DNA of 64,000 nt from Bryobacterales bacterium (GTDB lineage: Bacteria > Acidobacteriota > Terriglobia > Bryobacterales > UBA6623). The translations under genes were made by a program, and so were the position numbers. Position 1 is the stretch's first letter, and the number at the start of each line of letters is the position of its first letter. The stretch is from positions 4,267,985 to 4,331,984 of the forward strand of contig OY729422.1 in assembly GCA_963422305.1 (NCBI GenBank), in the 5' to 3' direction. The notes under the pieces were generated by a model. It did not search any database. It was given only the letters and a program-made list of their open reading frames with translations, and was not told the origin of the DNA. Of the stretch, positions 1 to 64,000 are shown one piece after another.

Positions 1-203
1 GGCGCCTTTGGATTCGGCTTCGCCGAAACCCGAACCTACACGGGAAACGACGGACGCGAAGAGCAACCGACCTAGGCGCCAAAGACTGCCGCCATGACAA
101 CGAAGCGCAGCGCAAGCAGCGCCGACATAGCCCCTTATGTTTTTCCAGATTTTATCGCGTTTGACTTGATGCGAATTTTAACGGCGGAGCCGACGCGCAC
201 CTG

Positions 204-1787
204 CTATCTTTCGGATTTGGCGTGACCGACCGCATGCTTGTCGCGGCTGCGCGCGACGGTTCGCTCTTCGTCTGACAAAGTAACGTTGTAAGTCGCCCCG
301 AAACCTTCGACCTGTCGATAGGGATATGCTTGCCAAGGGTCCTCGCCCCGGATTCGCAGATCGTTCGTTTCCCGTAAGTAACTTTCCAGCCGCGTCCATA
401 GCCGGCGTTTGACGTCGGCGTATTCCAGGTCGTCCGCCAAGTTCGTGATCTGATGTGGATCTGCGTTACAGTCGTAGATCTCTTCCAGCGGACGTTTCCC
501 GAAACCCATTTGAAATTCGCGCGGAAAGTCGAGCCGCGTGCCTTCGCGCAGCATGAAGTTCTTGAAAGGTCCGTCGTCGATATCGCCGTGCGGGGTTTTG
601 TTCGACGAAATGAACTCCGGTCCGCCCGTCGGCCAACGGTTCGGCTCGAAGTTGCGGATGTAGAGGAAATCATGCGTCCGAATGGCGCGAATCGGATATG
701 TCGCTCCATTTTCGCGGCAATAGGTATGGCGTTCGAGACCTGTGACGATGTGGTCGCGCGTGTCCACAACCCGTCCGGACCGGTTCGTCTCCAGCAACGG
801 CAGAAGGCTTTTTCCGCTTTGCTCTACAATCGGGTCGAGCCCAGCGGCATCCAGGAAGGTCGGAGCAAAATCGATATGACCGATAAAGTCATCGATAACC
901 CGCCCCCCGGGAGCACGGTTCCCCCAACGCATTGCCGTTGGCATGCGCACGCCGCTGTCGTAAAGCGTGGTCTTGGTCCGCGAGAAAGGCATGCCGTTGT
1001 CGGAGGTGACGACAATCAGAGTATTTTCGAGCTCGCCAATCTCCTCCAGCATTGCCGTCATGCGCCCAAGATGCCTGTCGAAGTGCTCGATTTCGTAGTA
1101 GTAATCGAGAATCTCCGAGCGCACTTCGGGCGCGTCGGGCAAGTACGGCGGCACCGGAACGTCGGCCATGCTCAAACCGCTGCGTTGGCCGATTCCGACT
1201 TCGTAGTCTCGGTGCGGCTCCGTGCAGCCAAACCAGAAAAAGAAGGGGGCGCCGACGGGCCGCTCTGTAAGGAAGTCTGCGAAATTCTCTGCGTAGTCGC
1301 GGGTATCGATCCCATGTGCAGGATCCGGCTCCGCGCGGCTGTCATACTCCTTGCCGATTGGATGGCGGCTTAGACCGCCTGCTCGCCAGTCCCCCGGCGC
1401 CCAAGGCTTGCCGACGAACCCGACATGATATCCGGCATCCGCCAGTCGGTGAGTAAATAGAGGATTCTCCTGGTGCAGCGTTCCATAGAGAATACCCGCC
1501 TCGCCGATTTCCCAAATTTGCCGCCCTGTCAGCACAGCCGACCGCGACGGCGTGCAAGATGGACACGCCGTGTACGACTGCGTGAACAAGACGCCCTCAC
1601 GCGCGACCCGGTCGAACGCCGGTGTCCGCACGACCGGGTCGCCGTAAGAGCTTGTATGCATGTAGGACTGGTCGTCGGAAATAGCGAATAGAATATTGGG
1701 TCGTTTCCCCGCGGCCGGCTTGTTCTCCGCCCCACAGCCCGCGGCAGCAACGCCAACGCCCCCGAATAAGAGTTCCCGACGAGTCAT
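204..1787 (-). CDS. Sulfatase (N-sulfoglucosamine sulfohydrolase-like), Tat/lipoprotein-type signal
   Basis: PNILFAISDD start, formylglycine motif CTPSR, GYHVGFVGK, SDNG. Start placed at MTRRELLFGG...AAAGC (twin-Arg plus lipobox-like Cys); ORF track starts at 1847. Confidence 0.9.
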   Translation of the reverse strand: MTRRELLFGGVGVAAAGCGAENKPAAGKRPNILFAISDDQSYMHTSSYGDPVVRTPAFDRVAREGVLFTQSYTACPSCTPSRSAVLTGRQIWEIGEAGILYGTLHQENPLFTHRLADAGYHVGFVGKPWAPGDWRAGGLSRHPIGKEYDSRAEPDPAHGIDTRDYAENFADFLTERPVGAPFFFWFGCTEPHRDYEVGIGQRSGLSMADVPVPPYLPDAPEVRSEILDYYYEIEHFDRHLGRMTAMLEEIGELENTLIVVTSDNGMPFSRTKTTLYDSGVRMPTAMRWGNRAPGGRVIDDFIGHIDFAPTFLDAAGLDPIVEQSGKSLLPLLETNRSGRVVDTRDHIVTGLERHTYCRENGATYPIRAIRTHDFLYIRNFEPNRWPTGGPEFISSNKTPHGDIDDGPFKNFMLREGTRLDFPREFQMGFGKRPLEEIYDCNADPHQITNLADDLEYADVKRRLWTRLESYLRETNDLRIRGEDPWQAYPYRQVEGFGATYNVTLSDEERTVARSRDKHAVGHAKSER

Positions 1788-2098
1788 AAGCCCCGTCAGG
1801 CTACCACAGAACCGGCATACGGACGTACCGGGAGCACTGTAATGCAATACACGCCAACAACACCGATGTGCGCCCGCCTTTAGAGCATCGGCAGAAATCA
1901 GCGGCGGCAGGCTGTAGGGCGCAGCGTGTGCGCCTATGCAAAAACTGCCCGTTCAGCTTCTGTAACAAACACCGCGACAGCCGGTTCGTTTCGCGGCCCT
2001 GTTCTGCCGCCCCAAACTCGATTCAGGCTCATCTTGTGTTGGAAAAGACGCCGTAAACGCTGCACGCATTCCGCTGCGGAATATGGCAATCGACAAAT

Positions 2099-2698
2099 TC
2101 AAGTCTCTACCCTGAAGGTCCGGCCCGCCTTGACGGGCTTGGGCGCCAACAACTCGGCCATCGTGTAGATGGCGGCGAAGCCGCAGCCTATGGCCTCGAT
2201 GGCTTGCCTGCCGCCTTGTTCGCGGTCGACGACGCATGCGACGCCCAGCACGTTCATGCCGGCACTTTTAGCGCGCTCGATCGCCGTGATGGTGGAGCCG
2301 CCCGTCGTGCAAACATCGTCCAGAATCACGCAATCGACACCCGCAACCTCCGCCAAACCCTCGAGATATCGTTCGCGTCCATGTTTTTTAGCCTCCTTGC
2401 GGATCAGGAAGCCGTTCATCTCGCAGTTGGATTCCAAGGACTCCCGCGCCAGGGCGCAGACCACCGGATCCGCCCCCATCGTGAGACCCCCCACGGCCCG
2501 CGGGCGCCAGCCTTTTTCGCGGATCTCGGCGAGCAGCAAGCGGCCGATGAGCGGCATAGCCTCCGCGCGGAGCGTCGTGAGGCGGCAGTCCACATAGATA
2601 TCGCTTTTCTTCCCTGACGTGAGCGTGAACTCTCCCCGCATCACCGAGCGCGCACGAAGAATTTCCTTGAGACGGCTGCGGTCATCGAGACGGTCCAT
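2099..2698 (-). CDS. pyrE: Orotate phosphoribosyltransferase
   Basis: FTLTSGKKSDIYVD, RKEAKKHG flexible loop, PRPP-binding ILDDVCTTGGS. Confidence 0.95.
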   Translation of the reverse strand: MDRLDDRSRLKEILRARSVMRGEFTLTSGKKSDIYVDCRLTTLRAEAMPLIGRLLLAEIREKGWRPRAVGGLTMGADPVVCALARESLESNCEMNGFLIRKEAKKHGRERYLEGLAEVAGVDCVILDDVCTTGGSTITAIERAKSAGMNVLGVACVVDREQGGRQAIEAIGCGFAAIYTMAELLAPKPVKAGRTFRVET

Positions 2699-2756
2699 CT
2701 TGACACAAGCTTGCCATGAGAAAGCGGCAGCTTGTCAACTGGGAACCGAAGCTAGG

Positions 2757-5700
2757 TCAAGGCAGTCGTGTTTTGTACAAGAAATCCGAGCCGACAAGAC
2801 CGTTTTCGTCGCGTGTCACGATAAATGACCAGCGTCGATCGGGCGTCCATTCAACACGCAGTACCTGCTGCTGCGCCGAAGACAGGTCATAGCTGTAAGT
2901 CAGCGTTAAGTCGTCGGCGATCTGCTGCTCGGTCGAAATGCGCGCACTCGGGTTGGCTTCGGGACCGCCGATCTGCGGGTCCACTTTGAGCCGGCTGACG
3001 CCGAAGAACCGCTGCAGTCGCTGCGAAACCGGACGTGTCAGCGTTGACGCCAATAAATTGTTCGCGCCGGTCTGAATCAGCGATTGCTGCTCGACGCGCT
3101 GCTGCGACGCCAAGCTGGGATCGACTGTTGGCGCACGGCCGACCGCCACAAGATTGACGAGGTCGTTGAATGGCAGTGGCGGGTCGGAGCGGTAGTTCAG
3201 GTTAAGCCTGCGCAGCGGCCCGGAAAGCACCAGTACTAGATCGACGCCGCGAATGCGGGATTCCATCTCTACATTCAGAACCGGTTCGATGCGGAATGGG
3301 TTCACGAAGCTGACATCGCCGCGGTTGACGTGATAACGCGTGCCGAGCATCTGAATCGTTCCCTGCGTGATGCCGATGCTACCGAGCAGGGACGGCCTCG
3401 CGCCGGTGCCCACGACCTTCAAGTCGAGCTCCGCCTCGACATTCCTGACCAGCGAGGTTTCGACCGCAAGATTCGGAACAGAGGACACCTGTACATTAAG
3501 CTGAACATTCTGCAGCGTCGATCCCGCAGCTTGGGTGTAGACCGGTTGGCGGAATGACGCAAAGATATCGCCAAAAGTCAGATTCTTCGTCGCCGCCAGA
3601 CGGGACACCAGCACTTCACCGTTGAGGACCGCGTAATCCCCCGTCCCGGCGAGCGTCAAATGCCCGTTGAAAAAGCTGCCGATATGTGCCGGATAGCGCA
3701 AGCGCACGCGGTCGGCTACAGCCTGCAAACGGTATTCCGGTCCGTCGGCGCTGAAAATCGTGACGCCCGACAAGCGCAGAGAGCCGCCACCCGATGCCGC
3801 CGTCAACTCATCGATTTTCATCTGCCGGCCGGCGAAGTCGATTTTGCCGTTGATAGCACTCAGACCGTTCGGAAACTCCGCCAGGCGCAGCGTCCCGTCT
3901 GCAACCGTCATCAACCCTTCGATTTCGATATCGTTGACCGTGCCGCCGATTTTGATGTTCAGATTCGCGGCCCCGGACGCTTCGATATCGGGATCGAAGC
4001 TTTCCAGCAAAATCAGGTTGAACCGCCCGTCGACAGTGACAGCGACGGCGCGCTCGCCGTCGAGAGCGATCGTGCCGTCGATCCCGATGTCGGTACCGCT
4101 TCCATTGAGGTTCATCGAATCGAGACGGACGATGCCGCCGCCATAGTTCCAACGCATCGGAAAAAGGTTCGAGACACGGTATCCGGCCGCCACTGAACCG
4201 ATGCCCGAAACGCCTGCTTCGAAGCGTTCGATCGTGCCGCTGAGACGAAATTTCTCCGGCGCGCCGAGCTCTCCGGCGTATTCCGCCTGTCCGTCGATTC
4301 GTCCCTCGATTTGGCTCAACGGGAGATCGAGCAACTTGGCTACCGCCTGCGTCTCGAAGTTTTCGAAGCGGAACGCTCCGTTGTAGCCGGCTCCTCCGGT
4401 GGATGCCAGCACGCTTTCTCCGCTTGCTTCGCCTCCGAACATCTTTGCCAGCCACTCCATATGAATTTGGTTTTGGATCGTGCGAATGACTCCCGTCCAC
4501 GAACCTAGTTCCCGGTCCGCATGACGCAGGTCGGAAACACCCCAGTTTCCGTTCAGGGTCAGAGAACGCAGCAGCTCGTGGTCCGTCCCTTGCCTGCCCC
4601 CACCTTTCAAGTCGAATCTCGCCGTCCCCGTCAGCGGAGTCCGCCGCCCGCGCAAGAATGTGAACTCTTCGAGCGGCCAGTCCGAACCGTCGAGCGAAAA
4701 CTCGAACTCCTTATTGTCCGGAGCAAAGGCCGCGCTTGCGCGCAATCCGGCATCTCCGCGGACAAGCAGCGCATCACGCAGCACAAAACCGTTCTCGCCG
4801 TAGGAGACGTCCGCCGTAAGACGGTCGAATCGCTCTCCGGCAATTGCGACGTTCGCCAAGGCGATGCCGCCTGTCAGTTCCGGCGCCGTTAGGGATCCCG
4901 CCGCGGCCCAATGCGCCGTCAAGACGCCCTCAACGGGAAACTCGAACTCGAAGGCTGCAGCCGTCTTGCGGACATCCAATCCTTTCACGGAAACGGCCGC
5001 TTGCAAACCGCCGATTTTGGTGAAAGGCAAGCGGCCGTTCATTTCGACCGTTCCCTCGCCGTCGGACAATCTGGCCGAGCGGACGGTTGCGCCCGTCATG
5101 GTGACGCGGGCATCGGCAGAGACGCTTTCCCAGCGTTGCCCGCCGATCGAAAAATCCCGGGCGAACAGCTTGCCGTCGAAAGCCCAGCCGGCGGCGGACG
5201 GCAGGGATCCGGTCAGACGTCCATCAAGACTCATCTCGCCGCCACCTTCCAAATTCGGAGTTGGGGTTTCGACTCCCATCGACTGTAGAATCGAGTCGAA
5301 CTCGTCCAGCGCGGTCATCCGCGCCCGCACTGCAAGCGTGGTTCGTCCCGAGACATCCAAAGAACCCGACAAATCAACGGTAGAGCTAGGCGATCGGAAT
5401 CGAACTGCGGGAATTTCGAGCTGTGACGAAGCGCCGTCGTAGTGCATCTCACCCTGCCCCCGGAGTGGAAAAAATCCAGCTGTGGGCAGCGGTTCGATGT
5501 CGAAACGTATGTGAGCGGCAAGATCGGAGAGGGAAGCGCCACCGGCTTCGAACTTGCCGTGGATCGACCCGTTCCAGGGCAGAGAGCCGGCGCCTGCGAT
5601 TTCCGCCAGCCGGGAAACCGAAAAGCCCGCCGCCGTGCCTGCAAACACAAACAGCGGAGTCGTCGTGAGTGCGAAAATGCGAGCCTCGCCTGCAAGCTCG

Positions 5701-6746
5701 CCATCGAGCACCGCGAACCGGATGTCCGGCATCGTGACCTGCTCGCAGTTGCCGTTGTAGCGCGAGCGGCCTTCTAAAGTTTCTTCCGACCCGCTGAAGC
5801 CGACCTCGTCGAATACGATGTCTCCGGAATACGAGACGCAGGGAGACTCGGATTGCCATTCGATTCCGCCATCCATCTTCAAGCTGCCGTCGATCTGCGG
5901 ATTCTCGATGGCGCGCGCGCGCGCCAGATTGCCGATATGTGCGCTCACCCGGTAGTCGGCCGTGAATCGGGGCTTTCGGAAATCGGAAAGCGTTCCTGAC
6001 GCTTCGACTCTAACCGCGTCACCGGCCGCCTCGAAGCGCGTCAACTCGATGCCGGAGCCGCCCAGGACCGCTTCGACTGTAAGCGATGTCGGCATACCGC
6101 GCAGCGCCGGGACGTTCCAGTCGAGATCACCGACTTCCAAGCGGATTGCGTATTCGGGAGCATTCGACCTCCATGCCGTCTCAAGAGTCATGTCGGACGC
6201 CTGCACGGCGGCCTCGTACGGCCGCCCGTTCCATTCGAGCATTCCGTCATCGATGCGGAAATCCTTGACGGCAAGATCGAGCAACGCCTGCGCGGAAGGC
6301 AACTCTCCCGCGGGAGTGTCGGGGGGGAGACGCGGAGACGGAACGTTCGTCGAGCCGTCGTCGAAAACCATAATCGATACGCGCGGCTCAGCCACGTGCA
6401 AGCGTTCGAGCGAAATCCATCGGCCGAGGAACGACTCGACCCGGATTTTCAATGCGACGTGCCGAATCGACAGCAGCGGAGGGACTTCGTCCGCCTCCTT
6501 GCCGCGCAGCTCGATTCCTTCGGCAACGAACGCGAAACGGTCGCGACCGAAACCGAACCGGTCGATCGACGCCGTGCCGCCGGTTGCCGCTTCGAGTTCC
6601 GCCTCCAGGCGCGACCGCACGGCTTCGGCGAACCAGTCGCTGCGCAGCGTCCATTCGACCGCCGCGGCCGACAGAAGAAGAGCGCCGGCGGCAACGGCGC
6701 TGCGCCGCACCCAACGATTCGCCAAGAGCGCTCGAAATTTTCTCAC
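2757..6746 (-). CDS. tamB: Translocation/assembly module TamB (AsmA-like) protein
   Basis: 1329 aa, N-terminal TM anchor, long beta-taco-like body, C-terminal DUF490-like region (FVNPFRIEPVLNV, YRSDPPL); operon with an Omp85 gene. Confidence 0.85.
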   Translation of the reverse strand: MRKFRALLANRWVRRSAVAAGALLLSAAAVEWTLRSDWFAEAVRSRLEAELEAATGGTASIDRFGFGRDRFAFVAEGIELRGKEADEVPPLLSIRHVALKIRVESFLGRWISLERLHVAEPRVSIMVFDDGSTNVPSPRLPPDTPAGELPSAQALLDLAVKDFRIDDGMLEWNGRPYEAAVQASDMTLETAWRSNAPEYAIRLEVGDLDWNVPALRGMPTSLTVEAVLGGSGIELTRFEAAGDAVRVEASGTLSDFRKPRFTADYRVSAHIGNLARARAIENPQIDGSLKMDGGIEWQSESPCVSYSGDIVFDEVGFSGSEETLEGRSRYNGNCEQVTMPDIRFAVLDGELAGEARIFALTTTPLFVFAGTAAGFSVSRLAEIAGAGSLPWNGSIHGKFEAGGASLSDLAAHIRFDIEPLPTAGFFPLRGQGEMHYDGASSQLEIPAVRFRSPSSTVDLSGSLDVSGRTTLAVRARMTALDEFDSILQSMGVETPTPNLEGGGEMSLDGRLTGSLPSAAGWAFDGKLFARDFSIGGQRWESVSADARVTMTGATVRSARLSDGEGTVEMNGRLPFTKIGGLQAAVSVKGLDVRKTAAAFEFEFPVEGVLTAHWAAAGSLTAPELTGGIALANVAIAGERFDRLTADVSYGENGFVLRDALLVRGDAGLRASAAFAPDNKEFEFSLDGSDWPLEEFTFLRGRRTPLTGTARFDLKGGGRQGTDHELLRSLTLNGNWGVSDLRHADRELGSWTGVIRTIQNQIHMEWLAKMFGGEASGESVLASTGGAGYNGAFRFENFETQAVAKLLDLPLSQIEGRIDGQAEYAGELGAPEKFRLSGTIERFEAGVSGIGSVAAGYRVSNLFPMRWNYGGGIVRLDSMNLNGSGTDIGIDGTIALDGERAVAVTVDGRFNLILLESFDPDIEASGAANLNIKIGGTVNDIEIEGLMTVADGTLRLAEFPNGLSAINGKIDFAGRQMKIDELTAASGGGSLRLSGVTIFSADGPEYRLQAVADRVRLRYPAHIGSFFNGHLTLAGTGDYAVLNGEVLVSRLAATKNLTFGDIFASFRQPVYTQAAGSTLQNVQLNVQVSSVPNLAVETSLVRNVEAELDLKVVGTGARPSLLGSIGITQGTIQMLGTRYHVNRGDVSFVNPFRIEPVLNVEMESRIRGVDLVLVLSGPLRRLNLNYRSDPPLPFNDLVNLVAVGRAPTVDPSLASQQRVEQQSLIQTGANNLLASTLTRPVSQRLQRFFGVSRLKVDPQIGGPEANPSARISTEQQIADDLTLTYSYDLSSAQQQVLRVEWTPDRRWSFIVTRDENGLVGSDFLYKTRLP

Positions 6747-7432
6747 CGCGGCGCCCTCAACTCAGGCGCAAGAATCTCCACTCTCATCAACGCGCGCAAT
6801 TCCCTGACCCGTTCTTCGAGCAAGCGGTCAGCTTGAAGCTCGATCAGGAACTGTTCAATACGCTCGGAAACTTCGGGCAGCGGCTCGGGCGTGCCCACAA
6901 GCCGCCGTTGTTGCGGGGCGTAAACGGTCTCGTAGTAGTCTTCGATCTCCTCATCGGCGGCGTCGAGTCCGGTCTTGAACCGAAACGCAACATAGCGCTC
7001 AAAACCGATCTGCTCGGAAAGAAAATCGCGGCACTCCGGCGCGGTCAGGCGGTAGTGGCGGAGAGCCGCCGGGAAGTCCATCCCCTCGGCGAAGCGCATC
7101 GCGCGCAACTCCCGCATGCGCTCTTCGACTTCCCGCGGGTCGGCAATGAGAAAATTCGCCTGATCGAGATCCTGGCGAAGCAGCCGGCGCTCGATCAGGC
7201 GCTGCAACGCCCTGCGGCGACCGGCGACGGACGCATCCGCCTCGGTTGCATTGAACAATCCCACAAGCCGGATCTCGCGGTCGATCTCCGAATGCGTCAC
7301 GGCCTTCAACCCGACCTTTGCCGCGACCCCGTCGATAATTTCGGCGTGCATGCCCATAGCGGCCGGCAGCACCGCTCCGATTGCGGCCCTGCGCCCCCAT
7401 CGCTGCAATCTGCTGTTGAAACCGCGGCGCAT
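6743..7432 (-). CDS. SurA N-terminal-domain chaperone-like protein
   Basis: Signal peptide then EIIDGVAAKVG..VTHSEI..LQRLIERRLL, ends LRALMRVEIL, typical of SurA_N; no parvulin domain seen. Confidence 0.75.
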   Translation of the reverse strand: MRRGFNSRLQRWGRRAAIGAVLPAAMGMHAEIIDGVAAKVGLKAVTHSEIDREIRLVGLFNATEADASVAGRRRALQRLIERRLLRQDLDQANFLIADPREVEERMRELRAMRFAEGMDFPAALRHYRLTAPECRDFLSEQIGFERYVAFRFKTGLDAADEEIEDYYETVYAPQQRRLVGTPEPLPEVSERIEQFLIELQADRLLEERVRELRALMRVEILAPELRAPR

Positions 7433-7434
7433 AT

Positions 7435-10422
7435 CTAAAATGTCTGCCCCAGTGAGAAATGAAACTGCAGCGAGTTGATGCGCTGCTCGCGGAACGCGCC
7501 GGCGCCGCTGAGCAACTCGGGCCGCGTCCCTTCGAACCCAACGAAACGAGGCGGATTCACGCTGTATGCCAGATCCATGCGCACCGGTCCAATAGGAGTA
7601 CGGTAGCGAATCCCGAAGCCTACCGCATGAACCATATAGTCGAAGTCGAATTGCTCAACGCCGTTTTTGACGACGCGCACCCCTTGAGCGCCGCGCAGGC
7701 TGATGCGGCCCGGGCGGGAATAAACATTGCCTGCATCATGAAACAAGACGCCGCCGATGTTGACCCCGATCAATGGGAACCGCAACTCCACACTATTGAG
7801 AAACTGCGACCCGCCGCCGATGGGAAACCCTGTTGCCGGATCTCGCGGACCGGCTTGGTTGAACGGGAAACCGCGGTGCGAGTTTGCGCCGCCGGCAAAG
7901 TAGCGCTCGGAAATCGGAATGCGGGGATCGGGTCTGGAGGCAAACGTCCCGGCGGCCGCGCCTCTGACAGGGTTATCGGCCCAAGGCAAATTCATGCCGA
8001 GCTGGGCCGTGCGGGCCAAGACGGCGCGGCGGCCGATACGGTGATACGTGCTGTTCTGCACAAGGGCGCGAAAAAAATCAGGCTGCGATCCCCACAGACC
8101 GGAAGCCAAGCTTAAATCGAGCGTGTTGTACACTCCCTTGATCGAATCTACAGGATTATCGCGGCGGTCCTCGATGTAGGTCGCCGACAGCAGCCCGACT
8201 CGCACGGGTTGCGAAATCAGCGGCACCAGCAACGGCTCGATGTACAACGTATTCTCGTCGATCGCCGTTCGCCGGTAGGCGTAGCGGTAAAGCACGGTCG
8301 TGGCGCGGTTGAGTTTCTGGGTGAATTGCAGAGACCCCTCGATCCGCCTGCCGGTAAACGTGTTGACATTTCGAGAAGTGTCGAGCAAGCCGCTGAACGT
8401 GAGCCCCCAGCGGTCGGAATCGAACCAGCGCGGTGCTTGGTAGGTGAACAGGCCGCGCTGCTGCAATGCCGAAAACCGCGTCCGGAAACTCATCGTGTGG
8501 GCTTTTCCCAACACGTTGAGCCGCGTGAGCTCCAGCGTCGCCCGCGGACTGAAGACGGCGGCTCCGACCGGATTCGTGAGCTCGGCGGTGTTGCGCCCGA
8601 TGCGCGCGAACTCCGCGCCGCCGCCGAAACCGACCGCCCAGCGCCGCGCCTCTTTCACTTGTAACAAAACGTTCTTAGCGTTTTCGACGCCGCCGGGGTT
8701 CTGCAGTGCAACATCGACCTTCGAAAAAATCCCCAAGTCGTAGAGATTCCGCTGCGTCTCGAACATCTCCGTTTGCGACAGCGGAGTGTCCGGGACGAGC
8801 GATATGCGCCGTTCGAAGACTTCCAACCGCGTGCGCTGCACGCCGGTGACGATGGGCTTACGCAGACGTATCGGCTCGCCCGCGTCGATCTGGTAGTAAA
8901 TTGTGACCCGATAAGGATTGCCGGTGGGCTCGACACGCCAATCAAAGGCCGCGTTCTGGTACCCGACGTTGTAGTACTCGGCCAGAATCAGATCGCGGTC
9001 GGTGGCGATGTTGGCTGCGCTGTACGCCTGTCCGGGCGCCGACGCGAATTGGTACAGCAGTTCGCTTCCGGAGAAGTTTTTTAGTCCGGCGGTCACAAGG
9101 CCGTCCACGATAACGGGAAACCCTTCGTCGATTTCAATAAAGACGGTCAGATGACCGGTTTCTCCTACGATGCGCTCCGCGACCCGGCCGGTTACCTCCA
9201 CATTGTGAAAACCGTTCGAAACGTACAGGTTTTCAATAGCCGCTAAGTCGTTCGCGAGCAGCGATTGATTGAACCGCCCGCGCCGCGGTCCAAACGCTCC
9301 GCGCAGCGGTTGGAAGCCGGCTTCCTCGATGCTCACGCGCTCGCGGATGGTCTCAGTATCGAAAAAGGAATGGCCGCTAATCTCGACCCGCTCCAGGCTC
9401 TGTTGTTTGCCGCGGCGGATCGTATAGACGACAACGGATTCATCCTCCCCTGAGCGTTCGACCTCGAAATCCACCTCCGCGCTGAAATAGCCCTTGGACT
9501 GAAAGAAGTCGATGAGATTGTTCCGTCCTTCGGCAAGCAAATCGTCGTCGATTATCCCTTCCTCCACAACCGGCAGGTAGCGGCGCATCTTGTCCACCGA
9601 AAGCTTGGCGCCCTCGGTGCGAACGAAGATTTTGGGTCCTGGGTCGATCCGTACCACCATCGTTAACCGGTTCTTAGCAGGGTCGTACTCCGGAGTCTGC
9701 ACATGCACTTCGATCCGCCGGTGGTTCTGCTTCCGAAAGTGCTCCTTGATCCGCGAGATGCCTTTGGGGATAAGGTCATGGCGGCAAACCGCACCCCGTC
9801 CCCACCCGCTGATCGAGCGAACCTGCTCCTCGCTCAGCGGCGGGTTCGCGCCGGCGATGAGCAAGGCGCCGATGCGGGCGCGCAAACCGGGGTTCACGGT
9901 GAATGTAATGTTGACTTGCTGCGTGCCCGCGTCTTCCACAACGGCGGACTCGACCGTCGGTTGCCGAAATCCGGATTCGGTGAGCAACCGCCGTACCGAC
10001 TGCTCGGCCAAGCCCAGTTTCTCGGTTGTGAACAATTCTCCTAGCTTCAGATCGGTTGCGTTGACGAGTTGGCTTTCCGACGGAAGCCGCGGCGCCCCCA
10101 CGACGCGCACATCTCCAATAAACCACGAAGGCTTGGTGAGAAACGTGAGCACGACTCTATCGTTCTCCCGCCGCGCATCGACTTGAATGTCGGCGTACCG
10201 GCCGGTTTCAAAAAGCGCTTCGATCGAGGCGCGCAGCTTGGCGGCATCGAGCGCCTCGCCGATTTCGACTTGAATCAGCTTTTCCAGAGACGCCGCCGAA
10301 AATGGCTGTGCCGCCGGGGCGTATTCAATGACAGCGACCGGCGCACCGAAGTAATCGGAACCGAAGATGGCTGTGGCGGACAGACCGGCGAGCGCCAAGC
10401 AGGGCAAAAGTCTTTTACGCAC
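7435..10422 (-). CDS. Omp85 family outer membrane assembly factor (BamA/TamA-like) with multiple POTRA domains
   Basis: Repeated POTRA motifs (LFETGRYADIQV, GYFSAEV, LYDLGIFSKV), barrel motifs GGANSHRGF, GIRYRTPIGPVRMD, terminal SLGQTF. Confidence 0.92.
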   Translation of the reverse strand: MRKRLLPCLALAGLSATAIFGSDYFGAPVAVIEYAPAAQPFSAASLEKLIQVEIGEALDAAKLRASIEALFETGRYADIQVDARRENDRVVLTFLTKPSWFIGDVRVVGAPRLPSESQLVNATDLKLGELFTTEKLGLAEQSVRRLLTESGFRQPTVESAVVEDAGTQQVNITFTVNPGLRARIGALLIAGANPPLSEEQVRSISGWGRGAVCRHDLIPKGISRIKEHFRKQNHRRIEVHVQTPEYDPAKNRLTMVVRIDPGPKIFVRTEGAKLSVDKMRRYLPVVEEGIIDDDLLAEGRNNLIDFFQSKGYFSAEVDFEVERSGEDESVVVYTIRRGKQQSLERVEISGHSFFDTETIRERVSIEEAGFQPLRGAFGPRRGRFNQSLLANDLAAIENLYVSNGFHNVEVTGRVAERIVGETGHLTVFIEIDEGFPVIVDGLVTAGLKNFSGSELLYQFASAPGQAYSAANIATDRDLILAEYYNVGYQNAAFDWRVEPTGNPYRVTIYYQIDAGEPIRLRKPIVTGVQRTRLEVFERRISLVPDTPLSQTEMFETQRNLYDLGIFSKVDVALQNPGGVENAKNVLLQVKEARRWAVGFGGGAEFARIGRNTAELTNPVGAAVFSPRATLELTRLNVLGKAHTMSFRTRFSALQQRGLFTYQAPRWFDSDRWGLTFSGLLDTSRNVNTFTGRRIEGSLQFTQKLNRATTVLYRYAYRRTAIDENTLYIEPLLVPLISQPVRVGLLSATYIEDRRDNPVDSIKGVYNTLDLSLASGLWGSQPDFFRALVQNSTYHRIGRRAVLARTAQLGMNLPWADNPVRGAAAGTFASRPDPRIPISERYFAGGANSHRGFPFNQAGPRDPATGFPIGGGSQFLNSVELRFPLIGVNIGGVLFHDAGNVYSRPGRISLRGAQGVRVVKNGVEQFDFDYMVHAVGFGIRYRTPIGPVRMDLAYSVNPPRFVGFEGTRPELLSGAGAFREQRINSLQFHFSLGQTF

Positions 10423-10512
10423 TGTATATCCGAAATTATAGAAGGCGGAGTTTCATCGCCGGCGTTATCGGGAAAGACGCTGCGCGCCACCCACGGCACT
10501 CCCACCACGGAA

Positions 10513-10830
10513 CTAGGTATAAGGTCCGGGTAAGAGCTGGGTAGGGTAGGGATTGAATTGGGTGGATTGTGAGCAGTAGAGGTTACAGATGGATTCGTAG
10601 GGAGTCAAGCCCTTGAGGGATTTCAGGCGGCGGGCGAAGTTGTAGGCCTTGCGCAAGGCTTCGAGGCGGCTGCGGAAGCGGTCGTGGACGCTGTAGCGGC
10701 AGCGTTGGACGGCGGCATCTTTGAGGGTGCGGTCGATGCCTTCGACTTGGCCCTTGATTCAGCAGTGGTTGGGCTGGGTCAAGTGCTGTTCGTTGCCCTG
10801 CCGGGCACGGACTTTGGCGCAGATGTGCTG
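10513..10830 (-). mobile_element. IS481-family transposase C-terminal remnant (pseudogene)
   Basis: Manual translation, not in ORF track: QHLTQPNHC*IKGQVEGIDRTLKDAAVQRCRY...AYNFARRLKSLKGLTPYESIC...LLPGPYT*. Matches the IS481 motifs HPWTNGQVERMNRT(I/L)K and AYNFARRLKTLxGLTPYE; the Trp position is TGA and the N-terminus is missing. Confidence 0.85.
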
Positions 10831-10899
10831 TCTTGCCGGCCTGAATTGTCAGGTTTCGCCGGCGCCGCTGGCTGGCTCGCTTGACCACCAGCCGGCGGC

Positions 10900-12987
10900 G
10901 GCGCGGCCGATCTCTCGGGGCTGCGGGATCCGGGAACCGGCAACTCGATCCCGATCTTCGATCCGGACTTCTACGCGGAGAACTTCTCGGCCCAACAATT
11001 TCCCAACAACGCGATTCCAACCTCCCGCGTGAGCGTCGCAGGGCGGGCCGTTTACGACAATTTCTTTCCCGCACCGAACACAACCGGGACATTCAACGGT
11101 TGGTTCAGTAATTTCGTCGTCAATCAGCCGTTCAGGTTCGATTCCGACACATTCGATACGCGCTTCGACCATTCCCTCTCGGACAACGATCAACTATCCG
11201 TTGTGTACCACCTGCGAAAATTCGACTCGCTCCAAGGCGACCGCTTTACGGGAGCGATCCCGGTAGAAGGCGGCGACGATGCGGATTCGGGTGACCGGAT
11301 CGACACGACGAACCAGTCGGCAGCGGCCACGTATTCCCATATCGTGTCGCCGACCAGCTTGAACGAGTTGCGCGTGGCCTATTCACGGTTTTCATTGCTG
11401 CAAACGAGTCTTCTCCACGGCCGCAACCTTGCCGATGAATTCGGCTTGGCCAATGTCAATATCCCCGGATTCGAGCAAACGAGCGGATTTCCCTACATCT
11501 TCCTGGGATTCGGCGCGCAGACGGGCGGTTCGACGTTCAAGCCTCTTGAATTCGTCGATAATAACGTGCAAGTCACAAACAACTTTTCGTTGCGGCGCGG
11601 GAACCACGACATGAAGCTCGGCGCCGATCTGCGGAGACTCGCCTCGGCGCCCGCCTTTTCGGTGTTCCCCACGGGCTTCATGTTCTTTGCTGGCTACGGT
11701 TCAAGCCTGACAGTCGATCCGAACTACTCTTTTTTCGACGGCAGCGCCTTTTATCAGAACGGCGGCAACGAAGTAGCCGATCTGTTTCTCGGTCTGCCGC
11801 TGACCGTGACCGCCGGACTTCAGTTGACCCAGCCTAAAGTCCGTACCCGCGAAGCGCACTTCTATTGGCAGGATGCGTGGCAGCTTACGCCGTGGTTGAC
11901 TTTGACTTACGGCGTGCGTTACGAATTTCAGGCGCCTTACAGCGAAAAAGACCGACAAGCGGCGAATTTCGACTTGGCTGCGCTCAAGCTCCTGCTCGCC
12001 GGGCGCGGCGGCAATCGGAGATCCTTGCTCGAATCGGATCGAAACAATTTCACGCCGCGCCTGGGATTCGCCTACCGGATCACTAACAAAACGGTGGCGC
12101 TCGGCAGCTACGAAGTGTTTTATTCGCCGGAAAACAGCGCCCGCAACGAGCTGTTGACGAAGAACTATCCGTTCGCGACACAGCAGGACTTCTTTAACGA
12201 CATTTTTGGACTTTACAACGGCGGCTCAAAACATATGTGCTGGACACGGGAGCTCCCCGCGACACAGCGGTTTCGATTCCTAACGGCGCCGCGGCCATTG
12301 ATCCGTCCGGGATCGTCAACGGCAAGAACCTGACCGTGATTGCAGTTGCCCCGAACTTCCGTACCGGCTATTCCCAAATGTTCAACTTCACCTTGCAGTG
12401 CCGGATGACGCCGTCGATGAGCGTCGAGGCGGGTTACGTCGGCTCGCTTGCCCGTAAGTTGTCCTACGGAATTGGCGACGTCAATAGAAATGAGCGCCTG
12501 ACCGCTCAGGTCGGCAAGATACAAGCTCAATTTCCGATCGGGCTGAGCAACTATCACTCGCTCCAGGTGAAAGCCGAACGGCGTTTCTCAAAGGGTTTGA
12601 GCTCACTGTTTGCGTACACGTTCGGCAAATCGATCGATAACGGGCCGGCGCCGTTCAACCTGAACCGTAACAGCCAACAGCCGCAGGATCCGTTCAATCT
12701 CCGCTCGGAGCGGGCGGTTTCGGTGAACGACATCCGTCACAACGTCGTCTGGAGCGCCGTCTATGAGCTTCCTTTCGGCCGCGGACGGGCAACTCCTGAC
12801 GAGGATGAGTCCATTGGCAGAGGCGCTGCTGGGCGGCCGGCAGGTCAACGGCATTCTATCGTTCCGCTCGGGCCTGCCGGTGAACGTGATTCACAACGGA
12901 CAGCGGCGCGGTTTCGAAGGACTGCGTCCCAACATCATCGACGATCCCGGCCTGTCGGGCTCCGAGCAGACTTTCACGCAACGCTGA
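10900..12987 (+). pseudogene. Oar-like TonB-dependent receptor, truncated at both ends and frameshifted
   Basis: Barrel motifs (FYWQDAWQLTPWLTLTYGVRYE, DRNNFTPRLGFAY, SNYHSLQVKAERRFSKGL, YELPFGRGR) split over three frames (11029-12333, 12237-13028, 12763-12987). Shifts near 12230 and 12790; no signal peptide, plug or final strands. Confidence 0.88.
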
Positions 12988-13037
12988 TGCCCCGATATGG
13001 AACAGGGGCGTCAAGCCGCGCTTCGTGAACCGTCGGT

Positions 13038-13958
13038 TCAATCGCCGGGAACATCTTGCCGGTGCCGGCGCGCGACCCTCGCCGCCTCCAGCTGATAGGC
13101 GGGTCCCAATGCCAATGCCGCGGAGGGGAGGAACCACACGTACCAACCGACGGCGTCGAACGGCGGTTATAGATACCCCTGGGCTGCCGCCCAAATACCC
13201 ATGTCGCCGAGCGATGTCAGGAAGATGGCGGCGCAGAAAGCTCCCCAGCAGTGCGCGACCAAGCCGCCGCCGCTTGCGGCGACGGAGCGGCGAAGGAGAA
13301 CGGCTTCCAACAACAGAATCGAGAGCAACGGATCGCTGCTCCACCCCACGACGCGGTACGCGGAGGCAGTCGACCCGATCAACCCCAGAACTTCGTAAAT
13401 GTGCCTGGCGGTATAGGCGAAGACAACCGCGAGCAAAACCCAATCGAGGAGGCCGAACGCCTGTCGGCGCAAGCCGATGCGCTTGTACACCCTGAGCACG
13501 ATGAGCAAGCCGCAGGCCAGAACGATCATATGCACAGGCCCTCCCAACATCGTTCCCCATTGCGCGGCCCGCGTGGAGAGCGCCGTGCCGCCGGTGACTT
13601 ATAGCATCGGATTCAGTCCGGATTCCGACGCAAGGATGTGAGAGAATACACCGCCCACGAACCGCAGTCCTGCCGACACCGTGATCAACAACCAAGCCGG
13701 TTCCAACGCCTCGCCCACATCGAATAACCGCCAAACGCGAAAGCAAAGAGCCAAACCGATCGCTTCGACACCCGAAAAAAACAAGATGCCCGGATAGTCG
13801 AAGTAGATATCCAGCCATTGCATCTGTCCGGACTCGCGCCACGCGATGAAAGACGCCGTCCCCAGGGCAAGCTGCGATGCAAGAAGCCACAGTATCCCGG
13901 CGGGCGATGTCGCAAACCGCAGCAGACCGCCTGCGGACAAGCCGCACGAGAGGGTCAT
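13038..13958 (-). pseudogene. Multi-pass membrane protein (about 306 codons) with two in-frame TAA stops
   Basis: ORFs 13599-13958 and 13167-13550 plus the tail PPFDAVGWYVWFLPSAALALGPAYQ are all in one frame, broken by TAA at 13599-13601 and 13167-13169; about 7-8 hydrophobic segments. Confidence 0.75.
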
Positions 13959-14458
13959 CTGCCCTCCAATGCCGGCAAGTCGGGCTGCTCGAGGCGCAGC
14001 ACCGTGACCGCGACGGCGTCCGAGACTCTGCGTCCCAGCAGAGCCCGCAAGCTCGGCTCGACCGCCGCGAGAATTTCTTCATGGCCGTTCTTCCCGATTG
14101 CGGCATTCTCGACATGCGCTCCGACTGCCTTCTCTCCAAGATAAGTTTCGAGCTCGCGAACCACCTGCGCCGCAGCCCGCGGTGAAAGCGGCGGCTTGCT
14201 CTCGATAGCCTCCATCCTGTTCATCAGCGCATCGAACCCCGCTCGAAGCTCCTGCTCGGAGGCGGCTCTCGGCGACGAGCGCGCAAAGAGCCGGTCGGCT
14301 TCATCGAATTCCTTCAACCGGCGCCGGCATTGCGCGCAATCCGACAAATGTCTTTCGACTCGCCGCAGGAGATGGCTGCAAAGCTCGCGGTTGCGGTAGC
14401 GGACCAACATGGGCGGCGATACGTGCGGAAAGCTCATGAATAGTCGAAACAACTCCAT
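13955..14458 (-). CDS. Putative zinc-binding anti-sigma factor (zf-HC2/ZAS), soluble
   Basis: HxxxCxxC motif (HLSDCAQC) directly downstream of an ECF sigma; no TM segment. Confidence 0.75.
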   Translation of the reverse strand: MELFRLFMSFPHVSPPMLVRYRNRELCSHLLRRVERHLSDCAQCRRRLKEFDEADRLFARSSPRAASEQELRAGFDALMNRMEAIESKPPLSPRAAAQVVRELETYLGEKAVGAHVENAAIGKNGHEEILAAVEPSLRALLGRRVSDAVAVTVLRLEQPDLPALEGR

Positions 14459-14461
14459 TGG

Positions 14462-15025
14462 TCACTCCTTTCGATCCCGGATGTTGCGGACCGTGTTGAG
14501 CGCACACGCCAGCAATACACTGACCGCGCCGGTGCGAATCCCCAGAATCTCCGCAATCTGCCGATGACGCAGTCCTTCCATGCGCAGCCGCAGGCACTCG
14601 CACTCGCGAAAGGTCAGCGCAGCAGCGATCGCGTTCCGGGTTTCGACTGCCTGCCGTTCCATCTCCGCGTTCTGCTGTAGGTCGACGGAATCCCGCGCTT
14701 CATCAAAGGCGACAGGCCGGCGCGAAGCCAGCCGTTTCAGACAATCGTACACATAATTGCGCGCTGCGCGGAACAGCCAAGCCCGCGGATCACGGATAGC
14801 GGCGCCGTGTCTCCGTGTGGCGAAATAGCGCAGGAACGCCTCCTGCACCGCTTCCTCGACCATGCCCGCATCGCACGTCAGGGATGCGGCGAAGCGCTGC
14901 AGCCCCGCGGCGCACCCCCGATACAGCGCCGCGGTCTCCCCGTGTATCTCCTGCAGCGCTTGTTCATCGGTCGGTCAATCCGTTTGCACGCGACATAGCG
15001 GCCGCCAAGGCCTCGCGCCGACCAT
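14462..15025 (-). pseudogene. ECF RNA polymerase sigma factor, probable premature TGA near the N-terminus
   Basis: Region 2 (EEAVQEAFLRYF, RAWLFRAARN) and region 4 (LRMEGLRHRQIAEILGIRTGAVSVLL). The frame extends upstream through ALYRGCAAGLQRFAASL to a TGA at 14975-14977, with an in-frame ATG at 15025. Confidence 0.75.
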
Positions 15026-15445
15026 TGTCACACCGCCGCGCGCCGCCGGTCTGTCCGCCGCCCCTGCCACGGCCCATAAGGAGAAGACGACACAAACAGG
15101 GAAATTCTGTACGCGGCTCGTCGGCAAGATATTCTCACATGGCTTCAACGCCAAGGGACGCGGCCCGGCCGACCGGCGATTGCTCAGAGACCGCCAAATC
15201 AAGTACCGCGACCATGGGGAAGACATCTGATCCGGGTCAAGGACTGGGCTGTCGAGATTCTATTCTTGGCCTCAGAAGTTCTGACTTCTAAAGACCCTGA
15301 TCTCTTCCGCAGTCACTTTGCCGTTTTGTTCGTGTCCATCCGCATCCTGTTGGCGTTCCCGGCACGGGCTTGACCGGCCGCGCGTAGTGGTAATTCTTGC
15401 CGCCCGCGCTGCGCATCAGCAGCGGAACAACATCGTAGAGGATTC

Positions 15446-15874
15446 TTAACTCCGGCGCTCCGCGGCCTGTGCCTCACCGGATCTATCGGCTCTATCGGAC
15501 GTGGCCAACTCTGCTTCGAGACGCTGTATCTCGGCTGCCTGCCGTTCGACGGTCCATTCCAGTATTCCGAGCTTCTGGCTGACCACGACGCTATTGTCCT
15601 TTAACATCGAGACTTGCACCGTAACGCTGAAAAACTTAAACATAAGCAGCACCCCGGCAAGTAGAAGCAGCAAAACCGCGGCATCGCGGACTTGCAGCAA
15701 GTCCGCGATCCGGTTCATCGCGAAATCGGAAAGGGAAACCCCCAGCAACAAGCATATTGCTCCCATGCAGGTCATCGAATACTCGACGCGAATATGCTCC
15801 CGGCGCAGCGCGAGAACGACTTTCAGCAGCAGCAGAACACAGAGCGCCGCGGTTGCGATTCGGACAGGCTCCAT
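15446..15874 (-). CDS. DUF2304-family membrane protein
   Basis: Small 3-TM protein (LRREHIRVEYS) with coiled tail, directly after a DPM1-like GT2, the usual DUF2304 context. Confidence 0.75.
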   Translation of the reverse strand: MEPVRIATAALCVLLLLKVVLALRREHIRVEYSMTCMGAICLLLGVSLSDFAMNRIADLLQVRDAAVLLLLLAGVLLMFKFFSVTVQVSMLKDNSVVVSQKLGILEWTVERQAAEIQRLEAELATSDRADRSGEAQAAERRS

Positions 15875-15875
15875 G

Positions 15876-16616
15876 TCAGTCCCTGCTCCATCGCCACTGG
15901 TGGAAGCGGCGCTCGTACTTGATAACGTTCACGAAAACACCGGAAAAAACTTGCACCATGTAGCGCAGAGACGTCCACCTGCCGAGAGTCGAACGGCCGG
16001 CTTGCCGCTGCTGCATCTTGACCGCTATCTCGCAAAACCGCAGAGACTTGCGCATCAAAACCACGATCGCTTCGATCTCCGGATATTCAAGCGGATAACT
16101 GTGGCTGAAAATTTCAAGCGTCCGCCGGTTCACGGCAATGAATCCGGATGTTGGATCGCTCAATCGCAGCCCCAGAATCGGCCTCAGCATCCAAGCGAAA
16201 AACAGCCCCCCTACCCGTCGCAGAAACCGACTCGGATATCCGTTCTTTTCGAGAAACCGCGAGCCGGTGACCATATCGTAGTCGCCTTCCGACATTTTCT
16301 CAAGCATCTTGGGTATTTCGACAGGAAGATGCTGGCCATCGGCATCGACCCGCACGACCCGCTCGAAGCCGTGCTCGAATGCAAATCGATAGCCGGTCTG
16401 AACCGCGCCTCCGAGCCCCAAATGATAGGGCAATCGCAAGATCTCGACGCCGCAATCGAACGCCACTTGCGCCGTCGCGTCGGTCGAACCGTCATCGATG
16501 ACGACGACCGGAACATGCGTATAAACCTCGCGGATGGATTGCAATGTTGTCCCCAGCGCATCCTGCTCGTTGTAAGCCGGAACGACAATCAACAGTGACT
16601 TGTCTGTGCCGAGCAT
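15876..16616 (-). CDS. Glycosyltransferase family 2 (DPM1-like)
   Basis: VVPAYNEQ, IDDGSTD, DADGQH, DPTSGF. Confidence 0.92.
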   Translation of the reverse strand: MLGTDKSLLIVVPAYNEQDALGTTLQSIREVYTHVPVVVIDDGSTDATAQVAFDCGVEILRLPYHLGLGGAVQTGYRFAFEHGFERVVRVDADGQHLPVEIPKMLEKMSEGDYDMVTGSRFLEKNGYPSRFLRRVGGLFFAWMLRPILGLRLSDPTSGFIAVNRRTLEIFSHSYPLEYPEIEAIVVLMRKSLRFCEIAVKMQQRQAGRSTLGRWTSLRYMVQVFSGVFVNVIKYERRFHQWRWSRD

Positions 16617-16633
16617 GAGACGCGATTGATAGA

Positions 16634-17647
16634 CTACTGAGCCGCGATTTTCCAAGCCGAAACTGAATGCCTCCTTATTAAACGGAGAAAACTACAAGCT
16701 CTTAGTGTAGTCCATGAGCGCAGCGACCGGCGGGCGCGCCACAACCGAGGAAAGGCAAGGGCAGCCTGCCAGTGCGCGGAGAAGACGATCCGGGCCAGAA
16801 CGGCAAATCCTTGTTCGTGTCGAATATCCGCAGTCAACCCCCGCCCGGAAAACGCGGCTGCGGCGTGAGCAAGATAGCGCCGGATCGAAAACAGAGGCAC
16901 CAGCGGCCAGATTGCCGGCGGGAAGGTCTTGATGACGGTATAGAGCCTGTTGCGTTCCACGTAGAACGCTTTCATCGGCGATGCCCGGCCGGCCGACCGC
17001 GAGTAGTCGTGTTCGACTACCGCCGAGGGAACGTAGCGGCAGCGCCACCCGGCCAGTCTTCCCCGCAATCCAAGGTCGCTGTCTTCGCAATACAAAAAAT
17101 ACGAGCGGTCGAACCCTCCCGTCTGTTCGATCATCTCCCGGCGGTATAGAGCCGCGCATCCGCTGGGCAGCAGCACTTCGGCAGGCTCGGCGTACGACTC
17201 GACAGGCTCTCCGTTGCCCCGCTGCTTCGTAGTGCCGTCAAGATAGATATCCAAGCCGGCGGAATCGAGAATCGAGGGGTCGTCCGCCAGACGAATCTGT
17301 GAGGCGCACATGCCTACCGTTGACGGATCGGCATCCGCCGCCGCCGCCAGTTCCTGCAGCCAGTCCGGCCGCGCATAGGCGTCGTCGTTGAGAGCGCAGA
17401 CATACTCCGACTGCGATTCGGCCAAGCCTTGATTGACTGCTTCTCCGAACCCGACGTTGCGCGGATTCTCGATCACGAGGATATCGGGCGGGGAGTGAAG
17501 ATGTTTCGCGGCGCCGCTCCCGCTGTTGTCGACGACCACCGTAAGAAAATCGCGGAACTTCTGCGCCCGCAGGCAGGCGACCGCGCGCTCCATGCTCGGC
17601 CCGCCTTTCAGCGTTGGGACGATGACTGTCACCCGCGGGCGGCGCAA
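16634..17647 (-). CDS. Glycosyltransferase family 2
   Basis: VVDNSG, NVGFGEAVNQG, LNDDA, GGFDRSYFLYCEDSDLG. Confidence 0.92.
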   Translation of the reverse strand: MRRPRVTVIVPTLKGGPSMERAVACLRAQKFRDFLTVVVDNSGSGAAKHLHSPPDILVIENPRNVGFGEAVNQGLAESQSEYVCALNDDAYARPDWLQELAAAADADPSTVGMCASQIRLADDPSILDSAGLDIYLDGTTKQRGNGEPVESYAEPAEVLLPSGCAALYRREMIEQTGGFDRSYFLYCEDSDLGLRGRLAGWRCRYVPSAVVEHDYSRSAGRASPMKAFYVERNRLYTVIKTFPPAIWPLVPLFSIRRYLAHAAAAFSGRGLTADIRHEQGFAVLARIVFSAHWQAALAFPRLWRARRSLRSWTTLRACSFLRLIRRHSVSAWKIAAQ

Positions 17648-17695
17648 GCTGGGATTTTATCATTCGCCGTGCCGCGCAGCCTTTGCCACGGACTG

Positions 17696-18322
<627 letters not shown>

Positions 18323-18373
18323 GCTATATTATGTTTTCCTGTCTTCGTCGAACAAGCGGTTTCTGGAAATTTC

Positions 18374-19153
18374 TTGCAGTTCCGCGGAAAAACGATTCTG
18401 ATTACAGGCGCCTCATCGGGCATCGGCCGCGCCTGCGCCGTGCGGTTCTCTAAAGAAGGGGCGCGGCTGATCCTCACCTCACGCCGCCGGGACGCGATCG
18501 AGTCCGTCGCGGCGCAGGCCGGCGACGCCGCTGTTATTCCCGCCGACTTGATGGACACGGATTCGGTCACGTCGCTCTGCGATCGGATCTGCGCAAGCTT
18601 CCCCCGCGTGGACGGCATCGTTCACAGCGCCGGGGTCGGGCTGTACGCGCCGTCCTTCGAATCGGATCCCGACAAGGCGCGCCGCCTGATGGAGCTCAAT
18701 TTTCTGGCGCCCGTGGAGATCACGCGGCGGCTCCTGCCGAAGGTTCCCGACGGCGGCGCCGTGGTGACAATCAGCTCAGTCGCCGGCAAAATCCCGCTCC
18801 CTTGGTTGAATTTGTACTCTGCGTCGAAATACGCTCTCAACGCATTTTCCGACGGTTTGCGCATCGAACTCGCTGAGCGGCGCATCCAGGTGCTCAATGT
18901 CTGCCCGTGCTATGTGCAAACACCTTTTCAGAAGAACGTCTTACAGGGGCGCGTTCCTGAAAACCTGGCCGGCAACAGGAAGTTCAAAGTCACTGCCGAG
19001 GAATGCGCGGAAGCGGTCGTCAACGGGCTGCGCAACGTTAAGCGGACCATAGTAGTCCCAAGAATCGGCTGGCTGCTCGTTGCGGCTGCACGGCTGTTCC
19101 CGGCAACCGTCCACGGACGCATGGCCAAATACAAACCCCGGCGCTTGGATTGA
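18374..19153 (+). CDS. Short-chain dehydrogenase/reductase
   Basis: TGASSGIG, YSASK catalytic motif. Confidence 0.92.
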   Translation: MQFRGKTILITGASSGIGRACAVRFSKEGARLILTSRRRDAIESVAAQAGDAAVIPADLMDTDSVTSLCDRICASFPRVDGIVHSAGVGLYAPSFESDPDKARRLMELNFLAPVEITRRLLPKVPDGGAVVTISSVAGKIPLPWLNLYSASKYALNAFSDGLRIELAERRIQVLNVCPCYVQTPFQKNVLQGRVPENLAGNRKFKVTAEECAEAVVNGLRNVKRTIVVPRIGWLLVAAARLFPATVHGRMAKYKPRRLD

Positions 19154-19199
19154 GTCATCATAGAAATTCGCAGATTCCTCCGGGCATTCACGGCAAGCG

Positions 19200-19724
19200 A
19201 TGCATATCAAACTGAAAGTCTCGCCAGGAATCTTCATCGTCGGATTCATGGGTTGCGGTAAATCAACGGCCGGCAGGGCGCTCAGTCGGGGCACAGGCTG
19301 GGAATTCGTCGATCTCGATGACGAAATCGAACGCCGCGCCGGCAGGTCGATCCCGGCCATTTTCGACGAAGAAGGCGAGGATGGATTCCGCGACCGCGAA
19401 CACGCAGCCGTCAAGCAGCAGGCAGACCTCGCCCGCCACGGGCGGCCGCGGGTCGTCGCCTTGGGCGGCGGAACATTCGCCTTCGACAGGAACCGTCGGG
19501 CGCTCGAAAACGCCGGTGTCTCGATTTGGCTCGATGCCGAGGCCGACACACTCTGGCGGAGGATTTCCGGTCAGGATCACCGTCCGCTGGCCCGCGACCG
19601 CAAAGCCTATACCGACTTGCTGCACTCCCGCCAATCGTCGTATCGCCGAGCGGATTTTCGCGTTGACGCCGGCGGCTCGCCCGCAGAGACCCTCGAACGC
19701 ATCGCCGCGCTCGAGCTGTTTTGA
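19200..19724 (+). CDS. aroK: Shikimate kinase
   Basis: GFMGCGKST P-loop, DLDDEIE, FRDRE, ALGGG, RPL. Confidence 0.93.
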   Translation: MHIKLKVSPGIFIVGFMGCGKSTAGRALSRGTGWEFVDLDDEIERRAGRSIPAIFDEEGEDGFRDREHAAVKQQADLARHGRPRVVALGGGTFAFDRNRRALENAGVSIWLDAEADTLWRRISGQDHRPLARDRKAYTDLLHSRQSSYRRADFRVDAGGSPAETLERIAALELF

Positions 19725-19736
19725 TCCGACGGCGCC

Positions 19737-20408
19737 ATGGCGGAAGCGATCATTCGAGCCGAGCGCCTGGAGAAAACTTTTTTCGCTGGCGGAAGCCGTC
19801 TGACTGTTTTCTCCGGAGTCGATTTCGAGGTGCGCGCCGGCGAGAGCGTTGCCTTGGTAGGCGAGTCCGGCGCCGGAAAATCGACGTTGCTGCACATCCT
19901 CGGGGCGCTCGACAATCCGACCGTAGGGGAAGTATTCTTCGAGGGAGCCGCGCTCTCCTCGCTGACTGAAGACGAACTGGCGGCGTATCGCAACAGCGGC
20001 GTAGGGTACGTCTGGCAAAACTACTGCCTGCTGCCCGAATTTACCGCTCAGGAGAACGTCGAGATGCCCCTCAGAATCCGGGGCGTTGAAGATTGTGCGC
20101 CGTCCGCGCGCCTCTGGATCGGACGGGTCGGCTTGGCCGCGCGCGCAACGAACCAACCCGGAGAGCTTTCCGGTGGCGAGCAGCAGCGTATCGCCATCGC
20201 TCGCGCCCTCGTCAGCGGCCCGCGCGTCCTGCTCGCCGACGAGCCTACCGGCAACCTCGACGCGCGCGCCGGTGCCGGAATCATGAAAATACTGCTGGAA
20301 CTTTCGCGCCGTGAAGGATTGGCCGCCGTTATCGCCACGCACAACCCCTCCTTCGCCGCCCGTTGTGACCGCGTGCTGCAGTTCGAAGGGGGAAAGCTCA
20401 AGGAATAA
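19737..20408 (+). CDS. lolD: ABC transporter ATP-binding protein, LolD-like
   Basis: GESGAGKST, LSGGEQQRIAIARAL, LADEPTGNLD, ATHN. Confidence 0.8.
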   Translation: MAEAIIRAERLEKTFFAGGSRLTVFSGVDFEVRAGESVALVGESGAGKSTLLHILGALDNPTVGEVFFEGAALSSLTEDELAAYRNSGVGYVWQNYCLLPEFTAQENVEMPLRIRGVEDCAPSARLWIGRVGLAARATNQPGELSGGEQQRIAIARALVSGPRVLLADEPTGNLDARAGAGIMKILLELSRREGLAAVIATHNPSFAARCDRVLQFEGGKLKE

Positions 20409-20447
20409 ACGCAACGCCGCGATATCCTTTCGTTTTTCCCGCACCCG

Positions 20448-21641
20448 GTGGAATTCGTTAAAATCCGGTCAACCCTGGAGGTGAAAGCCGTGAGATCTCT
20501 TCGACCGATCGCCGTCCTGCTCTGCCTGTCTGTATCGGCGGCCGCGCAGACGGTTTATTTTCCGGAACCGGGAAAGCGTTGGCGACGCCGCGCTCCCGCC
20601 GAAGTCGGCATGAACGCCGAGCGTCTCGACGAGGCCGTCGCATTCGCCAAGGCTAACGAATCCACAACCCCGCGCGATCTCGAAGAGCAGCACTATTATT
20701 CCTTCGCCAAGGAACCCTACGGCGAGCCTTTAGGTCCGTTCAAGACTCGGGGAGACATGACCGGAGTCATTGTCCGCCGCGGCTATCTCGTCGCCGAGTG
20801 GGGCGAGCCTCAGCGCGTCGATATGACCTTCAGCGTCACCAAGAGTTTCCTCTCCACTACCGTCGGACTCGCTCTCCATCACGGCCTGATCCGCGGCGTT
20901 CACGACTGGGTCGGACCCTACATGCCCACCGACCACTTCGATTCCGCGCACAACGCGAAGATCACCTGGGACCACCTGCTGCGCCAGACAAGCGACTGGC
21001 AGGGAACGCTCTGGGGCAAGCCCGACTGGTCCGACCGGCCCCCTCGCGAGGGCGGCCTGAAGAAGCACCGCGACCGCGTGCGGAACGAACCCGGCGCATC
21101 CTACAAGTACAACGATGTCCGCGTGAATCTGCTCGCGCTGGCGGCACTGCACGTCTGGCGGCGGCCGCTGCCTCAAGTGCTGAGGGAATACGTCATGGAC
21201 CCCATCGGCGCGTCGAACACGTGGCGTTGGTACGGCTACGAAAATTCGTGGGTGACGCTCGACGGTCTGCGCGTGCAGTCAGTCAGTGGCGGGGGGCATT
21301 GGGGCGGCGGCATGTGGCTCAGCGCCCGCGATCAGGCCCGCTTCGGCTACTTCACGCTCAGGCAGGGCGAATGGAACGGCAAGCAGCTATTGCCGTCCGA
21401 GTGGTTCGACATGGCAACCACGCCCACAAAAGCGCAACCGGGCTACGGTTTCATGAACTACTATCTGAACACCGGCCGCAAGTCGATGCCCAGCGCTCCC
21501 GAGAGTGCCTATTCGCACCGTGGCGCCGGCACGAACATGATCTATGTGGACCGTGAGAACGACCTCGTCGTCGTAGCCCGCTGGATCCAAGGCCGCGCCG
21601 GCGCCGGCTTGATCCGGCGCGTGCTGGCGGCGCTCGACTGA
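20448..21641 (+). CDS. Serine hydrolase (beta-lactamase/AmpC-like family), secreted
   Basis: SxxK (SVTKS), YND, signal-peptide-like N-terminus; true start may be the GTG near 20490. Confidence 0.88.
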   Translation: MEFVKIRSTLEVKAVRSLRPIAVLLCLSVSAAAQTVYFPEPGKRWRRRAPAEVGMNAERLDEAVAFAKANESTTPRDLEEQHYYSFAKEPYGEPLGPFKTRGDMTGVIVRRGYLVAEWGEPQRVDMTFSVTKSFLSTTVGLALHHGLIRGVHDWVGPYMPTDHFDSAHNAKITWDHLLRQTSDWQGTLWGKPDWSDRPPREGGLKKHRDRVRNEPGASYKYNDVRVNLLALAALHVWRRPLPQVLREYVMDPIGASNTWRWYGYENSWVTLDGLRVQSVSGGGHWGGGMWLSARDQARFGYFTLRQGEWNGKQLLPSEWFDMATTPTKAQPGYGFMNYYLNTGRKSMPSAPESAYSHRGAGTNMIYVDRENDLVVVARWIQGRAGAGLIRRVLAALD

Positions 21642-21652
21642 CCGGACGGGCC

Positions 21653-24355
21653 TTACCGGTCGAGATCCCTTTCGATACTCGTCAGCTCGTCAGCCAGTTG
21701 CTGCGCCTGCCTGCGCAAAACGGACAAACGTTCCGCGAGCGAGCGGACGCGCCCGTCCGAGCTCTGCCCGGCGGTCTCTTCGGCCATCGCCGCCGCTTCC
21801 GTAATCGCCGAGGCCGTCTGCAAGTCTCCATCGCTCAGCTTGGCCAAAGCCTGCTCGAACGTATCCTCGTAAACCAGTTGTTCGCCCATCGCCAGCACGA
21901 CTTTCCGCAACTGCGGCATGCGCGCCGTCTCGGCCTGGATGTAAATCGACTCGACGTAAAGGAAGTTGTCGCCCACCGGCAACGCGATTATCTCTCCCCT
22001 GAGCACGCGCGAGCCCTGCTGGTTCCACAAGGTCAGATCTCTGGCGATCTGCTGCTCCTGATTGATCTTCGCTTCGACCTGGTTTGGTCCGAAAGCCAAT
22101 TCCTGTTTCGAGAGTTGATAGAAAATCAATTCTCCCAGCGCATCGCCGTCGCAGCGCGCAGCCATCCAGCCGTTCAAATTGTCTTTGTTGCGCGGCGTGA
22201 AAGGCAGCATCAACAGGAATTCCGGCTCGGTCTCGTCCGGCAGCATCGCCACGATATACGTTGGGCGCATCCGCTCGGCCGCTCCAGTGTCGCCCGCGAG
22301 GCTCTTACCTACGTCCCAGATGTCTTCCTTGTTGTAAAAAACCGACGGATCGCGCATATGGAACGTCCGATAAATCTCGGCCTGAACATCGAACATCGTC
22401 TCCGGATAGCGGACGTGCTCCCGTATCGTCGGCGGCATCTCGGATGACGGCTTGAACAACTCCGGGAAGAGGTTGGCGTAAGCCGACACTATCGGGTCGC
22501 TCTCATCGAACAGGTACAGCGTCGTCGTGCCGTGGTAGGCGTCCACCGTAGCCTTGACCGAGTTGCGGATATAGTTGATGCTCTCTCCGAATAGGTTCAC
22601 ACCCACCGGCTGCGAGTACGGATGCACGTTCGACGTCGTGTACCCGTCCACGATCCAGACCAAGCGGCCTTCGGCGGTGATGACCATATAGGGGTCCGCA
22701 TCCCATTCGATGAACGCCGCCAGATGAGCCAGTCGTTCCTCCACATTGCGATGGATCATCATACGGCTCGCGTCGTTGGTCAAGCCGGTGAACAGGATGT
22801 TGTACTCGCTCGTGCTGACGGCGGCGGCCAGACGCATCAGGATCGAATCGATGGGGAAACCGCCCCGCCCAGAATAATTCGACATGACATTCTGGTTTTC
22901 TTCCGGGTAGTCGAACTCTTCCTGATCGGTGCCGACGAACACCGGGTCGTGAGTCAGCTCGCCGTAGTAGATTTCGGGCTGTTCGATCCTGATCTCCGGG
23001 ACTTTGATGACCGGCGGCGCGTCCTGGATCAGCAATACCGGCAACCCTTGCGAGGTCGTGCGGTTGACCTCGGAGGCAACCACGCCGTAGCCGTGCGTAT
23101 AAACGAAGTGGCGGTTGATCCAGTTATGGGCTTCGCTCGACAGCGCATCGATGTCGATCTCTCGGGGCGACAGCATGACTTGCTTCACCTTGCCGTCGAT
23201 GCGGTAGCGGTCGATATCCATATCGGCGAAACGGTAGTAGAGCCGCAGCGCCTGAATCTGACCGATGGTGTCGGTGTACGCTTTTTCGTCCCACAGACGG
23301 ATGTTGTCGATCAGCGTAGCGTTCGCTTCGACGTCGAGCCCGCCGGCATTCGCGAGCGAGAAAGGTCTTTCGGTTCCCGAATCGATGCCGTACGCCCGGC
23401 GGGTCGCTTGGATGTGCCGATCGATGTAGTCCAGCTCCAGTTTGAGCTCGTTCGGCCGCACATAGAGCGCCTGCACCACCAGCGGGATAACCGCATGCGC
23501 GGCAATCGCGCCGCCGACCAGAATCGCCGCGGGCTTGTATCGAGACAAGGCAATCAGCGGAACCGCCAACAGCAGCGCGATAACCACCATCCAACGCAAT
23601 GGCAGCCGGTAAACCTCATCGAGATAGTCGAGACCCACCATGAACGAATGGTCGTTCAACAGAAGTCCGTATTGACCAAGGAAAAACCAGGCCGCCCCCG
23701 CGAGCAGCGCGATGACGGCGATAGTTTTCGCGAAGCCGGTCCGCGTGGCGCCCGCGAGCAACAGCGGCTGTGGGCCGATGTCGAATTCTTCGATCGGTTG
23801 CCCTGTGCCGCGAAAACGGAGCAAACGTTCGAATATCTGCCAGCCACGCCCTGTCGCCCAAAAAACCACCGTGGCGAACAGCGCCAGCAGAAACAGATAC
23901 CGCACCAGCAGTTTCAAGAACGGCAGATCGAACAGATAAAACGCCAGTTCTCTGCCGAAAACCGGATCGACCCAATTCTCGGCCGTCGCCGCGATGCCGC
24001 GGGACCCCACATAGGCCATCACCGTCCAAGATTCGATGGACGAACCGATGAAAGTCACCGCGAGAACCAACAAGCCCACCGGCGTCAGCTTGCGGTAGAG
24101 CGGATAGGAAGCAAGATCCACTCCCGCGAACGCCGCGCCGCGCCCATGCGCCCAAAGCAGCGCGGCCCAGGCCAACAGCGCGGCCGCCGCCGCCGGAAGA
24201 ATCTTGTAGAGCAGAATGCTGAACCAAGTCGGAACCTGCTCGACCTCCGACCACCACTGGTACTCGATGGCGAAACCGGCAATTCCCGTCGCGCTGGTAA
24301 TTACCGCCAGCAGCGCGGCGAACATCAAAATCAGGCGTAGTTGAGAAGGAGGCAT
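21653..24355 (-). CDS. UPF0182 family membrane protein
   Basis: DPVFGRELAFYLFDLPF, NIRLWD, YTHGYG, NYIRNSVKATVDAY, LWNQQGSRVLRG. Confidence 0.93.
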   Translation of the reverse strand: MPPSQLRLILMFAALLAVITSATGIAGFAIEYQWWSEVEQVPTWFSILLYKILPAAAAALLAWAALLWAHGRGAAFAGVDLASYPLYRKLTPVGLLVLAVTFIGSSIESWTVMAYVGSRGIAATAENWVDPVFGRELAFYLFDLPFLKLLVRYLFLLALFATVVFWATGRGWQIFERLLRFRGTGQPIEEFDIGPQPLLLAGATRTGFAKTIAVIALLAGAAWFFLGQYGLLLNDHSFMVGLDYLDEVYRLPLRWMVVIALLLAVPLIALSRYKPAAILVGGAIAAHAVIPLVVQALYVRPNELKLELDYIDRHIQATRRAYGIDSGTERPFSLANAGGLDVEANATLIDNIRLWDEKAYTDTIGQIQALRLYYRFADMDIDRYRIDGKVKQVMLSPREIDIDALSSEAHNWINRHFVYTHGYGVVASEVNRTTSQGLPVLLIQDAPPVIKVPEIRIEQPEIYYGELTHDPVFVGTDQEEFDYPEENQNVMSNYSGRGGFPIDSILMRLAAAVSTSEYNILFTGLTNDASRMMIHRNVEERLAHLAAFIEWDADPYMVITAEGRLVWIVDGYTTSNVHPYSQPVGVNLFGESINYIRNSVKATVDAYHGTTTLYLFDESDPIVSAYANLFPELFKPSSEMPPTIREHVRYPETMFDVQAEIYRTFHMRDPSVFYNKEDIWDVGKSLAGDTGAAERMRPTYIVAMLPDETEPEFLLMLPFTPRNKDNLNGWMAARCDGDALGELIFYQLSKQELAFGPNQVEAKINQEQQIARDLTLWNQQGSRVLRGEIIALPVGDNFLYVESIYIQAETARMPQLRKVVLAMGEQLVYEDTFEQALAKLSDGDLQTASAITEAAAMAEETAGQSSDGRVRSLAERLSVLRRQAQQLADELTSIERDLDR

Positions 24356-24403
24356 CGTTCTTATAGGGTAGCCCTTTACAGGCGGACGCGGTAAAATAGA
24401 TCC

Positions 24404-24634
24404 ATGCCGATCTTCGAATATCACTGCACCGACTGTGACACCCAATTCGAGGCGCTTGTGATGGGCGCCGCTGCCGAGCCTAAGAATTGCGATTGCGGCA
24501 GCGGCGCAATCGAGAAAGTTTATTCCTCATTTTCTGCCCACGCCCATAACGGCGCGCCCGAAGCCTGCGTGACGCCCTCCGAGTGCCGCAGCGACACGGG
24601 CGGCTGCATGGGCGGCATGTGCGGCATGAACTGA
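24404..24634 (+). CDS. FmdB-family zinc ribbon protein
   Basis: MPIFEYHCTDC...CDCGS, Cys-rich tail. Confidence 0.88.
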   Translation: MPIFEYHCTDCDTQFEALVMGAAAEPKNCDCGSGAIEKVYSSFSAHAHNGAPEACVTPSECRSDTGGCMGGMCGMN

Positions 24635-24860
24635 AAGCGGACGTTACCTCTTTCCAGGAACGGCCGATAGATGCGTCGCCGGTACCGTTTCGCGTCCCTG
24701 AGCTCCGCAAGCCGTTCGAACCAAGTCGATAATTGATCCATCTCAGTTCAAACAGGCTATGGCGCTCTTTTGATTTGCTGTACCCGTTCGATGCGATATA
24801 GGGTTAGTAAGGATCGGGAGAGAAGCCACGCAAATTTCTAAGGGAGGTGTCCGGTGGTAG

Positions 24861-25520
24861 GTGGCCATTGCGGTCGGAGCGGTCTGCGTTGCCCTGCTGC
24901 CGGCGAACATGCCGGCCGAGGAAACGCCGGTAGAGATTACAAAACAGCAGGCCGCTCTGCATAAGGCAACTACGGAACACAACTACAACCGGGCAATCGA
25001 ACCGGCCCGGAGCGTAAGAACGCTGGATTTCATGGGTCCGGGCGGAACCACCGTGCTTTGCGAAGCGGTGTACGACAGTGCGACGGATGCATACGATCTC
25101 GTTTCCGAGTTGCTGAAGCTGGGCGCTGAACCGAATCCAAGATACGGCTCCGAGCAGGCCGAAACGCCCTTGTATCTCGCGGCGTTGGCCGGCAATCTCG
25201 CAGTGGTCGACTTGCTGATCAGGTACGGAGCAGAGATCGCACCGAAGGTTGAACCGGTGTATTACGCACCGATCTACGGAGCGTGTATGCGCGACGACAA
25301 ACGAGTGATCGAGCGTCTGGAACAGAACGGCGCGACCATGTCGAAGAAGCACCGGGATAACATCCGGCGCATGCAAGCCGTGACGGACATTCTGGCTCTG
25401 CAACCGGTGAAGGTCCCGGAAGGCATGGATGCCGAGGAGTGGAAAAACATCCAATTAGAGGCCGCCAAAGAAAAAGTTTACGGTCCGCTGGGAACGTTCA
25501 ATTTAACCGTGCGGCCATAG
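24861..25520 (+). CDS. Putative secreted ankyrin-repeat protein
   Basis: Hydrophobic N-terminus; ankyrin-like repeats (VSELLKLGAEPN, ETPLYLAALAGNLAVVDLLIRYGA, APIYGAC..LEQNGA). Confidence 0.72.
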   Translation: MAIAVGAVCVALLPANMPAEETPVEITKQQAALHKATTEHNYNRAIEPARSVRTLDFMGPGGTTVLCEAVYDSATDAYDLVSELLKLGAEPNPRYGSEQAETPLYLAALAGNLAVVDLLIRYGAEIAPKVEPVYYAPIYGACMRDDKRVIERLEQNGATMSKKHRDNIRRMQAVTDILALQPVKVPEGMDAEEWKNIQLEAAKEKVYGPLGTFNLTVRP

Positions 25521-25830
25521 ACAAATTCAATGTTCAGTCAAGAAGTATGAGAAAGAAAAAGGTAGGACCGGGGCAGGAACATAAACCTTGCGGGCGGGAG
25601 ACGCGCTTGAGAGCGGCAGCAGACGCCAGTGCATGGCCGGCCGGAAAGCGCGCTCGCGGTGCAAGGGCTGGACAACGTGGAGCAGTTCGCTTCAGTCGGC
25701 GACGAGCACGATCGCCTTAGCTTGGCGGAAAGCGTAGTACTTTATGGCGCGCTTGATGTCGGCTGCGTCCGCATCGTCTCTGCGTTACAATAAAGGTTTT
25801 CTCAATCTCAACCTCACTCGAAGGCGCATC

Positions 25831-27132
25831 ATGGAACCTCTCAAGCAACCGAAAACAACCACCCGCAGAAACTTTATGTCCGGCTCGACCAAAACCGCCG
25901 TCGCGACAGCCGCCGGATTCCAAATCGTCCGCCCCGAAACGCTCCACGGCCAGGTCAAGGAAAAAATGACGGTCGGCCTCGTCGGCTGCGGCGGGCGCGG
26001 CACGCGCGGCGTTGCCGAAGCGGTGCGCGGCAACCCGAACTACGAACTCAAGGCCATGGGCGACATTTTCGAGGACCAGCTCGAGACGTCCTTGCGCCGC
26101 CTGCGCGACTCCGACGAATTCGATCCCGAAATCCGTAAGCAAATTCAAGTCACGCCGGAAAACCGTTACATCGGTTTCGACGCCTACAAGAAAGTCATCG
26201 ACTCCGGCGTCGATATCGTCTTCCTGCATACGCCTCCCGGCTGGCGGCCTCTGCACTTCGAATACGCGGTCAACGCCGGCAAGCACATCTTCGCCGAGAA
26301 ACCGCTGGCGACGGATTGCATGGGCGCGCAAAAGATGATTCGCTTGGCAAAGGAATCTGAGGCCAAAAAGCTGACCGTTATGATCGGGGCGCAGCGCCGC
26401 TCGCAAAAAGAGTATGTGGAGTCGGTAAGACGCATCCAAGACGGCGAGATCGGCGATGTCGTCGCGACCTACGCCAACTGGATTTCGGGTCCGGTAATCA
26501 AGGGCGCAGATTTCGAGGAAAAGCTAGAAACCGAAACGCTCGCCTGGCAGCAGCGCTCCTGGTATTCCCATGTCTGGATTTGCGGCGACCAAATCGTCGA
26601 GCAGCACCTGCACAACATCGACGTCATCAACTGGGTGATGGGCGACACGCACCCGGTCAGCGTCGTCGCCTCCGGCGGGGCGGTCTGGCGTCCGCAAGAA
26701 AAGCTTTACGGCAATATCTATGACCACGTTTACGCCGACTTCGTTTACGCCAACGGTGTGCGCATGACGAGCCATTGCCGCCAGTACCCCGAACGCAAGG
26801 TCCGCCGCGTCAACGAACTGGTCGTCGGCACACGAGGCCGCTCGACGGTCCGGGACCTGGGCGTACCGTCGCAAACCAGCCCCTATGTGCAGGAGCACAT
26901 CGACATGCTGGCCTCGATTCAAGGCTCCGGTCCGTATCAGAACCGCGCCCTGGCAGTGGCTTACTCGACGATGACCGCCATTATGGGCCGCGAGTCGGCC
27001 TATTCCGGAATGGAGATCACCTGGGATATGGCCATGAACTCCAAGCAGAACCTGATCCCCGATAACCCGTCGCTGGACAGGAAATTCAAAGTCCAGCCGC
27101 TGCCGCGCCCCGGAGAGTACGAGTTCATTTAG
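25831..27132 (+). CDS. Gfo/Idh/MocA oxidoreductase, Tat signal
   Basis: TTRRNFM twin-Arg, GLVGCGGRG, FAEKPLA, EQHLHNID. Confidence 0.92.
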   Translation: MEPLKQPKTTTRRNFMSGSTKTAVATAAGFQIVRPETLHGQVKEKMTVGLVGCGGRGTRGVAEAVRGNPNYELKAMGDIFEDQLETSLRRLRDSDEFDPEIRKQIQVTPENRYIGFDAYKKVIDSGVDIVFLHTPPGWRPLHFEYAVNAGKHIFAEKPLATDCMGAQKMIRLAKESEAKKLTVMIGAQRRSQKEYVESVRRIQDGEIGDVVATYANWISGPVIKGADFEEKLETETLAWQQRSWYSHVWICGDQIVEQHLHNIDVINWVMGDTHPVSVVASGGAVWRPQEKLYGNIYDHVYADFVYANGVRMTSHCRQYPERKVRRVNELVVGTRGRSTVRDLGVPSQTSPYVQEHIDMLASIQGSGPYQNRALAVAYSTMTAIMGRESAYSGMEITWDMAMNSKQNLIPDNPSLDRKFKVQPLPRPGEYEFI

Positions 27133-27181
27133 AGCGGCATCGGGGGGCGGAGGCTCCCTGCAGCGCAAAGCGTCCGCAGGC

Positions 27182-28039
27182 ATGTCGCGGCAGAGAGGCG
27201 GAGCCGTGCAGACTCCCAGGAAATTCGCTATTACTCCGGAACTGAACGCCATCGAACGGCTCGACCGCTTGATCGCCTTTCACCCCGTGCGAACGACGGC
27301 GCCGGAAGTCCTGTCGCCGCGGCAGATCGCCGAGTACAACGCAAACGGATACTTGAGCGGCTTCCGTATCTTTTCGGGCTCGGAAATCAGGGACATCCGA
27401 TCACGGTTCGACAGGTTGCTCGCTGACGTTACGGCAGCCGGCGACGATAGTTACTCTATCAGTTCGGCCCACCTCAAGTACGCCGATGCCTACGACTTGC
27501 TGATCGACAAGCGCATCGTTTCGTATGTCGGCGACCTATTGGGCGAGAACGTGATCGGTTGGGGGGCGCACTATTTCTGCAAGATGCCCCGCGACGGCAA
27601 AAGCGTTTCGTGGCACCAGGACGCAAGCTATTGGCCGCTGACCCCGGCGCATACCGTCACCGTCTGGCTGGCCATCGACGACGCCGATGCCGAAAACGCC
27701 TGCATGCGCTTCATTCCGGGATCGCATCTGCGCGGACGCATCGCCTTCGAGAAAAGCGCGGAGGGCGAGTCGAACGTTCTCAATCAGACCGTCCCCGACA
27801 CCGGCCGCTTCGGCGCTCCCGTCGATAACGCGCTACAAGCCGGCGCAATCTCGCTGCATTCAGACCTGCTGCTGCACGGCTCGGACGCCAACGCCTCGGG
27901 TCGCCGCCGCTGCGGGCTCACACTGCGCTATTGCAATGCCGCGGTGCGCGCCTACCTCGACTGGAACCTGAAGGGAGTGGTCGTCCGCGGCGGCGACCCG
28001 GACAGGCACTGGGCGAACCCGGCGCGGCCGGGCGCGTAG
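27182..28039 (+). CDS. Phytanoyl-CoA dioxygenase (PhyH) family Fe(II)/2-OG oxygenase
   Basis: WHQDASYW (HxD), WLAIDDA, FIPGSH, HGS..N...RR. Confidence 0.92.
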   Translation: MSRQRGGAVQTPRKFAITPELNAIERLDRLIAFHPVRTTAPEVLSPRQIAEYNANGYLSGFRIFSGSEIRDIRSRFDRLLADVTAAGDDSYSISSAHLKYADAYDLLIDKRIVSYVGDLLGENVIGWGAHYFCKMPRDGKSVSWHQDASYWPLTPAHTVTVWLAIDDADAENACMRFIPGSHLRGRIAFEKSAEGESNVLNQTVPDTGRFGAPVDNALQAGAISLHSDLLLHGSDANASGRRRCGLTLRYCNAAVRAYLDWNLKGVVVRGGDPDRHWANPARPGA

Positions 28040-28080
28040 CCTTCCCTGCACATTCCGATTCGGTACACTAGTCGAACCTC

Positions 28081-29706
28081 ATGCTCGGCGCGGAACTGCG
28101 AATCCCCCTTCTCGACCTGGTCATCATCGTCGCCTACATGCTCGGTATTCTGGCCGTCGGGATTCTGTCCACGCGGCGCCAAAAGATGACCGGCGAGGCG
28201 TACTTTCTCGCCGGGCGTTCGCTCGGCTGGGTGATGATCGGCGCGGCACTGTTCGCCTCGAACATCTCGACGATCCACTTGGTGGGACTGGCGGCTTCGG
28301 GATACAACGAAGGTCTCGTCTGGGGGAATTTCGAATGGGCGGCGGCGTTTACGCTGATTGTCTTATCTCTATTCTTTGCGCCCTTCTACTTCCGCAACAA
28401 GATCGAAACGCTGCCCGAGTACCTTGAGCGGCGCTTCAATCCCGCCGCGCGTTCCTTCCTAGCGTTCATGGCGATTCTGGGCGCCGTGTTCATCCACATC
28501 GGCATGAGCCTCTATGCAGGCGCCAAAGTATTCGAGCAGTTCTTCGGCTTCGACGTGGTCATCTCAATCTTGATCATCTCGATCGTCACGGGCATCTATA
28601 CCGTCCTGGGCGGCCTGCGGGCCGTGGTCGTCACCGAAACCGTCCAGACTGTGCTGCTCGTCGGCGGATCGATCGTTGTGACGATCCTCGCGGTCATGGC
28701 CTTGCCCGAGCACGGCATCACGACCATGGCGGAGCTCAAGGCGGAGTTGCGTCCGCGTCAGTTGAGCATGATCTGGACCGATAACTCGGTCGGCCTCGCC
28801 TGGTATTCCGTGCTGCTCGGCTACCCCGTGCTGGGGATCTGGTACTGGTGTACGGATCAGACAATCGTGCAGCGTGTGCTGGCCGCGAAATCCGAGCGTG
28901 ACGCTCAAATCGGTCCGCTGTTCGCGGGTTTCATCAAGATACTGCCGATCTTCATCCTGGTGCTGCCGGGCGTCATCGGCTACGCACTTTACCGCGAGGA
29001 CATCGGCGCCGACGCGAACCAGGTATTGCCGACGTTGATTCAGCGGCTTGTGCCCAGCGGGCTCAAGGGCTTGATATCCGCAGGTCTATTGGCCGCGTTG
29101 ATGAGCACTATTGCCGCGGCTCTTAACAGTTGCGGTACGCTCTTCGCGGTGGATATCGTCGGCCGCCTCCGTCCGAATATTACCGATGCGGCACAGGTCC
29201 GCATCGGCCGCTGGAGCGCCGTTGCAGTAATGGCGCTAGCCATGCTCTGGTCGACGCAAGGCGACAAGTTCGGCAGCATTTTCGAGGCGGTTCAAGAGAT
29301 TGGCGCGGCTCTGGCGCCGGCCATCACGACCGTATTCCTATGGGGCGTCTTCTGGCGCAGGGGGACCGGGCAGGCCGCAGTTACAACGCTCGTCTTCGGT
29401 TTCATGATGGGCGCGACGGCGTTCATCCTCGATTTCAAAGACGCGCAAGGCTTCAAGACGATCACCGACGGCTGGGGAATCCCCTTCATGCTGCAAGCCT
29501 TCTACATGACGGTAATCTGCAGCGCGGTCTTCTTCGCAGTGAGCAAAATGACGCCGCCGCCGCCGGAGGAAAAGACCGCAGGCCTGACCTGGGAGAAACC
29601 GCTGAGCGCCCTCACGCGCCGGCGGCAAGGCGCAGGCCCGGACCCGCGACGCCTTGCCGCCGCCCTTTTCGCGACGATCTGCCTGCTCTACGTGGTCTTC
29701 CACTAA
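28081..29706 (+). CDS. Sodium:solute symporter (SLC5/SSS)
   Basis: YFLAGRSL, ASNISTIHLVGLA, YWCTDQTIVQRVLAAK, many TM helices. Confidence 0.95.
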   Translation: MLGAELRIPLLDLVIIVAYMLGILAVGILSTRRQKMTGEAYFLAGRSLGWVMIGAALFASNISTIHLVGLAASGYNEGLVWGNFEWAAAFTLIVLSLFFAPFYFRNKIETLPEYLERRFNPAARSFLAFMAILGAVFIHIGMSLYAGAKVFEQFFGFDVVISILIISIVTGIYTVLGGLRAVVVTETVQTVLLVGGSIVVTILAVMALPEHGITTMAELKAELRPRQLSMIWTDNSVGLAWYSVLLGYPVLGIWYWCTDQTIVQRVLAAKSERDAQIGPLFAGFIKILPIFILVLPGVIGYALYREDIGADANQVLPTLIQRLVPSGLKGLISAGLLAALMSTIAAALNSCGTLFAVDIVGRLRPNITDAAQVRIGRWSAVAVMALAMLWSTQGDKFGSIFEAVQEIGAALAPAITTVFLWGVFWRRGTGQAAVTTLVFGFMMGATAFILDFKDAQGFKTITDGWGIPFMLQAFYMTVICSAVFFAVSKMTPPPPEEKTAGLTWEKPLSALTRRRQGAGPDPRRLAAALFATICLLYVVFH

Positions 29707-29721
29707 GCGCGACGGAAACCG

Positions 29722-29742
29722 CCGCTTGCCAAGCACAAGCGG
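29722..29742. terminator. Hairpin between the SSS gene and the mini-array, possible terminator
   Basis: Inverted repeat CCGCTTG-N7-CAAGCGG; no strong U-tract. Confidence 0.4.
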
Positions 29743-29753
29743 ACCGATCCTAC

Positions 29754-29840
29754 CAAACAATGAGGCCGGGCCTTGGGTCCCGGAGATGTGCGAGCAAAAC
29801 ACCGGGGAAGCCGACACTGCTAACGCTTCAATGAAGCCCT
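29754..29840 (-). CRISPR. Degenerate one-spacer mini-array (type I-G-like repeats), candidate crRNA-like regulator
   Basis: Minus strand: partial repeat ...GGGCTTCATTGAAGC (ends 29825), 35-nt spacer (29824-29790), then 36-nt repeat ACATCTCCGGGACCCAAGGCCCGGCCTCATTGTTTG with a CCGGG/CCCGG stem. The shared TCATTG cores are 71 nt apart; adjacent to I-G cas genes. Confidence 0.8.
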
Positions 29841-29871
29841 TATATCGTCTAGCTTGGCAAAATCAGGAGCA

Positions 29872-29901
29872 TTGAATAATCTTAGTTAGAAGTGTAGTAA
29901 T
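29872..29901 (+). promoter_or_regulatory. Putative cas operon promoter containing the mini-array target site
   Basis: AT-rich tract with -35-like TTGAAT (29872-29877) and -10-like TAGTAAT (29895-29901). Between them lie TTA (29882-29884) and GTTAGAAGTGTAG (29885-29897), matching the spacer 5' end GTTAGCAGTGTCG. Confidence 0.6.
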
Positions 29902-29927
29902 CAATCAATTACAGAGAGATATGAACC

Positions 29928-30475
29928 ATGACGCTTGATCTGCAAACCCTGAAAGAAGCAGTCGACGGGACTGCCGCGGCGTTCCGCTGCGTCACAGACT
30001 ACCAGCCGGCCGGCGGCTCCGGCGACAAGGTCTTCCCTCCGACTTACGAGGGCGGGAAATACGCCACAGAAGAGCGGTGCGATCCTGCGATCGGCGAGAC
30101 TCGAAAGTGCGTACTGCTGGATTCCGTACAGTCGCAAGCCAAACGCATGGAACTGACGTTACTTGAAGCGCACCGTACATACAGACAAAGTGTCGCTTCC
30201 CTTGATTGTGACGACCTTCGATCAGGAAGAATTGCCCAAAAAGTTCGCCGTGACCAGCTCGGAAGCGCCCCACCGCGCCGCGGACGCGCTCTTCCGCGAC
30301 AGCCTGTTCGTCGGCCTGATTTTCCGTAAGTCGAGCAAGTGTCGCATCCTCGATACGGTGGACGTGCGCAAAGCCGCGGGACTGTTCGGCCTCTGCCCTA
30401 CCGCGCTGATATTCGGATTGTGGGACTCGACCGGGCCGCGCGGCGGCTTGGGCGCCAAGTTTCAGCGGGCGTTCG
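29928..30475 (+). pseudogene. cas7: Type I-G (I-U) Cas7/Csb1, frameshifted and truncated
   Basis: YQPAGGSGDKVFPPTY, LLDSVQSQAKRME, APHRAADA, PTALIFGLWDSTG..GLGAKFQRA are Csb1/GSU0053 motifs. Frameshift by tandem TACA at 30176-30183; homology appears to stop near 30475. Confidence 0.9.
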
Positions 30476-31297
30476 AGGATCGATCCGGCGAAGGCCGCGA
30501 CCCCGATCACCGGCTCGGCCGGCGTCAACTGGCGCGCAAGCCTGCAATCTTGCAAGAAATCAAACAAGCCAAAGGAAAACGCGCGCCGGACATGTTGGCC
30601 AAGGCTCTGACGAAGGCTGCGTTGGAACTGATCGAGGAGCAACTCCGCGCGATCGTGGTGTTCGCCAACCGAATCGCCGCGGCGCGGAAAATTTACCGGA
30701 TGCTGCAAGACCGAGAAGACATCGAGGCAGTTCTGCTTACCGGCCGCATGAGGCCCATCGACAAGGATGATGTCGTTGACCGGCAATTGACGCTTCTTCG
30801 GTCCGAAGTCTCCGAAAAACGTGCGTTGCCGAAGCCTCGGATCGTCGTTGCCACGCAGACCTTGGCAGTCGGCGCCGATCTCGACTTCGACGGCCTTGTC
30901 ACGGAGTGCGCGAGTCTCGATGCCCTGCGCCGGCGCTTCGGCCGTCTGAATCGCATGGGCCGGCCGATCGAAGCGCGCGCCGGATATCCTGCCCGCAAAA
31001 GACGGCCGGCGCGACCTGACCCTGCACCTGATTACCGGCCACCACGGCCATTGCCGTCCGTTCGTCCCAGTAGCCTGCGACGATCGAAACGAGACCGTGG
31101 ATTTCGAGTTGTGCGGCCGCCCGATGAGCTGGTCCGGAGGCGCCGGTCTGGAACGTCTCGACTCCGGCGTCGCGGACCGTTATTGGCGGTTGGCGCGGCG
31201 CTACGGCTGGTGGAGGCTGGCTTGGCTGGAAGCGCTGTTGCGGCTCGCCGATTGGCGGCGCAGTGAATGGGAGGAGACGCACGATGACGGCGAGTGA
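30476..31297 (+). pseudogene. cas3: Type I-G Cas3 fragments (helicase C-lobe and extreme C-terminal HD part)
   Basis: VFANRIAAAR, LLTGRMRP, VATQTLAVGADLDFDGLVTECASLDALRRRFGRLNR. After a frame change near 30980: LHLITGHHGHCRPF...RRYGWWRLAWLEALLRLADWRRS, the typical I-G Cas3 C-terminus. Walker A/B and most of the HD domain are absent. Confidence 0.9.
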
Positions 31298-32222
31298 AGC
31301 AAACTCGGGACTTTTGCTGTCCGGGATCGACGGAGGCAATCCGCTCGGGTTCCTTACGGCCGTTGGAACTGCCGCGGTCTTGCAGGACGCATTCCCGGAA
31401 ACGCGCCTCGGCTGGAAGCTGACGGCGGGCGGTTGGAGACCGTCTCTGCGCGGTTGCGGCAACAGTGAACAGGATCTCTCGAACAACCTTTTGAAGCATT
31501 TAACAAATGCTTCGACGGCCGTCTTCGATATCGACAACCGGATGCCGTTCGAAGCCGAAAGATTTTCCAGCGCTCTTCGCGATGCGCAACGCCGCTCGTC
31601 CATGACCGATCGCCGAGACGCCGATTTCCTTTCCGGTATGGGGACCGATCTATACCCCGATAGGAAAGGTCAATTCCAGGATTGGAGTTTCCGCATGGTG
31701 CGCAGCGGAGATGCCGCGGGGCAGGGATTGCCTTTCTATGCCAAGAAGATCCGCGAAAAAACTACCCTCGATCACATTCGGCGCTCTCTGTTCCATACCT
31801 GGGCCTACCGGGATGAAGGCTACAGTCTTCGTTGGGACCCGATGGAAGACCGGCGTTACGCGCTGCGCTGGCGGGACCCGAGCAAATCGAAGGCGTCCGA
31901 CAGTCCGGGAACCATGTTGGCCGCCAACGCCCTGGCTGTCGAGGCGCTGCGCCGGATCCCTACCTTGCTGCCCTCCGGAAAGCAAGCCCAAACTACGGGA
32001 TTTCAGCGGACCGGCCTGCGTGAGACTTACTTCGTCTGGCCGATCTGGACGCCGCTGTTGAAGATGGATACTCTGCGCTCGCTGCTTGCTTTATCCGATC
32101 TCGGCAAACATCCCTTGCCCCGCTCCTCTCTTTCCCAAAGAGGCATCGAAGAAGTTTATTGCAGCCGGCGCATCTCGCAGAACCAGTACTACAGCAATTT
32201 CTTGCCCGCGCAGACGCTTTGA
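31284..32222 (+). CDS. cas8g2: Type I-G large subunit Cas8g2 (Csb3/Cas8u2-like)
   Basis: GIDGGNPLGFLTAVG, SLRWDPMEDRRYALRWRDP, ANALAVEAL, FVWPIW; uninterrupted 312-aa ORF overlapping the cas3 end. Confidence 0.8.
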   Translation: MTASEANSGLLLSGIDGGNPLGFLTAVGTAAVLQDAFPETRLGWKLTAGGWRPSLRGCGNSEQDLSNNLLKHLTNASTAVFDIDNRMPFEAERFSSALRDAQRRSSMTDRRDADFLSGMGTDLYPDRKGQFQDWSFRMVRSGDAAGQGLPFYAKKIREKTTLDHIRRSLFHTWAYRDEGYSLRWDPMEDRRYALRWRDPSKSKASDSPGTMLAANALAVEALRRIPTLLPSGKQAQTTGFQRTGLRETYFVWPIWTPLLKMDTLRSLLALSDLGKHPLPRSSLSQRGIEEVYCSRRISQNQYYSNFLPAQTL

Positions 32223-32290
32223 TTTACGGCTTGTCCGTCGAAACATTGCGGCCGAAGAGCTGCTCGCACGATAGGCTGCAGTCGGTAACA

Positions 32291-33463
32291 ATGGAAGGAA
32301 GCGTGAAACATGCTCTTGCACTCCCACTCTTGTTCTCGCTGTGTCTTCCGGCGGTGGCGGAGCGTCGAGCAGAGGATCTCCTCGAGCGCGTGGGCGATCT
32401 CTACCGCAACGCCGAGAGTTACAGCTTTCTGGCCCGCGAACGGACGGCAACTCAAAGCAGAGGCATCCAAAAGACAACCCGCCGGGTCGTGAAGACCGCG
32501 CGCGACAATGAGGGGCGCTTGCGCGTTGAGCTCGACGACGGCGTCAACTCCGGCATTGTAGTGGACGATGGCCTCAACCGCTGGGTGTACATGCCTACGG
32601 ACGAACAGTATATGAAGCAGCCTTCCGGCGGCATTCCGCTTCCCGTCGTGCCCGGCATCGACTTCGCAGCAGCCGCCAAGCGCTTTACCGACCGCTACGC
32701 GATCGTCGGCGAGAGCATCGTCGAAGCAAAGATCGAAGGGATCGAGTCGCAGCCCGTGAACGGGTCCTCTGTCGATTGCCTCATCGTCAACGCGGCGTAC
32801 AGCCCTCCGCCGGGAATGCGGGGCGGAAAGATCGAGCGGCGGTTCTGGGTCGACCGACGATCGCTGCTGATCGTTCGCGAGCGATCGACGGCAATTATGC
32901 AGACGCTGCCGGCCGGAAGCTCGGTCGAAAAGATCGAGGAAATCCGTTTCGACGCCGCGCATGCCGGCCTGCCCGTTCCCCGCGAGGTCTTCCTCTTTAC
33001 CCCGCCGCCCGGCGCACGCCCGGTCGAGTCGTTCGCCAGAACCGGCGCCGGAGCGGAAGGGCCGGCGCCGGACTTCGCGTTGACCGACTTCGACGGCAAA
33101 TCCGTGCGGCTTTCTTCGCTGCGGGGCAAGGTCGTCCTACTCGATTTCTGGGCGACCTGGTGCGGACCGTGCCGCTACGATATGCCGTTCGTGGAGCAGT
33201 TGCACAAGGAATTGCAACCGCGCGGGCTCGAAGTTTTCGGCGTCAACGGGGAAGACGTCCGTAAGGCTGCGGGCTACCTGCGACGATTGGGATACACCTT
33301 TCCGAATTTGCGTGATCGTCCGCCGGTCGTATCACGGCTCTACCGAGTGCGCTCGATACCCACTTTCGTCGTCATCGACCGCCAAGGCAATCTTTCAAGC
33401 TATATGAAGGGGACTCGCAGCAAAGAGCAATTGCGCCTCGCCGTGATGAAGGCCGGTCTGTAG
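32291..33463 (+). CDS. LolA-like/DUF2092 domain fused to TlpA-type thioredoxin
   Basis: Signal peptide; LolA-fold-like region ending FLFTPPPGA; APDFALTDFDGK...DFWATWCGPC...SIPT. Confidence 0.82.
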   Translation: MEGSVKHALALPLLFSLCLPAVAERRAEDLLERVGDLYRNAESYSFLARERTATQSRGIQKTTRRVVKTARDNEGRLRVELDDGVNSGIVVDDGLNRWVYMPTDEQYMKQPSGGIPLPVVPGIDFAAAAKRFTDRYAIVGESIVEAKIEGIESQPVNGSSVDCLIVNAAYSPPPGMRGGKIERRFWVDRRSLLIVRERSTAIMQTLPAGSSVEKIEEIRFDAAHAGLPVPREVFLFTPPPGARPVESFARTGAGAEGPAPDFALTDFDGKSVRLSSLRGKVVLLDFWATWCGPCRYDMPFVEQLHKELQPRGLEVFGVNGEDVRKAAGYLRRLGYTFPNLRDRPPVVSRLYRVRSIPTFVVIDRQGNLSSYMKGTRSKEQLRLAVMKAGL

Positions 33464-33492
33464 GACGCCCCTCCGCAATCCCCGATTTTCCC

Positions 33493-34344
33493 ATGTCATC
33501 TCCACGTCCCAACAACTATATCCTGATCGTTTTCGATAGCTGCCGCTACGATTCGTTTGTCGCCGCGAACCCGAAAACGATAACGAAGCTCGGCGGCCTC
33601 GAACAGCGCTGGTCTTACGCCTCGTGGACAGCGCCGTCTCATTACAACTTGCTGATGGGACTGCTGCCGCACCAAAGTCCGCGGCAGGTTTACGCTTCCG
33701 AGTACTACAAGAAAGATTTCTTCAAGTTCAACGAGCGCCTCGGCGCCGTCGACATCGAATTCAAGTCGCTTGTGCCGCAACTGTATTTCCCGACGTTTCT
33801 GCAACGGAAGCTGAACTACCGCACGCACGCGATGGTTTCACTGCCGGTATTGAACCCAAAGACGATCTTGAACACAGGCTTCGACTCTTTCCGACTGATG
33901 TCCAGTCACAACGACATGCGGGCAATGCTGCGCGAGATGCGTTTTCCGCAGGACCGCCCATCGTTTTACATCCTCAATGTGGGAGAGACTCATTACCCGT
34001 ATGCGCTGCCCGACGAGCCGCCGAACGAATGGCCCCGCGTAAGCGGCGTTCACGGCGTCTTCAAGCATCTTGACGATCACATCGTCGGCGGGAAGCTCGT
34101 TTCCGGCAACGAGAAGTTCTTCGATCAAGCCAAGCTCGACCTACTGCGCGACCGTCAGGTGAAAGCCGTCCGGTATCTCGATCGGGTGGTCGAAGAGTTA
34201 TTCGATCTCGTGCCGGAAAACACCTACATCACGATCACTGCCGACCACGGCGAGCTTTTCGGCGAAGACGGCTACTTCGGCCACGGACCGATTCAGCACG
34301 AAAAGGTCTTCGATGTACCCTTCATCGAAGGACGGATCCGCTAA
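33493..34344 (+). CDS. Alkaline phosphatase superfamily (sulfatase-like) metalloenzyme
   Basis: IVFDSCRYD, WTAPSH, ETHYPY, TADHGELFGE..FGHG. Confidence 0.8.
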   Translation: MSSPRPNNYILIVFDSCRYDSFVAANPKTITKLGGLEQRWSYASWTAPSHYNLLMGLLPHQSPRQVYASEYYKKDFFKFNERLGAVDIEFKSLVPQLYFPTFLQRKLNYRTHAMVSLPVLNPKTILNTGFDSFRLMSSHNDMRAMLREMRFPQDRPSFYILNVGETHYPYALPDEPPNEWPRVSGVHGVFKHLDDHIVGGKLVSGNEKFFDQAKLDLLRDRQVKAVRYLDRVVEELFDLVPENTYITITADHGELFGEDGYFGHGPIQHEKVFDVPFIEGRIR

Positions 34345-34348
34345 CGAG

Positions 34349-35545
34349 TTACAGCGGCAGGATCTCTTCGCGCAACGGATCGAACTTCAGCCGGCGCTTT
34401 TGCAGATAAGCGATGTTGCCCAAGTGCGACGCCTGCGCGGAGCGGTGGCCGATCCAGACATCGCCGTTGGGCTTCTTGCGGCTCTTGACGCAGTCGATGA
34501 AATTGTCCACGTGGTCTTGCGTCATGTTGCCGATAAAAGGCTGGACCACAGGCGGTTGATCGGGATTCGGAGTGTGCCACTCGTAGCGCTGACGCGTAAT
34601 CCACAGCCGGCCTTGGGTACCCACGACCTCGACGCCGGAGCCGCGCAGACCCGGGGCCAGCGTTGCCTCAAACGTCGCGGTCCACTCGGCAGGGTATTCG
34701 AGGAGGCAATTGATCGTGTCCGGGGCCGTACGTCCGTCCTTGTAGTGGTAGATGCCGCCGGACGCCACCGCCGCCACAGGGTTGTCCTGCCCCATGAACA
34801 TGTGGACGACATCGATCCAGTGCGTGAACAGGTCGGTAATCTGACCGCCACCGTATTCCAGGTAAGCGCGGAAGTTGAAATACTGTTTCGGGTCGTAGTC
34901 ACGCCATTTGACCGGACCCAGGAAGCGTCCCCAGTCGAGGTTCGAGGGCTGCTTCGCGTACTGTTCCGGGTAGGGCCGCAGGTGGGCGCCGTTGCCGTAC
35001 CACCACGTCCGGGCAAGCGTCACCTTGCCGATGGCGCCGGTGTCGAAGTATTTCTCTTTGGCCATCAAGTAGTGCTTGCCGGACCGCTGCTGCATGCCCA
35101 CTTGACAAACGCGGCCGTTCATGCGGACGGCTTTGACGATCTGCGGACCCTCTTCGATGCGCAGCGTCAGCGGCTTCTCGCAGTAGATGTCTTTGCCGGC
35201 GTTGGCGGCATCAATGGCGATACCGGCGTGCCAGTGGTCGGGGGTCGCAATCAAAACCGCATCGACATCTTTCGATTCAAGGAGCTTCTCGTGATATTTG
35301 TGGCCCTTGGCGTTCGGCGCAATCTCGGCGGCTTCGTCGATCCGGGCGCTAAAGACGTCACAGAGCGCCGTCGGGTTGACGTTGGGATTCTGTATAAAGT
35401 TCCTGAAAACCGAGCGCCCCCGGCCGCCGCAGCCGATCAAACCCATGTTGACCTTTTCGTTCGCGCCCAGGATTCGGGCGTAAGAAGCGGCGGTAAACGC
35501 AGCTGCGGAACGGAATAAATTACGACGGTGCAATTTCTTTGACAT
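34349..35545 (-). CDS. Gfo/Idh/MocA oxidoreductase, Tat signal
   Basis: HRRNLF, GLIGCGGRG, ATPDHWH, YCEKPL, VGMQQRS. Confidence 0.92.
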   Translation of the reverse strand: MSKKLHRRNLFRSAAAFTAASYARILGANEKVNMGLIGCGGRGRSVFRNFIQNPNVNPTALCDVFSARIDEAAEIAPNAKGHKYHEKLLESKDVDAVLIATPDHWHAGIAIDAANAGKDIYCEKPLTLRIEEGPQIVKAVRMNGRVCQVGMQQRSGKHYLMAKEKYFDTGAIGKVTLARTWWYGNGAHLRPYPEQYAKQPSNLDWGRFLGPVKWRDYDPKQYFNFRAYLEYGGGQITDLFTHWIDVVHMFMGQDNPVAAVASGGIYHYKDGRTAPDTINCLLEYPAEWTATFEATLAPGLRGSGVEVVGTQGRLWITRQRYEWHTPNPDQPPVVQPFIGNMTQDHVDNFIDCVKSRKKPNGDVWIGHRSAQASHLGNIAYLQKRRLKFDPLREEILPL

Positions 35546-35704
35546 CGGCACAATATTACCATGTTAAGCGTTATAGAAAGAAGCGGGAGGCGTCTTTTCG
35601 GGAAGATATATACTGAATCTTCGGTTGATGGCGACCGGTTCGCGAAAGCCGCAATCCGATAGAATGGCGGCTCCGGCGGCCGTCAATGCCGCTTCTCTCC
35701 TGAA

Positions 35705-38356
35705 ATGATTTTTCCGTTTGCGTTGAACGCCTTCGCGCGAGCCGGCCTGCTCGCGCTTTTGATCCACTGCGCATCGCCCGCCCAAGACAATAAAACCGCT
35801 AAGGCCGGCGCCGTCGAGGAGACTCCCGCCGAAGAGAGCGGTGACGTGGCTTCGGAGCGCACGGAGATCAACTTGTTGGGGGAGACATCCTCGGAGTCCG
35901 GCGAGAGCCGCCGCAACGAGAACGTTCAGTTCAATTTGGTCGACAATAACGCCCTCAAAGAGTTGAATATCCGCCTAGGCACAACGACCACGATCGTCAA
36001 TGAATTCAAGGTTGACGCCGGATTCTTCGGGGCGGAGTTCGGCAAGCCCCCGACTCCTGCGATCCATGCGCAGGGCGTCCGCGGCTCAGGGGTCCACGGC
36101 AACATTTTCTGGCGGCACAACAACAGCCTTTTCAGTGCTCGTTCGTTCTTCCAGGTAGGAGACGTCCAACCGGCCCGCGAAAATTTCTACGGCGGGACGC
36201 TCAGCGCACCGATCTGGAAGGGCGGTTTCATAACGCTGAACGGCTCGCAGAACAAGATTCGGGGCAACGTCAACGGCAACGTCCTAATTCCGCTCCCGGA
36301 AGAACGCATCCCCTTGACGACCGACCCCGTGCTACGGCCGATCGTCCGACAACTGCTGGAGGCCTATCCGAATGTTGCACCCAATCGATCGGATATCGCC
36401 GAGCGGGCGCTCAACACCAACAGTCCGCAGAAGATCAACACCGATTCGGCGCGGGCGCAGATCGATCAGAGCTTGGGAGATAACGATAAGCTGATCTTCC
36501 GCTATGCCCTGACCGCCCAGAATGTCGATGCGTTCCAGTTCGTAGTCGGACAGAACCCGGATACCGATACGAAATCTCATTCGGGGCGAATCACCTGGAA
36601 TCGAAACTGGAACCCGGACACAATTACGGACTTCTCGATAGGTTTCGACCGTCTCGGATCGCTGCTGCTGCCCGCGGAGGGCGCCTTGGGCCCGGTATTC
36701 ACGGGGCGCGCACTGACGTCGCTCGGTCCATTCCCGATCATTCCGCTGATCCGCGTTCAAAACAGATTTCGTTACGGCGGCACAGTGCGCAACACGAAGG
36801 GCCGTCGCGAACTTACGGCGGGTTTTGCGCTGACCCGCCTGCAGTACAACGGTGAGGAACCCGACGGCGCTCGCGGGATTCTCCTATTCCGACCGAATTT
36901 CGGCAACGACGCGATCACCAATCTCCGCTTGGGACTGCCAAGCACTTTAGTCGCGTCGTTGGGCTCGACCTACCGAGGTTTCCGGAATTGGGCGAACAAG
37001 TTTTTTTTGGGGTACCGCCGGCAGGCGTTGAAAAATCTGACGTTGAATCTGGATTTCCGCTACGAACCCGTCACGCGGCCGCATGACGCTACCGGCCGAA
37101 GCGATCTCAATATGGATTCGGACATGAACAATTTCGCGGGATCGTTCGGCTTCGCCTACCGTCTTGCGGGCAAATGGGGTGTACTGCGCGGCGCCTACGG
37201 AACGCAATACGGCGATATTTTTCCCGTCACCTACGGACAAGATCGGCTCAACAAGCCCCACACGGTCACCACCATCTTCGTGAAGCCCGATCTGACAAGC
37301 TATCGGAACAACCTCGCCCCGTCCAGGCGCGACCCCGATGCGCGGTCGAGCCTGATCGAAGTCGGCCCCGACCTGACCACGCCCTACTCGCACCAATACA
37401 ACTTCAGTTGGGAACGCGAGCTAGGGGCCGACTGGCGGCTGCAGCTCGGCTATGTCGGCAGTCGTTCGCACAAGCTGATCATTACCTATTTTCTGAACCG
37501 CGCGAGAGAGATTCCCGGGGTCGAGTCCGGCATCGCCAATATCAATCGGCGGCGCCCGCGGGAGGATATTTTCGAGCATCTCTTCATCCACAACGGCTCG
37601 CGCGGATACTACGATGCCGGCCGCGTTTCCCTGGCGGCGCCCAACTGGAAGAGCATGTCGCTGAACGCTTCGTATTGGTTCAGCAAGGCGATGGACATCG
37701 GCGGCGCCTATACGAACACCGCGTCCGGCCCCGATGCCCGCAACGCAGTCAGTCAGACCGAGTTCGAATCCCACCGCGACCTCAAGGCACTGAGCGACTT
37801 CGACCAGCCGCATGCCTTTTTGCTGCAATTAGGCTACACTACGCCGAAAAGATTGAAGGGAGCTTCACTGGCTCGAAAAATATTCGGCGGGTGGACAATC
37901 GCTGCCGTGACCCTGCTGAAAACGGGTACGCCGTTTACCGTCGACTCCGGCTCGGACGGCCCCGGATTCGGAAACGTCGACAGCCGCAGCGGCGACCGGC
38001 CGATGTTGCTCGATCCTTCCATTCTGGGCAAGACGATCGGCGATCCGGACACCTCGGAATCACTACTGCCACTGTCGGCGTTCCGCTTCATCGACGCGCC
38101 GCTGGAGCAGGCGGGCAATCTCGGGAGGAACACCTTTCGCAAAGGGAAGGTCGCCAATGTCAACGCCTCGCTTGCGCGCCGGTTCTCTTTGTACGGCGAT
38201 TGGAGCACGGAATTCCGCGCGGAGTCCATCAATTTCTTCAACACGCCACAATTCGCCGAACCCGGAAAAACATTGACCTCGCCCAACTTCGGACAGATCA
38301 ACAACACGCTGAACGACGGTCGGACGTTTCGATTGCAGTTGCGGTTCATGTGGTAG
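35705..38356 (+). CDS. Oar-like TonB-dependent receptor-related outer membrane barrel
   Basis: RENFYGGTLSAPI, TPYSHQYNFSWEREL, GNLGRNTFR, EFRAESINFFNTPQF, C-terminal QLRFMW; short N-terminal region. Confidence 0.82.
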   Translation: MIFPFALNAFARAGLLALLIHCASPAQDNKTAKAGAVEETPAEESGDVASERTEINLLGETSSESGESRRNENVQFNLVDNNALKELNIRLGTTTTIVNEFKVDAGFFGAEFGKPPTPAIHAQGVRGSGVHGNIFWRHNNSLFSARSFFQVGDVQPARENFYGGTLSAPIWKGGFITLNGSQNKIRGNVNGNVLIPLPEERIPLTTDPVLRPIVRQLLEAYPNVAPNRSDIAERALNTNSPQKINTDSARAQIDQSLGDNDKLIFRYALTAQNVDAFQFVVGQNPDTDTKSHSGRITWNRNWNPDTITDFSIGFDRLGSLLLPAEGALGPVFTGRALTSLGPFPIIPLIRVQNRFRYGGTVRNTKGRRELTAGFALTRLQYNGEEPDGARGILLFRPNFGNDAITNLRLGLPSTLVASLGSTYRGFRNWANKFFLGYRRQALKNLTLNLDFRYEPVTRPHDATGRSDLNMDSDMNNFAGSFGFAYRLAGKWGVLRGAYGTQYGDIFPVTYGQDRLNKPHTVTTIFVKPDLTSYRNNLAPSRRDPDARSSLIEVGPDLTTPYSHQYNFSWERELGADWRLQLGYVGSRSHKLIITYFLNRAREIPGVESGIANINRRRPREDIFEHLFIHNGSRGYYDAGRVSLAAPNWKSMSLNASYWFSKAMDIGGAYTNTASGPDARNAVSQTEFESHRDLKALSDFDQPHAFLLQLGYTTPKRLKGASLARKIFGGWTIAAVTLLKTGTPFTVDSGSDGPGFGNVDSRSGDRPMLLDPSILGKTIGDPDTSESLLPLSAFRFIDAPLEQAGNLGRNTFRKGKVANVNASLARRFSLYGDWSTEFRAESINFFNTPQFAEPGKTLTSPNFGQINNTLNDGRTFRLQLRFMW

Positions 38357-38376
38357 GCCTCACGCCGCGCGAGACG

Positions 38377-39555
38377 CTACACGAGATCGGCGAACGAGCG
38401 CTTCAATTTGTAGAACCAAGCAAACCCGACGACAAAAACCATCGCGCTGCAGAGCGTAAGCCAACCCAACGGTTCCCATGCCGGGGGCGCGGCTTCGAGA
38501 AAAATGTCGCGGTACCCGCGAACGAGGACGAAGATCGGGTTCAGTTCATAAACCCAGATCAGTCCCGCCGGCAACGAGCTTTCCGGGTAACAGATCGGCG
38601 TGATGAAGAACCACACGGTCAACACGAAGCCAATGATCTGGCCGATGTCTCGGAAGATCACCCCGAGGCCGGCGAAAAACCAGCACAGCCCCATCGTCAG
38701 CAAGACCTGGGGAACTAACAGCAACGGCAAATATCCTGCCGTGAGCGGAGGCGTCTCGCCGAACGCCGCCATTCCTGCCAGAAAGATCAGGACGCCGAAG
38801 AACTGCGAGAATAGACCGGCGAAAACCAGATTGACCGGCAGTATCTCAACTGGAAACACCAGCTTCTTAACGAAGTTGGCGTGCTCCGGGATCGTGCCGG
38901 CCGAACGACCCACGGCCTCGCTGAAAGCGAGCCACGGCAACATGCCGGCAAGAAAATACAAAACGAAGTTGCCGGGGCGGTCGTTCCCTCCGAAACGGGT
39001 GCGCAGGACGATATCGAAAACAAACCAATAAGTGAGCATCAAAAGCAAGGGGTGAATGATGGTCCAGAACAGTCCGCCGTACGAACCCCGATAGCGGCCG
39101 ATGATGTCGCGGCGCACGAGCGAGTGAATCAGCGAACGATGCTCGACAATCGTTCGGACCGGGTAGTGGAACGCCCGAACAAAACTGCGGAAGAAACGCA
39201 TCCACACCAATTTCCGCAAGCTCGCCGGTCGCGTCGAGCGCACGACGGCGCCCGCATCGGTGACTTCGGCCGCCGCCAGCAAGAAGTCGTTGCCGCGCTC
39301 GAACATCCACCCCGTATCGTTGCGGATCGGTGAAACATAGATGAGATAGGCGCCTTCGGTTACGGGCATGTCGATCTCCAGATCGACATGCAGCCTTTCA
39401 CCCGCCGCAACCTCGCCGCGGAGAGGCTGGCGCGGACCATCAACTAAGAGCGTTTGGGTCGAAGCATCGTATATCCGATAGCTGAGTGCGTCACCGGCCG
39501 CCGCGCTCCAGGCATCGCCCGTTCGGTTTGAGATCGCTCCACGAACGCGAATCAC
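38377..39555 (-). CDS. ABC-2 polysaccharide export permease (Wzm-like) with extra N-terminal soluble domain
   Basis: LVRRDIIGRYRGSYGGLFW, FVKKLVFPVEILP, TPICYP, LNP. GTG start overlaps the upstream stop (GTGA); about 120-aa beta-rich N-domain. Confidence 0.88.
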   Translation of the reverse strand: MIRVRGAISNRTGDAWSAAAGDALSYRIYDASTQTLLVDGPRQPLRGEVAAGERLHVDLEIDMPVTEGAYLIYVSPIRNDTGWMFERGNDFLLAAAEVTDAGAVVRSTRPASLRKLVWMRFFRSFVRAFHYPVRTIVEHRSLIHSLVRRDIIGRYRGSYGGLFWTIIHPLLLMLTYWFVFDIVLRTRFGGNDRPGNFVLYFLAGMLPWLAFSEAVGRSAGTIPEHANFVKKLVFPVEILPVNLVFAGLFSQFFGVLIFLAGMAAFGETPPLTAGYLPLLLVPQVLLTMGLCWFFAGLGVIFRDIGQIIGFVLTVWFFITPICYPESSLPAGLIWVYELNPIFVLVRGYRDIFLEAAPPAWEPLGWLTLCSAMVFVVGFAWFYKLKRSFADLV

Positions 39556-41654
39556 GCAAAGTCTCCGGAATAAAGAGCTTGGGGGTAACGCTCCCGAATC
39601 GATCCGATTTTGCGGCCGACAGCGTAGATGGCGTCGCCACGCCATTGCCGCGGCAATTCGTAACGCTCTATGACATGCTTGACCCACTCGTATTCTGCCG
39701 ACTTCTGTTCCAGGTATGGGCCGGTTTCAAAATGGACTATCTCGAAACCCGCCGCTTCGAGAAGGTAATGTACGTCGCGGGGAGCGAATTCACGAGCGTG
39801 GCGAGGGTCGACCATGCCGTTCGCGTCCGGCTTCATATATTGATGAAAAAGCCCGGGATGGTAATTCAAAAGGAGCGCCGCCGCGGCCCGGTAGCTGCAG
39901 GCATTCGGCGTCGACAATACGAGATGCCCGCCCGACCGAAGGATGCGGTTGACTTCGGCCATCAAATGCATCGGGTCATCGTAAAGATGTTCAATCAGTT
40001 CGCAGCAAAGCACCGTGGCGAACGAACCGTTCTCATAGGGGTAGGCGTCCCGCTCGGCGTTGAAAAGATCGATTTCACAGCAGAAGCGATCTCCGCAAGC
40101 GCTGGTGACTTCGCGAATATCCGTCTTTCCAGGCCGGCCAAGATAGCTGCCACGCACTTCTCCGTATCCCAGCTTCGAAGCAAGTGCCGGAGTGATGTGC
40201 ATGTAAGCGCCCATCTCCAGGATTCGATCACCGGCCGTTCCCGCAGGCGTGATCTCCAAAGTACGCACCAAGCGGGTGATATGAGCCTCCACGTAGGCCG
40301 CCTCATCGCCGCGGTCAATGCTCCAGGATCGGATATACTCGGCCAGACTACCGCCGGTGGTTAGAGAAGCCGCTGGTTCGGGCTCCGGTTGCCGCGGCGT
40401 CGGCTCTCGACTGTTTTCTTGCTTGCTCTCAGGGAACTGTCGTGTTTTCAATGTGGCGGCGGCACTTACGCGAGTTTCTTGCTCTCCGATGCGGTTTTTA
40501 TCCGCAATCCAGTCGGCGAAGTCTTTCGCCGCCCGGGGCCAGGAGCATTCGGCGGCAGCGTAGTTGCGAGCCCGTGCGCCGAGACCGCGCGCCGCATCGG
40601 GTCTCGTCACAAGCAGGTTGAGGTACTCGGTAAGCAGATCGATTTCAGCTTCTCCAACAGGGACCTTCAAGCATGTTCCAGCGGGTAGATCGGCGAATGC
40701 GCCCACATCGGAGACAATGACCGCGCGGCCGAGCCCGAGCGCCCGCAGCAAGACGCCGGAAGTTTCGCCAGCAGTAGGGTAGCGGAGGTTGAGACAGATA
40801 TCCACTGCGCCGACGTACTGCTCGAACTCGTCGGTTGGCACGTAGCCTAAAACCTGCACATACCCGCCGAGTCCCAAGCGGTCAATCACATCATTAACCG
40901 GAAAGTCCTCGTGCTCCTCACCCACCAGAATCATGCGGACGCGCGGTTCCAGACGAACAAGCCGTTGCATCGCTCGCAGCGACTCCCGGATGCGTTTATA
41001 CGGTTTGAGAAATCCGAAAATGCCGATCAGCGGCGTTTCCGGCTCGATGCCGAGTTTCGTACGGTAAAGATTGCGGTTGACTTCGGGGATCCAGGCCCCA
41101 TGCGGAATCCTTTTGACGGGATGCACAGCGCCGGTCGCGCGCACTCTGCGCACCATGAAATCACTATGCACGATCGTTGCCTTCGCGGACTCGATTACGC
41201 GCCGGCTTAAAGCAACATTGTCGTAGTCGGGACCGATCTCGAGCTTGCGAACGCGCTGGGCATACGCCAGCGCCTCCAGCCCGGCTTCGTACTCGACTTC
41301 GCGAAGGTATCCATCCCAGTCCCCGCGCTTGATCGTGGCGGCAGCCACGAGGTGATGCAGGTTGTATTCATGAAGAAGGTTGATGCCGGGATGCCGCAGC
41401 GCAGCATCGTAAATGTAAACGTGGTAAGGGTTGTTCCCAAACTGGTAGAGCGTTTCGTCGAATTCTTCCGGAGCATATTCTCGACAGCTGCGAATGGAGA
41501 TCCGCGGCGCGTTCGGGAAACCGTCGGGCGTGTAGCTACCGTCGGTAAATACGGTGATATCCAGATGCTCGGCCAAGTGCGGCAGGAGCGCCTGCGAATA
41601 ATCCGCAATACCGGATTTGACCGGACCGAGTGGAGTGAAAACTGCGAGCTTCAC
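39552..41654 (-). CDS. GT4 glycosyltransferase fused to SAM-dependent methyltransferase
   Basis: SGIADYS, LRYPTAGETSG (GT-B); linker; ILEMGAY, CCELIEHL, LRSGGHLVLSTPN, HAREF (class I MTase). Confidence 0.88.
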   Translation of the reverse strand: MKLAVFTPLGPVKSGIADYSQALLPHLAEHLDITVFTDGSYTPDGFPNAPRISIRSCREYAPEEFDETLYQFGNNPYHVYIYDAALRHPGINLLHEYNLHHLVAAATIKRGDWDGYLREVEYEAGLEALAYAQRVRKLEIGPDYDNVALSRRVIESAKATIVHSDFMVRRVRATGAVHPVKRIPHGAWIPEVNRNLYRTKLGIEPETPLIGIFGFLKPYKRIRESLRAMQRLVRLEPRVRMILVGEEHEDFPVNDVIDRLGLGGYVQVLGYVPTDEFEQYVGAVDICLNLRYPTAGETSGVLLRALGLGRAVIVSDVGAFADLPAGTCLKVPVGEAEIDLLTEYLNLLVTRPDAARGLGARARNYAAAECSWPRAAKDFADWIADKNRIGEQETRVSAAATLKTRQFPESKQENSREPTPRQPEPEPAASLTTGGSLAEYIRSWSIDRGDEAAYVEAHITRLVRTLEITPAGTAGDRILEMGAYMHITPALASKLGYGEVRGSYLGRPGKTDIREVTSACGDRFCCEIDLFNAERDAYPYENGSFATVLCCELIEHLYDDPMHLMAEVNRILRSGGHLVLSTPNACSYRAAAALLLNYHPGLFHQYMKPDANGMVDPRHAREFAPRDVHYLLEAAGFEIVHFETGPYLEQKSAEYEWVKHVIERYELPRQWRGDAIYAVGRKIGSIRERYPQALYSGDFA

Positions 41655-41685
41655 GATAGGCGCGAGCAAACCACCGGAGGGTTGC

Positions 41686-42381
41686 CTAGCGCAATAATTT
41701 TAGCGAAAAAGTGCCGATGTCGAACGGCACGCGCACCAACAGCGGCGTCCGCGCGGCATCCTTGGCGAAGTAAATCTCAAAGTTGTGCAGAGAGTCCGGC
41801 CCCATGACATCCACTAATATCTTGTCGGCCTCTTGACTTCCGTGGGCTGTCGACAACTGCAGCGTCTCAGTAAACGTCAGGCTGACGAGATAACCGGCGC
41901 CGAAGTAGAGGTCGTCCGGCGGAGGGATGCGGCCCATCGCCAAACTCTGCCGCAGAAAGTATAGGAAGGCCAGGGCATCCTTGGCGCACGGAGGCGCTTC
42001 GAATGTGCTCTTGCCGCCGGGGCCGGAGGGGGTCATCGTTGTGCGCTCGACTCGATTCGCCTCTTGATCGAAGAGCAGCGTTTCGTTCGCGGTCTTCTTG
42101 CCGTGGCGGGTATCCTTCTTGAACTCCCGGGAACAAAGCTCAGCGTCCGTCAAGGAGCGGTAGGAGTCGTCGATTTCGATGGTCGGCAGGCTCGCCTTGA
42201 GCGCCAACTCGAAATCCCAACCGTCCGAGCCGGCTTGCGTTCGAAACTCCGCTTCTCCGAGCGTAAGACCGCTGGGCCAAGCCACATCGTAGCGCAGACG
42301 TTCACCGCTTGGGAAAGGCAGCGTCTCGGCAATCCCCAGGCAGGTCGCCCACAAAACCGCAAAGAGCCACAAGAAAATCAC
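41686..42381 (-). CDS. DUF3108-like exported protein
   Basis: Signal peptide then FPSGERLRYDVAW..LGEA, DALAFLYFLR, YFAKDAARTPLLV; GTG overlaps upstream TGA. Confidence 0.72.
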   Translation of the reverse strand: MIFLWLFAVLWATCLGIAETLPFPSGERLRYDVAWPSGLTLGEAEFRTQAGSDGWDFELALKASLPTIEIDDSYRSLTDAELCSREFKKDTRHGKKTANETLLFDQEANRVERTTMTPSGPGGKSTFEAPPCAKDALAFLYFLRQSLAMGRIPPPDDLYFGAGYLVSLTFTETLQLSTAHGSQEADKILVDVMGPDSLHNFEIYFAKDAARTPLLVRVPFDIGTFSLKLLR

Positions 42382-43523
42382 CGGACGGTCAATTCGCGCT
42401 CGCGCTGGAGCTTCTGCTGCTTCTCGGCAACGCAATAGTAGATATCGAGCGTCTTCGACGCCGCGGCCCGCCAGTTGAAATGCTGCGCCCTTTGGAGGCC
42501 TTTTTTCGCCATGCGTTCGGAAAGCTCGGCATCCAGAAGCAGATCGCGGATCGCCCGCATTTGCTTTTCGACGGAATCGGGACGAAACAGCAACGCCGCG
42601 CCGTCGACGACTTCCGGCAACGCCGCAGCGTCGGAGCAAGCCACCGGCCGGCCGCAGGCCATCGCCTCGATCACGGGCAGACCAAAGCCCTCATACCAAG
42701 ACGGAAACACGAAAACGTCGGCAGCGTTGTAAAGCGCTGGCAGCAACTCATCGTCGACAAACCCGGTAATAACGATGCGGTTTTCCGCACCGGAACGCCG
42801 TATTTCCGTAAGTACCCGCGGAGAAAAACAAGTGTGCTTCCCGGCCAGTACTAAGTGGTGCTTCAGCGAAGGGTGATTCTTGACGAGCTGTCCGAACGCC
42901 CGAATTAGACCGATCTGATTCTTGCGGGGGCACCAGTCGCCGACGTGCAATATATACGGCTTGTCAATGCCCAGAGCCCGATTCACCTTAAGCATCGAAG
43001 TCTCCCACTTGAACGGCCGGAATTGCTCTTGCGGACCGTTGGGCGTGACGGCGATGTCCACCGGGTCGAGCCCGTACGCCTTGGCGATACGCCTTCTTGA
43101 AAACTCGCTTACCGTGATGACTTGCGCCGCGTTTCTCAGGGTGCGTCGCGTCGAAAGCCGCAACTGATTCGCGCGAAACTTCGAAAAATACTCGGGATGG
43201 TCGATGTAGCTCACGTCGTGAACGGTAACGACGACCGGCGTCGGACAAAAAAGCGGCGCCGTATATTGGACGTGCAAAAGATCCGTCGGGTTCTTCTCAA
43301 ACCCCAGGCTCAATTCCCAACCGAGCCGCACGAAAGGATTGCGCGAGACGTATACGGCGTTGCAATTTTCCGGAATCCACGCCTCCGCCTCGGGCGCCGT
43401 GATGTATGCCGTGAACTCGGCAGAGCGGTCCAGATCCGCATACTTCTGAATCAGGCTGCGGATATAGACTTCATTGCCTGTCACCCGCTGTCCGATGGTG
43501 TGCGCGTCTATGCCGACTCGCAA
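42378..43523 (-). CDS. Glycosyltransferase family 4
   Basis: VTVHDVS, PRKNQ, FPSWYEGFGLPVIEAMACG. Confidence 0.93.
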   Translation of the reverse strand: MRVGIDAHTIGQRVTGNEVYIRSLIQKYADLDRSAEFTAYITAPEAEAWIPENCNAVYVSRNPFVRLGWELSLGFEKNPTDLLHVQYTAPLFCPTPVVVTVHDVSYIDHPEYFSKFRANQLRLSTRRTLRNAAQVITVSEFSRRRIAKAYGLDPVDIAVTPNGPQEQFRPFKWETSMLKVNRALGIDKPYILHVGDWCPRKNQIGLIRAFGQLVKNHPSLKHHLVLAGKHTCFSPRVLTEIRRSGAENRIVITGFVDDELLPALYNAADVFVFPSWYEGFGLPVIEAMACGRPVACSDAAALPEVVDGAALLFRPDSVEKQMRAIRDLLLDAELSERMAKKGLQRAQHFNWRAAASKTLDIYYCVAEKQQKLQRERELTVR

Positions 43524-43545
43524 GGGGAAAACAGAAGACACTGGA

Positions 43546-44793
43546 TCAGCCGGCGCCTTTCGACTTCGATTCCGACCATATCTCGGCGAACGATCGGTCC
43601 AAAGTTTCCCAGGCAACCGGCCAGGAACAATACTTTTTGAATGTCTCCCGCCCATTGCGGCCCAGGCATTCTGTGGCGTCCCGATTCCCTAACAATTCAA
43701 GAATCGCTTTGACCCACTCGGCAGGACTGCGCGCTATTTTCAAGTTTTCTCCGTCCCGCGCAGGTAAGCCTTCGGCCCCGACCGGCGTGGAAACAACGGC
43801 GCATGAGGCAGCCCACGCCTCTACGATTTTAACACGGGTGCCGCTGCCCGCTAGTAGAGGCACGATAACTATCCTTGACTTCGCCAACTCCTCGACTGCA
43901 TTTTTTATCGGCCCTGTAACTTGAATATTATTATCGTCACGCGCCCAGACGCGAATACGGCCCGCATTTTTTCCGATAATACGCCATGTTAGCGCCGGGC
44001 GTTGCTCTTTGAGAATCGGCCAGACCTTTTCCCGAAAGTAGTTGAGCCCTTGAAGGTTGGGGTGATATTCGAGGTTGCCGGAAAACGCAATGGAATCCCC
44101 GTGCAGGGGTTCCTCATTCGCTCGGCGAGGGTCGTCGCAAAGAGGAATCGCGTTTGGATAGACGATCGTTTTTGCATTGCGGTGCAACGCCAAAACCCGC
44201 GCCCGATCGTCTTCGGAGGCGACAAGGATGCGGTCAAATTGAGGAAAGAATTTGTGTTCGACCTCCTTCGCCAGTGTGTAAAAGCGCATATGCGCCCAGC
44301 GCTCCGCACGAAGCCCGGAAGCAGCACAGCTTCGGTGCAGCGCCGATTCCACGTTATGTAAATCCAATACAATCGTGCGGCACCGCGGCCGCAGTTCGTC
44401 GATGTAGCAGGCGCACCACAGGTGCTCGATGATGCCGATGTCCCAATGGCGGTTTGCCAGCAAACTCCGCAGCCGCCGCCTACTGCTTGCGCCGCAGAAG
44501 CGATCCATGAGTGGAAGCCTGCGCCGCAGAAGACGAACGCCGTTGCGGACAACTTTTGCCGGCAAGTTTTTCGAGTGGAGCGGCAAGGCGATACCTGCCG
44601 CCGAGGCGCACAGTCCGTCGGGCAGCGCCCGGACGCAAGTCGCGGAGCACTTTTCGTGAAAACCGATCAGATCGACCGTAGAGCGTCTTGCAAGGTAGTG
44701 CAGCAGACTGCCTGTGCGCATCGGGCCGCCGCCCTGGAGGGGATAGGGGCATTCCGGCGCGAGCAGCAACGAACGCTTGTTCCCGTTTACCAT
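43546..44793 (-). CDS. Glycosyltransferase family 4
   Basis: PYPLQGGG, HNVES, VPLLAGSGTRVKIVEAWA, STPVGAEG. Confidence 0.9.
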   Translation of the reverse strand: MVNGNKRSLLLAPECPYPLQGGGPMRTGSLLHYLARRSTVDLIGFHEKCSATCVRALPDGLCASAAGIALPLHSKNLPAKVVRNGVRLLRRRLPLMDRFCGASSRRRLRSLLANRHWDIGIIEHLWCACYIDELRPRCRTIVLDLHNVESALHRSCAASGLRAERWAHMRFYTLAKEVEHKFFPQFDRILVASEDDRARVLALHRNAKTIVYPNAIPLCDDPRRANEEPLHGDSIAFSGNLEYHPNLQGLNYFREKVWPILKEQRPALTWRIIGKNAGRIRVWARDDNNIQVTGPIKNAVEELAKSRIVIVPLLAGSGTRVKIVEAWAASCAVVSTPVGAEGLPARDGENLKIARSPAEWVKAILELLGNRDATECLGRNGRETFKKYCSWPVAWETLDRSFAEIWSESKSKGAG

Positions 44794-45845
44794 ACCTGAA
44801 CCGCCTCCAGATAGAGCTCGCGGGTCAAGCGGGCGGTTCGCCGCCAATCGAAAGCGGCGGCGCGGGCAGCGCCGGAGGCGCGCAGCCGGCCGGCAAAATG
44901 TGCGTCTTGCACTACCGACAAAACGGCCTCACAAAGTCGCTGCGGAGAATCGGCTGGCACATGCACGGCGCACCCGCCGGCGACCTCGACCAGCGCCGGG
45001 TCTTGCGACGCGATGACGGGTACGCCGAGGCTCATCGCCTCAACCATGGGCAGACCGAATCCCTCATACAGGCTAGGGTAAACAAGCGCAGCCGCCCCCG
45101 CGAGCCAGGCGGCTGTCTCGGAATCGTTCGCCGGACGGACCTGCGTCAGTCCCTGCTCGTCGAACAAACCCGGCTTCGCCTGACCGATCAGAACCAGCCC
45201 CAGATCGGTCCGGCGTTGGCGAGCCAAGCGCCACGCTTCCACCAGCACTGCGATATTCTTACGCGGGCCATGGTCGCCGAGATGCGCCACATAGGGATCT
45301 GCATGCATCCGGCGCGGCATGTCCGGTCGAAACGGCGCGACGCCGTGGGAGATACTTCGAATTCTCGTTTTCGACAACCCAAAATATTTCACGGCTTCGC
45401 AGCGAATCGCCTCGGTCGGCGTGAGAATGCGCGTAGCCAAGGACAGCAGGTACGGCGTACGGCTACGGACGCGTTCCGAACCCTCGGATCGAATAGCGCC
45501 CCGCCGCCAGGGAGAGAGATCGTGGAGCGTCAGGATCGCCGGCATCACCGGAATGTAGGGAACGGAAAAATCCGTTCCGTGGAACACGTCCGCTCGCAGG
45601 CGCAGCAGCGTCAGCGGCAGCCCCAGACTCCACCATTTGGCCCTTGCAAGCACGGAACACGGCGCAATGGCGAAAATGTTCCGCCGCGTCTGAATTCTCT
45701 CGGGCAACGAGACTGCCCGATCGCTGACCAGAAAAATCTCATCGCGCGGGTTTTCGTCGGCAAGCGCCAACGCCAATTCGACGGTATAGCGGCGAATGCC
45801 GCCGGCGGGCAGCGTCAGCGGAGCGGCGTCGAGAGCAATGCGCAC
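44787..45845 (-). CDS. Glycosyltransferase family 4
   Basis: GGIRRYT, TLHDL, YPSLYEGFGLPMVEAMSLG. Confidence 0.93.
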   Translation of the reverse strand: MRIALDAAPLTLPAGGIRRYTVELALALADENPRDEIFLVSDRAVSLPERIQTRRNIFAIAPCSVLARAKWWSLGLPLTLLRLRADVFHGTDFSVPYIPVMPAILTLHDLSPWRRGAIRSEGSERVRSRTPYLLSLATRILTPTEAIRCEAVKYFGLSKTRIRSISHGVAPFRPDMPRRMHADPYVAHLGDHGPRKNIAVLVEAWRLARQRRTDLGLVLIGQAKPGLFDEQGLTQVRPANDSETAAWLAGAAALVYPSLYEGFGLPMVEAMSLGVPVIASQDPALVEVAGGCAVHVPADSPQRLCEAVLSVVQDAHFAGRLRASGAARAAAFDWRRTARLTRELYLEAVQVW

Positions 45846-45878
45846 GGTAAAGGCTTGGTGTGAGGCGCCGGAGTCGAG

Positions 45879-46355
45879 TCACAACCGGCTTTTGTACTTG
45901 CGAAGTAACTCGTACATTATGATCCCGCCGGCCACGGCGACATTCAAGGACTGTTTCATTCCCAGCATGGGAATGCGCACGAGAGCATCGCATTCGGCGG
46001 CTAGCTCCGGTTTGGTTCCTTCTACCTCGTTCCCGAAAATCACGGTCAACGGAAAACCCGGATTCCACTCAAAAAAGTCTTCCGCATGAGCCGATGTTTC
46101 GACCGCGGCCAGTTGATAGCCTTGAGTTTTGAGGGATCGAACCGCCGCCAGGGGATCACGGCGATGCTCCCATTCGACCTGATGCTCGGCGCCGAGCGCG
46201 GTCTTTGCAATCCCGGGATGTGGGGGGCATCCGGTATAGCCCGTGAGAACGAGCTTCGAGACGCCTGCGCCGTCGGCATTGCGAAAAAAAGCCCCTACGT
46301 TGTAGGCGCTGCGGATTCGGTCGAGCAGGACGACTACGGGCAGCCGCTCGTTCAT
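45879..46355 (-). CDS. TrmH/SpoU family RNA methyltransferase
   Basis: IRSAYNVGAFFR, FGNEVEG, IPMLGMKQSLNVAVA. Confidence 0.93.
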   Translation of the reverse strand: MNERLPVVVLLDRIRSAYNVGAFFRNADGAGVSKLVLTGYTGCPPHPGIAKTALGAEHQVEWEHRRDPLAAVRSLKTQGYQLAAVETSAHAEDFFEWNPGFPLTVIFGNEVEGTKPELAAECDALVRIPMLGMKQSLNVAVAGGIIMYELLRKYKSRL

Positions 46356-48067
46356 CGGGAATCCATGCTGCCGCGGCGGAAGTCCTTCATGTTGAGTTGC
46401 CAGCCGCCCCAGTAGGTATCCGGTTCGACGGTGAACGCCATATCGAGGCGTGCGCCGATTCCGATGTCGGCGCCCTGCTCGGCCATGCGCCAGCCGATCG
46501 TGCTGAAAGTGTGGTCGTCGTGCTCTACCTGCAGCTTGAGATGGCGGTCTTTGATCACCTTAGGCTGCGTCTTGACCACCACGTTCGGAGCGGAGAATAC
46601 CGGCGTGGGGTTGCCTAGGCCGTGAGGTTGCAGTTGCCCGAGATCCTCCATGAAGCGGTCGGTGATTTCTGCGAACGGCAGTTTGCCGTCGAGATCGAGC
46701 AACGGCACGAAATCTTCGGCGCTGAGGGCGTTCGTCGCGTAGTCGTTGAGCGCCTCGCGCAAGGCCGTCACGCGGTCAACCTGAATCGTGCAGCCGGCGG
46801 CTTGCCTGTGACCGCCGAAGCGTTCGAAGATTTCTGCGGCCGATTCGAGGCCTTCGAGCATATGAAACGCAGAGATGCTGCGCGCCGAACCTGTGGCCAT
46901 GCCGCTTTCCGCATCGACGCTCAGCACCAAGGTCGGACGATGGTAACGTTCGGCGATCCGGCTGGCGACAATCCCGATTACGCCGGGGTGCCAACCTTCG
47001 CCTGCAACGACGATGAAGGGAATCACATCCGGCGAGGGGAGATGACCGAGGCGCTCGACAATTTCAGCCGCCACGTCGCTCTCGGCGCGCCGGCGCTCGC
47101 TGTTCAACTCGTCAAGCCGCTGCGCGATGTCTTCGGCTTCCCTTTCATCGCGGGTGGTAAGCAGCGTGACAATGTCTTTGGCATGGTCCATTCGGCCCGC
47201 GGCATTGATGCGCGGCGCGATACGAAAGCCGACATCGCCGGCGGTGATTTCCGCCTTGTCCCGCAAGCCGGCGACGCTGAGCAAGGCTTTCAGTCCCGGC
47301 GTCACCGGCCGTCGTAGCCCATCGAGACCGACCCGTGCGAAAACGCGGTTCTCGCCCAGCAGCGGGACCATGTCGGCGATTGTTCCGATGGCGACAATCT
47401 TGAGCATCGAAGCAAGAATCCTTCTTCGTTTAGAGTCTTCCCAATCCGACTCGGTCAGCAACGCCTGGATGAGTTTGAATGCGATGCCGGCGCCGCAAAG
47501 GTACTTGTTCGGGTAGGCGCAGCCGGGTTGGTTGGGATTGAGCACGGCCAGAGCCTTGGGAATTTCTTCTTCCGGTAGATGGTGATCGGTAACGATCGTG
47601 TCGATTCCGACCTCGCGGGCATGGTTCACGACTTCGCTTTCGCGGATGCCGGTATCGACGCTGATCAACAACCGCACGTTATCGCACGCCGCGGCCTCCA
47701 CGACCTCGGTGCGCATCCCATAACCCTCTTGAATGCGGTGCGGAACATGAAAGGTCGCGACGCCTCCAAGCAGCTCGATGGCCGTTTTCAGCAGGACAAC
47801 GCTGGTCGTTCCGTCGACGTCGTAGTCGCCGTAAACGAGAATGCGTTCGCGATTCGCAACCGCGCCGCGGATGCGCTGCACGGCGGCGCGCATGCCCAAC
47901 ATGAGGAACGGATCGTGAAGCGCTGAAAGGCTGGGCTTTAGGAAGCTGTTGATGTCTTCGACGCCGCGCTGGGCGAGCAACTGAGCCAGCAGAGGGGAAA
48001 CGCGGTAGTCCGAACGGATCCTCTCAACTAAGGCGGTTTCATGCTGCCGATAGACCCAGTGCTTCAT
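46352..48067 (-). CDS. recJ: Single-stranded-DNA-specific exonuclease RecJ
   Basis: GDYDVDG, TDHH, GTIADMVPL, PRINAAGR, GGHRQAAG; start MKHW overlaps the upstream stop. Confidence 0.96.
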   Translation of the reverse strand: MKHWVYRQHETALVERIRSDYRVSPLLAQLLAQRGVEDINSFLKPSLSALHDPFLMLGMRAAVQRIRGAVANRERILVYGDYDVDGTTSVVLLKTAIELLGGVATFHVPHRIQEGYGMRTEVVEAAACDNVRLLISVDTGIRESEVVNHAREVGIDTIVTDHHLPEEEIPKALAVLNPNQPGCAYPNKYLCGAGIAFKLIQALLTESDWEDSKRRRILASMLKIVAIGTIADMVPLLGENRVFARVGLDGLRRPVTPGLKALLSVAGLRDKAEITAGDVGFRIAPRINAAGRMDHAKDIVTLLTTRDEREAEDIAQRLDELNSERRRAESDVAAEIVERLGHLPSPDVIPFIVVAGEGWHPGVIGIVASRIAERYHRPTLVLSVDAESGMATGSARSISAFHMLEGLESAAEIFERFGGHRQAAGCTIQVDRVTALREALNDYATNALSAEDFVPLLDLDGKLPFAEITDRFMEDLGQLQPHGLGNPTPVFSAPNVVVKTQPKVIKDRHLKLQVEHDDHTFSTIGWRMAEQGADIGIGARLDMAFTVEPDTYWGGWQLNMKDFRRGSMDSR

Positions 48068-49848
48068 AACTCGGTCTGAACGAGCACACTGCCGCCGGCA
48101 TCGAGATCGCGAGCCGCAGGAGTCACGATGGTTCGCTTGGCGATATATATTTTCGCGTTTCCGGCAATCGCCTTGCGCACATCGCTCTCGCAAACGAACC
48201 GGACGGGGCGGACCGCGGGTACCGGAGGCAGAGGCAAAACCGGTTCCGGAGCGGCGCGCCGCGCAGCCGCATGAAGCGGAGTTTTCTTACTCGATAGAAA
48301 ACGGTCCACGACGGAAACAGCCGGCGAGGGCTCCGCCACGGGCGGCGGCATGATCCGCGGCGATAACCCCCGGTTCGTTAAATACTCGTCAACACGGGCG
48401 GTGACCCCTGTCGGCGCCACGGACATGGAAACACCCTCGCCCGACGACTCTCCGGCGAAGTATTTCCCGGCTTCGGGGCTGATGAACGCTTCCTCGGGAG
48501 AGCGTATATGGCGGGCGATACGTTTGACATGCAACAGATGCATCGGCCCCACGTTGTCACCGGTCGAGTTACCGGCGACCGCGCCGCAGCCCAACGTCAT
48601 CGCGGGGAAGACGCCGGTCGTAATGCCCGTCGAACCTTGCGGCGCCGGCGTGTTCACCAACACGCGGAACGCTGGCGCGCGGCGGCCATACTCCATGATG
48701 TTCACTTCATTCTCGGAGTGGATGACGCAGGTATGCCCGCGTCCGCCGAAATTCAAGACCCCCACGCAGGCATCGACCGCTTCGTTGAATGTCTTGACGA
48801 AGTAAACCGAAAGCACCGGAGACAGCTTCTCCGCCGACAACGGGTAATCGCGGCCGACGCCTCCAATCTCAACGGTCAGAATGCGCGCTTCGTCCGATAC
48901 CGAAAACCCGGCCAGTGATGCAATCTTTTGCGGAGACTGACCGACGCAATCGGGGTTGATGCGGAAGTCCTGCGTAAGCAGAAGCTTTTCCAACTGGGCC
49001 GTTTCTTCGTCATTGCAGCGATGAGCGCCGTTGGCTTCGAGCGCAGTCCAGACCCGCTCGCGATGCTGTTCGCTGACTACGATCGTCTGTTCGCTCGAGC
49101 AAACGGTCCCAAAGTCGAACGATTTGCCGTCCACAACCAGTTCGATAGCCTTCCCGATATCCGCGGAATCGTCGATCAGCACGGGAACATTGCCCGGCCC
49201 GACGCCGATGGCCGGCTTGCCGCTGGAATACGCCGCTCTGACGATGCCGGGACCGCCGGTCGAAAGAACGATGCCCGTGCGCTTATGGCGCATCAGCTCG
49301 TTCGTGCCCGGGATGGTGGCTTCGTTGACGCACTGCACGATGCCTTCCGGCGCGCCCGCGGCCTCGGCGGCTTCAGCAAGCACCCGCGCCGCTTCGCAAG
49401 TACACCTGCGAGCGCGCGGATGCGGACTGAACACAATCGCATTTCCGGCCTTTAAAGCGATCAGGCACTTGTAGAACGCCGTCGAAGTCGGATTCGTCGT
49501 CGGCAGCACCGCGGCGACAACGCCTACCGGCGCCGCGATTTCGGTGATGCCTTCCTCCGGCTTTTCGGCCAGCACCCCGATCGTTTTCAGAGGGGCGATC
49601 TTCTGATGAAGCAGGTCGGAGTTGAGCAGGTTCTTGGCAATCTTGTCTCTGACATTGCCGTATCCGGTCTCCTCGACCGCCATGCGCGCCAAGGTCTCGG
49701 CGTTGGCGCGCGCTGCCCCCGCGACGCGGTCGACGATCGCGTCAACCTGTTCCTGGCTGTAGCCTGCGTATTGCAGAGAAGCCCGGTAGGCTGCCTCTAC
49801 TTTTGTGCGAACTTCCTGGATTGAGCGCAGATCGCTGTCTTCGAGCAT
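48064..49848 (-). CDS. CoA-acylating aldehyde dehydrogenase (EutE/PduP-like), microcompartment-associated
   Basis: PTTNPTST, GVGPGNVP, catalytic SFDFGTVCSSEQ, EKLSP, TLGCG; about 150-aa C-terminal extension. Confidence 0.9.
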   Translation of the reverse strand: MLEDSDLRSIQEVRTKVEAAYRASLQYAGYSQEQVDAIVDRVAGAARANAETLARMAVEETGYGNVRDKIAKNLLNSDLLHQKIAPLKTIGVLAEKPEEGITEIAAPVGVVAAVLPTTNPTSTAFYKCLIALKAGNAIVFSPHPRARRCTCEAARVLAEAAEAAGAPEGIVQCVNEATIPGTNELMRHKRTGIVLSTGGPGIVRAAYSSGKPAIGVGPGNVPVLIDDSADIGKAIELVVDGKSFDFGTVCSSEQTIVVSEQHRERVWTALEANGAHRCNDEETAQLEKLLLTQDFRINPDCVGQSPQKIASLAGFSVSDEARILTVEIGGVGRDYPLSAEKLSPVLSVYFVKTFNEAVDACVGVLNFGGRGHTCVIHSENEVNIMEYGRRAPAFRVLVNTPAPQGSTGITTGVFPAMTLGCGAVAGNSTGDNVGPMHLLHVKRIARHIRSPEEAFISPEAGKYFAGESSGEGVSMSVAPTGVTARVDEYLTNRGLSPRIMPPPVAEPSPAVSVVDRFLSSKKTPLHAAARRAAPEPVLPLPPVPAVRPVRFVCESDVRKAIAGNAKIYIAKRTIVTPAARDLDAGGSVLVQTEL

Positions 49849-50136
49849 CTACTTCGACTCATTGCAGTTCCGCTTCGGAAGAATCGGCTCAACGTCGCCG
49901 TGTGGAGCCGGAATGACGTGAACGCTGATTAACTCGCCCACCCGGCGGGCTGCCGCCGCGCCGGCATCGGTGGCTGCCTTAACCGCGCCGACATCGCCGC
50001 GACAGATCACGGTGACGAATCCTGCGCCGATGTATTCTTTGTCCTCAAGCGTCACGTTCGCGGTCTTTACCATCGCGTCGGCGGCTTCAATTGAGCCAAT
50101 CAGTCCCTTTGTTTCGATCAGTCCCAAGGCTTGCAT
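49849..50136 (-). CDS. Bacterial microcompartment hexameric shell protein (BMC-H, EutM/PduA-like)
   Basis: [38 protein letters not shown]. Confidence 0.97.
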
Positions 50137-50257
50137 AAATCAATCCCCATGAAAACTGACATTAGCACATCACATGGACGGGACTCAACAGATGGAGCCC
50201 GCAGCCTGCCCCGGAATAGAGAACCGGCGGCGCCGAAACCGGTAAGATAAATCTCTT

Positions 50258-51229
50258 GTGCCCCATTTTCCGGCCGTCGGCCGCATCCAACGTTTCGCTT
50301 CCGCACTCGATGAACTGATCGCCCCCGGCGCCGAGATCGAGCGCCTCGAGGTCGGTTTCGCCTGGTCGGAAGGCCCGGTGTGGGACGCCGCCGCCAGCCG
50401 GCTGCTGTTTTCCGACATCCCGCGCAACGCCATTATCCACTGGAACGAATCCGAGGGCGCCCGCATCTGGATGCAGCCTTCGGGATACACCGGCGTCGCC
50501 TATTACGGTAAGGAACCCGGCTCGAACGGCCTGACTTTTGACGCCGAGGGGCGCCTTCACGCCTGCGAGCACGGCGACCGGAGGATTTCGCGGCTCGAGC
50601 GCAACGGCGGCAAGAAGACGGTCGTCGACAGTTACCGGGGAAAACGGCTCAACAGCCCGAATGATCTGGTCTTTCACTCGAACGGCAATCTCTACTTCAC
50701 CGATCCGGCGTACGGTCTGCACCACCGTTACGAAGACCCCGACCGCGAGCTTCAATTCTGCGGCGTTTACCTCATGCGCCCCGGCGACCGCGAGCCGACG
50801 CTGCTGACCGACGAATTGCGCAATCCCAACGGCCTGGCCTTTACGCCGGACGAGAAGTGCTTGTATGTCACGCAGTCCAATCCCGACAGAGCGGTCGTGA
50901 TGAAGTATCCCGTCAACAGCGACGGCACGCTCGACGCCGGCAAGGTTTTCCAAGACCTCACCGCATATGCGGCGGATATGCCCGGTCTGCCCGACGGCAT
51001 GAAAGTTGACCATCTCGGCAACGTGTTTACTACCGGACCGGGCGGCGTCTGGGTTTTGGCCCCCGAGGGGGAAATCCTCGGCCGCATCGAAACCGGCGAG
51101 CGCATCGCCAATCTGTGTTGGGGCGGCGCCGGCTCAACGCTCTACCTCTGCTCCCACGGGTGGCTGTGCCGCCTGCACGCGCTCACCAGCGGGCCGATTC
51201 CGGCCGTGCGGCCCGGTTCAACGGTCTAA
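50258..51229 (+). CDS. SMP-30/gluconolactonase family protein
   Basis: WSEGPVW, SNGL, LNSPNDL, YFTDP, PNGLAF, PDGMKVD. Confidence 0.93.
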   Translation: MPHFPAVGRIQRFASALDELIAPGAEIERLEVGFAWSEGPVWDAAASRLLFSDIPRNAIIHWNESEGARIWMQPSGYTGVAYYGKEPGSNGLTFDAEGRLHACEHGDRRISRLERNGGKKTVVDSYRGKRLNSPNDLVFHSNGNLYFTDPAYGLHHRYEDPDRELQFCGVYLMRPGDREPTLLTDELRNPNGLAFTPDEKCLYVTQSNPDRAVVMKYPVNSDGTLDAGKVFQDLTAYAADMPGLPDGMKVDHLGNVFTTGPGGVWVLAPEGEILGRIETGERIANLCWGGAGSTLYLCSHGWLCRLHALTSGPIPAVRPGSTV

Positions 51230-51769
51230 GACCGCCCCTCTCGCCGCAACGGCCGCGATGAAGGCGCGACAAAACGCCGGAAGGTCGTCGGGAATGCGCG
51301 AGGTCACCAGCGGACCGTCGACGACAACTTGCTCGTCCACATATTCGGCGCCGGCATGGATCACGTCGTCTTTGATCGAATGAAAACATGCAGCCCTGCG
51401 TCCTTTGAGAACGTTCGCAGAGCAGAGCAGCCAAGCGCCGTGACAGATCGATCCAACGGGTTTGTCATCGCTCACCGCTTGCGCAATCAGGTCGGCAAAG
51501 GCCGGCTTGCGGCGCATGTAGTCGGGCGCCCAGCCGCCCGGCACGACCACGGCATCGAAATCGTCGGCCGACACGTCTTCTACCGCGGCTTCCGCCTTGA
51601 CGGGATAACCGAGCTTACTCTTGTATGTCGCCCCGGCTTCCGAGCCTACGGCGGTGACTTCGGCGCCGGCCTCGCGCAGCCGCAGAATGGGGTACCAGAC
51701 TTCAAGCTCCTGGTAATAGTTTTCGACGAGTACGGCGATACGGCGTCTGCTCAACTCCATTGCGCTCAT
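51218..51769 (-). CDS. PfpI/DJ-1 family protein
   Basis: ELEVWYP, VVPGGWAPD, SICHG, TSRIPDDL. Confidence 0.93.
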   Translation of the reverse strand: MSAMELSRRRIAVLVENYYQELEVWYPILRLREAGAEVTAVGSEAGATYKSKLGYPVKAEAAVEDVSADDFDAVVVPGGWAPDYMRRKPAFADLIAQAVSDDKPVGSICHGAWLLCSANVLKGRRAACFHSIKDDVIHAGAEYVDEQVVVDGPLVTSRIPDDLPAFCRAFIAAVAARGAVLDR

Positions 51770-52332
51770 TCAGCAGCCACGCCGCCGACTGCTTTCGCGG
51801 CGGCCGGTTTGGAAACATATTTGTCGAGTATCTTGTATATCCCTTCACTTTCGAAAAAGCTCTTTTGGAGTAGATTGTAGCCATAGTCCTCGCGGATCAT
51901 GCCGTCTCGGTCGATGACGAAAAAGTGCGGCACATCGAAAGTCGGATTGCTCGAGTCGACCTTGAGGTACGAGGCCGCAGCCTGGCCGCAATCGAACAAA
52001 ATCGTGGTCGAAACCTGGTTCTTGATCAGATAGCCGCGAACCGCGTTTTGATTGTCGGGAGGGTTCACGATCGACAACACTTTCAGCCGCGGGCCGTACT
52101 TTTTTTCCGCCGCGCCCAAAACCTTCGAGAACGCCGTGCAGTGCGGACAGCCGACATTCATAATGTTGAGGACGACGACACGGCCGCGGTAATCAGCGAG
52201 GTCATGGTACTTGAGCTGGATGTCGGGCAGAGTGAATCCCGGAGCGCGGCGGTTAGATAGGGAACCAGCTCCAAACGCCGCGGCGGAAAAACCCAGAAGA
52301 ATTGCTACTGTAAATAATAAGCGGTTCCTCAT
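51766..52332 (-). CDS. Exported TlpA/redoxin family protein
   Basis: Signal peptide, APGFTLPD, CPHC, VPHFFVID. Confidence 0.85.
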   Translation of the reverse strand: MRNRLLFTVAILLGFSAAAFGAGSLSNRRAPGFTLPDIQLKYHDLADYRGRVVVLNIMNVGCPHCTAFSKVLGAAEKKYGPRLKVLSIVNPPDNQNAVRGYLIKNQVSTTILFDCGQAAASYLKVDSSNPTFDVPHFFVIDRDGMIREDYGYNLLQKSFFESEGIYKILDKYVSKPAAAKAVGGVAAE

Positions 52333-52426
52333 AAGGCTCACCATAACACAAGAGATTCCGGGTCTGCGCACGGCCGGGTTTCTTGCGTCGACTGCTTGCT
52401 CATTTCCCCTTCCCCAGATATTTTCT

Positions 52427-54745
52427 ATGACGCCAATACATCGATTCACCCTCTCGATCGCGATTCTCGGCTCGGTCGGCTTGCTACCCGCTTCGGCCGC
52501 CCGGGACGCTGACATCTTAGAGATCGGGCGGCGATCTTTCGAAGCGCGCTGCGGCGGCTGCCACGGCGGGGACGGCAAGGGCGGAGTGCGCGCTCCCAAT
52601 ATCGTGACACCCGGGTTGGTCCCGCAGCGCAGTGCCGAGGAGATGGCCGAGTTAATTACCCAGGGCCTGCCCGATTGGGGAATGCCCGGCTCTCAGGTTC
52701 CCGAGCCGGAGTTGACGGCGTTGATCGCTTTTTATCGGACGCAGACCGCGCCTGCGAGCGAGGCGGTCGTCAGCGGCGACTTCAAAAAAGGCGCAGCGCT
52801 TTTTGAACGGTTCTGCGCGGAGTGCCACCTACGCCGCGACGGCATGCGCATGGCCGGCCCCGATTTGTCGGCAATCGGCGCGCAGAGAACTCTCAACGAG
52901 TTACGCGAGGCGGTTGCGTCGCCCGCTGCCTCGACGGCGAAAGGGTACGCGGCAGTCGATGTCGAGCTGGCAAACGGCGAGACCCTGCGCGGCTTCTCTC
53001 GGAACGCGAGCAACTACGACCTGCAGCTACAGGGACTCGACGGTAAGCTGCGCCTGCTGCGGCGCTCGGAGTACCGCGTCGTCAAACAGGTGGGGAAATC
53101 TTTGATGCCTGCGCCGGATCTAGAAGAAGCCGAAGTCGACGACCTGATTGCCTATCTTGCCAAGCTCGACGGCTCGCAGCCGCAAACGGCCAAGAAGGAA
53201 CTCCCCGGAGCGCTGAGCTTCAACCGCATACTGGCGCCGTCCGAGGGTGAGTGGCCGACGTACAACGGCGATATCCGCGGCAACCGCCACAGCCGCCTGA
53301 AGCAAATCCATGCACGGAATGCCGCGGAACTGGCGCCGGCGTGGATATTCCCTATCGCCGCGCCTCGCGATCTGGAGATGACGCCCATTGTCGCTGGAGG
53401 CGTAATGTACGTCACGACCGCCAACAAGATTCACGCGCTCGACGCTGCGCGGGGCCGTGAAATCTGGACCTATCAACAGCCGCGGGTCCCCGGCGTGATG
53501 GGAGACGCCGGCCGCGGGGCGAACCGCGGCGTCGCCGTGTTGGGAGACAAGGTCTTTCTGGTAACCGACCATGCTCACATGATCGCCGTCGACCGGCTCT
53601 CGGGACGGTTGCTTTGGGATGCCGAAATGGCCGACTACCGCCTGCACTACGGCGGCACTCTGGCGCCGTTAGTCGTCAAGGACAAGGTGATTGGGGGCGT
53701 CGGCGGCGGCGACGAGGGCATCCGCGGATTTCTGGCCGCCTATGACGTCGAAACAGGCGAGGAAGCCTGGCGCTTCTGGACGGTTCCCCTGCCCGGCGAG
53801 CCGTTGGCGGAGACCTGGAAGGGCAGCGTGCTGCCCCGCGGCTGCGGGGCGACTTGGCTGACCGGCACTTATGACTCCGAGCTCGACACGCTGTACTGGC
53901 CGGTCGGCAATCCGTGCCCCGACATGAACGGCGACGACCGCATCGGCGACAACCTCTACACCGATTCGATGCTGGCGCTCGATCCGGATAGCGGGGAGTT
54001 GAAATGGCATTACCAGTACACGCCGCACGACGAGTTCGATTGGGACGCCAATCAAACGCCGCTGCTGCTCGATGTCGAATGGCAGGGGAAACCCCGCAAG
54101 GTGTTGGCCCACGCCAACCGCAACGGGTATTTCTATGTGCTCGACCGCGTTACGGGCGAGCTCTTGCGGGGCAAGGCATTCGTCAAAAAACTGACCTGGT
54201 CGAGCGGCATCGGTAATGACGGGCGCCCTGTGTTGATCCCGGGTAAGCGGCCCACGCCCGCGGGAAACATCGTCTGTCCGGGCCTTGCCGGCGCGACGAA
54301 TTGGATGTCGCCGGCTTACCATCCGCAAACCGGCCTTTTCTACGTGCAGGCAACCGAGGGCTGCCAGATTTTCACCAAGCGCGAGGAGGCCTGGCAGCCC
54401 GGCAAGCAATACTTCGGCGGTACGGCGAAGAACATTCCCGGCGAGCCGCCCAAGAGATACCTGCGCGCGCTCGACTTGGCGACCGGGGACGTCCGCTGGG
54501 AGATCGAGCAGATCGGCGGACGCGGCACCTGGAGCGGCGTGTTGACCACGGACGGCGGTCTGGTTTTCTACGGCGACGACAGCGGCGCTTTCGCCGCCGC
54601 GCAGGCAACGGACGGCGAGCCTCTATGGAACTTCCAACTCAACGTTCAGTTCCGCGCGTCGCCCATGACCTACAGCATCGACGGACGCCAATACGTAGCG
54701 GTCGCCGCCGGACGGAATGTAGTGGCTTTTGCTCTGCCGCGTTAA
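52427..54745 (+). CDS. PQQ-dependent dehydrogenase with two N-terminal c-type heme domains
   Basis: CGGCH and CAECH; PQQ propeller motifs WPTYNGD, TPIVAGGVMYVT, NRGVA, YQYTPHDEFDWD, NRNGYFYVLDR, PMTYSIDGRQYVAV. Confidence 0.9.
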   Translation: MTPIHRFTLSIAILGSVGLLPASAARDADILEIGRRSFEARCGGCHGGDGKGGVRAPNIVTPGLVPQRSAEEMAELITQGLPDWGMPGSQVPEPELTALIAFYRTQTAPASEAVVSGDFKKGAALFERFCAECHLRRDGMRMAGPDLSAIGAQRTLNELREAVASPAASTAKGYAAVDVELANGETLRGFSRNASNYDLQLQGLDGKLRLLRRSEYRVVKQVGKSLMPAPDLEEAEVDDLIAYLAKLDGSQPQTAKKELPGALSFNRILAPSEGEWPTYNGDIRGNRHSRLKQIHARNAAELAPAWIFPIAAPRDLEMTPIVAGGVMYVTTANKIHALDAARGREIWTYQQPRVPGVMGDAGRGANRGVAVLGDKVFLVTDHAHMIAVDRLSGRLLWDAEMADYRLHYGGTLAPLVVKDKVIGGVGGGDEGIRGFLAAYDVETGEEAWRFWTVPLPGEPLAETWKGSVLPRGCGATWLTGTYDSELDTLYWPVGNPCPDMNGDDRIGDNLYTDSMLALDPDSGELKWHYQYTPHDEFDWDANQTPLLLDVEWQGKPRKVLAHANRNGYFYVLDRVTGELLRGKAFVKKLTWSSGIGNDGRPVLIPGKRPTPAGNIVCPGLAGATNWMSPAYHPQTGLFYVQATEGCQIFTKREEAWQPGKQYFGGTAKNIPGEPPKRYLRALDLATGDVRWEIEQIGGRGTWSGVLTTDGGLVFYGDDSGAFAAAQATDGEPLWNFQLNVQFRASPMTYSIDGRQYVAVAAGRNVVAFALPR

Positions 54746-55325
54746 AGCTCGCCGTCTCTGCCCGCTCAACTGCATTCGGTCCAGTCCGCCGCCGCGCCGC
54801 CGGCTGCTTCCGAGGAGGGTGTTTTCTCCACACGCCTGTCGATCGCCCTGGAGAGTCCTTCGCTTTCTAAAACGCCCCGTTCGTTGGAGCTGGTTTTAGA
54901 CCTAGTTCTTCCTCACGGATCATGCCGTCCCACGGTCGATGGGGAAGAAGTGCAGCGCGTTGAAGGTCGGATTGCCGGCGCCGATCTCAAGATACGGGGC
55001 CGCCGCCCGGCCGCAATCTGTGGAGGACGACGACGCGGCCGCGGTCATCGGTGAGGCTGGGGCGCTCCAACTGAAGATCAGGCAGAGCGAATCCCCGGCC
55101 TCGGCGATTCGAGAGCACCGGCGCCGAAAGCTGCCGCGGCAAATCCCGAAGCATCGCAACTTATAGGACAAGGCCTCTCAAAGGTTCCCCGCAGCCGAAG
55201 AAATCTGCCGTTTCCGCGCGGCGCCGAGGAGACGGCTGTACGGATGCACCCAGACGGCCGCTCGATTGAGGGATTCCCGACTCGCACTTCGCACAGGCGT
55301 TTCCTTCAATCCTCTGCCCTGCTTT

Positions 55326-57740
55326 CTAAAAGAGCCACTCCATGCCCACCAGTAGGAAGCGCCCGGTAACGCTGCCGATTCCGGTCTCGTTGGTCAACCG
55401 ATTCCAGAACACGCCCTGAGGGTTTTCACGTCCGGTCACGTTCTGCATGCCCGCGTACGCCAGTACGGTCCGTCCGTCAATGCGGAACGCGCGGTCGAGG
55501 CGCAGATCCAGCGTGAAGAAGGGGGAATAACGCAGGGAATTGACTTGGCTGAGATCGAAAATACCGCGCCTCTGGGCGCGCGACAACTCTTCATTAAATG
55601 GCGTGTACGGCCTCCCGGTAAGGTAGGAAGCGCGCAAAGCCAACTCCCAATTCGCGGCTACCCTGCGGCCGCCCACCAAATTGAAGGCGAACGGACGGTC
55701 GAACGCGCCGCGACGGAACACGCGGTCAAGTCCGGCGTGGCGCGCCCGCGAATAGGCAAAATTGGCTTGTCCGAACCAGCTTCCGCCGGATTTCTTTTCC
55801 ACGAAAATCTCGATCCCCCGCGACCATCCTCTGCCGGAGCTAGTCATCGGGTAAAGAATGTCGCGGACGTTGAAGGTATCGCCTACATTGGCGAAAGAGA
55901 GTTGCGGAAACTGGGTCGAAACCGGATAGACTTTGTAGTTTTTCGCGTATGCCTCCACGGTTACCCGCATCTTGGCTCCCGGGTTCCAGCCGATGCCGCT
56001 GACCCAGTGCTCCGAACGTGCCGGCAGCAGGTCTCGATTTCGGTCGAACGCCGCCATGAACAGATAAAGAGGCATCTGGTGGTAGCGCCCCCAGCTTGTG
56101 TTCCAAGACACGCCGCGGCCCAGCCTCACTTTTAGGCCGGCGCGGGGGCTGAAACGAGTGTGCGCCGCGCTGAATTGCCTGTAGCGGTCGAAGCGGCCGC
56201 CGAGCGTCAGGCGAACCTTTGATGCGAGGGCGTAAGCACCCTGGATATAAGCGCTGGTCTGTGCGGCTGGGAAGCGTTCGCGCAGCGCAATCGGGTTAAC
56301 GTCAGGAATCAGTGTGAACGGCCCGTTGTAGCCCAGCGGCGAGAGCGTGATGTATTTGTTGAAGAAGCGCTTTCGGGAGGCTCCGAGGCGGTACTCCCCG
56401 AAGCGGTCGGTATGTAGCGTTAGATCGTACTTCAAGGTCGTTTCGTCTTCGCTCGAATCTTGGCGGAACACGACCGCTCCACCGGCGATCAGTTGCTCGG
56501 TATTCGCGCCGGGCACAAACGGTCCTCCGCGCGCCAAGTCCTTGGTCGTCGAATCGATGCCTGCCCGAGAGTGGGTCAGCCCCAGCAAACCGACTCCCCG
56601 ACTTCCGAAGATGTGCTGCCAATTCAGTCCCGCGGCGCTGCGGAAGCCGCGGTATCGTATGTCGAACGCACTCAATTCTTCTTCGATGTCGCCGTCATCC
56701 GTCAGGCCGAGGCGGATTTTGTCCAAGCCGGTGATGCTGGTTACCCAGATGCGGTCCGCCGCGCCGAAGTCCCTTACCGCCTTGCCCGTGAACGAGTAAT
56801 ACACGGGAACACCGCCGATTCCTATGTCATCTGTGAAGAAATCCAGGAAGCTGCGCCGGGCGGAAACGACCCAAGATCCCTTCTGCTGTGCCCATGGACC
56901 CTCCAGAACTCCGCCGGCCCCGCCGTAAGCCAGCGTGGCCTTGCCGCGGAACCGTTCGCGGCTGCCCTCCCTTTGCGTAACCTGCATTACACTGGACAGT
57001 CGGTTGGTGTAGGGCGCCGGGTATCCCCCCGTCAAAAACGTCACATCTTCGATCAACTGCACGTCCAGCAGACTGACCGTTCCACCGGCGGAGGCTAGGT
57101 TGGCGAAGCTGTTGATGTTCGGAATCTCGATGTTATCCACCACAAAGAGGTTTTCCAGCGGGCTTCCCCCGCGCACGATGATGTCGTTGCGGAAGTCTGC
57201 CGAGCCCGTCACGACTCCCGGCAGCGTAGCCGCGTAACGGGAGACATCCTGCAGTGCATCCGCTACTTTGGCGATCTCCCGATTCTGGATGCGGAATCCG
57301 GACACAATGACCTCATCCGGCGTTGTGACCGCGGATGCGCTGACGGTGACCGCAGTTTCTACGGATGGAATATCCGGCAGAACCAAGCGCAATTCACTGG
57401 TCAGTCCGGCGCGCGTTTCGAGCGCTCCGGTCATCAGCGCCTGGCCGGAGTCGAGGTAAATTTCCAGCCGCCGGATTCCCGGTTTGGCGTCAAGGTCTCC
57501 GAATCGGCCCGCCGCATCGCTGACCGTGCATTGCCTCGTGCCTGCAAAACAAACTTTCAACCCTGCAACGGGCGCGCCGTTGCTGCGCTGCAGCACGCCG
57601 CGCACCGAAGCTGCGCCGACCGTGTCTTGGCCGGCTGCGGTGACGCTCCAAATCGCTGTAAGCAAAATTGCCGGAGCGGACTGCCGGAGCGTGAAAAAAA
57701 GATGCTTCCCGATAGGCAGGGGCAAACTTGATTTCAGCAT
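55326..57740 (-). CDS. TonB-dependent receptor
   Basis: Carboxypeptidase-like N-domain; plug (DFRNDIIVRGGSPLENLFVVDNIEIPNINSF, GGYPAPY); barrel ending in WLF. Confidence 0.9.
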   Translation of the reverse strand: MLKSSLPLPIGKHLFFTLRQSAPAILLTAIWSVTAAGQDTVGAASVRGVLQRSNGAPVAGLKVCFAGTRQCTVSDAAGRFGDLDAKPGIRRLEIYLDSGQALMTGALETRAGLTSELRLVLPDIPSVETAVTVSASAVTTPDEVIVSGFRIQNREIAKVADALQDVSRYAATLPGVVTGSADFRNDIIVRGGSPLENLFVVDNIEIPNINSFANLASAGGTVSLLDVQLIEDVTFLTGGYPAPYTNRLSSVMQVTQREGSRERFRGKATLAYGGAGGVLEGPWAQQKGSWVVSARRSFLDFFTDDIGIGGVPVYYSFTGKAVRDFGAADRIWVTSITGLDKIRLGLTDDGDIEEELSAFDIRYRGFRSAAGLNWQHIFGSRGVGLLGLTHSRAGIDSTTKDLARGGPFVPGANTEQLIAGGAVVFRQDSSEDETTLKYDLTLHTDRFGEYRLGASRKRFFNKYITLSPLGYNGPFTLIPDVNPIALRERFPAAQTSAYIQGAYALASKVRLTLGGRFDRYRQFSAAHTRFSPRAGLKVRLGRGVSWNTSWGRYHQMPLYLFMAAFDRNRDLLPARSEHWVSGIGWNPGAKMRVTVEAYAKNYKVYPVSTQFPQLSFANVGDTFNVRDILYPMTSSGRGWSRGIEIFVEKKSGGSWFGQANFAYSRARHAGLDRVFRRGAFDRPFAFNLVGGRRVAANWELALRASYLTGRPYTPFNEELSRAQRRGIFDLSQVNSLRYSPFFTLDLRLDRAFRIDGRTVLAYAGMQNVTGRENPQGVFWNRLTNETGIGSVTGRFLLVGMEWLF

Positions 57741-58847
57741 TCGGCCGTCTTGCCCGTCTTCCGCAAGACCAAGTAAGCGTTTATGAATTTGTTCAGATCG
57801 CCGTCGAGCACGCGGTCGACATCGCCGGCTTCGAGTCGGCTGCGAACATCTTTGACAAGACGGTAAGGAGCCAGCACGTAGTTGCGGATCTGACTTCCGA
57901 AATCAATCGCGGATTTCGAAGATTCGAGCTTGTCCGCCTCGGCCTGCTTCTTGCGCATCTCGTGATCGTAGAGCCGCGATCGCAATATCTTCATCGCGGT
58001 GGCCTTGTTTTTGTGCTGTGAGCGCTCATTTTGACATTGCACGACGATGTTGGTCGGCAGGTGGGTGATACGCACCGCCGAGTCGGTCATGTTGACGTGC
58101 TGCCCGCCGGCGCCTCCCGCGCGGTAGGTGTCGATGCGCAGGTCGTCGGGTCTGACGTCGATCGTAATTTCGTCGTCGATCTCGGGATAGACAAAGACGG
58201 AAGCGAATGAAGTGTGGCGTCTGGCGTTCGAATCGAACGGGGAAATGCGCACGAGCCGATGCACCCCGATTTCCGATTGCAGCAGGCCGTATGCGTTGTC
58301 TCCCTTGACCGTAAACGACGCCGACCGGATTCCGGCTTCCTCGCCGGGCTGCGTGTCGCTGATTTCGGTCTTGAAATCGTTCCGCTCGGCCCAACGCAGA
58401 TACATGCGCAGCAGCATTTCAGCCCAATCTTGCGATTCGACGCCCCCCGCTCCCGGGTGCAAGACGACGATCGCGTTGCGGTGGTCGTTTTCTCCGCTGA
58501 GCAGCGATCCGGTCTCGATTGCGTTCAGACGGTTCGCCAACGCTTTCATCTCGAAGGCGATCTCTTCTTCGACGGATTCGCCTTCGGCTGCGAGTTCGAA
58601 AAACGCCTCCAGGTCGGAAACCGCGCCCGCCAACTCTTGATCGGCCTCGACGGTTTCGGTCAGGCGCTTGCGCTCGCGCAAAACGGCTTCGTTGCCGGAG
58701 CGGTCGCTCCAGAACCCGGGGGCCGCGATTTTCCGCTCGATTTCCCCCAATTGCTTTTTGCCCGCAGGGACGTCAAAGGTACCCCCGGACCTGTCGGGCG
58801 CGCTCGCGGACGGATTGAAATTCTTGCTGGAGTTCGTCAATCGTCAT
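57734..58847 (-). CDS. prfB: Peptide chain release factor 2 with programmed +1 frameshift
   Basis: ATG at 58847 gives MTIDELQQEFQSVRERARQVRGYL, then CTT-TGA-C at 58778-58772 with an upstream GGGGG SD-like tract; the +1 frame has SPF and GGQ motifs. Confidence 0.97.
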
Positions 58848-58856
58848 CTCTTTCGA

Positions 58857-60359
58857 TTATTGCAAGCGACGGCCGGCTGAGGCGGTTACCGCCGCCGTCG
58901 CGGCGAGCGTCAGCAGCCAGAACCACTCGCCCCAACGAACATAGCCCGTCCGGTCGGTTTCGTAGCTGAAACCGACAGTGAGAACGCCTTGCTCGTACGA
59001 CGGCAGCCGCTCCGTCAGACGCCCGGCGGGGTCGATCGCGGCGGTGACGCCGTCGTTGGTGGCGCGTAGAATCCAGCGGCCGTTTTCGATGGCTCGCATG
59101 CGCGCGATCAACAGATGCTGTCCGCGGGCGGCGCTGCGGCCGTACCAGCTGTCGTTGGAAATGTTGACGAGCGCTTCCGCCCCGGCCGCCGTGAATTTTC
59201 GGATCGCCGAGGCGAAGACGGATTCGTAGCAGATGAACGCGCCTATCCCATGACCGTCGACTGGAGCGACGACAACCTCATTTCCCGGCTGGAACGCGCC
59301 CGCCTGCATGGTGATCTTCTCAACAAAATAATGGAACGGCCAAGGCACGAACTCGCCGAACGGCACAAGGTGAATTTTCGAGTAACGCGCCAGCAGCCTG
59401 CCGTCGGGAGAAAGCACGGCGCTGCTGTTCTGCGGCCTGTATTTGTCGCCTTGCTGGAAGCTGATCGTGTTGAATATGAAATGCGCGTCGGCCTCGCGGG
59501 CCACACGCTCCATGAAGGCCTGCGAACCGGGGTCGTCGAAGTAAAACGCGGCTACGGGGTACTCCGGCCAGATCAGGAGCGTGGGTTTTTCATCGCTTGC
59601 ATAGTTCGTTGAGAGCTCAAGCATGCGGGACAGGTGCTCTGTGCCGCGGCGGGCGTTCCAGGAGCCCGATTTCAACTCATCCGGGCGTACGGCGGGCTGA
59701 ACCAGGCGGGCTTTTTCAGACCCCGCGTCGGGCGCGGGCAGCGCCGGCAGGAAAGCCAAAAGCAGAAGCGGCGCGAGGGCAAGCAGCGGTTGAATCCGAC
59801 GACGCATGAGGGCGAGCGCTGCGGTCGCGTTCACGGCGGCGAATACGAATGAGGGGCCGTAAACTCCGGACCAGGGGGCGAGCCGCGCGATTTGCGGAAG
59901 CGCGAAGTCGGGGGCGGCATTTCCGAGCTGAGTCCAGGTGAACCCGAGGTATTGATGACTGCCTTCGATCGCCGTCCAGATTGCGGCGGTTGCCGGAGTC
60001 GCCCACGGGCGTCTGAGCAGCGGCCCGGCGAGCGCCGCGAATGCCGCCGAATGCAGCCCCTTGACGGCAGCGAACGCAGCGTAGAGCGCCGCGGCCGCCG
60101 GAGCAGCGATGCCGGCGTAATCGCGCATCACCGGGAAAACCCAATAGCAGGCGCCACCCCAGAAAACGACTCCCGACAGCCAGCCAAGCAGAAAACGGCG
60201 GCGCGGCGGCGCGCGATCGAGCGCAAGCAAAAGGGGAACAAGGCAGACGGGTGCAAGCCAGGACAGAGCTGCCCGGGGGAAAACGAGGACTTGCAGCAGG
60301 CCCGCGAGCAATGCGCCGGCGATGAGGAAAGTGCGGCGCGGCGCCGAGTCGGAGCTCAT
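58857..60359 (-). CDS. lnt: Apolipoprotein N-acyltransferase
   Basis: TM domain, WPE, KIHLVPFGEFVP, ICYES, ISNDSWY, RATNDG. Confidence 0.95.
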   Translation of the reverse strand: MSSDSAPRRTFLIAGALLAGLLQVLVFPRAALSWLAPVCLVPLLLALDRAPPRRRFLLGWLSGVVFWGGACYWVFPVMRDYAGIAAPAAAALYAAFAAVKGLHSAAFAALAGPLLRRPWATPATAAIWTAIEGSHQYLGFTWTQLGNAAPDFALPQIARLAPWSGVYGPSFVFAAVNATAALALMRRRIQPLLALAPLLLLAFLPALPAPDAGSEKARLVQPAVRPDELKSGSWNARRGTEHLSRMLELSTNYASDEKPTLLIWPEYPVAAFYFDDPGSQAFMERVAREADAHFIFNTISFQQGDKYRPQNSSAVLSPDGRLLARYSKIHLVPFGEFVPWPFHYFVEKITMQAGAFQPGNEVVVAPVDGHGIGAFICYESVFASAIRKFTAAGAEALVNISNDSWYGRSAARGQHLLIARMRAIENGRWILRATNDGVTAAIDPAGRLTERLPSYEQGVLTVGFSYETDRTGYVRWGEWFWLLTLAATAAVTASAGRRLQ

Positions 60360-61249
60360 GCTTGCGCGGAGACTCGCGCCCCCACTACGTCGGCCATGTA
60401 GGAGCTACGGACGAACGGGCCGCTGAAAACGGCTCGGAAGCCGATCGATTCACCGTACTGGCGATAGTGCTCAAACACATCGGGACGAATGAAGGCCTCC
60501 ACCGGAAGACGGTTGCGCCTCGGTTGCAGATACTGGCCGATGGTCACGGCGTCGACGCCGGCCTCGCGCAAGTCGTCGAGCAAGCGCCGCACCTCGTCTT
60601 CGCTCTCGCCAAGGCCGACCATCAAGCCGGATTTCGTCAGCGTTTGCGGCGAGTGCCTTTTAGCGAACCGCAGAACTTCCAGCGACCGCGCATACCGGGC
60701 CTGCGGGCGCACGCGGCGGTAGAGCCGCGCGACGGTTTCCATGTTGTGGTTGAAAACGTCGGGCGCGGCGTCGAGCACGCAGGCCGCGGCCTGGAGGTCG
60801 CCGCAGAAATCGGGAGTGAGAACTTCGACTTGAGCCTCGGGCAGCGTGCGTTTGACCGCCCGCGCCGTAGCAGCGAAGTGCGCGGAGCCGCCGTCGGGCA
60901 GGTCGTCGCGGTTGACGCTGGTGATGACCACGTAGCGCAGCGCCATCCGCGCGGCCATCTCGGCGACTTGACGCGGCTCGGCGCGGTTGAGGCTTTCCCC
61001 GCAGCCTTGGGGCACGGCGCAGAAACCGCATGTCCGCGTGCAGACATTGCCGAGGATCATGAATGTCGCGGTCTTGCGGCCGAAGCACTCATGAATGTTC
61101 GGACAGCGCGCGGATTCGCAGACGGTGTGCAGGCCGCGCGCGCGCAACTCGACTTTCAAGTCGTGCAGCCGATGAAAGTCGGTCGCCGGCTTGCGCAGCC
61201 ATGCGGGCAAGCGCGGCTCGGGGCGCCCTGCAATATGGACCAACTGCAT
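60356..61249 (-). CDS. lipA: Lipoyl synthase
   Basis: CESARCPNIHEC and CTRTCGFC cluster motifs, RSSY. Confidence 0.97.
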   Translation of the reverse strand: MQLVHIAGRPEPRLPAWLRKPATDFHRLHDLKVELRARGLHTVCESARCPNIHECFGRKTATFMILGNVCTRTCGFCAVPQGCGESLNRAEPRQVAEMAARMALRYVVITSVNRDDLPDGGSAHFAATARAVKRTLPEAQVEVLTPDFCGDLQAAACVLDAAPDVFNHNMETVARLYRRVRPQARYARSLEVLRFAKRHSPQTLTKSGLMVGLGESEDEVRRLLDDLREAGVDAVTIGQYLQPRRNRLPVEAFIRPDVFEHYRQYGESIGFRAVFSGPFVRSSYMADVVGARVSAQA

Positions 61250-61307
61250 GGCTGAAACTAACAGGTTAACGCGCCGGCTGCGCGAGCAGCCTTGCTAAAC
61301 TCGGCTC

Positions 61308-61826
61308 GTGGCTTCGCCGAGCAGCTCCGAACACAAGCGCCGCGCCGCCGAGCGCGGCCCCGTAACGCTGGCGGTCGTCACCGTGAGCGATACGCGCAAT
61401 GCGAAGACCGATGCTAATGGGGCCTATTTATCCGGGGCGGTCGCACGTTCCGGAAATCGACTGCACTCTATCCGCATCGTCCCCGACGAACCCGACCAAG
61501 TCGAAAACGCTTTGAACGCGCTGGCCGCCGAGGATGAGGTTCAGGTCATCTTATTCAACGGCGGAACCGGAATTTCTCGCAGGGACCGAACTTACGATGT
61601 CTTGAGCCGCAATCTCGAAAAAGAGTTGCCGGGTTTTGGTGAAATTTTCCGCATGCTGAGCTACGAGCAGGTCGGGGCGGCGGCGCTGCTGTCGCGCGCT
61701 GCGGCAGGTGTTTACCGCGGCAAGGTAGTGATTTCAACGCCGGGGTCACCCGCGGCGGTGCGGCTGGCCTGGGAGAAGCTGCTGGAGCCGGAACTGGCGC
61801 ATCTGGCCTGGGAAGCGGTTCGTTAA
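61308..61826 (+). CDS. moaB: Molybdenum cofactor biosynthesis protein MoaB/MogA family
   Basis: [29 protein letters not shown]. Confidence 0.88.
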
Positions 61827-61850
61827 CTCCCCGCTATACTTGAATTTCCG

Positions 61851-62297
61851 ATGAGCCGTACCGAGGCATTACTGACGATTTTCCCGATAATCTTCCTACC
61901 GACGGCATGCGGAAGCGGCGAAGGCGATCTCCCCGCGCAAATGCAGACGGCGGTCGAGGATTACTTAGCCGCCCGTGGCGGCTTTGTCGCGGGCAATATG
62001 GAAGTTTCCGTCGATGCAGTGCGGATTGACGGGAATCGAGCGCAGGTTGAAGTGACGATTGCGGCTTCGAACGATGCAGCGGCCGCAATGCAAATGGTTT
62101 ACGAGTTGGAAAAACGCGCGGGCCGCTGGCGCATAAAGCCTTCGCCTCCGGCCGGAGGAACGGCGCCGCCCGCGGCCGGCGGGCTGCCGCCCGGTCATCC
62201 GCCGATTGACGCGCCGTCCGGCGGACTGCCGCCGGGCCACCCTCCTCTCGGAGACGGCATACAAGCGCCGAACCCAGACAAGAACCTCTCGATGTAG
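61851..62297 (+). CDS. Putative lipoprotein with duplicated GGLPPGHPP motif
   Basis: Lipobox-like LPTAC, NTF2/DUF4878-like core (VYELEKRAGRWRI), Pro-rich tail. Confidence 0.7.
   Translation: MSRTEALLTIFPIIFLPTACGSGEGDLPAQMQTAVEDYLAARGGFVAGNMEVSVDAVRIDGNRAQVEVTIAASNDAAAAMQMVYELEKRAGRWRIKPSPPAGGTAPPAAGGLPPGHPPIDAPSGGLPPGHPPLGDGIQAPNPDKNLSM
62178..62246 (+). repeat. Imperfect 27-bp direct repeat (two copies) encoding GGLPPGHPP
   Basis: 62178-62204 and 62220-62246 differ only at synonymous positions. Confidence 0.7.
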
Positions 62298-62345
62298 CCT
62301 CGCTGCCGGCCGCCTGGGACAGCCGAGTGCTTGGAAAAAGACGCT

Positions 62346-63632
62346 ATGCAACATCCCCAATCCCGTCAACTGTTCCGCCGGGCGCAAGAACGGATTCCGG
62401 GCGGCGTGAATTCGCCCGCGCGGGCTTTCAAGTCCGTCGGCGGCGACCCGCCGTTCATTGCCCGCGCCGAGGGCGCTCGTCTGTGGGACGTCGATGGCAA
62501 CGAATACATCGACTACGTAGGCTCGTGGGGCCCGATGTTGCTCGGCCACCGGCATCCGTCGGTAACCGCGGCCATCGAAGAAGCGCTTGCGGACGGAACC
62601 AGCTTCGGCGCGCCGACGGAGCGCGAAGTTGAGATGGCCGAGTCGATCTCCGAGATCGTTCCGTCGATTGAAACGATCCGACTGGTGAACTCAGGAACCG
62701 AGGCGACGATGAGCGCGCTGCGTGTCGCCCGCGGGTTCACCGGACGCGATCTCACGGTCAAGTTCGAAGGGAATTACCACGGCCATGTCGATTCTCTGCT
62801 GGTGAAAGCAGGGTCGGGGCTGGCCACGTTGGGAATTTCCGACTCCGCGGGAGTGCCCGCGGGTTTCTCCGGAACGACGATTCCGCTTCCCTATAACTCC
62901 GTCGAAGCGGTCGAGCGGGCGTTCCGCGGGAAGGGCGAAAATATCGCGGCCGTGATCGTCGAGCCGGTCGTGGGCAATATGGGCTGCGTTCCGCCGCAAC
63001 CCGGATTCCTCGAAGCGTTGCGCGACATCTGCTCGCAGTACGGCGCGGTGCTGATTTTCGATGAGGTTATGACCGGCTTCCGGACAGCGTTGGGCGGCGC
63101 GCAAGAGTGTTTCGGCATTACGCCCGACATGACGACATTGGGCAAGGTGATCGGAGGAGGCCTGCCCGTTGGCGCGTTCGGCGGGCGGCGTGAAATCATG
63201 GAGGCGGCCGCGCCTCTCGGAGCCGTGTATCAGGCGGGCACGTTGTCGGGGAATCCGCTCGCGGTGGCGGCCGGGCTGGCAACGCTGCGGCTGCTCCGCG
63301 GCAGCCCGGACGTCTATAAAAAACTCGAAGCGCTGGGAGCGCGACTGCAAGAGGGCGTTGCATCGGCCGCGGCCGATGCCGGCGTCGCTCTGACCGTCAA
63401 CCGCGTCGGTTCGATGATCACGTTCTTCTTCACGGACCGGGACGTATTCGACTGGAGCGGAGCATCGTCGAGCGACACTCGAAAATTCGCGAAATTCTTC
63501 CGCCGGATGCTGGAGTCGGGAATCTATCTACCGTGCTCGCAGTTCGAGGCGGCGTTCCTCTCCTCGGCAATGACGCAAGAGGATATTGACCGAACGATCG
63601 AGCGCGCCAAGAAGGCGTTTGCCGCTCTTTAG
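62346..63632 (+). CDS. hemL: Glutamate-1-semialdehyde 2,1-aminomutase
   Basis: [48 protein letters not shown]. Confidence 0.97.
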
Positions 63633-63708
63633 GCTCCTGCGGCGTGTTTTAGAGATCGAGGTCCGTCGCCGGCATGGGCCGGCCCCGCGCTAAACTGAGG
63701 CTTCCACG

Positions 63709-64000
63709 ATGCCCTTGCGCGATTTCGATCCGCTGGTTGCCGAGTGGTTTGAGAGCCACTTCGACCGACCGACCGAACCCCAACAGGCCGGGTGGCCGGA
63801 AATTCGAGCCGGCAGGGACGTATTGCTTTCGGCGCCGACAGGATCGGGCAAGACTTTAGCGGCGTTTCTGATCTGCCTCGATCAACTCGTCCGACTGGCG
63901 CGAACCGAGGATTTTCCGGATCGAACGAGCGTCATCTACGTTTCGCCGTTGAAGGCGCTGAGCAACGACATCCGCGAGAATCTCGCCGGGCCGCTGACCG
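63709..64000 (+). CDS. lhr: Lhr-family ATP-dependent helicase (5' part, runs off the window)
   Basis: Manual translation: WF..PTEPQQAGWP..APTGSGKTLAAFL..YVSPLKALSNDI. Confidence 0.88.
   Translation, partial: MPLRDFDPLVAEWFESHFDRPTEPQQAGWPEIRAGRDVLLSAPTGSGKTLAAFLICLDQLVRLARTEDFPDRTSVIYVSPLKALSNDIRENLAGPLT

Follow-up and report, generated by a model that had tools for sequence, protein, structure and literature searches.

Introduction

Autoregulation through tracr-L has reportedly been described for type II-A systems by Workman et al. For type I-B, I-E and V-A systems there is experimental evidence of autorepression by CreR mini-CRISPRs, and the text of the same report mentions creA-like mini-CRISPRs, found by manual search, for type I-U, the old name of type I-G (10.1101/2023.03.10.532045). 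The repeats of CreA RNAs differ in what they retain: according to the passages of PMC9458426 that deal with them, psiR1 keeps the nucleotides of the 5′ handle, and in psiR2 the handle has degenerated and the Cas6-binding part is retained. For the 235 I-G loci tabulated in PMC10120712, the mini-array fraction is 0.04; the main text of that paper holds no I-G example, and "I-G" occurs in it once, in the table. Figure S7 of 10.1101/2023.03.10.532045 and the supplements of PMC10120712 may already show the I-G family. Going by the text of these reports, CRISPR-derived self-repression is an already published concept, with types I-U/I-G listed among its occurrences, and the locus described here adds no new category to it. 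A search of abstracts and text passages found no bench work on I-G autoregulation.

The type I-G system of Thioalkalivibrio sulfidiphilus provides the reference for repeat processing and pairing. As set out in the relevant parts of PMC9638904, its repeat is 36 nt long with a 7-bp stem, and Csb2 cuts 4 nt after the stem, which leaves an 8-nt handle. Csb2 then stays on the 3′ hairpin, five bases are paired per Cas7, and the PAM is TTN (PMC9638904), in agreement with the TTN PAM for type I-G that an earlier reading of the present DNA, made from the sequence only, had assumed.

Here we describe a degenerate mini-array within a 64,000-nt stretch of Bryobacterales DNA (hereafter the window), together with its counterparts in related genomes. 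It resembles CreR as described in 10.1101/2023.03.10.532045 in being a degenerate repeat-spacer-repeat unit beside cas genes, whose spacer partly matches a PAM-flanked site at an effector promoter, and we infer that the I-G mini-array would act as an autorepressor. With CreA it shares the division of labour between psiR1 and psiR2, and CreA guides Cascade to a promoter by partial pairing that does not lead to cleavage (PMC9458426). The stand-alone one-spacer arrays in cas loci that the main text of PMC10120712 reports, with partial matches upstream of cas genes, are similar in build.

There are also clear differences. Unlike CreR in its published description, the I-G mini-array is known from sequence only, its psiR1 is cut to about 15 nt and has no hairpin, the I-G module has no recognisable cas8g, and in the window the regulated genes are dead. 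Whereas CreA represses a toxin RNA gene (PMC9458426), the cas module appears to be the common regulated unit here and, unlike in the CreTA arrangement outlined there, only some of the I-G loci have a small ORF after the target. The T. sulfidiphilus system of PMC9638904 has Cas8g, whereas the module treated here consists of cas7g, csb2, cas3g and a Cas3-extension gene, with no cas8g. Compared with the main text of PMC10120712, a mismatch profile with a 6-nt period and the link to a cas8g-less module come from the present analysis.

The mini-array and its candidate target

The mini-array is on the minus strand, with a sodium/solute symporter gene (28081-29706) upstream of it. It starts with a partial repeat (psiR1, 29839-29825) of 3 stem nucleotides, 4 linker nucleotides and an 8-nt handle, and has no hairpin at this end; the handle, ATTGAAGC, forms the last 8 nt of the partial repeat (29832-29825). 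A 35-nt spacer-like sequence follows (psiS, 29824-29790), the first 13 nt of which pair with the promoter site described below. The unit closes with a full 36-nt repeat carrying a hairpin (psiR2, 29789-29754), whose 3′ end reads ...CCTCATTGTTTG; its last 8 nt have degenerated to ATTGTTTG, and its stem contains one mismatch. The psiR2 repeat is present as a single copy in the window and in the whole genome. The arrangement of a 3 + 4 + 8 nt partial repeat and a full repeat corresponds to a repeat with a 7-bp stem, 4 nt and an 8-nt handle, which fits the Csb2 cleavage geometry given for T. sulfidiphilus in PMC9638904.

No tandem CRISPR array was found in the window, and the element itself differs from an ordinary array in having one spacer, a unique repeat and a spacer that is homologous across species. 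Rfam returned only a sub-threshold CRISPR-DR16 match on the psiR2 strand (15.3 bits vs 35).

A candidate target was located on the plus strand, 52 nt from the mini-array and only 43 nt from cas7g. A PAM-like TTA (29882-29884) stands directly 5′ of a protospacer-like sequence (29885-29902) that matches spacer positions 1-5, 7-11, 13, 17 and 18. Within its core, GTTAGAAGTGTAG (29885-29897), the match to the spacer covers positions 1-5, 7-11 and 13, and the mismatches fall at 6 and 12. When the spacer was compared with this site over 15 scored positions (1-18 minus 6, 12 and 18), 12 of the 15 agreed, which places the window among the weakest of the loci scored. Both the anatomy proposed in the sequence-only reading (a truncated repeat, a 35-nt spacer and a 36-nt hairpin repeat with a decayed 3′ end) and its target (a TTA PAM with a match at 1-5, 7-11 and 13 and mismatches at exactly 6 and 12) were recovered here, the former exact to the base and the latter at the same coordinates and with the same pattern.

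Among 2000 shuffles of the 95-nt region between the handle and cas7, four reached 12/15 and none kept the 10-nt seed. With positions 6 and 12 left free, the 13-nt pattern occurs three times on both strands of the 4.33-Mb genome, with about 1.3 occurrences expected by chance. The three sites are the spacer itself, the window target and one site at the stop codon of a gene, with a CCC flank (G000:C1:1272134); because of this position and flank the last was judged to be a chance match. We also considered that the target could be an inverted duplicate of the handle and spacer start, as ATTGAA precedes both, and rejected this idea; in relatives, the stretch in question is the unconserved spacer of the promoter.

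Upstream of cas7g, a weak promoter-like site (TTGGCA-17 nt-TAATCT, 29854-29882, plus strand) scored 8/12 in a custom scan, and the protospacer-like sequence lies 2 nt after its weak -10 box. A stricter consensus scan found no promoter upstream of the cas7g of the window.

Decay of the cas module in the window

The sequence-only reading had placed the mini-array in front of a cas operon. This part did not hold, since the genes concerned are pseudogene fragments. The state of the locus was established by family scans, by tblastn with the intact paralogs of the same genome and by DNA alignment with orthologs. The cas7g (Csb1) pseudogene (29928-30471, plus strand) is frameshifted by a 4-nt insertion (30176-30179) and truncated, with residues 1-195 of about 402 left; its Csb1 matches are split over two frames and stay below the NCBIfam cut-off. 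No csb2 is present in the window, and no Csb2 family match was obtained there. Most of cas3g has been deleted, and what remains (30502-31475, plus strand) comprises a helicase piece at about 30502-30984 and C-terminal pieces in other frames at 30989-31475, with a Cas3g match restricted to profile positions 230-382 of 854. No cas8g2 was found at the locus. The only part of the module that is still open is an ORF of 319 aa that belongs to the Cas3-extension family (31263-32222, plus strand; NF049934, E 9.5e-60, profile 1-298 of 299), after which a ResA-like gene comes next.

Contigs of three public runs of DNA or unstated kind (X2, X4 and X5), which are possibly the source of the same DNA, span 29600-32300 and show no difference; because they agree, the decayed state is not a single assembly slip. 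The locus thus lacks the full-length cas7g, csb2 and cas3g of an intact I-G locus. A cognate effector is likewise missing at this site, whereas it is present in the three same-genus orthologs described below. Repression of its own operon in this genome, as the earlier reading proposed, has no operon left to act on. Given the frameshifted and truncated cas7g, the loss of csb2 and the fragmented cas3g, what the window retains in its mini-array and target is most likely the orphaned relic of a regulatory circuit.

Several mild signs of relaxed constraint can be seen at the locus and fit a relic. The stem has a mismatch and the promoter is sub-threshold; the non-seed half of the spacer has diverged beyond what is seen among the three intact orthologs, and the small ORF that precedes cas7g in those orthologs is missing.

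Intact orthologs in the same genus

A DNA search of 61 relatives, the genome of the window being counted among them, identified an orthologous module in three same-genus Bryobacterales MAGs (G003, G005 and G006). In all three, an intact cas7g-csb2-cas3g-extension module occupies the same chromosomal site, between the symporter gene and the ResA-like gene. The module of G003 runs in the order small ORF (61 aa), cas7g (402 aa), csb2 (794 aa), cas3g (999 aa) and extension (379 aa); its csb2 has an extra insert of about 270 aa, and it contains no cas8g, no cas1/2/4 and no array. These features suggest that the parent module of the relic is an effector-only type I-G module made up of the small ORF, cas7g, csb2, cas3g and the Cas3-extension gene, in which cas8g is not recognisable and both adaptation genes and an array are lacking.

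A partial repeat, a homologous 35-nt spacer and a full repeat precede the module in all three orthologs. The spacers have diverged by point mutation, and the promoter-proximal site has changed in step. At position 4, for example, spacer and site read A/A in the window, G/G in G003, T/T in G005 and G/G in G006. Compensatory changes separate the window from G003 at positions 4 and 13, and from G006 at positions 1, 4, 9, 10 and 13. The sequence-only reading had proposed a search for a mini-array with a covarying spacer and promoter before the intact loci of relatives, and such mini-arrays are present here as well as in the wider set of loci described in the next section.

The promoter is best defined in G003, where a single promoter-like site was found in 461 nt (TTGACA-17-TAGAAT, cas strand, 11/12), ending 3 nt before the protospacer. 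In G005 (locus L027), promoter and site are separated by an IS element; the score of this locus, 10/15, is matched by shuffles in 699/2000 cases, and inspection by eye showed a 9-nt seed match on the far side of the IS. Directly after the target, a small ORF with a strong ribosome-binding site is found in the three orthologs and in several other loci. The 61-aa ORF of G003 has no NCBIfam family match.

Pairing profile in related loci across phyla

A protein-guided scan with the Cas7g of G003 yielded 56 loci with 59-100% identity, three of which are the same-genus loci. They come from MAGs of Bryobacterales, Latescibacterota, Binatia, Nitrospirales, Caldilineaceae, Dehalococcoidia, Gammaproteobacteria and others. 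A mini-array was detected in 19 of the 56, in 17 cases by a regular expression for two repeat-end motifs 64-80 nt apart and in two (L044 and L074) by a looser search for the handle. For 18 of the 37 loci left, homology to cas3g-extension or csb2 was detected less than 2.5 kb before cas7g, which is thus not the first gene there. In the remaining 19, a crude search found neither an upstream cas gene nor a mini-array.

In 17 of 18 loci psiR1 ends in TTGAAG and one further base, and in the exception, L027, one nucleotide is deleted. In psiR2 the final four bases differ between loci and the stem is kept through differing sequences, of the CCGGGCC, CCGGGGC, CCGCGAC and CCTCGCTC types; RNAfold predicted a stem of 7-8 bp in 16 of 18 mini-array repeats, those of the window and L073 being imperfect. 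The fold of the whole mini-array RNA is no more stable than that of shuffled sequences (z 0.49), and the psiR2 hairpin is the only meaningful fold in it. On the mini-array strand, the 18 loci showed no consistent sigma-70-like promoter ahead of the handle. Where full arrays neighbour the related loci, they end in ...CGGCCYCATTGAAGC, and in L068 and L079 the mini-array repeats hardly differ from those of the adjacent full arrays.

The spacers of 18 loci, the window included, were then scored against their own upstream regions over the same 15 positions. The own-region scores were 10, 11 and 12 (the window) in one locus each, 13 in three, 14 in nine and 15 in three. In a cross control of 306 pairs of spacers and foreign regions, the mean was 9.2 and 7/306 pairs reached 13; these seven are probably pairs of kin. 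In 14/18 loci, the own score was reached by none of 2000 shuffles.

The distribution of mismatches followed a 6-nt period. For positions 1-24 of 17 loci (L027 was dropped because of its register and IS problem), the number of mismatched loci was 0 0 4 0 0 13 0 2 5 0 0 13 2 3 4 1 1 15 14 15 14 14 13 15, where about 12.75/17 would be expected at random; the loci are kin or horizontally exchanged and do not amount to 17 independent trials. Positions 6, 12 and 18 are mismatched at the random level (13, 13 and 15 of 17) and the 5-nt blocks between them are held, the low counts at these other positions being partly a product of the best-match search by which the site was chosen, which the cross and shuffle controls address. 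Agreement between spacer and site runs over positions 1-17 and stops after 17. Compensatory changes are found outside the genus too, with L067 and L073 differing in this way at positions 3, 8, 10, 11 and 13.

The site is flanked by TTN in 15/17 loci and by CTN in the other 2/17, against a background of 6.8% for TT. A -10-like hexamer lies 2-19 nt before the site in 17/17 loci and scores at least 9/12 in 10/17, with the proviso that the custom promoter scan always yields a best site and had no shuffle control. This periodic profile is the pattern that selection acting through a type I Cascade would be expected to leave, unlike that of a protein operator or an RNA hairpin.

Other type I-G systems of the genome

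The genome that harbours the relic carries four intact I-G effector modules elsewhere, at 2.39-2.45 Mb. Module A is composed of cas3g-cas8g1-cas7g-csb2. Module B contains those genes together with cas4/cas1, and in its array the repeat end CGGCCCCATTGAAGC occurs in 129 copies. Module C has the architecture of the relic, with cas7g, csb2 and a cas3g that is fused to the extension; it is the closest intact paralog of the relic and is 57% and 42% identical to it across the two cas7 pieces, and neither inspection by eye nor the regular expression found a mini-array upstream of it. Module D is composed of cas3g-cas8g2-cas7g-csb2. Copies of the I-G repeat end number 129 in this genome (G000), 124 in G003, 280 in G005 and 570 in G006.

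The array repeat of the genome consists of a 7-bp stem, 4 nt and the 8-nt ATTGAAGC, and the psiR1 handle of the window is identical to the 3′ end of this 129-copy I-G repeat. The sequence-only reading had called for a comparison of its repeat with the full arrays of the genome and had named a lack of kinship with I-G repeats as the result that would speak against it. The repeat is of the I-G kind, because the array repeat shares with it both the Csb2-cleavage geometry and the handle.

A whole-genome search with the regular expression detected only two mini-array units outside the big array, that of the window and one that is divergent from the intact module D. The latter contains a handle-like 8 nt (2447995-2448002), a 36-nt spacer (2448003-2448038) and a full repeat (2448039-2448075). 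Its spacer agrees with 2447895-2447912 at 15/15 scored positions, with mismatches at exactly 6, 12 and 18 and a TTC PAM, and this target lies 31-48 nt before the start of cas3g.

The presence of intact paralogs raises the question of whether the mini-array of the window is still active, its RNA being loaded in trans by one of these modules and serving, for example, to silence the transcript of the relic or as a decoy. The identity of the handle with the working I-G repeat of the genome, the four intact cas7g-csb2 modules, the 10-nt seed and PAM preserved in the window and the downstream Cas3-extension ORF that is still open would all permit such use. However, the psiR2 stem differs in sequence from the repeats of modules B and D, and its hairpin has a mismatch; the non-seed half of the spacer has diverged far beyond that of the three intact orthologs, there is no second TTN-flanked seed target in the genome, and CreA RNAs are, in the account of them in PMC9458426, mostly specific to their own locus. 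We therefore regard use in trans as quite unlikely.

Proposed mechanism

The best explanation of the window element is that it is a degenerate one-spacer CRISPR of the CreR/CreA kind that has decayed in this genome, and we consider this probable. Elements derived from a cognate repeat flank one spacer, the handle is kept in psiR1 and degenerated in psiR2, and the spacer has a partial, seed-proximal match to a PAM-flanked site at the cas promoter (12/15 and TTA in the window). Of the Cascade-guided autorepression proposed in the sequence-only reading, the anatomy, the I-G repeat and the covarying pairs before intact operons are borne out, and the part that has to be given up is its application to the present genome, where the operon is dead.

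In the intact orthologs, we propose that a minus-strand RNA with the 8-nt handle, the spacer and a 3′ hairpin would be made, and that the hairpin would be bound and cut by Csb2. Because psiR1 has no hairpin, the usual Csb2 route to the 5′ handle is impossible. The crRNA-like RNA would load into the module's own Cascade, on Cas7g, and pair over positions 1-17, in 5-nt segments, with the TTN-flanked site, which lies 2-19 nt past the -10 box of the promoter that drives the module. Such pairing would be too short to license Cas3, so that Cascade would stay in place and repress transcription, closing a negative feedback loop. Transcription, processing, Cascade loading and repression without cleavage in the intact modules are predictions, and the last of these is drawn solely from the fact that pairing does not continue past position 17.

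A broader scenario would join these observations. The mini-array family might mark a horizontally mobile I-G effector module that has neither adaptation genes nor cas8g, whose Cascade would still read a TTN PAM, with the work of the large subunit taken over by the Cas3-extension protein or the enlarged Csb2. Self-repression would then operate through an RNA with a Csb2-independent 5′ handle, as psiR1 has no hairpin, and the orphan RNA in the window would still be made and taken up by the paralogous Cascades. Taken as a whole, this combination is unlikely to be correct.

What the circuit controls could also be viewed differently. If the family were a CreTA-like guard, the repressed small ORF would be a toxin or a burdensome cargo through which the cas module becomes addictive, and its deletion would have permitted decay in the window lineage. 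CreA represses the promoter of its toxin by the same means, according to the CreA passages of PMC9458426; a small ORF with a strong ribosome-binding site stands right after the target in three orthologs and several other loci, and it is missing in the window, where the target is 43 nt from cas7g. Three loci (L056, L067 and L073) nevertheless keep the mini-array and target with no ORF of at least 25 aa detected between the target and cas7g, and several more carry only short ORFs that have no ribosome-binding site. The small ORFs are, moreover, of several unrelated sequence types, and that of G003 (61 aa) matches no NCBIfam family. As the mini-array and target persist where no such ORF was detected, we take the cas genes to be the regulated unit that the loci have in common, and a guard of this type appears unlikely.

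It is hardly credible that the element is what a deleted ordinary array left behind, its final spacer and terminal repeat, with a chance match, or that the inverted repeat is a protein operator or RNA hairpin: arrays commonly have terminal repeats with a degenerate 3′ end, several deletions have struck the locus, and spacer and target are inverted in the DNA, but the spacer has been inherited and point-mutated across species rather than replaced, the single-spacer build recurs in 19/56 loci, 0/2000 shuffles keep the seed, and neither an operator nor a hairpin would lead one to expect mismatches at the random level at exactly 6, 12 and 18, a stop after 17 and TTN on one arm only.

Implications

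The window illustrates what may be left after the death of a guarded module, with a regulator and its operator outlasting the genes they served. The periodic mismatches, PAM and compensatory changes provide comparative evidence that CRISPR-derived autorepression extends to type I-G, and they tie this regulation to a little-studied, cas8g-less I-G effector module that is common to distant phyla. If the mobile-module scenario were true, use of a TTN PAM with no cas8g would imply that another subunit replaces the large subunit. The profile of pairing over positions 1-17, freedom at 6, 12 and 18 and a TTN flank would amount to a design rule for repression by the I-G Cascade, and it doubles as a search signature for such regulators.

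Mini-arrays and CRISPR-Cas content of the host genome

Outside the window, the same genome carries another mini-array built like that of the window, together with its target (G000:C1:2447892-2448075). This second mini-array is divergent from module D, an intact type I-G module with the gene order cas3g-cas8g2-cas7g-csb2. Its spacer matches its own target at 15 of the 15 scored positions, with mismatches at exactly positions 6, 12, and 18. The target has a TTC flank and is located 31–48 nt ahead of the cas3g start.

Also outside the window, a cluster at G000:C1:2392456-2447864 comprises four type I-G effector modules and one very large array with 129 repeat ends; same-genus genomes contain 124–570 repeat ends of the same type. 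Adaptation genes accompany only one of the four clustered modules, and cas2-like remnants are found between the modules. A second CRISPR array outside the window (G000:C1:2698300-2700200) is built from an unrelated 37-nt repeat (GTTTCAATCC...GGAGAC type), and another CRISPR type is therefore present in the genome.

Variation among related modules

In the decayed module of the window, the Cas3-extension ORF (window 31263-32222) is the sole gene to have stayed open and to span the full length of its family profile. The csb2 gene of the cas8g-less module in the same-genus genome G003 (L023:6049-8433, minus strand) encodes a 794-aa product with only a weak, sub-threshold family match. Compared with the 528-aa Csb2 of module C in the window's own genome, it contains an insert of ~270 aa, which could substitute for a missing subunit.

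In G003, the target site and cas7g are separated by a small ORF (L023:9631-9816, minus strand), which recurs at equivalent places in only part of the other loci (L024, L025, L029, L043, L066, L068, and L079); in the window it is deleted. These ORFs are ~40–75 aa in size, have a strong ribosome-binding site, and had no NCBIfam family match. Their sequences fall into several types, one other type being common to L055 and L060.

The orthologous module of the same-genus genome G005 is intact except for an IS element (L024:1880-3130), which encodes a transposase and separates the cas promoter from the protospacer, thereby uncoupling the promoter, target, and cas genes. Four gammaproteobacterial loci (L039, L040, L041, and L081) contain a handle-like ATTGAAGG ~150–200 nt before cas7g and on the same strand, adjoining an AT-rich promoter-like stretch, which may represent a variant with a different orientation.

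The 56 loci from the Cas7g-guided scan (L027-L082) come from MAGs titled as very distant phyla, including Acidobacteriota/Bryobacterales, Latescibacterota, Binatia, Nitrospirales, Chloroflexota groups, and Gammaproteobacteria. Across them, Cas7g is 59–100% identical, an indication that the module has spread horizontally.
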